A stretch of DNA of 35,112 nucleotides from a virus (IMGVR_UViG_3300050196_000027:1-35112); one strand, 5' to 3'. Shown: positions 1 to 35,112, numbered from the stretch's first letter. Notes: a model not told the origin generated them from the sequence alone. Numbers and translations are program-made.

Positions 1-1167
1 AAATATATTAAAGATACTTATAATGAACTTTATTATATTTATAAATCTTTAGAAGAACTACATATCTCTGCTGATAGAGATTTTAGTCTCGATGAACTAC
101 AAGCATACTTCTATACTAAGTATCCTGACTCTGACAAAGAAACTTACAACGCTCTGTTTGAGAGACTCTACAAGGAAGAAATTGGTGAGGATGTAGGGGA
201 TACCCTACTTGCTTCAATTAAGCGCCGTAAAGAGGCTCTAGAGCTTTCCCAGGTGCTGTTGAGAGTAGGACAGGGGCATGAGGTTAAAGAAGGCTGGCAA
301 CAGAGAGTCATTGAGTTTACTAATGAGGACGATCATAAAAAAGTAGATGAACTAAAAATCATCACCACAGATTTAGAAGAACTAATTCATGCTACCTATC
401 AAGACCAGGGTGTACGTTGGCGTCTTAATTGTCTTAACAAAAGTCTCGGCAGCCTGCGTAAAGGCGATTTTGGATTCATCTTCGCTAGACCGGAAACAGG
501 CAAGACTACTTTCCTCGCTTCTGAGACTACAAGCTTCATATCAAACTCTTCTGAATCAGTAGTTTGGTTTAATAACGAGGAGCAAGGTAACAAGGTAATG
601 ATTAGAATTTATCAGGCTTACTTTGGTGTAACGCTTGATGTTCTAATGGCCAATGTTGGCAAGTTTAAAAAGGCATTTAATGAGCAAGTTGGTGAAAGAT
701 TTCAACTGTATGACTCCGCCACTATCTCAAGAAGAGAAGTGGAGAAGGTTGTGCAACGAGTACAGCCAAGTATCGTCATTTATGACCAAATCGACAAAAT
801 TAAAGGATTTAACGCCGATAGAGAAGATTTACGCTTGGGAACTATCTATCAATGGGCTAGAGAACTTGCTAAGGGAAGTCATGCCGCCATTGGAGTATGC
901 CAAGCTGACGGAACAGCAGAAGGTGTACGTTACCTTACTATGGAACACGTTGCCAATGCTAAAACGGCTAAACAGGCAGAGGCAGATTGGATTTTAGGTA
1001 TTGGTAAGGTGCATGATGACAACCTTCAGAAAGTTCGCTACCTAAACATCAGTAAGAATAAGCTATTTGGGGACCCCGATAGTATTTCTGAACTTAAGCA
1101 TGGACACTTTGAGTGTCTCATTGCTGCTGACATTGCACGATATGAGGATGTTGTAACTTATGCATAA
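1..1167 (+). CDS. DnaB-like (SF4) replicative helicase, 5'-truncated by the window edge
   Basis: Frame 1 is open from base 1 (KYIKDTYNELYY...), so the real start lies upstream of the window. Walker A ARPETGKT, Walker B IVIYDQID, and SF4 motifs VCQA and AEADWILGIG. Confidence 0.9.
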   Translation, partial: KYIKDTYNELYYIYKSLEELHISADRDFSLDELQAYFYTKYPDSDKETYNALFERLYKEEIGEDVGDTLLASIKRRKEALELSQVLLRVGQGHEVKEGWQQRVIEFTNEDDHKKVDELKIITTDLEELIHATYQDQGVRWRLNCLNKSLGSLRKGDFGFIFARPETGKTTFLASETTSFISNSSESVVWFNNEEQGNKVMIRIYQAYFGVTLDVLMANVGKFKKAFNEQVGERFQLYDSATISRREVEKVVQRVQPSIVIYDQIDKIKGFNADREDLRLGTIYQWARELAKGSHAAIGVCQADGTAEGVRYLTMEHVANAKTAKQAEADWILGIGKVHDDNLQKVRYLNISKNKLFGDPDSISELKHGHFECLIAADIARYEDVVTYA

Positions 1168-2353
1168 TACAGTAACCCTTGATTTTGAGACAACCACTGC
1201 TAACAAGGGGCACCCGTTTACACCATCTAACTATCCAGTAAGCTATTCCATTAAGGTAAATAATGGTACTACGACCTTCCACTATTTTACAGAGCCTGAC
1301 TTCCTCACATGTCTTCGTAGTGAACTTTCTAAGTGTAATTTGCTCGTTTGTGCTAATGGTAAGTTTGAGCTTCTATGGCTATTTAGGCTTGGTATTAGGT
1401 TGCCTGCAGACTGTGATATTTTTGATGTTCTTCTCGCAGAACACATCATTACGGGACAAGAGGCTGTTATGGCTTCTTTGGATGAAGTGTTGTCCTCTTA
1501 TGGCCTCCCCCCCAAACAAGATAAAGTTAAAGAATACTGGTCTGTCGGAGTAGATACACCAGATATTCCTAAATACATTCTTGAGGAGTACAATAACACA
1601 GATGTAGAAAATACGTATGAGCTTTTTAACACACAAGTTACAATTAGCACGGCACAATCTCATAAGCTTATATTGGTCTCTGGGAAAGATACCATTGCCC
1701 TTGCAGAAGCAGAGTTTAATGGGATTAAGTTTAACCAAGAGAGAGCTAATCAAGTTGTTCAGCAGTATGGGGATACCCTACTTGATTTTCAACAAGAGCT
1801 AGCTACATACCTTCCAGTAGAACTTCCAGAAACTTGCAAGTTTAACTGGGATTCTGGAGATCAGCTTTCTTGTCTCCTATATGGAGGGTCAATTGAGTTT
1901 GAGTGGAGAACGGAAGATTGGGCTGAATACAAATCTGGTTCCAGAAAAGGGGAGAAATATCTTAAAGGGACATGGCACTCCCATGTACAGGATTTCCCAA
2001 AACGCTTTAACCCCCTTGAGGGTACAAAGGTTAAGAAAAGTCAAGAGGAATTCTACACAGGTGGAACAATCTACTATCAAGTGGATGACCCCACACTTAA
2101 GCAACTTAAAACTCGTAGAAATGAAGACAAAAGACTGTTGGAAATTTTAGATAAAACAGCAAAACTCACTAAGGTTATCTCCATGATTGATACTTTTAAT
2201 AAGTGCTTTAGAGACCTTCAATGGGAAGACAACATGGTACATGGTCAGTTTAACCAAAACATTGCTAGAACAGGGCGTTTAAGCTCTTCTAAACCCAATC
2301 TTCAGAACACCTCACCTGAGGTTGACCAACTTCTTGTAAGTAGATATGACTAA
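1160..2353 (+). CDS. polA: DNA polymerase family A, N-terminal part (3'-5' exonuclease plus thumb)
   Basis: ExoI LDFETT, ExoII-like NGKFE, ExoIII YNNTD, FNWDSGDQL, and the PolA motif ARTGRLSSSKPNLQN near the C-terminus. Confidence 0.9.
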   Translation: MHNTVTLDFETTTANKGHPFTPSNYPVSYSIKVNNGTTTFHYFTEPDFLTCLRSELSKCNLLVCANGKFELLWLFRLGIRLPADCDIFDVLLAEHIITGQEAVMASLDEVLSSYGLPPKQDKVKEYWSVGVDTPDIPKYILEEYNNTDVENTYELFNTQVTISTAQSHKLILVSGKDTIALAEAEFNGIKFNQERANQVVQQYGDTLLDFQQELATYLPVELPETCKFNWDSGDQLSCLLYGGSIEFEWRTEDWAEYKSGSRKGEKYLKGTWHSHVQDFPKRFNPLEGTKVKKSQEEFYTGGTIYYQVDDPTLKQLKTRRNEDKRLLEILDKTAKLTKVISMIDTFNKCFRDLQWEDNMVHGQFNQNIARTGRLSSSKPNLQNTSPEVDQLLVSRYD

Positions 2354-3055
2354 ATGCTTATCAATGCTGACGTAAAAGGACTTGAACTTGTAGCAGCAGC
2401 AGACCTTTCAAAAGACCCAATCTTAAGTCAAGAAATTATAAATAAGTTTGATACCCATGCTGATAATCAAGCTAGGTTTAACTTACCTGCAAGAGTAACT
2501 GCTAAGATTTTCGTCTTTAAACTACTATATGGTGGTAGTGACTATGGCTTCTCCATGGATGCAGACTTTCTGCACATGGGTTATAGTAGAAAACAGTGGG
2601 CAGAAGTAATTGAAGCTTTCTACACCAAGTATAAAGGTATCAAGAAATGGCACGATAGTCTACTTGAAACTGCCATGCGGCAGGGATACATAGAAATCCC
2701 TAGTGGCCGCTATTTCAACTTTAGACCCACTAATGGTAGGTGGCCCATTACTACTATTAAGAACTACCCAGTTCAAGGTTGGGGTGCCGACCTGGTGATG
2801 TTGGCTCGTATTGAGCTTATGAGGAGACTAAGAGAGTCTGACATTGAGGCAAAATTTATTTGTACTGTCCACGACTCTTTAGTAGTTGACACACTAGAGA
2901 AAAATGTGTATACTATTAGTATGATGTTAAAAGAAAGCATTGAAGCAGTTCCATTGTTGTGTAAAAGCACCTTTGGGTATGCTATGCAGCTTCCTTTAAC
3001 TTGCGAAATTCAAGCCGGTCCCAATAAAAGGGATATGGAAGAAATTAAACTGTAA
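2354..3055 (+). CDS. polA: DNA polymerase family A, C-terminal part (palm/fingers)
   Basis: Motif A NADVKGLE, motif B RVTAKIFVFKLLYG, NYPVQG, motif C TVHDS. Confidence 0.92.
   Translation: MLINADVKGLELVAAADLSKDPILSQEIINKFDTHADNQARFNLPARVTAKIFVFKLLYGGSDYGFSMDADFLHMGYSRKQWAEVIEAFYTKYKGIKKWHDSLLETAMRQGYIEIPSGRYFNFRPTNGRWPITTIKNYPVQGWGADLVMLARIELMRRLRESDIEAKFICTVHDSLVVDTLEKNVYTISMMLKESIEAVPLLCKSTFGYAMQLPLTCEIQAGPNKRDMEEIKL
2886..2914 (+). promoter_or_regulatory. Sigma70-type promoter inside the polymerase CDS
   Basis: TTGACA (2886-2891), 17-bp spacer, TATACT (2909-2914); about 140 nt upstream of tRNA-Gly. Confidence 0.7.
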
Positions 3056-3056
3056 T

Positions 3057-3130
3057 GCGGGGTTGGCATATTGGTTGTGTCCTAGCCTTCCAAGCTAGTC
3101 AAGGGAGTTCGATTCTCCCACTCCGCTCCA
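3057..3130 (+). tRNA. tRNA-Gly (anticodon TCC)
   Basis: Acceptor stem GCGGGGT/ACTCCGC, anticodon arm CTAGC-CTTCCAA-GCTAG, T arm GGGAG-TTCGATT-CTCCC, encoded 3' TCCA. Confidence 0.95.
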
Positions 3131-3143
3131 AATAAGGAAAATA

Positions 3144-3671
3144 ATGTCATTTAAGATTGTTCTACAAGAGTTTGTAGTAGAGAAGATTCAAAAGGGTAAG
3201 ACCAGCTATGAAAAGGGTGTAGCAACCTACACTTTCAATGGGGCTAATAAGACCCAAACTCTGGTTAGCTTTGCTAATCCTGATGTATTTAAGACACTTA
3301 AGACTGTTCCATCTGGTACTAGTCTAGTTGTTGATACCACTAAGAATGATGCAGGCTATGACCAATGGTCAAAGGTATCTGTAGAGGGTACAGAAGCCCC
3401 TTCTAAGGGCTCTACCGCTAGTCCTGCTACTCGGGTAGCAGGTAGTAATTATGAGACTCCTGAAGAGCGTAAGCAACGCCAGTTGCTAATTGTTAAGCAG
3501 AGTTCCATCACTAATGCTATATCCATGTTAACTCCTGGTGCAAAGTCCTCTCTTAAGAAGGAAGATGTTTTAGAACTTGCTCAAGAGCTTGTTGACTTTG
3601 TATATGGTGTTGATGATCTAATTGGTATTGATAACCCAGCCGTTGGCCGTGACATGGCAGCGGAAGCTTAA
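3144..3671 (+). CDS. Phage protein, putative single-stranded DNA-binding protein
   Basis: TAAGGA SD; beta-rich N-terminal domain, flexible linker and acidic tail; lies next to the polymerase. Function is inferred only. Confidence 0.5.
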   Translation: MSFKIVLQEFVVEKIQKGKTSYEKGVATYTFNGANKTQTLVSFANPDVFKTLKTVPSGTSLVVDTTKNDAGYDQWSKVSVEGTEAPSKGSTASPATRVAGSNYETPEERKQRQLLIVKQSSITNAISMLTPGAKSSLKKEDVLELAQELVDFVYGVDDLIGIDNPAVGRDMAAEA

Positions 3672-3897
3672 TTTCAATAAGGACGGGACATATGTATGTA
3701 AATACAGTTTCTCGTCCTTTCTAATCTCCCCTGGGGACTTCGTTGAAACCTTCCCCATGTCTTTTGAAGATAGGGAGAGACTAAAAAAAGCAGCACATGC
3801 TTGGGCATATAGGAAAAATTGTCGAATTACTATGAAGACATTTTTTGGTATGGGTGGTAGGTGCTGTCGTATTACACTCGTGAGAAACTATAGATGA
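3622..3897 (+). CDS. Hypothetical protein (start uncertain)
   Basis: Fills the gap between genes, and its stop overlaps the next ATG (ATGA). Confidence 0.5.
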   Translation: MVLITQPLAVTWQRKLNFNKDGTYVCKYSFSSFLISPGDFVETFPMSFEDRERLKKAAHAWAYRKNCRITMKTFFGMGGRCCRITLVRNYR

Positions 3898-4253
3898 GTT
3901 TCCGTATTGCTGAGAAGCAAGCAAAGAAAAGCTCCTTTCTAAAGCATAGAGTAGGGGCTGTTATCATGAAAGGTTCCCGTGTCATATCAACAGGATTCAA
4001 TAGTATTAGATACAATAGATTTTCTAAAAGACCGACTGCTCACGCTGAAGCAGCAGCGATTACCAACCTTCTTCGCCAAGGTCGTATGGATGATCTATGT
4101 AATTCGGACATTTATGTTACTAGGTTTACTAAGTCTGGTAATGTCAGTTGTGCTGCTCCTTGCATTCATTGTCGCGAGCTTATACAAGCTGTGGGTATTA
4201 GGAAAATCTTTTACACAGACTTTGATGGTAAAGTACAAGAAGTAAGAGTATGA
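3894..4253 (+). CDS. Zn-dependent cytidine/dCMP deaminase family protein
   Basis: VGAVI, STGFN, HAE and PCxxC (APCIHC) motifs. Confidence 0.85.
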   Translation: MSFRIAEKQAKKSSFLKHRVGAVIMKGSRVISTGFNSIRYNRFSKRPTAHAEAAAITNLLRQGRMDDLCNSDIYVTRFTKSGNVSCAAPCIHCRELIQAVGIRKIFYTDFDGKVQEVRV

Positions 4254-4924
4254 GAGCCTTAATTGATGGTGATTTGGTAGCCTTTAGATGTGCAGCAAGT
4301 GCTGAAGGAGAATCTGAGGCGTGGATTGCTTGTGCAAGAGCAGAGGCCTTCATTGATGAAATTATTACAGCCTGTGTAGCCTCTGAGTATGAAGTATGGC
4401 TCTCTGGTTCAAGTAACTTCAGATATAAAATCTACCCAGAATATAAAGCCAACCGACAAGGTGGTTATCGCCCTAAGTGGGAACAAGAAGTAAGAGAGTT
4501 TCTAAGAACTACACATAATGCTCAAACTATTGACAACGCTGAAGCAGACGATGCTATGGGAGCTAGACAAGCTTCGGATGGGTCTACTATTATTGTTACC
4601 AACGATAAAGACCTTAAACAAATTAAAGGACTACACTATGATCCCGTTAAGAAAGTCCTTTTCACCATTACACCTGAAGAAGCTACTTATTGGTTTTATT
4701 ATCAGATGCTCATTGGCGATGCCGTTGACAACATCAAGGGAGTCTCGGGCATCGGTCCCAAAAAGGCTACAGCTATCCTCGCCAATTGTAATAGTGAGGA
4801 AGAAATGAAACAAGCTGTTCTAGATTGCTATAGCTGTGAAGAAGAATATCTTCTGAATGCTAAATGTCTATGGATTTGGCATAAGGAGGATGATGAGTAC
4901 ACAATGGACTCAGGGACGAATTAA
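4250..4924 (+). CDS. 5'-3' exonuclease / flap endonuclease (T7 gp6-like)
   Basis: LIDGD, YKANR, EADD, NDKDLKQI and the H3TH motif GDAVDNIKGVSGIGPKKA. Confidence 0.92.
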   Translation: MRALIDGDLVAFRCAASAEGESEAWIACARAEAFIDEIITACVASEYEVWLSGSSNFRYKIYPEYKANRQGGYRPKWEQEVREFLRTTHNAQTIDNAEADDAMGARQASDGSTIIVTNDKDLKQIKGLHYDPVKKVLFTITPEEATYWFYYQMLIGDAVDNIKGVSGIGPKKATAILANCNSEEEMKQAVLDCYSCEEEYLLNAKCLWIWHKEDDEYTMDSGTN

Positions 4925-5276
4925 TGCTTTTATTATGTCTGTTTTACGCTCTGGTACTCGTCGTTGGCCTCCAAAGTGGGCTGTGCTGGAGACTAGCAAG
5001 ACAGAAAAGAAAGTTAACAGTAAAACTGGAAGACTTGCTCAACACTACAAATGTGCTTCCTGTACAAACGAATTCACAAGTAAAGACATTGAGGTCGATC
5101 ACATCAAACCAGTTGTCCCAGAAACTGGATTTGTAAGTTGGGATGATGTTATTAAAAATCTTTTTTGTGGAGAGGATAATCTACAGGTATTATGTACTAC
5201 CTGTCACAAAAAGAAAAGTAAAGAAGAAACTAAACTAAGGAAGAATAATAATGAAAATCGAAGTTCCAGTGCGTAA
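4893..5276 (+). CDS. HNH endonuclease
   Basis: CASC...EVDHIKP...NLQVLCTTCHKKK; TAAGGAGG lies just upstream of ATG 4890/4893. Confidence 0.85.
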   Translation: MSTQWTQGRINAFIMSVLRSGTRRWPPKWAVLETSKTEKKVNSKTGRLAQHYKCASCTNEFTSKDIEVDHIKPVVPETGFVSWDDVIKNLFCGEDNLQVLCTTCHKKKSKEETKLRKNNNENRSSSA

Positions 5277-5433
5277 TGAAGACGGCTCTCTTGCCTTTAC
5301 TGCAACCATGAATGAAAAGGAAGTACAGGCTGTTTTACAGTTTGGACTTAACATGGCAACTGCTATGGGAATTACATCCCAACTACTTTCACCAGATAGT
5401 CTAATTGTGGAGCATGAAGGTCTTGCAAACTAA
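5251..5433 (+). CDS. Hypothetical protein (60 aa)
   Basis: ATG start; overlaps both neighbours in the operon. Confidence 0.65.
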   Translation: MKIEVPVRNEDGSLAFTATMNEKEVQAVLQFGLNMATAMGITSQLLSPDSLIVEHEGLAN

Positions 5434-6229
5434 AACACATTTAGTTATCCCTGATGTACAGGTTAAGCCAGGGAATGACTTAGCTTTTTTGACTAACATT
5501 GGTAAATATATTGTTGAAAAAAAGCCTGATACTGTGGTATGCATCGGGGATTTTGCGGATATGCCTAGCCTCAGTAGTTACGATATTGGTAAAAAGAGCT
5601 TTGAAGGACGAAGATATAAGGCTGACATTGATGCAACACATGCAGCTATGGTGGCTCTACTATCTCCTCTTTGGGAGTTTAACAACAAGGCTAAAAAAGG
5701 ACATAGAGAACGCTACAATCCTAACTTGGTACTCACCTTGGGCAATCACGAAGACCGCATTTCTAGGGTCATTAATGGTGATCCCAAGCTTGAGGGTACC
5801 ATCGGACTATCTGATTTAAAATACAAGGAATTTGGATGGGATGTTTACCCTTTTCTTGAGCCTGTTGTCATTGATGGCATTTGCTATTCCCATTACTTTG
5901 TTACGGGGGTTGCTGGAAGACCTTCCACTACGGCTCAAGCTCAGCTTTCAAAGCAGCATATGTCTTGTATTGCAGGGCATCAACAAGGTTTACAAATTGC
6001 TACGGATCACAGGGCAGATGGAAAAAGACTAACCTCCATTATTGCTGGTAGCTGTTATGAGCATAATGAAGACTATCTAGGATTCCAAGGGAATAGACAC
6101 TGGAGAGGTTTTCTTATGTTACATGAAGTAAATGATGGCCAATTTGACTTAATGCCAGTTAGTTTAAATTATATTAATAATAAGTATGCCCAGGTACTAA
6201 AAATTATTGGGGACCAAAGAAATGACTAA
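5414..6229 (+). CDS. Calcineurin-like metallophosphoesterase
   Basis: IPDVQ, IGDFAD, LGNHE, YSH and AGHQQ motifs; start uncertain (5405, 5414 or 5423). Confidence 0.85.
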   Translation: MKVLQTKTHLVIPDVQVKPGNDLAFLTNIGKYIVEKKPDTVVCIGDFADMPSLSSYDIGKKSFEGRRYKADIDATHAAMVALLSPLWEFNNKAKKGHRERYNPNLVLTLGNHEDRISRVINGDPKLEGTIGLSDLKYKEFGWDVYPFLEPVVIDGICYSHYFVTGVAGRPSTTAQAQLSKQHMSCIAGHQQGLQIATDHRADGKRLTSIIAGSCYEHNEDYLGFQGNRHWRGFLMLHEVNDGQFDLMPVSLNYINNKYAQVLKIIGDQRND

Positions 6230-6503
6230 CGATTTTTTAAAGGACTGCCAAATTGTACATAAATCCACTGCTAATGACACTCAAATTGGTGGAGAACACT
6301 ATAAGCAATTTAAAGGTATGGAACCATGGGATGTTATTACAGGATGGAATCTAGGTTATCTTGATGGTACTGCTTTAAAATATATTTCCAGATGGAAGCA
6401 TAAGGGCGGTGTAGAAGATTTGAAGAAGGCCATCCACTTTCTCCAAAAAGCTGTGGAGGTCTATGGACAAGAATCTAATTACCCGACTAAGACAACTGGA
6501 TGA
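6222..6503 (+). CDS. DUF3310 (T7 gp1.7-like) protein
   Basis: QIGGEHY...EPWDVI...GTALKYISRWKHKGGVEDLKKA pattern. Confidence 0.8.
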   Translation: MTNDFLKDCQIVHKSTANDTQIGGEHYKQFKGMEPWDVITGWNLGYLDGTALKYISRWKHKGGVEDLKKAIHFLQKAVEVYGQESNYPTKTTG

Positions 6504-6627
6504 AGTGACTCTACTGGAGCTATTAAATATTGATAGCTCCATGCTTGTAGATGCTTTCCTAGATATCATTGATGAAAAAGAAGACCTACTATATGGGAAA
6601 TTTGGTGAAGAAGAAGTTGAAGAATAA
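6463..6627 (+). CDS. Small acidic hypothetical protein (54 aa), absent from the ORF track
   Basis: Manual translation MDKNLITRLRQLDEVTLLELLNIDSSMLVDAFLDIIDEKEDLLYGKFGEEEVEE; GGAGG just upstream; fills the gap. Confidence 0.7.
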   Translation: MDKNLITRLRQLDEVTLLELLNIDSSMLVDAFLDIIDEKEDLLYGKFGEEEVEE

Positions 6628-6631
6628 AGAC

Positions 6632-6793
6632 ATGGATGAAACTATTTTCTCTAAAAATTTTGGAGAAAACATTCGTTATCGTAAACGACTTATTGAAGAG
6701 CGTGAATCACGTATGGCTCGTGAAGATGCATTAAGAGACATTGAGGAAGATATTCAGAATGAAAATCGTAAAACAGAACGTAGACCTTATTGA
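6632..6793 (+). CDS. Small hypothetical protein (53 aa)
   Basis: MDETIFSKNFGENIRYRKR...; starts 4 nt after the previous stop. Confidence 0.55.
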   Translation: MDETIFSKNFGENIRYRKRLIEERESRMAREDALRDIEEDIQNENRKTERRPY

Positions 6794-7445
6794 CCATATG
6801 GGCAGTGACCTTAGCGTTGTTAACGCAGCGCGGGTTAGCTTTGATAAAGAGAGTGAATGGGAAGTTGTCCCCGGTAAAGAGAGGTTTGAGAAGAATAGCT
6901 TTACTCTCTCTGAGAAAGATCAAAAGCTCCTTAACTATTTAGCCAAGCATAACCATTGGAGTCCTTTTGCCCATACCAGTCTCCAGTTCCGCATTAAGGC
7001 TCCTATCTTCGTTGCACGCCAATTGGTAAAACATCAAGTAGGTGGTGTATGGAATGAAGTTAGCCGGCGTTATGTGGACTCTGAGCCTGAATTTTACTTC
7101 CCTGATGTATGGCGTGGTAAGCCGGACAATGCAAAGCAGGGTAGTTCTGGATTAATGGATGACCAGGAAGGGTGGACGTTTGACTTTGAAAATCAAACTA
7201 AATATGCCCTCTCTCTGTATGAAGCTGCTATTGAACACGGCATGGCTCCTGAGCAGGCCCGTATGATTTTGCCACAGAACACTATGACTGAATGGATTTG
7301 GACTGGTTCCCTAATGTTCTTTGCTAGAGTATGTAAGCAACGCTTGGATGCTCATGCTCAACAGGAAACACAAGAAATTGCACAATTGATTAATGCAAGT
7401 ATTCCTAAAGAATATGAGTATAGCTGGAAGGCTTTAACACAATGA
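6759..7445 (+). CDS. thyX: Flavin-dependent thymidylate synthase
   Basis: VVNAARVSF, HWSPF, RQLVKHQ...NEVSRRY, ARMILP and RLDAHAQ.E motifs. Confidence 0.95.
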   Translation: MKIVKQNVDLIDHMGSDLSVVNAARVSFDKESEWEVVPGKERFEKNSFTLSEKDQKLLNYLAKHNHWSPFAHTSLQFRIKAPIFVARQLVKHQVGGVWNEVSRRYVDSEPEFYFPDVWRGKPDNAKQGSSGLMDDQEGWTFDFENQTKYALSLYEAAIEHGMAPEQARMILPQNTMTEWIWTGSLMFFARVCKQRLDAHAQQETQEIAQLINASIPKEYEYSWKALTQ

Positions 7446-7540
7446 GACGAGTGACTCTATTTGATTGGTTACTTGAACTAAGTAATGTTCAACATAAGCC
7501 TTCCTTATGGGAAAGATTTTTAAACCTATTTAACAAATGA
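7442..7540 (+). CDS. 32-aa microprotein, absent from the ORF track
   Basis: MRRVTLFDWLLELSNVQHKPSLWERFLNLFNK; ATGA overlaps at both ends. Confidence 0.6.
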   Translation: MRRVTLFDWLLELSNVQHKPSLWERFLNLFNK

Positions 7541-7851
7541 ATAACACACAATATCAAGATGAAATTAGAAAGTTTAGACTACCTACTTACAATGCGGAAG
7601 CCGCTGTGCTGGGGCTATTGGCCGAGACCGGTGAGGTGGCTGGTGTATTTAATCGTCTTATTAGAGGTGACTATGATGCTGACACTGCTGCTAACAAGCT
7701 CCATTACGAGCTTGGTGATGTACTGTGGAACATCGCTGCTATTTGTAATGACAATGGTTGGACTCTTGAAGAGGTAATGAAAAGTAACATTGAAAAATTA
7801 GCTGGCAGACATTTACGTAATACCATCTTAGGTGAGGGCGACCTACGTTGA
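7537..7851 (+). CDS. MazG-like NTP pyrophosphohydrolase
   Basis: LGLLAETGEV...ELGDVLW...NIEKL..R pattern. Confidence 0.85.
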   Translation: MNNTQYQDEIRKFRLPTYNAEAAVLGLLAETGEVAGVFNRLIRGDYDADTAANKLHYELGDVLWNIAAICNDNGWTLEEVMKSNIEKLAGRHLRNTILGEGDLR

Positions 7852-8195
7852 AGGTAATTATTGCCGGTAGTAGGGATGGGTTTGTGGCTAAGAATGTTTT
7901 TGAGGCCGTTGAAGAGTCCCCGTTCTATGGAAAAATTACAGAGGTAGTTTCTGGTGGAGCTAGAGGAGTTGATAGGGATGGAGAATCTTTTGCCAAATTA
8001 AACCATCTACCTATTAAACTATTTCAACCAGACTGGGATAAGTACAAAAATTCTGCTGGGATGCTTCGTAATATCGAAATGGCAGAGTATGCAGATGCTT
8101 TAGTTGCTATATGGGATGGTAAATCACCAGGTACTAAACAAATGATTACCATTATGAAGTCCAAGAATAAACCCGTTTATATTCATCAACGATAA
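7848..8195 (+). CDS. SLOG superfamily (YspA/DUF2493-like) protein
   Basis: VIIAGSR, VVSGGARGVD, AGMLRN.EMA and WDGKSPGT motifs. Confidence 0.85.
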   Translation: MKVIIAGSRDGFVAKNVFEAVEESPFYGKITEVVSGGARGVDRDGESFAKLNHLPIKLFQPDWDKYKNSAGMLRNIEMAEYADALVAIWDGKSPGTKQMITIMKSKNKPVYIHQR

Positions 8196-8428
8196 TGCAT
8201 CCACTATACTTGAATGACTTCCTAACTCAACTTATTTCTAATAACAATAGTGACATGGAATTCTTAACACAAGGACTTCATGGAGTCTATAATGCTGTTA
8301 GTAAAAAGGATAGTATTGCTCTACAACAGTTTATGGCAGAGGTTTCTCGTCAAGCTGTTTTTTACAGAGATTCACTTCAACAACTAGAAAACGAATTAGA
8401 AAAGATTCATAAAAAGAATGATTATTAA
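8195..8428 (+). CDS. Hypothetical protein
   Basis: TAATG coupling to the upstream gene. Confidence 0.6.
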   Translation: MHPLYLNDFLTQLISNNNSDMEFLTQGLHGVYNAVSKKDSIALQQFMAEVSRQAVFYRDSLQQLENELEKIHKKNDY

Positions 8429-10085
8429 TAGATTTAAGAATAGCTTTGCAGCTAACATTTTTAGGAATAAATATGCACAAGGACCAAATGACACTTGGGA
8501 TGCTCTTGCCGACCGTTTGGTTGAGGATGTATGTGGAACAAGATGGGGAACCCTCCAAGCTCTTATGTCAAAAGAAGATCGGGCCGATCTCTCAGAACAT
8601 ATTAAGCAGATGCGATTTATTCCGGGTGGACGCTACCTCTACTACGCCGGGAGACCATACAAGGCTTACAACAACTGTTACCTCTTACGGGCTGAAGAAG
8701 ATACCCGAGAAGAATGGAGCAACGTAACATGGCGAGCAATGAGCTGTTTAATGACAGGCGGAGGTATTGGAATTGACTACTCCCGACTCCGCCCTTCTGG
8801 AAAAAGTTTGGCACGAACTGGCGGGACAGCATCAGGCCCTCTACCGCTTATGTTTGCTATTAACGAAATTGGACGGAATGTTATGCAAGGAGGATCACGA
8901 CGCTCTGCAATCTACGCTAGCCTCAATTGGCAACACGAGGACGTCCCTCTCTTCCTTTCGGCAAAGAATTGGTCCCCTGATGTAAGGGCACGTAAAGAAG
9001 TAGACTTTAATTTCCCTGCTCCTCTAGACATGACCAATATTAGTGTTAATTATGACGACGCTGCTTTTTATACACAGAATCCAATCCATGTAGAACCATC
9101 ATTAGCACATAATCCTGTGTTCCTACAGAATGTTCGTCAGGCTATGGAAACTGGTGAGCCTGGATTCTCTTTTAACTTTGGCAATAAACAAAATGAAACA
9201 CTTCGTAATGCGTGTACTGAAGTCACTAGTGAGGACGATTCGGACGTATGCAACCTCGGCTCCATCAACATGGGAAATGTACACGATGTTGCACAATTCC
9301 GGGAAATTACGCGGCTTGCGAGTATGTTTCTTGTCTGCGGAACACTTCGTGCTGATTTACCCTACGAAAAGGTATATAAGGTTCGAGAGAAAAATCGACG
9401 ACTGGGGCTTGGCCTCATGGGTATTCACGAATGGCTACTCAAACGAGGATATGGGTACGAAGTAGTCCCAGAACTACATGAATGGTTAAAGGTATATAAA
9501 TATGATTCTGAGCTTTCCGCTAATGAACATTGTGACCGCTTCTATATTAGCAGGCCCGTTGCATACCGGGCGATTGCCCCTACTGGTACAATTGGAATTC
9601 TCGCTGGAACCACAACAGGAATTGAACCGTTGTTCGCCGTTGCATACAAGCGCAGATACCTTACGGATGGAACTAAATGGAAACACGAGTATGTTGTGGA
9701 CAGCACAGCAGACCAGCTCATTAAAGAGTACGGACTAAATCCTGATAACATTGACACAGCATATAAACTAAGCAATGACTTTGAAAAGCGAATCAAATTC
9801 CAAGCAGACATTCAAGATTACGTTGACATGTCAATCTCATCCACTATTAATCTACCTGCTTGGGGAAGCAAACACAACAACGAAAATCTTGTCCCACGTT
9901 TTGCCGAGACTCTCAGTAAATACGCCACACGGTTACGTGGATTTACCTGTTATCCAGATGGAAGTAGAGGCGGTCAACCTCTGACCGAAGTATCTTATGA
10001 AGAAGCTATGTCCCATAAAGGAGTCGTCTTTGAAGAAAATGATATCTGTGATATTTCCGGAAAGGGAGGTTCTTGTGGAGTCTAA
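8418..10085 (+). CDS. nrdJ: Ribonucleotide reductase, probably class II (adenosylcobalamin-dependent)
   Basis: NNCY, GGGIG, NACTE, CNLGSIN, RRLGLG and IAPTGT motifs, with a C-terminal Cys pair. No beta-subunit gene in the window. Confidence 0.85.
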   Translation: MIINRFKNSFAANIFRNKYAQGPNDTWDALADRLVEDVCGTRWGTLQALMSKEDRADLSEHIKQMRFIPGGRYLYYAGRPYKAYNNCYLLRAEEDTREEWSNVTWRAMSCLMTGGGIGIDYSRLRPSGKSLARTGGTASGPLPLMFAINEIGRNVMQGGSRRSAIYASLNWQHEDVPLFLSAKNWSPDVRARKEVDFNFPAPLDMTNISVNYDDAAFYTQNPIHVEPSLAHNPVFLQNVRQAMETGEPGFSFNFGNKQNETLRNACTEVTSEDDSDVCNLGSINMGNVHDVAQFREITRLASMFLVCGTLRADLPYEKVYKVREKNRRLGLGLMGIHEWLLKRGYGYEVVPELHEWLKVYKYDSELSANEHCDRFYISRPVAYRAIAPTGTIGILAGTTTGIEPLFAVAYKRRYLTDGTKWKHEYVVDSTADQLIKEYGLNPDNIDTAYKLSNDFEKRIKFQADIQDYVDMSISSTINLPAWGSKHNNENLVPRFAETLSKYATRLRGFTCYPDGSRGGQPLTEVSYEEAMSHKGVVFEENDICDISGKGGSCGV

Positions 10086-10287
10086 TAGGGTAGATGATGA
10101 AAATAAAGAACTTTCTAGGAAGCTAAAATTAGCCACTAGAATGTGGGATATGTGGAAGCAGGAGGCCTTTAGGCTATCAGAAAGACTCAACAAATATGAA
10201 CATGGGAGCCCTATGATTCTAAATAACGAAATTCCTGACACACGATTTGGTGATGCTAAAATTAAAATCGAAGGAGAATCTTACTGA
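10075..10287 (+). CDS. Hypothetical protein (70 aa)
   Basis: GGAGG 5 nt before GTG at 10075. Confidence 0.6.
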   Translation: MESNRVDDENKELSRKLKLATRMWDMWKQEAFRLSERLNKYEHGSPMILNNEIPDTRFGDAKIKIEGESY

Positions 10288-10736
10288 CTACTATTGCAGC
10301 CAGCGTTAAGATGGGAACCATTGCCTCAGATAGACAATACACCTATCACGACACTACAGCCCTCAAGGGGCGTCCTAAACTAGAGATCATAGAGGGTAAT
10401 GTGGCTAGGGCACTTTTCAAGTCTCCTAAGGCCATTTTAGGCTTTGCAGGCAGCTCTTCTGAAATAGCTAAAGTACGTTATTGGTTACTAGACATTTCCC
10501 AATCACCACCTGAGATTAAAGATACAGAAATGTTATGTTTATGTTCTCATGGTATTTTCCATTCTTCAAATTTAAATATATGGTTGCCAATTGATAAGAA
10601 ATACTGGGCTATTGGGTCTGGAGGAGACTTTGCTATGGCTGCAATGGAAGTAGGGAAATCACCATTGGAAGCTGTTAAAGTTGCTGCTAAACTAGACATT
10701 AGAACTGGTATGGGATTTAAAGAAGAGTACCTATAA
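10284..10736 (+). CDS. Ntn-hydrolase (HslV/proteasome beta-like) peptidase, probable CTG start
   Basis: In-frame extension CTG-ACT-ACT-ATT-GCA gives (M)TTIAA...ASDRQ; also GFAG, AIGSG..FAMAAM and EAVKVAAKLDIRTG; AAGGAG 7 nt upstream. Confidence 0.8.
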   Translation: MTTIAASVKMGTIASDRQYTYHDTTALKGRPKLEIIEGNVARALFKSPKAILGFAGSSSEIAKVRYWLLDISQSPPEIKDTEMLCLCSHGIFHSSNLNIWLPIDKKYWAIGSGGDFAMAAMEVGKSPLEAVKVAAKLDIRTGMGFKEEYL

Positions 10737-10738
10737 AG

Positions 10739-10774
10739 AAAAAGCCCCTTGGATTTCTCCTTGGGGCTTTTTTT
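10739..10774. terminator. Bidirectional rho-independent terminator between the convergent arms
   Basis: AAAAAGCCCC-TT-GGA-TTTC-TCC-TT-GGGGCTTTTTTT, with A and T tracts on either side. Confidence 0.9.
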
Positions 10775-11300
10775 ATTTCTCTTTAATAACTTCTAAAGCT
10801 CTTTGGTAGAGCTTATACCTATCAGCATAACCATTTAAACCACCATTAATTCTACGAGTTAATGTTTCAAATAGATTCATATCACAGATTCTATTTAAGT
10901 CATTTTCATTCCAAAACCAACCGGCGCTTAAAGTAGCATTCCTAGGCTCAGAAAGGAGTTCAGGATGTTCTAGAAGAGGTAGGTCTAAATCAAATCCACA
11001 TAGGACAAAGTTGTTCCTACCTGTAATTTGAATGAGACCTCTCCCTTTGTACTTAACCCCATCACCCTTCTGAGTGTTTCCTAGGTTTCTCTTACCTTCA
11101 TAGGCTTCTCCCGAAGCTAGTTCAGTTGTATAACGCAACTGACCAGATTCATGTCCAATCTGAGCAAGGAACATTCTCATTCTCTGTGGAGTAGAAATAT
11201 CATACTTCTCCATAGTTTCATTAAGGAAAGGTAGAAATAGTTCTACCTTCTCCTTCGGACATTCCTTATAAATTGCCTTTAATTGTTCTAAAGTTATCAT
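10773..11300 (-). CDS. Endolysin, glycoside hydrolase family 19
   Basis: FLAQIGHESG, YKGRGLIQITGRNN, SAGWFW and TRRINGG.NG motifs. Confidence 0.93.
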   Translation of the reverse strand: MITLEQLKAIYKECPKEKVELFLPFLNETMEKYDISTPQRMRMFLAQIGHESGQLRYTTELASGEAYEGKRNLGNTQKGDGVKYKGRGLIQITGRNNFVLCGFDLDLPLLEHPELLSEPRNATLSAGWFWNENDLNRICDMNLFETLTRRINGGLNGYADRYKLYQRALEVIKEK

Positions 11301-14300
11301 TTGTCCATTTCCATTCTGTCCTTGACAGCAAGTAGTTTCTGAACTGTATTAGCATGAATTTGAGCAAATTGCTGCGGAGTCATACCAAGTTTCTGAGCTT
11401 CAGTCTCAATCATCCCATCTAGACTTCCACCAAGCTTATAAATGGTTTGAGCATAGGTTTTAACATCCTTACTATTTCCATTCATAATCGCTTGCCATAA
11501 ATATTTCTTACTTGAATTAATAGCCGCCTGATCTCTCATAGACTTTTGCTGTATGGCATAATCCTTATCCCTACGTTGTGACTCAGATAAAGCTGTAACA
11601 CCTAAAACTCTAGCTCTTTCTTCCTCGGGAGTTCTATATACCTTAGGTTGCTTATCAATTAGATTATTAGGATTAAGATACCCAGTGGCTGAAGGATAGG
11701 GCTGTACAGGAGCTTTAAAGTTTGGGACACTATTTTCCAAAATACCCCTAGCCATAGGCCCAGGAGCAAATTGGTAGGCAGATTGACTTACTGTATCCCC
11801 ATTTGGATGCAGAGCAATGTTACCTAAGCTAGTCCATTCTGTAACTTCCTGAGCAAGTGGTGACACACTCTGTAAAATTTCACCAGGATTAACAAGTTCA
11901 TTATTAAATCTAGTAGCCATATTTACACCAGTAGAAGCACTACCAACCCCGTACCCTAAGATTTGACCTAATAGGTTTCTTTCAGGAAGTAGACCAATTA
12001 GATTTTCCTTAATACCCATGTTCTTAATATGCTCATATAGTTGTGGTAAATGGTCTGCAGATGCTTCTTTAATTACATCTAATAGATGGTCTGTTTCAGA
12101 AACAAATGGTAGAGCCATTACTCCACCCATCATACCCATAGCACCTAGATAAGTTGCTAAAGGAACTACATTACCTTGCTTAGCCATTCCATAGAAAATA
12201 CCAAGATGGTTGTACATATTGGCAATGGGAGCCTTAAGAGTCCAAAGAGCATCCCCAGTAGCACCTAACTTATTTACAAGTAGTGGTCTATCTTCACGTC
12301 TCATAGAGACCATAGCCATATCTGTAATTTCAGCAGCACGTTGGAAAGCCTTCTCTGGAGTAGCATACTTACCTCCATCCCATAGAGCATTAGCCATAGG
12401 AAGGAAGATTTGTCTACGACTCCATTGGTCAGGAATAGAAATAGAAGCATTACCTAAAGAAGACAGGGTGCTTAAAGCCTTATTACCTCCTAGACTAGAT
12501 TCAGGATCAAATAGAGCAGAACTAATAATTTGGTTATTATCAGCCCACTTTAAAGCTTGCTTATTAAATTCACTATGAACAAATCCAGAGACACCCGCAT
12601 TGGATGCAGCAGCATCTAGACTACTCTTAAAGAAACTAGAAATAGAAGTAGTTCCTACATTCCCATTAGCCTTTTCTACTTGGAACCATGATAATGAAGC
12701 AGGTAATGCTTGCATAGGAGTAGCAGCCCAATAACCAGGAGAGAACCAAAGTTTGGCTGCATAGAAGGCACCCTTTAAGGTTCCAACCATAGAACTAGAA
12801 ACCCTTGATGATCGTCCAAGACCTTCTGCTACTAAGTTCTCAGCACCACGCATAACATTCTGACTAATACCCATGTTATCTATAGTGTAGGCACGAAGTA
12901 AAGCCATATTATTTGGTTGGTTTTCATTTAGCTTTTCATCAGACAGAAAACCCTTAATTTGATTTAGAGCTTCTTGCTTAGGAGTCCAACGCATTACGTT
13001 CTCTAAATAACGTACCTGTGCCTTACCCCAGTTTACTGTATTAGCCTTTTCTGATAACCAAGCTTGATCCCCCATAGCTCCACGAACATTTGCCTTCATA
13101 TCCACTTGGTGTCTATATTGTCCAAATGCCTTAGAGCCTGACTTAGTTAACCAAGCTTGATAGGCAGCCTGCAAGCTGTCCTTATCTGTACCATCAGGTA
13201 GAGCATCCATAATATCCTTCCAAGCACTCATTGTGTCCTTTGGAATATTTCCTGATGCTTTAAATTCATACTTGATTTTATTTACATCTACAGTGGCATC
13301 GTTTTTAAAATGATCCTTTAAGAATTTAACAGCCTTAGTAGCGTCTGCTCTGGTAGCATTTTGTGCATACCATAGAATACGCCCCTCAGCATTCTTTACA
13401 GAAACATGCCAATCTCCACTAAACATGGAAGACATATAGGCATCTTGTTTAGTGAATGACTCTAAGCCAATTGCTTCTCTAGCTTTATTTTGTAAGGTAT
13501 AAGAAAGCTCAAAAGCTTCTCTCATTTTGTTATAAACTTTGAGTTGCTTGTCATTTAATCTACTTAATAGAGCCTCTTGGGAAAGACGCTCTCTACTAAA
13601 CATTTCTTCTTGAAATACATTACGTAAACCTGTGAGTTCCTTACCATTAAGAGAATTCATTACACGTTCAATGGGGCGTACTACATTCTTAATTCCAGCA
13701 TCACCAACTCTAGTAGAGTAAGTTAACCACTTAGCACTCTGAGAGATTACAGTGCTTTTCATCTTTTCAGAAGCCATCTGTAGTCCAGATTGTAGGCCAG
13801 CAAATAGACTTGGACCATCCTTTTCCATTTGGGCTTTAGCTAGCATATCTGCCACATTCTGTGGCTTAGTTACTAAGTTTTCTCCGTACAGTTCAGATAG
13901 TGCCCTATCTCTTATATCAGTCTTAGGAATTCCATAACCAATCTTTTCAAAGATTTGGTTCAGCGTATCTAACCCTTCTTTAATTCCCTTAATGTCGAGG
14001 GCACCAGATTGTCCCTTACCATATCCCATATTTTTAGTACCGTAGGTATCCTGTTGCCCTAGCTTTGGACCATTAGCTTCTTGAATAGCATTACCTACAT
14101 CATTACGAGCACCCTCATTTTGACGCATATACTTATTAATATACTCAGGAGCTACTGTAGATTCTGGAAGTCCCTTACGTACTGGGATACCATTCTCATC
14201 TTTAACCCACTCATTTCCCTTAGGAGTGCGAAGCATAGGCTTATCACGTTCTCCATTTAGGAACAGGGAGTCTTTAGGAACTACAGCATCAGGAGGGACT

Positions 14301-15514
14301 TCATTTCTACTAATATTTTCAGTTGAGCGAGATAGTCCCTCCATTTGTTCTGGAGTACCAGAAACAGGGTGTGGATTAAATGGGTCTTCAACTTGAGCAC
14401 GTAGTGTGGTAGGTGGAGCCTCCTTATTAATAGCTTCTCTTTGTAGTAGTTCTGCACGCTCTTTCCAGAATTTAAGTTCATTAAGTCTTTCTTGAACTTG
14501 TGGAAGCTGCGAAGATAGGTCTTTAAAACCAGCAGTGTGTTCTCCAATTGCTTGTTGAATAGCAGCAATCTTATCTTCAGCCTGTTTTCTAGCAAACTCA
14601 ATTTCTGGAGAATTTGTGTAGGCTTGTCCTTCTGGAGTAACACGCATTGGTTGCTCTCCATTACGACTAGCTTGATATTGAGCGTCTTGCTCATATCCAC
14701 GAACATTACCAGCCTCATCTACAAATTTAGGAGTCTGTGGTCCATTTTGCTTTTCAAGAGCAGCTTGAAGTCTATTTGCAGTTTGGTCATTACGCTGTAA
14801 ATCTTCAGCCCGTAGCTTCCAGGGATCAGGCTGTATACCGTCTACCATAGAGGCCATAGCACGCTCACCAGCATTCGCTGGGGACTCTCCCTGATCCATA
14901 TAAGACCACTTTAGTGGTTCTTTAATAGGAGGTACAAGTTGGCTATCCCAGCCACCTACTTGTGTTGGTGTTTCTGTAGTCTTTGTTTCTTCTGGAAGTT
15001 TTACTTCTCCTGGCTTTACATAAGTGCTTTTGACTGTTGGATCATACTCTGCTAGTTTATGAATACCTTTTCCTAGTAAATGCATCCCAGGGATTGGGAG
15101 AACTGATGCTGCCATTTTTACGCCACCTGCAACATCTTTATTATTTGTTAGTTCCCCAGCTTTATTACCAGCAGCTTCAATTAAATCAGAGTAGAGTTCA
15201 ATAGGTTTTAAAGTTCCTTTATAATACTGATTATCTAGCATAGAGGAACCAAAAGAAGGGGTCTTTCCTTCAATTGATTCTCCTGAAGCTTTCCATAATT
15301 CATCTAAATTATGGGAAGGTGAAACAGCTTTAGCCATTAAAGTAGCGGCAAGTTGTACAGGAATTTTAACCAGTCCACCTGCAAGATCACCTACCGCTGC
15401 AGCAGTACCTTTGGTAGCCTTCCATACTTCATTATCAGTAGAAGGTGCGTCCTCAACATAGGAGAACTTTTTCTTCTTATCTTCTTCATCATCAATATAT
15501 GAAAAACTAGCCAT
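11297..15514 (-). CDS. Large internal virion / DNA ejection protein (1405 aa)
   Basis: Size, position as last of three genes after the tail genes, and helical Ala/Gly-rich composition. No catalytic motif recognised. Confidence 0.6.
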   Translation of the reverse strand: MASFSYIDDEEDKKKKFSYVEDAPSTDNEVWKATKGTAAAVGDLAGGLVKIPVQLAATLMAKAVSPSHNLDELWKASGESIEGKTPSFGSSMLDNQYYKGTLKPIELYSDLIEAAGNKAGELTNNKDVAGGVKMAASVLPIPGMHLLGKGIHKLAEYDPTVKSTYVKPGEVKLPEETKTTETPTQVGGWDSQLVPPIKEPLKWSYMDQGESPANAGERAMASMVDGIQPDPWKLRAEDLQRNDQTANRLQAALEKQNGPQTPKFVDEAGNVRGYEQDAQYQASRNGEQPMRVTPEGQAYTNSPEIEFARKQAEDKIAAIQQAIGEHTAGFKDLSSQLPQVQERLNELKFWKERAELLQREAINKEAPPTTLRAQVEDPFNPHPVSGTPEQMEGLSRSTENISRNEVPPDAVVPKDSLFLNGERDKPMLRTPKGNEWVKDENGIPVRKGLPESTVAPEYINKYMRQNEGARNDVGNAIQEANGPKLGQQDTYGTKNMGYGKGQSGALDIKGIKEGLDTLNQIFEKIGYGIPKTDIRDRALSELYGENLVTKPQNVADMLAKAQMEKDGPSLFAGLQSGLQMASEKMKSTVISQSAKWLTYSTRVGDAGIKNVVRPIERVMNSLNGKELTGLRNVFQEEMFSRERLSQEALLSRLNDKQLKVYNKMREAFELSYTLQNKAREAIGLESFTKQDAYMSSMFSGDWHVSVKNAEGRILWYAQNATRADATKAVKFLKDHFKNDATVDVNKIKYEFKASGNIPKDTMSAWKDIMDALPDGTDKDSLQAAYQAWLTKSGSKAFGQYRHQVDMKANVRGAMGDQAWLSEKANTVNWGKAQVRYLENVMRWTPKQEALNQIKGFLSDEKLNENQPNNMALLRAYTIDNMGISQNVMRGAENLVAEGLGRSSRVSSSMVGTLKGAFYAAKLWFSPGYWAATPMQALPASLSWFQVEKANGNVGTTSISSFFKSSLDAAASNAGVSGFVHSEFNKQALKWADNNQIISSALFDPESSLGGNKALSTLSSLGNASISIPDQWSRRQIFLPMANALWDGGKYATPEKAFQRAAEITDMAMVSMRREDRPLLVNKLGATGDALWTLKAPIANMYNHLGIFYGMAKQGNVVPLATYLGAMGMMGGVMALPFVSETDHLLDVIKEASADHLPQLYEHIKNMGIKENLIGLLPERNLLGQILGYGVGSASTGVNMATRFNNELVNPGEILQSVSPLAQEVTEWTSLGNIALHPNGDTVSQSAYQFAPGPMARGILENSVPNFKAPVQPYPSATGYLNPNNLIDKQPKVYRTPEEERARVLGVTALSESQRRDKDYAIQQKSMRDQAAINSSKKYLWQAIMNGNSKDVKTYAQTIYKLGGSLDGMIETEAQKLGMTPQQFAQIHANTVQKLLAVKDRMEMDK

Positions 15515-15522
15515 TTTATTCC

Positions 15523-16533
15523 TTAATGAATTTTAGCTTTGCGGCCATTAACAGTAACAATATCCCCTGGCTTTACTTTTCCAGAGTTAATATCTGCTTC
15601 TAAAGTAGCTTCAGAGTTATATGATTTTACAGGCACATTTGGTGAAGGAGTATTGTCTCGTCTATCTACAGCACCTGGAACAGTTGGAGCAGAAACACTT
15701 TGAAGTCCCTGACCAGAACCAATAGCATTAATGTTGGGAGACTTAGCAGCATTAACACTAGCTCCTGCAGTAGCTGCAAGACCGGCTTGTTGTCTAGCTG
15801 TATTTTCACTTTGTAATGCTAGATTATAGGCTTCTTCTGCCATTTTTCTTTCATCGGGAGAAGTATTAGGATTCTGCATTTGTTGATATGCCTCATTCTT
15901 TCTACCTTCCCAAACTGAAATGGCTCCTTGAGGAGTACCCATAAGTTTTTGCTCCATAAACCAAGGAGCGTGATTTGCATACTTACCAGCTTTAATACTC
16001 TCATCTGTACTATATTTAGAGGCACTTGCAGAAATATTAGCAGCAGTAACTGTAGCACCTGCATGAATACGAGCATTACTATCTGACTTATCTTTTTCTA
16101 GACGAGCAGTTTCATATATTTTAAGCATGTCACCGGTCATCTTATACTTCTGAACAGCAGGACCACTAATATTTGGATTAGGACTAAGCATATCTTTTTC
16201 AAGTTGTGCGTGAGCTGTCTTTACTTCCGCCTCAGATGTTTCAGCAGAAAGTTTAGCTAGAGCTGTTTGATAAGTTGGTTCTGCAAGTCTCTTTTTCTGA
16301 TCTAAATCAAAAATGCCAGTATCCGCTTGGGTATTAGTTAGCCTTGTAGAAGCTGCAGCTTTTTGCATGTCAAGAGGAAGCATTTGATTTTCTCTATAAA
16401 TAGATTGAAGACCTTGTGCTTGATTAATCTTGTTATTTTGATTGGCATTGTATACTTGTTGACTTTGAGCAAGACCAGCATCAAAGCCCTCCATAGGTGC
16501 CATATTAGGATAGATTGTTGATAGCTCAGCCAC
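15523..16533 (-). CDS. Putative internal virion / ejection protein
   Basis: Ala/Gln-rich; GGAGG 5 nt before GTG at 16533; position. Confidence 0.55.
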   Translation of the reverse strand: MAELSTIYPNMAPMEGFDAGLAQSQQVYNANQNNKINQAQGLQSIYRENQMLPLDMQKAAASTRLTNTQADTGIFDLDQKKRLAEPTYQTALAKLSAETSEAEVKTAHAQLEKDMLSPNPNISGPAVQKYKMTGDMLKIYETARLEKDKSDSNARIHAGATVTAANISASASKYSTDESIKAGKYANHAPWFMEQKLMGTPQGAISVWEGRKNEAYQQMQNPNTSPDERKMAEEAYNLALQSENTARQQAGLAATAGASVNAAKSPNINAIGSGQGLQSVSAPTVPGAVDRRDNTPSPNVPVKSYNSEATLEADINSGKVKPGDIVTVNGRKAKIH

Positions 16534-17551
16534 CGAAACCTCCAGAGAAATCAAATGAATTTGGTAGTGTTCCTACATTTGATCCATACTCAACTGGAGT
16601 ATATGTAGGAGTATTTTGTGATCCATTAGAGAACATATTACTAATACTACCACCTGGTCCCATAGCGTTACCAAATAATTGTGCTAGTCTAATTCTATTG
16701 TTAAACTGACTCTGCTGTCCTTGCAGAATAGAAGGAGCTACCCCAGAAGCAGTTTTAGCTAGAGCAGCTTGAAGTTCTACTTCTCTAGGACCATACTGGC
16801 TTCTACGACCCGCAGCAGCATCACGTCTATTTAGCTCCTGCCTCAGAGTGGCAGCATATGGGCTATTAGAGCCATACATACTCTGTAAGCTACCTAGGTA
16901 TCCATCAGACTGGTTTCCCTGGCTATAGAGGCTATAGAGGCCTGCTAGACCACCAAGACCATTAGCTAGAGTTCCCCAATTTGTACCACCACCATGATTA
17001 TCCCCACTGAAGGCATTACTTCCATCAGAATTAGGACTTGTAACACCTCCAAAGGCTGTGCCCATAGCTGGGCCAAGACCAAACCCTAAAGCCCCAAGGC
17101 CTTGTCCTACTGGTCCTGCCATACCTTGTACAGCATTACCAAAAGCATTCCCCATTGCCTGACCACCCTTACCCTGAGAACCTGCGAGACCTAATCCAGC
17201 AATACCCATAATACCAGCCAAAGCAGGATTTGTCATGCTAAGAGCCATCATACCAGCTTTACCAAAAGGGTTCCCTAAAATGGTACTATGTAATGCTGCT
17301 AGTTTACCTAAAAATCCATTGTCTTGAGTTTGATTACTAAAATCAACATTACCAAATGGATTATTAGATTCCATTGAAAGTCCTTGATCTAGATTTCCCC
17401 AAGACATTGCAGGATCAAGGGATTGCATATCAAAATTAAGATTATCTCCAAAAGATGTACCTACTCCAGTACCATCCCCAGAAATTCCAGCATTTGATGT
17501 AGCTTCTCCACCGAAATTGCCACCTGCAGTGGCATCACCATCATCACCCAT
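16526..17551 (-). CDS. Gly-rich putative ejection/pilot protein
   Basis: Gly/Ala-rich hydrophobic segments; first of the three-gene set. Confidence 0.55.
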   Translation of the reverse strand: MGDDGDATAGGNFGGEATSNAGISGDGTGVGTSFGDNLNFDMQSLDPAMSWGNLDQGLSMESNNPFGNVDFSNQTQDNGFLGKLAALHSTILGNPFGKAGMMALSMTNPALAGIMGIAGLGLAGSQGKGGQAMGNAFGNAVQGMAGPVGQGLGALGFGLGPAMGTAFGGVTSPNSDGSNAFSGDNHGGGTNWGTLANGLGGLAGLYSLYSQGNQSDGYLGSLQSMYGSNSPYAATLRQELNRRDAAAGRRSQYGPREVELQAALAKTASGVAPSILQGQQSQFNNRIRLAQLFGNAMGPGGSISNMFSNGSQNTPTYTPVEYGSNVGTLPNSFDFSGGFGG

Positions 17552-17560
17552 AATGTTTCC

Positions 17561-17917
17561 TTAAGGTTTAGTTGTTCCAATGTTAGCAGCAGAGATTACT
17601 CCACCATCACTAACATTAATACGCCAGTAATTCCCACTTGGGCTTTTTAAAATAAGACCATTTGTAGTTGTGTCCAAGATTACATGTCCTGGTGTGTCTA
17701 CTCCAACATTAATTCTTCCAGCAGTATCAATAGCAGCATAACCACCAACGGTATTTGCCATAGATAGGGTTACAAAAGAAGAAAGGTCTTGATTAATCTT
17801 ATTAACAATTGATCTAAGTTGTTCATACCAGTTTGACCAGAAGCTTGCATTAGTATAGGCTGTGGCTTGTGCTTCTTTATTTCTTGGAACTGGTGGAGCT
17901 GGTGGAAGTAAGTTCAT
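17561..17917 (-). CDS. Small tail-associated protein
   Basis: Follows the tailspike; C-terminal GLILKSPSGNYWRINVSDGG beta motif typical of tail proteins. Confidence 0.5.
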   Translation of the reverse strand: MNLLPPAPPVPRNKEAQATAYTNASFWSNWYEQLRSIVNKINQDLSSFVTLSMANTVGGYAAIDTAGRINVGVDTPGHVILDTTTNGLILKSPSGNYWRINVSDGGVISAANIGTTKP

Positions 17918-19770
17918 TATAAATTACCCTCACTAGTAAGAGTTCCTGGACTCCCAGCTACTGTAATTTGCCATCCTTTAGGGCTCCCGACAGTAGCATA
18001 TTGATTTACAAGTCTATCTCCCTTAGCCCAAGTTCCTGTAGTTGGTGCTGTAGCGCTACTTACATATACTTCTAATAGAAGACCATTTCTTCTTCCAATG
18101 TATAAACAAGAGGTTCCTGCAGGAGTTCCTGTACCAACTCTTGTAGTTACAGTATCAAAAATATTATCACATACTGGAAGTGTAGTTGTACCCACAGATG
18201 AGCTAGCTCCAATACCTTGATTACAATTTTCAATCCTATTTCTATCTACAACTGACACAGAGAAGTATCTAGTAGCTGCAGAAAATAGAGTATCAAAGTT
18301 AACACCATAATAGAAAGTAGTAACATAGTTATCTAGAATATCAACTTTTGGAGCAGAAGAACCCACTTGAATACCACAATTAGTAACTGAAGACGTAGCA
18401 CTATCTATTCCAATAACATAGTTACGAGCGATAGTATTACGTTTAGCACCAGACTGTGGAGACATATTAATAGATGGGGCTAAAATATTTGATCTATAAC
18501 AACTATTCTCAATAATTTGGATATTTCCTAAACCAGTATCACCAGAAGTTAAACTAACATTAATATCACTACCCGTACTATTATAAATAGTATTACCTTT
18601 TACGGTACAATCTTTCATCTTATTGACAATAGAAATACCACTTGTAGCAGAGTTTAAAATCATGTTATCTACTACATAACTATTAGAAGTTCCACCTGCA
18701 GCGGGGCAAGTTACGACAATACCTCCTGTTGCAGAAACTGTATTTTGAAAGTCAGAAACAATATTTCCTTTAATACTTTCTCCACCATTACAAGTCACAA
18801 AAATACCTGCGCTCAAAGCTGTGGCGGTGTCGTACCCATTTCTCCAACAAATATTATTATTTGCAGAAATTTGCCCACCTGTAGTATTACCAGCTCCTTG
18901 AATATAAATACCAGTCCATCTAGTATTATTACAGATATTTCCAGAAACATTAGCTCTTACAGGGTTTGTACTATTATAATTTACAATAATTCCATGCCGG
19001 CGCACGCCTCCTGCTGTGGCATATGCAAGAGTATCATCCATTGTAATACAGACATTCTCAGTAATGGAAACATCTTCATCATGCCCAAGAGCATCAAAGA
19101 AAATTCCCTGGCTATTATTACTTAGACAATAGTTGTTAGTAATAATACTCTTTCCACCGGAAGTACCACTATAAAAAATGATATCAGCAGCAGTAGCTGG
19201 CGCTCCACCAGTAACACCATCCCAGGAACCTTTCCAGAAAAAGTTATCCCTTACTGTCACAAATTTCCCGTCTCTACTCTGTACTCCTGAACAAGTATTA
19301 TTTAGTTCAAAGTAATTATCATAAATAGTTACAGAATTTTTACCAGAAATGTAGACACCATTCTGCTTAGTAAAATCAAGGGCATTTCCAGCTACACCAA
19401 ATACAAAATGTAAATTATGAATCTTTGTATTATTACCAGCTACAAAAATATTTTTACCAGATACACTTTGGTATACTCTAGAATCCCAACCATATCCAAA
19501 AGTCTCAATGCCATCTGGTAGTACAATTTCATCTGAGATTTTATAATATACTGGACAACTTGGAAAAATAACAGGTTTTTTACTTGTAGCAGCGGCAGTG
19601 AAGGCTAGTTTAATTGCAGAAGTATCGTCAGTAACCCCATCCCCTACAGCCCCATATGCTTCATCTGTAATAAAAATAACTTCTGAGGAAGTCACAGCGT
19701 ATACGTGGTCATTAACATCGTTTAACCATGAAGCTTCAATAACTGTCCCATTAACAAAATTTGTATCCAT
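17917..19770 (-). CDS. Tailspike with right-handed beta-helix (pectate lyase 3-like) domain
   Basis: YGAVGDGVTDDTSAI motif, Asn-ladder repeats and C-terminal PTTGTWAKGD motif. Confidence 0.85.
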   Translation of the reverse strand: MDTNFVNGTVIEASWLNDVNDHVYAVTSSEVIFITDEAYGAVGDGVTDDTSAIKLAFTAAATSKKPVIFPSCPVYYKISDEIVLPDGIETFGYGWDSRVYQSVSGKNIFVAGNNTKIHNLHFVFGVAGNALDFTKQNGVYISGKNSVTIYDNYFELNNTCSGVQSRDGKFVTVRDNFFWKGSWDGVTGGAPATAADIIFYSGTSGGKSIITNNYCLSNNSQGIFFDALGHDEDVSITENVCITMDDTLAYATAGGVRRHGIIVNYNSTNPVRANVSGNICNNTRWTGIYIQGAGNTTGGQISANNNICWRNGYDTATALSAGIFVTCNGGESIKGNIVSDFQNTVSATGGIVVTCPAAGGTSNSYVVDNMILNSATSGISIVNKMKDCTVKGNTIYNSTGSDINVSLTSGDTGLGNIQIIENSCYRSNILAPSINMSPQSGAKRNTIARNYVIGIDSATSSVTNCGIQVGSSAPKVDILDNYVTTFYYGVNFDTLFSAATRYFSVSVVDRNRIENCNQGIGASSSVGTTTLPVCDNIFDTVTTRVGTGTPAGTSCLYIGRRNGLLLEVYVSSATAPTTGTWAKGDRLVNQYATVGSPKGWQITVAGSPGTLTSEGNL

Positions 19771-21230
19771 TAATTTCTTCCTTTATTAATTACAACTTGG
19801 AGATTTTGTACTCTAACTGGATAATTATCCTTATGGTATAGTTTGAAAGCTCTTTGTCTAAAATTACCAAGTCTTGTAATGCTAGGTAAATCTTGATTCA
19901 TATTTACAGTCCATTCTCCATAAAAGGATTGAAAATCATCATCTGAAACATATACTGTCATATAGCTATCTCCAGAGGGCCTGTCACATACAATAGAAAG
20001 TTTTGGCATATTTTTTCTATTCATAGTGCCGAAATCTGCAGGTTCTGTAATTGCTTGCCATACAAAAGAAACCCCGTCATCTTGATAAACAGAATCATTA
20101 AACTTAAATAGAGAAGTTTCTCCATTTACTGAAAAAACTGATGTGACTCCAGAGTTATAGACTAATGTATTTGCGTATGTCATTTGAAAACCATCGCCGG
20201 TTTTCCACTGCCATCTTCCCCATAACTTTTCTTTTAAATCATAAACAAAGCTTCTTTGGTTCCCATTTAGTAGATAGAAATCATGTCCAAGATTAGAGAC
20301 AATAAAGCCTTTATAAGAAGAGAGAGTATTTCCAGAAGCAGAAAAATATCTACGAATAGTCTCATTAGATACTGGCTCAATGGTAAAGTCTTGTAGCTTA
20401 AAAACATCAGGCTGTTGACTCTCATTATACCCTATGAAATAAATAGCATTCCCAGCATAACCAACTCCACCAATAAATCCGTTAAGTTTAACTGGGGTAT
20501 CATTTCTCTTTAGTGGAGAACCACTAACTTCACCAGCATCATAAAAATATTCAATAGTTTTAGAACCAAATACAACTAGATAGTTGTTAAGTCTGGAGAC
20601 TTCCTTAGCAATATCCCCACTAATTTCTGTCATAATAAAATTACCAGCAGTCCATAGTAAAGGATCATCAAGATCACTATTCCAAAGATATGCTGTATCT
20701 GTTTCAATTAGAAATAAATACCCATCCAGAAATACTGGTTGTGGATTATGTGGTGTTGGTAAATCTGCATCGGCACATACTGCCACTGTTCCAGTGTCTG
20801 TTATTGTAACTAGTTTTGTTCCATCAGTTGCAACAAGTAAAGATGTACCAGTTGAGTATAAAAATAATTCAAATCCAACTGGTGTACTTCCAGCAGTAAA
20901 TACTCCAGAACAAGTTACTGTACTATTTGTATTCACATTGTATAAAAGAACATTAGTTCCAACTGAGTATGCAAAGAGTCCCTTATCCACCCACATGTAA
21001 CTTCCTCTAATGTTCCCTGTGCTAGAAATAAATGTGGATGACCCTGCTCTTTTATAATGAAAAGTTCTTGAGTCATTAATATGCTTATCTTTTACGATTT
21101 CAACAATACAATTTACAAGACTTTCATCTTTTAAATTCATCGGATCGTTTTGACGAGAAGTCATATCACGACTTAATTGAACATTCTCTTGAGAAAATGT
21201 ATCAGAAGTGGGAGTCTTTGTATAGGGCAT
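19770..21230 (-). CDS. Tail hub/nozzle (P22 gp10-like packaged DNA stabilisation protein)
   Basis: FLDGYL, WNSDL.DP..W, LVVFG..TIEY and RLG.FRQR motifs; size and synteny. Confidence 0.75.
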   Translation of the reverse strand: MPYTKTPTSDTFSQENVQLSRDMTSRQNDPMNLKDESLVNCIVEIVKDKHINDSRTFHYKRAGSSTFISSTGNIRGSYMWVDKGLFAYSVGTNVLLYNVNTNSTVTCSGVFTAGSTPVGFELFLYSTGTSLLVATDGTKLVTITDTGTVAVCADADLPTPHNPQPVFLDGYLFLIETDTAYLWNSDLDDPLLWTAGNFIMTEISGDIAKEVSRLNNYLVVFGSKTIEYFYDAGEVSGSPLKRNDTPVKLNGFIGGVGYAGNAIYFIGYNESQQPDVFKLQDFTIEPVSNETIRRYFSASGNTLSSYKGFIVSNLGHDFYLLNGNQRSFVYDLKEKLWGRWQWKTGDGFQMTYANTLVYNSGVTSVFSVNGETSLFKFNDSVYQDDGVSFVWQAITEPADFGTMNRKNMPKLSIVCDRPSGDSYMTVYVSDDDFQSFYGEWTVNMNQDLPSITRLGNFRQRAFKLYHKDNYPVRVQNLQVVINKGRN

Positions 21231-21931
21231 TATTTCATCCTAGGACTAAAAGTAATTGATGCATCTTCTTCCCCAAAGCTATCAATAAGAGTAATATACT
21301 CTGAAGCTTCTTGCATTAACATTTTTCTATCCTCTAAGGGAATACCCCATTCAGGAGCTAGTAGAACAGCAAGTTTATACACAACTGGTAAATACCATTC
21401 TTCAGGCATATCAAGTGTATCTGTAGCAGAGCTAAAGTATTCAAATGGTCTTTGATATGTTAATAAAATTTTATATGAAGACACCACTGAATCATTTGGA
21501 ACAGGCCAAACATCAATCTGGCCTGAGTTAATAAGTGGTTGATAGCTAATTTTTACAGGCATACTACTAGATGTATTCACCGGAAGGACATTATACTCGC
21601 TTTTAGCAATAATGTCAATAGGTACACGAGTATTTCCATTAGATATATTTACCACAACAGCATCTAACATTTTTAATGGAAAAGGAGTATTCAATGTTTT
21701 ACCAACTCCAATAGTATACGAAGGTACTCCTGAAGTTAATGGCATTAAATACTCAGCTCTTGCCCATAATGGTAGCTGCCTCGCTCTTAAATAGGATACA
21801 AGCATATTCAGAGAAAGTGCAGCTTTTGAAATGTCATCTGGGTCAGGAACTTGTCCTTTTGCAAGAACTCCTAACTTACTGATAGCAGCAGTACAGAGAG
21901 TATCTCTAGTTAAACTATTAATTGTTGTCAT
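21230..21931 (-). CDS. Head-tail adaptor (P22 gp4 / tail tubular A-like)
   Basis: LGVLA.GQ.P, LNML, VWPVP and PEEW...VVYKLA..LAPEWG motifs. Confidence 0.75.
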   Translation of the reverse strand: MTTINSLTRDTLCTAAISKLGVLAKGQVPDPDDISKAALSLNMLVSYLRARQLPLWARAEYLMPLTSGVPSYTIGVGKTLNTPFPLKMLDAVVVNISNGNTRVPIDIIAKSEYNVLPVNTSSSMPVKISYQPLINSGQIDVWPVPNDSVVSSYKILLTYQRPFEYFSSATDTLDMPEEWYLPVVYKLAVLLAPEWGIPLEDRKMLMQEASEYITLIDSFGEEDASITFSPRMK

Positions 21932-24777
21932 GGTAATGTTGCCTGTGTAATATCTGTATATGCTCCATTTCCTGAAGCATTAATGCCGTAAACTCTAAAT
22001 ACATATGTTGTATCCGAAGTAAGTCCAGTAATTGTAGTTCCAGGGGTAGTAGTGACTCCATCAGTAAATGTAGTAAATGACCCATCTACAGACCTACGAT
22101 ATTGAACAATATAATCCGTTACAGCAAGTCCAGTTCCTGGGGCAGACCATACTAGTTGTACAGAAGTAGCTGTTACAGTTCCAACTGAGTAACTATTTAC
22201 AGCTCCTGGTACATTTACATTACTGGTAACAGCTATAGTATCCACAGAAAAAGCTGGCTTACTATAAGGAGGTGCAGCACTAAAAGATAGAGTTGATCCA
22301 ATATCTGCAGGAGTAATGATGTACTTCACTCCAGTCTCACCTGAAATTGGCACAGTAGTTCCTGCTGTAGTTCTATACCATTGTTTAAAGTAACGAGTTG
22401 GGCTTAAAGTCCATGTACCAACTGTAGCTGTTAATGTTTGCCATGTATTTACAGTCCCAGAAATAACTGGTATACCAGTATTAACTGGATATGATCCTAA
22501 TACAATAGGAACAGATGGCCGGATAGACTGAATTGTATATGTAGCAGCGGGCACAGTTACAGAAGATGCATTTCTATTTCTATAAATCAAATGCACTTGA
22601 TTTGCTGTAATACATCTAGCACTAATATCAATATCGGCATATCCAGTATATACACCAAAAGGTGCATTAACCATAACCATATCTGTAGTAACTAGATCAT
22701 CAATACCAGTTGTTATATCATACACATAACTTCCACCTGCAGGAACCACAGCAGAAGGTAAGGCAATTTGCCATGTTTGACCTGTAACTTCTGTATACTT
22801 TAAGTTATATGGTGTTGGAATAGCATCATAAGATTGATTTCCAATAGTGCTTAGATACCCTGAAGAATTAGCATTCCCAATTCTACGAATATCACCCTTA
22901 AAGATTTTATATTGTAAGTTTTGTCCTGTAAGAGTAATATTTCCTTTTGGAAGTTTTACTAATTCTGAAAAAATTCCTACGTTAATATCTCCATTCCACC
23001 AGGAACATCCAGCATCAAAGTCTAAGATTTTTGGGTTAGTCAATTGAGCTGAAATACTTCCATTAGCAGCATCCCCTGTAATTCCACCAACAGATGGAGT
23101 TTGGAGTGTGTCAATGGTAAGATTGTTAGCATCAATAACTGCCGTAACTTGGTATAATCCATTTAAGATAATACCGTCTACAGCTAGTAAAGCTCCCTGT
23201 GTAGCAGAGTCTACAATATGCAACCAGTCTCCAATGGCTAGCCCATGCTTCTTGTATTGAAAAGAAATAAGAGAGCTTGCAGCAGTTGTAGTGAAAGAAA
23301 GTGTCTTTTGAATATCAGGAGTTGGTTTAACAGCTAGAGTTCCAGTTCCAGAGACTTGTAGTCTAAATGAAGGATCAAAGAAATAACAATTTGAGTTGCT
23401 ATTCAAAATAGAATCTGGGACAATTTCCACATCATCAAAATAAATATTTTTAGTCCCTACAAAAGTAAATACGGATACATTAGCATGAATTCTTAAATCT
23501 GACCAATAAAATCTATTAATATTAATATCAGTATTAATGGCTCTAAATAGAAATGTGCTATGAATTGGAAGGTCTACATTTCCTGCTGATCCTGCTGATT
23601 CACAGTGGCAGTCTAAATGATTATTTACATTAAGTTGTTCCCAAGAACTATTAGCTGAAGGTGGATAACCACCATCCCCCCATACTATACCAATTCCAGA
23701 ACTTGTTAGTAAGAAACCGTTATAAATTCCCATACCACGAGGACCATTAAAATAGCAAGGAGTTCCATTAGTTCCATTAGCTACAAATCTACAACCCTGA
23801 GAGAAATCATTATGTTGAGTGCCACCACGATATCCTGCTGGAGTTGTTAATGGTGCATATGTTGAAAGAGTTCCTAGATTAAAGTCATTATAGTTATCAA
23901 TAACTGAAGCAAAAGCACTAGAAGTCGGGTCATTAGCGGTTAAGCTTGGGTATCCATTTACAACTTCGCAGTTAATTTTTCCATTATGTTCTGATCCACA
24001 ATTATACTCCATAGCTCTTGAAGCCCATCCGGAGAAAATACAGTCGTAAAACTTATGATATGGACTTGGATTTCTTTCATAGTCTCCTACATCATATACA
24101 GTATCTGGAGTATCAACTCTGGATTTTCTAATACCTAAAACTGGAATTTGACCTGTAGTAGAACTACATACTAGTCTAACTTGATACCAATGCTGGGCTT
24201 GTGCACCACCAAGGTCTATAGCAATTTTACCACCAGCAGAACTTACTAGAGTTGTTCCATTCCAATAGACATGACAACTAGGCATGAAAGTAAAATTAAC
24301 TGTATCAGAACAGTAAATAGTACCGCCTTGTGGAAATACTAAACTTCTTGTTGTCGTTCTTCCACTTCCCTTAATTGTAAAAGATTGTTGTCGAGCAAAG
24401 TCAATTGCAGCATTCAATGCAACTGTGTCATCAATCGTAGAGTCCATACCAAGGCCCCACCAACCAACATAAATCTTTTCTTTGTAATCTTTTCTAATCC
24501 ATGCTCCAGTAGTACCATGGACTATATCAGTTGGAAAAGGAACATAAACAGCATGAAGGAAATCAATTGCACACTTATTAACAAAGTCACCAAAAGTACA
24601 AACAAAAACACCAGATTGTAAGCCATTAGAAAGTGTAACTTCGGCCCCAGCTTCTGGTGTTAATGATAAGATTTCTTGAGTTGAAGTAACAGTACCATAG
24701 GAAATGGAGTCTTCTACTTTGTTTAGCCATTCGGCGGTAATTAGAGTTTTTCTTGGATAAAATTTAGTAGAAGACAT
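21928..24777 (-). CDS. Second tailspike/fibre-like virion protein with C-terminal Ig-like and fibronectin type III domains
   Basis: WWG...DDTVALNAAI beta-helix start; C-terminal SVQLVWSAP...YIVQYR...ITGLTSDTTYVFRVYGIN is an FN3 pattern. Confidence 0.75.
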   Translation of the reverse strand: MSSTKFYPRKTLITAEWLNKVEDSISYGTVTSTQEILSLTPEAGAEVTLSNGLQSGVFVCTFGDFVNKCAIDFLHAVYVPFPTDIVHGTTGAWIRKDYKEKIYVGWWGLGMDSTIDDTVALNAAIDFARQQSFTIKGSGRTTTRSLVFPQGGTIYCSDTVNFTFMPSCHVYWNGTTLVSSAGGKIAIDLGGAQAQHWYQVRLVCSSTTGQIPVLGIRKSRVDTPDTVYDVGDYERNPSPYHKFYDCIFSGWASRAMEYNCGSEHNGKINCEVVNGYPSLTANDPTSSAFASVIDNYNDFNLGTLSTYAPLTTPAGYRGGTQHNDFSQGCRFVANGTNGTPCYFNGPRGMGIYNGFLLTSSGIGIVWGDGGYPPSANSSWEQLNVNNHLDCHCESAGSAGNVDLPIHSTFLFRAINTDININRFYWSDLRIHANVSVFTFVGTKNIYFDDVEIVPDSILNSNSNCYFFDPSFRLQVSGTGTLAVKPTPDIQKTLSFTTTAASSLISFQYKKHGLAIGDWLHIVDSATQGALLAVDGIILNGLYQVTAVIDANNLTIDTLQTPSVGGITGDAANGSISAQLTNPKILDFDAGCSWWNGDINVGIFSELVKLPKGNITLTGQNLQYKIFKGDIRRIGNANSSGYLSTIGNQSYDAIPTPYNLKYTEVTGQTWQIALPSAVVPAGGSYVYDITTGIDDLVTTDMVMVNAPFGVYTGYADIDISARCITANQVHLIYRNRNASSVTVPAATYTIQSIRPSVPIVLGSYPVNTGIPVISGTVNTWQTLTATVGTWTLSPTRYFKQWYRTTAGTTVPISGETGVKYIITPADIGSTLSFSAAPPYSKPAFSVDTIAVTSNVNVPGAVNSYSVGTVTATSVQLVWSAPGTGLAVTDYIVQYRRSVDGSFTTFTDGVTTTPGTTITGLTSDTTYVFRVYGINASGNGAYTDITQATLP

Positions 24778-25142
24778 TATATATTCTCCGGTGTGAATTC
24801 GTTTGCAAATGTAAAGTTTGGAAAGGCCCCATTATACTCAATTGGTGTTTCAGCATAGTATACTCCAACTCTGGCACATCCTGCAGTAGCATAATCTGCT
24901 CTAGCTTGTTGTGAAATTAAGTCACAACTGAAAACAAAAATATCTTCTGCATCTTTTCTAATAAAAGTAGGAACAGCTTTTTCCCCACGAATTTTTATTA
25001 ATGTTTGAGGATGCCTTGTTTCAAAGTCTTTATGACAAACTACTAGGCCATCCCAACGATTTTGCATGTCCCCGCTTGGGAACCAAAAGCCACAAACATC
25101 ACAAGCAACTTTCCAGTTACCAGGCCAAGTAGTCTTTCTCAT
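24777..25142 (-). CDS. Hypothetical protein with CxxC motif
   Basis: CDVCGF...WDGLVVC...RHPQ. Confidence 0.65.
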   Translation of the reverse strand: MRKTTWPGNWKVACDVCGFWFPSGDMQNRWDGLVVCHKDFETRHPQTLIKIRGEKAVPTFIRKDAEDIFVFSCDLISQQARADYATAGCARVGVYYAETPIEYNGAFPNFTFANEFTPENI

Positions 25143-25369
25143 TTGTTTTTAAGCTCCCGAATATCAGCTTTAATCTCATCAAACATAGACCGTAGTTCAA
25201 GTTTAAATTCTTTAAAGTCGTCTCTGTGTAGGTAGTCTCTACGAATTTCAGCAATGTCTTTTTCCAAATCTTTGACTTTATCATCATTTGAATCAAGAGT
25301 TCTTTTCAAGAAAAAGGCAACAATAACTAAAGCTCCATTTGCTACCCATAGGGCAGTTACTGGTTCCAT
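25139..25369 (-). CDS. Small membrane-anchored coiled-coil protein
   Basis: N-terminal hydrophobic helix followed by charged heptads. Confidence 0.65.
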   Translation of the reverse strand: MEPVTALWVANGALVIVAFFLKRTLDSNDDKVKDLEKDIAEIRRDYLHRDDFKEFKLELRSMFDEIKADIRELKNK

Positions 25370-25371
25370 AA

Positions 25372-26145
25372 TTATGCGTAATTAATAGTTCCAACAACTT
25401 GAGCAGCAGTCACAGCAGTAACGTCTGCAACGGCAGCTCCGCCTGTAATGGCATATGCAATTCCTGTTCCAAGACGCATCGAAGCCCAACCAGCCGGGAT
25501 GACTACAGTACCATTAATTGGAATAAGAATAGTTGCTATAGGAGTATCAGTACCAACTGTAGGAGCAGAAGCCTTGTCATATAGTTTAAAATAAGCTACG
25601 CCAGCTCCGTTATTACTAACTACAATATCATTAATAATACCAGCAGAAGCTTTTACAGAAGTAGCGTTTGTAGTAGCAGCACTTACAATGTGTGACCAAG
25701 ATGAAAATCCTTGACCAACTTGAGGAGAAGTAGCTACGTTTGGAGTACCAGAAATTGTAACTGTAGAATTTGTACTAATAGGAGTTGTAGAACTCATATT
25801 AATATTTACTTGAGCTGTCCCTGAAGTATATGCTGTACATTGTACTCTAAAATATTTTGTACTAATAGGAACAATAAAAATCCCTGGACCAGAAGAAGTA
25901 GCTGCAGTTAGCCCACCATTTGAAGTTCCAATGACAGTTAACCAATTTACCCCATCATTAGACATTTGAAATGTTAATGTAGCCAAAAAGGTCCCTGAAA
26001 TTTGTACAGATGCTGAATTCCAGTGACGACAATCAATAGCTTGAATATTATCCCTGGTAGTCTGTCCAGAAATAGGAACAATACCTCCGTTTGCTGTAAT
26101 TGGACCAATGTAGTCTGCTGCATCAAATCTAACTAAATCACTCAT
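25372..26145 (-). CDS. Putative virion structural protein (two beta-sandwich-like halves)
   Basis: Ala/Thr/Ser-rich; AAGGA SD; located in the structural operon. Confidence 0.6.
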   Translation of the reverse strand: MSDLVRFDAADYIGPITANGGIVPISGQTTRDNIQAIDCRHWNSASVQISGTFLATLTFQMSNDGVNWLTVIGTSNGGLTAATSSGPGIFIVPISTKYFRVQCTAYTSGTAQVNINMSSTTPISTNSTVTISGTPNVATSPQVGQGFSSWSHIVSAATTNATSVKASAGIINDIVVSNNGAGVAYFKLYDKASAPTVGTDTPIATILIPINGTVVIPAGWASMRLGTGIAYAITGGAAVADVTAVTAAQVVGTINYA

Positions 26146-26158
26146 AAATTTCCTTTAG

Positions 26159-26186
26159 AAAAAGAAGAGGCCGAAGCCTCTTCTTT
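26159..26186 (-). terminator. Rho-independent terminator after the head module
   Basis: Minus strand AAAGAAGAGGC-TTCG-GCCTCTTCTTTTT (cUUCGg tetraloop). Confidence 0.88.
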
Positions 26187-26188
26187 GT

Positions 26189-26626
26189 TTAAGTTACATA
26201 CCAAACAGCAATCTTCCAAGGACCACCAGCACTTGATGTAGTTCCTGATTCTGTATATTTAGCAAAAATTGTTAAATCTTGCCCAGTAAGAGGAACTGGT
26301 TCAATTGTTGGGATAGCAGAAGTAACTGTGGAAGTAGGAATAACAAGCCCACCAGCAGTTTTAATATCTTGAGTATTTACATACTCATTAGCATTAGCTG
26401 CTGTACTTCCAATAGAAATCGTAGCTGTAGTACCAGCATTTGATGCAGTACCATAGATTAAAAATCCTAGGATAGTAGATTGTCCTGGTAAGACAACCTT
26501 TAGTACACCAGCAGTCTCTGTACGAGATAGTTGGAACATTTTAATTGCTCCATCTTTAGCCGCTGGTGTAAGTGCTGTTGGACCCATTGCACCTGGATAA
26601 ACCAGATCAACTTGTTTTACACCCAT
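26189..26626 (-). CDS. Putative capsid-associated (decoration) protein
   Basis: Directly after the MCP; strong TAAGGAG SD; beta-rich. Confidence 0.6.
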   Translation of the reverse strand: MGVKQVDLVYPGAMGPTALTPAAKDGAIKMFQLSRTETAGVLKVVLPGQSTILGFLIYGTASNAGTTATISIGSTAANANEYVNTQDIKTAGGLVIPTSTVTSAIPTIEPVPLTGQDLTIFAKYTESGTTSSAGGPWKIAVWYVT

Positions 26627-26641
26627 AAATTCTCCTTAAGA

Positions 26642-26659
26642 GGAGGGGTTTCCCCCTCC
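26642..26659 (-). other. GC-rich hairpin after the MCP stop
   Basis: Minus strand GGAGGGG-GAAA-CCCCTCC followed only by TCTT. Confidence 0.65.
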
Positions 26660-26665
26660 ATTTGA

Positions 26666-27595
26666 TTAAGCGCCGGGTGAGCCGTAAATAGCACGGCGAT
26701 CAGTCCAACCAAAGCTATAGCGAGCTGTAGCCTTGTACTTAGCGTTTTCTGTGTCGAAGTCTTCATCCATATTGAACTCGTCTGCACGACGTTCAAAATA
26801 CTTTAGACCATTCTTTACGTCAGTCTTAATAAACCAAGCATCAGTGTCTGTTAAGTAGTGGTTTACAACTACTGAAGGAATGAGACCCATTGTCTTTAGA
26901 GCATTTAGGTCATTCATATCAGTACCTGGGCGACCATCAGTATTTAGAATACGCTTAACTTCAAACATTAGTTCCTTAGGGATAACTAGGGTTTGAGGAC
27001 GTACAGCAATACGTAGGCCACGGTCATTAGTGAAACCAGCAATATCAATACAAGCTTGCTCAAGAGCAGCCTCAGAGATATCTACCCCCACCGACACACC
27101 GTTGGTATAAGTACCACCAGCAATATTAGGAGCTGAAGTAGAGCCACCACCACCGGCTGACGCAATTAGAGAAGCGCCATCACCACCTACGTAGGAAGTA
27201 TTAAACGCACGATTATATACGTTAGCAGCAACAATTTCCTTAGTTTGACGCATGGAGAAAGCTAGAGAACCAGCCTTCTGTTTACCAACTACATCATATT
27301 GGTCATCTTCATACACTTCACGAGTGATAATGAAGCCTAGCGCATATACAACGTGGTTATAACGGCTAGTAAACCCTTGACGAGAAGTGTCATAAGTAAT
27401 TGGAGCACCTTCGTTTTTAACCGAAGCTAGCCCGAAGTAAGAAGCACCTACATCTTCTTCAAAAGCCCGACGAGAAGTATGCTTCTCAAAAAGCTTATCC
27501 CATTCTACTGGATATTGAGAATAAGCATCCCCGTACCAGGCATTAACACCAGGCCATAGTGCCTTGGCAAAACTTGAAGTAGCAATAACACCCAT
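26666..27595 (-). CDS. Major capsid protein (HK97 fold)
   Basis: 309 aa; ALWPG, KNEG..I.YD, YALGF.IT.E..EDD.Y, NHYLTD.DAWF and RYSFGW.D.R..YGS.G motifs; synteny. Confidence 0.88.
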   Translation of the reverse strand: MGVIATSSFAKALWPGVNAWYGDAYSQYPVEWDKLFEKHTSRRAFEEDVGASYFGLASVKNEGAPITYDTSRQGFTSRYNHVVYALGFIITREVYEDDQYDVVGKQKAGSLAFSMRQTKEIVAANVYNRAFNTSYVGGDGASLIASAGGGGSTSAPNIAGGTYTNGVSVGVDISEAALEQACIDIAGFTNDRGLRIAVRPQTLVIPKELMFEVKRILNTDGRPGTDMNDLNALKTMGLIPSVVVNHYLTDTDAWFIKTDVKNGLKYFERRADEFNMDEDFDTENAKYKATARYSFGWTDRRAIYGSPGA

Positions 27596-27607
27596 GTTAT
27601 ACTCCTA

Positions 27608-28246
27608 TTATACGCCAGTAGCGCCAGTACCACCACCAAGTGTAGCTTGGTTCAGTTTAACTAGGAGCTTAACAGCAGTTGATGTACCAGATACAGTTTC
27701 ATTATCTGGACGTTGTACAGCACCAAGAATTTTCCAAGGTAGTGTAGCAGTAGTAGCTTTTGTAGACATATCTACAGCGGAACTTGAAGCTCCTGTAGTA
27801 GTAGAACCAGCTACAGTAGTAGAGCCCACATTTAAACCAACATCAGCTAGTAGATAAGTATAAGAAGCATTTGCGCCTGTTACAGCTTCTACTTCATAGT
27901 ATACATCAGGGGCATCACATACTAGTACATATGCAAAAGTTGATGCAGCACGATATTGTGGTGTATCTAGGGCAATAGACCCAGCAGACATAGCCCCAGA
28001 AACTGGGTCCATCTTAGCAGGGATAATACCAATAACTACACCAAGAACCTGTCCGGAAGCAGTAGCTTTAGTCACTGATGGGACACCATTAACGTGAGCA
28101 GCACCATCAAGGTTTACTGGATCACCAACAAAAAGAGCAGTGCCATCTGAAGCAAGCACTGCGTAGATATTAGCTTGCCCATTATAAGCAGAGCCTGTAG
28201 CGTGCTTAACTGGGCGAAAGCCATTAATACGAGAAATATTAGCCAT
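27608..28246 (-). CDS. Putative minor capsid / cement protein
   Basis: GFRPV and LFVGDPV motifs; immediately upstream of the MCP. Confidence 0.6.
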   Translation of the reverse strand: MANISRINGFRPVKHATGSAYNGQANIYAVLASDGTALFVGDPVNLDGAAHVNGVPSVTKATASGQVLGVVIGIIPAKMDPVSGAMSAGSIALDTPQYRAASTFAYVLVCDAPDVYYEVEAVTGANASYTYLLADVGLNVGSTTVAGSTTTGASSSAVDMSTKATTATLPWKILGAVQRPDNETVSGTSTAVKLLVKLNQATLGGGTGATGV

Positions 28247-28264
28247 TGGCTATTCCTTTCAAAG

Positions 28265-28672
28265 TTACTTCTTAAAGGAGAACTCTCCATAGTCAGAAGC
28301 TTTTTGTGCATTCCCATGCATTGTTTGTTCAATTTCATCAATAGCAGCTTGTTTTGAAAGCTGATCTTCCTTATACCATTCATCACGCTGTCGCATGACT
28401 ATAGCACGAGTGCCTTTACCAACAGAAATAGAACTAGCAGAGCCTAGGGAAGTAGGAGAGTCAACACGCTTATCACCAACAGAACCAACCTCATCTTCTG
28501 GAACAATTTCATATCCAGCTTCTAAAAGTCGTTCAACTCGGTCTTCTACGTCATTGACAATTCGATAAGTGTATCCATCCTTCTTATTTTTAATAGAAAG
28601 TCTATTACGTGCGGATAGAGGAACACGTTGTGGGCGCGCACTTGCGGCTTGGGGAGTTGATTGTCTACTCAT
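28265..28672 (-). CDS. Hypothetical head-module protein
   Basis: GYTYRIVND...AGYEIV; AGGAG SD. Confidence 0.65.
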   Translation of the reverse strand: MSRQSTPQAASARPQRVPLSARNRLSIKNKKDGYTYRIVNDVEDRVERLLEAGYEIVPEDEVGSVGDKRVDSPTSLGSASSISVGKGTRAIVMRQRDEWYKEDQLSKQAAIDEIEQTMHGNAQKASDYGEFSFKK

Positions 28673-28685
28673 AACATTCTCCTAA

Positions 28686-29471
28686 TTAACTACGTTCCTT
28701 GATGGCCTTTAGGTCAGCAAGATACTTTTCTTTGGTAATGGTTCCACTACGGACCAGCGTATTCATAATATTACGCTCTTGTTCTGTTAATGAGGACTCT
28801 ACAGAGGTTGAACCTCCACGACTTCCAGATGCTCCACTATTTGTAAATGGGGCGTCTGCCTTATTAGGATTAACAAATTTCTGGGGGAATTCCTTTTTTA
28901 CAGCTTGTGAAACTTGTTTCAACACTTCTGCAGGTGGAAGACCCTTTTGTGCTAGCTCAGTACCTAAGTCATCAGCAAACTTACGCATGTAACCTGTGGT
29001 TTCATACCACCGATTTTGATTTTTCCATGATGTAAATTCTGGATGTTCTGTAGGTGTATCAACTAGTGGCTTTTCTTTGATTTCCTTAATAGCATCAGCC
29101 TGTTTTTCAACACCCTTGATCTCTTCATCAAGAGCAGTAAAACGAGGACCATCACCTTCCGCAATAGCAACTTCTCGCTCTTTCTTTAGAGCTGAAATTG
29201 CACGTTCATACTCAGTTTCTCTTACTGTAGTATAGTGGGTCTTAAGGGCCTCAAGAGCCTTTCGTACTTCTTTAATCTCACGACTTTGGTGAGAAATCTT
29301 ATCAAATAGAGGTTGTCTACGAACAAACTCTTTTGCATCAATAAACTCGTCTTCAGGACCATCAAAATTATCCTTAGAACGCCAACCCATTTCAAGAGCC
29401 TTTTGCTCTACCTCGTTAAACTGAGGAGTACCCTCAGAGCCAGTATCTTCTACTTTAACTTCTTCAGTCAT
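28686..29471 (-). CDS. Putative scaffolding protein
   Basis: Acidic coiled-coil protein (ALEMGW...FIDAKEFV) between portal and MCP; GGAG SD before ATG 29471. Confidence 0.65.
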   Translation of the reverse strand: MTEEVKVEDTGSEGTPQFNEVEQKALEMGWRSKDNFDGPEDEFIDAKEFVRRQPLFDKISHQSREIKEVRKALEALKTHYTTVRETEYERAISALKKEREVAIAEGDGPRFTALDEEIKGVEKQADAIKEIKEKPLVDTPTEHPEFTSWKNQNRWYETTGYMRKFADDLGTELAQKGLPPAEVLKQVSQAVKKEFPQKFVNPNKADAPFTNSGASGSRGGSTSVESSLTEQERNIMNTLVRSGTITKEKYLADLKAIKERS

Positions 29472-29472
29472 A

Positions 29473-29790
29473 TTATTCTCCAAATACGCAGATTACATCT
29501 TCATCATTAATAATGAGATATACAGTTTCATCTGCTGGGTCTTGTACAAATTTACCACCAAACTTAGCAAAACCAATGGTGTCACCAACTTTTGCATCCC
29601 CAATATAATCTTCATGACACTTAGGACCAATTTGTAGAATAGTTCCCTTATCTACATTGATTTGTTCCTTACGTTCCGAAAACTCTGGAAGAACAATACC
29701 TGCCTGCTTTGCAGCAGCAAATACCTTATCATGTTCTTGAATAGTGTTTGGCTTAATCAGGACTCTACATCCTGTTACTGAAATTGTCAT
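29473..29790 (-). CDS. GroES/Cpn10-like co-chaperonin
   Basis: RVLIKP, GIVLPE, GTILQIGP, KVGD.I.FAKFGG and YLIINDEDVI motifs. Confidence 0.85.
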   Translation of the reverse strand: MTISVTGCRVLIKPNTIQEHDKVFAAAKQAGIVLPEFSERKEQINVDKGTILQIGPKCHEDYIGDAKVGDTIGFAKFGGKFVQDPADETVYLIINDEDVICVFGE

Positions 29791-29984
29791 AGACCCTCCT
29801 CAAAGGAAATACCTAATACATCCCGAAGAGCAGCAATGTAACCTTGCCGATAGCGAAGTCCCTCTGCATCCACTGCAATTAGTTCTTCTTTGATATCTTC
29901 CACTCTTTGGGAAATTTCTGATTTAAAGAACCGAGTTACCGGACTTTCGTTCCACTCTTGGAACTCGTGTTTTGAGATTGTAAT
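29787..29984 (-). CDS. 65-aa hypothetical protein with probable ATT start, absent from the ORF track
   Basis: TAAGGAG, 8 nt, then ATT ACA ATC...; reads (M)TISKHEFQEWNESPVTRFF...YRQGYIAALRDVLGISFEEGL; ATGA overlap with the GroES-like gene. Confidence 0.65.
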   Translation of the reverse strand: MTISKHEFQEWNESPVTRFFKSEISQRVEDIKEELIAVDAEGLRYRQGYIAALRDVLGISFEEGL

Positions 29985-32023
29985 TTGATTTGCTCCTTAG
30001 CATGGGTTAATTTTTGCTCATGTGTTTGCTGTTGTTGTTGCAAGGATTGAGCCTGTTTAGCAGCTTCTGTAGCTAAGAACATTCTATTTTTAGCTAGCTC
30101 AGAAGCACTTTGAATAACGGAACTTTGCTGTGTTTCTTGCATATGTTGGGCATGTTCTTGAGCCTTCATAGCTAGTTGTAGCTGTGCATCCCGTCCTTTT
30201 AATTCCATATCTTGTTGTTTTGCAGCCATGTCCAATTGAGCCTTTTGTTGGTCTAGCTGACCCTTTTGTTGAATAGCTAGAAGTTTAGGATCAGGTGGTG
30301 CTGGTGGAACTTGTCCACTTTGCTGTACCTCTGCACTTAGAAGTTTTTGCCAATTTGGCTGTTCTTGTGCTTCTAAAATTCTAGAAATAACTTCAACTGG
30401 ATTCATAATTTGACCAAAAGCTTGTAAAAGTTCTGCAAGACCCATAGCTTTTTGTAATTTTTCTTGATTACTCACAGCGTTAGGATCAGCTCCTGGAAAA
30501 ATGTCATAAGTCGATAGATCAAAATCACTAGGATCAACTGTGTCGTCTAAAACTGCTACGTATTTCTGTGGATCAAGGTACATTTTATTAAGTTTAAATA
30601 TTTTTAAGAACTCTTGATCGAGACTTCTATAAATTCTCTTATAAACTGCAGTAAAGACTTTCATTCCTTGCTCAACTGTAGCCATTGTAGTAGTCGCTGG
30701 TGTATTTTGTCCTGGCATTTTACCAGTAAAAATTTCAGCAACGCTCGCAAGCTCTTTTCCAGAAGTAACAAGTGTTCCCATTAATTCAAAAAGAACATTA
30801 CTTGGCTCTTTAGCTGGTAATGGAACAATTTGTTTGCGTAAATCATCACCAGTAGCATTTACTGGTTTCCATTCTCCAGGAGCAAAGGAACTTCCACCCA
30901 TTTTAATCTTAAGGGCTTTACCAATAAAACCACTTTGAAGATTATTTAAGCTCCCTGAATCAATAAGCTGATTGATAAGACTATTAACAGCTTCATTAAT
31001 CGGACCCAAGAGTACCCCAAAACCAATATCATAGAAACTACCATCAGGATTTGGAACAAATCCAAACTTAGTATACATATGAATTGGATTGATTTTAGCA
31101 ACTTTTTTATCATCATCAGTAAGAACTACATCATCCCTTGTATGTCTACGGTAGATAGATAAAACTTTTCCTGTAGTATATTCAAAAGTTACAATTACAG
31201 GAGCTGGGTACTCATTTTCTTTTTCCCCATTAAGCTTTAAAAAGGTATGTTGTTCTACAAGAACATAAGGAAGTGTATCATCTGTAGAAGTATATCCATT
31301 AGAGTCTTCTAGCGGAACTGGATCACCTAAATCTACATTACGAAAAATCTTTAGTGCTTGGTTTTCCTGTAAGACACGCTTACTCATTTCAATAATTTCA
31401 GACATTCTGTCTGATGTTTCAAGACTTTTTGTCCAATAGTTTACTACAAAGTTTTTTGGAAGAATAAACTTAGAACAGACTTTATCTTCACTTCTATCAT
31501 ACCAAGTTTTCTTAAAGACACAGCCAACAATTGGTAGCATGGAGAGCATCTTATCCATGTCTTCTTCCCAACCATCCATTTCTTCAAGAAGTTGGTAAGA
31601 CATATACTTTGCAATACGCTGTCCCTTCTTAAATTTTTCTCCAGATGGATCGCTACCAATAATTTTAGCATTTACAAGTTTACCATTAGAAGGGACTAAA
31701 CTAGGATAGGCTCTAGCATTAAATTGCATAGCAGCCGTAGTTAAAAGAGGATATTTTACATTAGCAGCATTGGGCCAAGGATAACTTTTTTCTTCTCTAT
31801 GTTGATTAGCAAGTTTAATCCAAGTTTCTAATGCTTCTTCCCAATCTGCACGACTATTTAAATCAAGTTCAAATCCTTGCTTACAGTCTTGACCAATTTT
31901 AATTAAAACTTCATCAGAAAGAGTTTCAGCATAGTTCTTATTTAGGAAATTAATATCCTGTCCAGACTCCTCGTCCGGTGTTTGGACTTCCTGAGGATTC
32001 ATATTCAAGTTCATATTCTTCAT
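29936..32023 (-). CDS. Portal protein
   Basis: About 690 aa after TerL; YPWPNAANVKYPLL..AA.QF.ARAY and NQLIDSG.L.NLQ.GF motifs; Gln-rich helical C-terminus (P22-like barrel). Exact start uncertain. Confidence 0.85.
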   Translation of the reverse strand: MKNMNLNMNPQEVQTPDEESGQDINFLNKNYAETLSDEVLIKIGQDCKQGFELDLNSRADWEEALETWIKLANQHREEKSYPWPNAANVKYPLLTTAAMQFNARAYPSLVPSNGKLVNAKIIGSDPSGEKFKKGQRIAKYMSYQLLEEMDGWEEDMDKMLSMLPIVGCVFKKTWYDRSEDKVCSKFILPKNFVVNYWTKSLETSDRMSEIIEMSKRVLQENQALKIFRNVDLGDPVPLEDSNGYTSTDDTLPYVLVEQHTFLKLNGEKENEYPAPVIVTFEYTTGKVLSIYRRHTRDDVVLTDDDKKVAKINPIHMYTKFGFVPNPDGSFYDIGFGVLLGPINEAVNSLINQLIDSGSLNNLQSGFIGKALKIKMGGSSFAPGEWKPVNATGDDLRKQIVPLPAKEPSNVLFELMGTLVTSGKELASVAEIFTGKMPGQNTPATTTMATVEQGMKVFTAVYKRIYRSLDQEFLKIFKLNKMYLDPQKYVAVLDDTVDPSDFDLSTYDIFPGADPNAVSNQEKLQKAMGLAELLQAFGQIMNPVEVISRILEAQEQPNWQKLLSAEVQQSGQVPPAPPDPKLLAIQQKGQLDQQKAQLDMAAKQQDMELKGRDAQLQLAMKAQEHAQHMQETQQSSVIQSASELAKNRMFLATEAAKQAQSLQQQQQTHEQKLTHAKEQIKLQSQNTSSKSGTKVR

Positions 32024-33443
32024 CTTCCATTTCTTGTTGGGTTGGAGCTTCTACTAAACTATCTAACATCATACCAAGATATGCAAAAGCATCCACTTGG
32101 TCATCTTTAGTAGCTCTAGGAAACTTTGCTAGTTCATCTTCAAAAGCACCATACCAATCTCCGTGCTTATCAAATTTAATAGTATTTGCTCTCATACGAG
32201 CTTGAATTGACCTGGCCCGAGCCATCTTATCTTTACCCTTATGCTTCAACATAAGCATACTAGGATATACACCAGTTGCTAACATTTCTTCACGAAGGAA
32301 TGGGCCAATGGATTTAGATACTTGCATTTCTTCCAAACCAAAGAGTTCCGGATTATAAACACGTTGTAAAGAAATAATAGTATCTACAATTTCTCGACCG
32401 TCAAGTCTTTCTCTGATGACATTCCTAATTTGAATATTTTTATCCTCATCAATACCAGCTACAACAAAAACTGAGTAGTCAGCATTCTCTTCTTCCGAGA
32501 TTGCTAAATCTCCTGTAATATAGTAGTGTAAAGATTTCTTTTTATCTTCTGGAGTAAGAGCAATGAAATCATGTCTTTTAAAGAACGCAATAGTTTCATC
32601 AATCGGTTCATTTAAGATTTCTTGGGAATATACATCGGGAATACCACGAGCTGTATAATCCTCTTTCATAGCAATGAATTTTTCTTTTGTCCACATTTGG
32701 GGCCATAAGATTTCTGTAAAAGTCTCATTATGTGCTCTATATTTTACAGAAAGCCAAGCAGACTTTTTTTCACTCCACATTTTAAGTTCTGAAGTACGGG
32801 TCCACCTATCATGGTCTTTTGGCATTAAATTATTTAGAAAACTATCTTCATGAAGAATAGTTCCAACAATTCTAATGATACCTTTACTAGATAAACAAGG
32901 AAGACAAGCACCATAAAACCAGCGCTTAAATTTATCACGTCTATCTTTATTCATGACCATTTCATCATTCTCAAGGTCATCACCCATAATAAGGTCAGGA
33001 CGCTTATTATTCCATTTTAAACCCCGGAGCTTCTGTTCCGCCCCACGGGCTGTAATACGAAATAAATAACCGTCCTCACACAAAACAATTACATCGTCTT
33101 CAGTATCTTTAGTAAATTCTTTAATTTTAAAAAGAATTCGTAAGCGTTCATTATCTGCCAATTCCTTTTTGATATCTGCTAGGAATTGAGAAGCTTGGCT
33201 TACAGTATCAGAAATAAGAAGGGCATAGGACCTTTCTCTAAATACCATGCAAGCTAGTAAGTAAGTCAGTGTACAAGCTGTAGATTTAGCATGTCTACGT
33301 GGAGCAGCAATTGCAATTTGTGGGTTGTTACTGCAAAACATTGTCCACCATTCATAATGACATGCTGGGCTTTCCACAGCTCCGTCAAAGTTCTTTTGTA
33401 GGAGGGAAGAACTAAACCCAGCAATAACATCAGCAGTTAACAT
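31950..33443 (-). CDS. terL: Terminase large subunit
   Basis: Walker A APRRHAKST, Walker B LIMGDDLE, VGT coupling motif and nuclease acidic motifs GDLA and DDQVDA. Confidence 0.93.
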   Translation of the reverse strand: MLTADVIAGFSSSLLQKNFDGAVESPACHYEWWTMFCSNNPQIAIAAPRRHAKSTACTLTYLLACMVFRERSYALLISDTVSQASQFLADIKKELADNERLRILFKIKEFTKDTEDDVIVLCEDGYLFRITARGAEQKLRGLKWNNKRPDLIMGDDLENDEMVMNKDRRDKFKRWFYGACLPCLSSKGIIRIVGTILHEDSFLNNLMPKDHDRWTRTSELKMWSEKKSAWLSVKYRAHNETFTEILWPQMWTKEKFIAMKEDYTARGIPDVYSQEILNEPIDETIAFFKRHDFIALTPEDKKKSLHYYITGDLAISEEENADYSVFVVAGIDEDKNIQIRNVIRERLDGREIVDTIISLQRVYNPELFGLEEMQVSKSIGPFLREEMLATGVYPSMLMLKHKGKDKMARARSIQARMRANTIKFDKHGDWYGAFEDELAKFPRATKDDQVDAFAYLGMMLDSLVEAPTQQEMEDEEYELEYESSGSPNTGRGVWTGY

Positions 33444-33516
33444 GGTGCTCCCTAAATGAATCGAACACTTATCTCCGGACTACAAAACCGGAATAATACC
33501 ATTATACTAAAGGAGC
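33443..33516 (-). tRNA. tRNA-Thr (anticodon TGT)
   Basis: Minus strand GCTCCTT TA GTATAATGGTATTAT T CCGGT TTTGTAG TCCGG AGAT AAGTG TTCGATT CATTT AGGGAGC A CCA: full cloverleaf with encoded CCA. Confidence 0.88.
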
Positions 33517-33520
33517 TAGT

Positions 33521-33949
33521 TTAACTTGCAGTTCCCTGTTTCTTATCATATGACCGCATAGCACTAAGTCCTAAAAGACCAAATAGAGCTTGTAGAGTCA
33601 CTGTAGTATCAATTAAAGGAAAGGCACCAGAGTAATGAAGAAATACCATACATCCAAAACGAGCAAGGGGTTCAAGAATAGTAGCATAAGCAAAAGCAAC
33701 ACCACATACCCAAATAACAAAAGGCCTTCCTCTGGAAACGAATTTATCAGACGAGCCAGCATCAATTTTATTAACATCAATTTGTGCTTTTAATAGTTCC
33801 GTATCTGAGGCAAGTTTTGCAAGCTCACCATTTTGTTGTAGTTTAAAAAGTTCAATTTTAGCTTCTTGAGCTTTAGCAGGATCAGGAAAAATCTTATCGA
33901 GTACCTTTGATCCAAAGTCAAAAACACTACCAAGTCCAGTTAAGTCCAT
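33521..33949 (-). CDS. Holin (GTA 3TM holin-like)
   Basis: DKIFPDP, FVSRGRPFVIWVC and GLLGLSAMRSYDK motifs with hydrophobic helices. Confidence 0.8.
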   Translation of the reverse strand: MDLTGLGSVFDFGSKVLDKIFPDPAKAQEAKIELFKLQQNGELAKLASDTELLKAQIDVNKIDAGSSDKFVSRGRPFVIWVCGVAFAYATILEPLARFGCMVFLHYSGAFPLIDTTVTLQALFGLLGLSAMRSYDKKQGTAS

Positions 33950-34236
33950 TATTTTTTCCCATCATTACGTTTCATACTGCCATTTTTATTTCTAGAAAAA
34001 CTTCTATTTTGATGAGCAGATACTACACGTAAGTTACTTCTACTATTACCACCACCTTTAGAAAGAGCCCTTTTATGGTCTACATCTTTACCATCACCTT
34101 TATGTGCAAGCCCTGCTTTTTCCATAATGCGCCTTGCGGCGTTCTGCTCAGCACGCTTCTTTTTAACTTCTGGCTTAGATGTATATTGAGCTACTTCACG
34201 CTTGTAGTCCCGTTTACCATTTTTCATGAAGGGCAT
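33949..34236 (-). CDS. Small basic HNH-type protein
   Basis: DVDHKRALSKGGGNSRSNLRVVSAHQNRS. Confidence 0.75.
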   Translation of the reverse strand: MPFMKNGKRDYKREVAQYTSKPEVKKKRAEQNAARRIMEKAGLAHKGDGKDVDHKRALSKGGGNSRSNLRVVSAHQNRSFSRNKNGSMKRNDGKK

Positions 34237-34769
34237 TATTCTTCCTCAATTTCTTTTGATTCAACGTCTACAACGTCTTTAGTTTTCATTTTATGCCATT
34301 TGGCAAATTCTTTAGCTAGAGCAGAGAGGGTGTCTTTAATGGACTCTGAAACTTCGATCTGCTCATAAGATTCTTTTCGGTTCATATGTTGTCTTGTCAT
34401 CAGAGTATTAGCTACATTAGCAGTGTCTCTCATAGAAACTGGTCTTCGTACAAGTTCACCAGTTTTATTGTTTAGGACAAGTTCACCGTTTGTTAGTCTG
34501 TCTTCTATAGTTTCTAAAGATTTATCTACAATGATAGAGAGTTTAGAGTCAAGAACATTCTGTTGTTCTTGTCTAGCAACTAGTTCAAACTCTTTCCACC
34601 AATCTGTTTTACGCCATCTTTGGATGGTGTCATAGGGAATAGAAGTCATAGCAGAGACAAGTCTAAGGTTCCCTAAAGCTACAGCTTTAGAAACAACATC
34701 TTGTTTAACTTCAATAGAGTAGGCTCCTCCTGTTGAGACAGGATTAGCAATTATAATTTTATCAGACAT
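34236..34769 (-). CDS. Putative terminase small subunit
   Basis: N-terminal HTH-like segment (IPYDTIQRWRKTDWW); first gene of the packaging operon; TAAGGAG SD. Confidence 0.65.
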   Translation of the reverse strand: MSDKIIIANPVSTGGAYSIEVKQDVVSKAVALGNLRLVSAMTSIPYDTIQRWRKTDWWKEFELVARQEQQNVLDSKLSIIVDKSLETIEDRLTNGELVLNNKTGELVRRPVSMRDTANVANTLMTRQHMNRKESYEQIEVSESIKDTLSALAKEFAKWHKMKTKDVVDVESKEIEEE

Positions 34770-34799
34770 TAAGTCTCCTTAGACAGAGTATATGCTTAC

Positions 34800-34828
34800 A
34801 TTATAACATACTTATTTAGAAAAGTCAA
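34800..34828 (-). promoter_or_regulatory. Sigma70 promoter for the structural operon
   Basis: TTGACT, 17-bp spacer, TATAAT with extended TG; about 30 nt upstream of the terS ATG. Confidence 0.85.
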
Positions 34829-34861
34829 GTGTTTACTATAAAAATATATAAAAAATATTTC

Positions 34862-34890
34862 TTGACTTTTCTTAGATTTTATGCTATTTT
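34862..34890 (+). promoter_or_regulatory. Divergent sigma70-like promoter
   Basis: TTGACT, 17-bp spacer, TATTTT with extended TG. Confidence 0.55.
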
Positions 34891-35015
34891 AAAATATATT
34901 ATTATATTATATATATTTTCTTTCTTTTCTTTATTTCTTTTTATAGACCTTTTTCTTTCTTTCTTTTCTTTCTTTATCCAATGGGAGCAGCTCATGTTCT
35001 CCTGCTGCGACCCCA

Positions 35016-35108
35016 ATAGCCCTAAAACCTCTTTAAACACCCCTAGAAGGCTCTATCTACCCTAAAGGTATACACAGGTAGCCATAGCCCTAAATAATGG
35101 CTTTAAAC
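35016..35108 (+). repeat. Short direct repeats (ATAGCCCTAAA...CTTTAAAC x2; CCCTA x4)
   Basis: ATAGCCCTAAA at 35016 and 35084; CTTTAAAC at 35031 and 35101; CCCTA at 35020, 35041, 35060 and 35088. Confidence 0.55.
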
Positions 35109-35112
35109 CCCA

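Follow-up and report, generated by a model that had tools for sequence, protein, structure and literature searches.

A tRNA-Thr gene overlaps the start codon of the terminase large-subunit gene in a phage late operon and may damp its translation

The tRNA-Thr gene and terL in the late operon

The DNA that we analyzed is a virus record of 35,112 bases, called the window throughout, with a CheckV completeness of 71%. Its plus strand carries helicase, family A polymerase, ribonucleotide reductase and thymidylate synthase genes, and its minus strand is a morphogenesis operon. There, the late genes run in the order sigma70-type site, putative terS, small HNH-like gene, holin, tRNA-Thr, terL and portal. 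The promoter-like site (34800..34828, -) is a consensus match only, agreeing with the sigma70-type consensus at 11/12 positions and having an extended -10. The putative terminase small subunit (34236..34769, -; 177 aa) is named from an ESM Atlas match to 'Terminase small subunit family' (0.97) and from its operon position, and has no Pfam match. It is followed by a small HNH/endonuclease-like ORF of 95 aa (33949..34236, -; phrog_4590, with weak matches to phrog_1035 and phrog_333), a holin of the GTA_holin_3TM family (33521..33949, -; phrog_3427, PF11351), a 4-nt spacer from the holin stop to G1 of the tRNA (33517..33520, -), the tRNA-Thr(UGU) gene with its encoded CCA (33443..33516, -) and the gene for a terminase large subunit of 497 aa (31950..33443, -; phrog_38, E 1e-76; Pfam Terminase_6C). 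The portal ORF (29936..32023, -) starts within the 3' end of terL, with three ATGs 53-74 nt inside it (31950-32023), and a GroES-like gene (29473-29790, -), annotated in MW202796 too, lies after portal. In the annotated phage set, the TerL relatives come from a Manatee Spring phage (48%) and an Alcaligenes phage (54%, with 77% of the length covered).

The tRNA-Thr and terL lie on one strand, and between the promoter-like site at 34828 and the terL start we found no terminator-like site and, as further promoters, only weak 9/12 matches. Judged from the sequence, the 34800..34828 site likely drives terS, the HNH-like gene, the holin, the tRNA and terL, and the arrangement appears to have the features of a tRNA-mRNA polycistronic operon. 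We assume that the host is a proteobacterium with RNase E. On the other strand, the family A DNA polymerase consists of two abutting ORFs (1160-2353 and 2354-3055, +), a stop followed directly by an ATG; both match consecutive parts of phrog_17, with no insert separating them. One nucleotide past the polymerase stop begins a tRNA-Gly(UCC) gene (3057-3130, +) with a strong T-arm, which serves as an in-genome control; its end lies 13 nt from the next ATG, and that ATG has its own SD.

The tRNA-Thr(tgt) was called by ARAGORN at 33443-33516 on the minus strand, and it matches Rfam RF00005 at 54.3 bits (E 3.7e-9, cut-off 29, model positions 1-71). Threonine identity is conferred by the G35-U36 anticodon together with the G1-C72 and C2-G71 pairs, and all of these are present in the window tRNA, which also has a U31.U39 mismatch and G38. 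Among 16 clade tRNA-Thr, covariation extends over all four stems (92% of cells paired; two-sided changes in 17/21 pairs), and G1-C72 and C2-G71 are invariant; this alignment was chosen by anticodon, so that invariance of the anticodon holds by construction. Pair 31-39 is open in 13/16, and 11/16 have G or C at position 38 (window 33472-33488, -), unusual features that might influence modification or help the tRNA to escape an anticodon nuclease. Cultured phages, too, have annotated tRNA-Thr genes of a similar kind. An integration site, with attP in the tRNA gene, was considered and rejected, tyrosine integrase PF00589 being absent from 3/3 relatives searched, 2 of them complete.

The minus-strand sequence across the junction is AGGGAGC-A-CCA-TG-TTA, in which the base at 33443 serves as A76 of the tRNA and also as the A of the terL ATG (33441..33443, -). 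The initial annotation had claimed this sharing of the last A of CCA with the start codon, and ARAGORN, Rfam and a reading of the sequence agree that it is real. The N-terminus that it gave for TerL, MLTADVI, aligned with the starts of 11/11 homologues and is confirmed. Residues L15, D20, H29 and W33 are invariant among the aligned homologues; the downstream starts V23 (GTG) and M35 are not conserved, and we rejected them because they would cut off invariant residues. The acceptor-stem 3' strand, AGGGAGC (33447..33453, -), holds GGGAG at 33448-33452. That this is the only SD-like sequence of terL held true, and the spacing of 5 nt given with it did not: the spacer is 4 nt, with the motif ending at -5. 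Counted from the GG[A/G] core, spacing is 5-6 nt for terL and 5-9 nt in 17/18 other window genes, which were picked for clear starts. Against an E. coli-type anti-SD, the acceptor 3' strand pairs at -8.1 kcal/mol.

The junction is not an assembly artefact: contigs from 4/4 runs, the possible source run excluded, span it without a difference there. The chance of TG after any CCA is about 1 in 16, and the CCA/ATG overlap by itself is weak evidence. It goes beyond chance because it recurs at the true start of two other TerL loci, L373 and L260. A lack of such overlaps in relatives had been named as grounds for giving up the initial interpretation; L373 and L260 do show the overlap, and this check did not refute it.

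tRNAs next to terL among relatives

We gathered relatives by protein searches of three collections (the best 80 being kept in the two large scans) and by three tRNA-anchored DNA patterns, the first of which gave true terL starts in 15/44 cases and the others 5 and 2 further loci. Loci below 38% identity or lacking the N-terminus were excluded, as were 3 with no callable start; the 202 loci with a called start collapsed to 156 at 95% protein identity. T-loop and CCA were found near the start in 30 loci, and the addition of L189 (by hand) and L373 brought this to 32. Among the matches listed, 22 protein-found loci, the window included, have an adjacent tRNA and 122 have none; loci found by DNA pattern were selected for a tRNA and are uninformative on prevalence. 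The tRNAs before terL include Thr, Trp, Gly, His, Ser, Glu, Asn and Met isotypes. At the same place, endonuclease VII-like genes are inserted at the terL start in 3/115 loci (L130, identical to L371; L032; L041). The junction is an insertion hot spot for tRNAs and endonuclease VII-like genes.

The gap from CCA to the start codon is bimodal in the 32 non-redundant loci: 13 lie at -1 to 5 nt, 19 at 8-18 nt and none at 6-7 nt. Isotypes vary at the short gaps too (Thr, Trp, Met, degenerate). Short gaps precede terL in 13/32 cases and other genes in 1/26 (p 0.001, uncorrected for relatedness). A tRNA before another protein gene has a long gap in 10/10 clade cases, the window tRNA-Gly included, and an independent tRNA-Thr scan (119 loci, 93 non-redundant, 3 with too little flank) found a long gap before other genes in 15/16 cases, L335 being scored long with an ATG at +14 that has its own SD. 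The single short gap not before terL, L370, has a 155-aa ORF 4 nt after the CCA of a tRNA-Thr, with no SD and an uncertain start; its 5-kb record holds no TerL. Of all the signs that the layout reduces expression, and that it is tolerated or favoured only before a gene whose product is sufficient in small amounts, this bias toward terL is the strongest.

Three loci have the exact CCA/ATG overlap: the window, L373 and L260. L373 has a tRNA-Thr with the acceptor strand AAGGAGC and a TerL 74% identical to that of the window over its full length; relative to the window, its D-, anticodon- and T-stems have diverged and the GGAGCACCATG junction is retained. Four runs compared with L373 gave no independent confirmation of its contig's junction. 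In L260 (TerL 54%), the tRNA is degenerate, with an 8-nt anticodon loop and no SD. A viral_contigs pattern for exact CCA-ATG-LTAD junctions gave 0 matches and missed both loci, L373 through a Ser third codon and L260 through a misfit of the T-loop-to-CCA distance or the junction. L373 also carries, at ~586-674, a long-arm element that scores low, is called with a CUA anticodon and overlaps the 5' end of its tRNA-Thr.

On the tree, the window and L373 fall in one well-supported 4-member clade in which L373 is sister to the window, L031 and L032. The last two, the closest relatives, are without the tRNA: in L031 the holin reaches terL and a separate SD serves the terL start, and L032 has an inserted endonuclease gene. 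The sister clade (L121, L307) has the same type of tRNA-Thr, a spacer of 12-16 nt and its own SD, in keeping with loss of the spacer. The overlap may most simply have arisen by spacer deletion, or it may have arisen twice. Another Thr lineage (L112, L124, L128, L244 and, more distantly, L147 and L148), in which gaps are 0-3 nt and most starts are TTG or GTG, is scattered over a large clade. Across 31 loci, short and long gaps interchange at least 5 times on the tree.

The acceptor strand, the start region and predicted folding

An SD-like run of -3.2 kcal/mol or better is present in 18/19 long spacers (-4 or better in 14/19), which indicates that, where a tRNA breaks its coupling to the gene upstream, terL usually requires an SD. 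In tRNA-less loci, the upstream stop overlaps or abuts the terL start in 81/122 among the matches listed. A short gap of -1 to 5 nt leaves no room for a separate SD. There, the acceptor strand itself is SD-like more often, in 9/13 short-gap vs 5/19 long-gap loci (Fisher p 0.03, uncorrected), and in the 8 Thr short gaps (-1 to 3 nt) the acceptor GG core lies ~5-9 nt from the start, the range of the window phage's own genes. Four of the 13 short-gap loci have no SD (L260, L226, L147, L221). TTG and GTG starts depend on an SD, and they occur in 5/13 short-gap vs 0/19 long-gap loci, all five among the 8 Thr short-gap loci; by automatic calls, non-ATG starts occur in 24/122 tRNA-less loci too, among the matches listed. 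Tests on independent pairs gave no significance for SD, Thr or non-ATG start, and with only 4 such pairs significance was unreachable for these associations.

In L130 (2091-2494), the endonuclease VII-like gene opens with a tRNA-Thr tail, a TTG and MELTAD, a duplicate of the terL N-terminus, and has a frameshift within a run of A; that the insert starts at the tRNA tail suggests that the tail works as a start region. Collectively, these indirect signs point to use of the tRNA tail as an RBS in the Thr loci. The acceptors of internal or long-gap tRNA-Thr are equally SD-like, those of internal ones reaching -5.6 to -9.4. Since an SD-like acceptor is general to tRNA-Thr, it did not evolve for the RBS role; as read from these sequences, the SD would be a by-product of Thr identity that permitted loss of the spacer, not an adaptation. 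A further such sign may be L033, which has at ~1370-1386 a stop and then a tRNA-Thr-like GGGG..CCA-TTG end with no tRNA called, possibly a tRNA remnant retained as an RBS, though it could be chance.

If the tRNA folds, then the SD of terL should be masked. Pairing is predicted for the SD bases (unpaired probability 0.00-0.16, so paired at 84% or more), which supports the earlier proposal that a folded cloverleaf hides the SD. The predicted energy for opening the window's terL start is high, at 12.7 kcal/mol, yet within the 0.8-13.0 of 16 other window genes (groES, 13.0), with a median of 8.2 for the 122 tRNA-less terL loci among the matches listed. Opening energies of short-gap (6.6-13.6) and long-gap (2.4-16.2) loci overlap, L373 is at 8.7, and the fold of the window region is no better than that of shuffles (z 0.90).

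The T-arm of the window tRNA (33454..33470, -), inside the presumed 30S footprint, is very weak, at a predicted -0.1 kcal/mol. Median T-arm energies are -0.6 kcal/mol for short-gap Thr (n=6, L148 unscored), several of which share ancestry, -3.7 for other Thr (n=9) and -4.35 for non-Thr (n=44). In 5/5 within-locus comparisons the short-gap Thr T-arm is the weakest of its own locus, and L124 and L373, at -0.1 and -1.5 kcal/mol, fit the trend. T-arms of -2.0 kcal/mol or weaker also occur in 19/85 tRNA-Thr not tied to terL, and the folding energy of the whole tRNA does not differ between short-gap and other Thr (p 0.11). The window and L373 share a predicted alternative hairpin (~33438-33474, - in the window) between the 5' side of the T-arm plus T-loop and the acceptor 3' end plus start region; it hides SD and AUG. 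When the acceptor 5' strand is held open in silico, GAGC of the SD and part of the start are still paired in this hairpin.

Readings of the tRNA/terL arrangement

We consider it probable, though well short of settled, that the spacer SD was lost, that the Thr acceptor strand became the terL RBS, and that folding and maturation damp TerL constitutively. A spacer with its own SD was likely deleted, after which the purine-rich acceptor 3' strand would be the only RBS of terL. A 30S subunit could bind the late transcript before it is cut, by opening up the T-arm and acceptor stem, the weak T-arm being predicted to breathe, or could catch the SD during transcription, before the long-range helix closes. 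In E. coli, RNase P makes the 5' end and RNase E cuts 1-3 nt after CCA (PMC2190699, PMC4191395). Processing of this type by the host RNase P and RNase E would free the tRNA and remove the SD and the A of AUG, bearing out the earlier argument that maturation would destroy the terL start. As a consequence, terL would be initiated only on uncut RNA, against the cloverleaf, and each transcript would offer only a short window for initiation. The further contention of the initial annotation, that a transcript yields either tRNA or TerL, is too strong, as the mRNA should be translatable before it is cut; a time window takes its place. TerL is needed in few copies, and this would be why the layout is tolerated or mildly favoured before terL and purged elsewhere. 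The tRNA would then be a fixed damper on terminase translation, not a regulated switch.

By analogy, the arrangement would work like a structure-occluded RBS in a mixed tRNA-mRNA operon. In lambda, nu1 and A are weakly translated terminase genes, and it is translation initiation that limits terminase in a late operon with strong transcription; unlike there, the occluder here is a separate RNA gene and not an mRNA hairpin or a poor SD. For the tufB operon, autoregulation was reportedly described by Brandis in 2016. A bacterial mixed tRNA-mRNA operon, thrU-tyrU-glyT-thrT-tufB (PMC6134099), resembles the window in that tRNAs, tRNA-Thr included, are co-transcribed ahead of a protein gene and cut by host nucleases, with regulation near the start of the coding sequence. 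Of the expression-raising mutations described there, all map to the start of tufB and none to a tRNA gene, whereas in the window phage the acceptor strand is the SD and CCA overlaps the start. Phage tRNAs have been discussed as counter-defence or codon supply in a source whose available part mentions neither tRNA-Thr nor terminase (PMC10264068). The set here is likewise small, with unusual anticodon-loop positions, and such roles account for keeping the tRNA but not for its abutting terL. In the literature that we searched (titles and abstract openings, with subscription journals thinly covered), no acceptor stem serving as an SD and no fusion of a tRNA to a terminase start came up.

In these phages, one RNA stretch would double as tRNA acceptor stem and Shine-Dalgarno sequence, a state reached several times in one clade and almost exclusively before terL. 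The loci form a natural series, with gaps from -1 to 18 nt, different isotypes, ATG, TTG or GTG starts and loss of the tRNA, for setting folding and RNase P/E against initiation, and the same series bears on whether phages need terminase held low. For annotators, the lesson is that a tRNA and a CDS may genuinely overlap at a start codon. If damping were conditional, DNA packaging would have a control point not described before.

An alternative that we regard as unlikely, yet worth weighing, is neutral packing, in which genome compaction made the tail an RBS without meaningful damping, because the SD is captured co-transcriptionally and processing is slow. The tight packing of tRNAs across the clade, the window tRNA-Gly at 1 nt past a stop among them, is as this reading expects, as are the overlapping opening energies of the two gap groups and the frequency with which terL does without an SD, only 36% of the 122 tRNA-less loci among the matches listed reaching -3.4 kcal/mol. 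It does not explain why short gaps are nearly confined to terL (13/32 vs 1/26) or why the gap distribution is bimodal, and the SD pairing predicted at 84% or more also counts against it. We give somewhat less credence to a wider proposal, that podovirus-like lytic phages of one clade have repeatedly recruited a tRNA as the terL initiation region, with host tRNA-processing nucleases timing or gating packaging and selection weakening the T-arm and start codon to tune output; TerL would be made per late transcript only until the tRNA is cut out, with ThrRS or tRNA-binding proteins possibly involved.

A regulated switch, in which the contest of folding and processing with initiation answers a signal (ribosomes ending on the holin, RNase P/E or a tRNA-binding host protein) and so times packaging, strikes us as improbable. 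Retention of the overlap between the window and L373, its origin with another tRNA in L260, the weak T-arms of short-gap Thr tRNAs and the alternative hairpin predicted in the window and L373 all count in its favour. However, we found no conserved input that would make a switch of it: the element upstream of the short-gap tRNA varies between holin, HNH gene and another tRNA. The coupling to the holin that the initial annotation proposed, with the holin stop 4 nt before G1 in the window, fares badly: the tRNA follows another tRNA, and not a stop codon, in 3/6 other readable short-gap Thr loci (L128, L244, L112), a tRNA-like insert occupies that place in L373, and the SD stays paired in silico with the acceptor 5' strand open. 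Such variation and pairing place the junction outside the class of holin translational coupling. Its proposal of a dedicated switch is likewise opposed by the 122 relatives with no adjacent tRNA among the matches listed, by the varying isotype, by the long spacer in 19/32 tRNA-adjacent loci and by the generality of SD-like acceptors in tRNA-Thr.

Less probable again is tRNA punctuation, by which excision yields a leaderless terL mRNA; in the window this needs a cut after the discriminator, with CCA re-added to the tRNA. All 5/5 non-Thr short-gap loci start with ATG, three of them with no SD, and a leaderless product is more plausible for the SD-less ATG loci. TTG and GTG are poor leaderless starts, yet they open terL in 5/8 Thr short-gap loci, where, unlike in mitochondrial punctuation, they point to SD-led initiation on uncut RNA; the window's other late genes, moreover, have clear SDs. 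In mitochondria, tRNAs abut or overlap starts and their excision sets mRNA ends, as here, but excision creates a translatable mRNA (PMC3471875), whereas canonical excision in the window phage would destroy SD and AUG. A cut at or 1-3 nt after CCA, the position given in PMC2190699, destroys the window AUG. Unless the cut falls after the discriminator, the terL junction lies outside mitochondrial-type punctuation.

L137 carries before terL a degenerate tRNA-like element with a truncated fold. Such elements at the same position in L260 and L137, along with the weak D- and T-arms of the window tRNA, could suggest a remnant kept only as RNA structure in the terL leader, producing no decoding tRNA, but this is highly improbable against the full-length Rfam match, the covariation of all four stems, the invariant G1-C72 and C2-G71 and the similar tRNA-Thr genes annotated in cultured phages.
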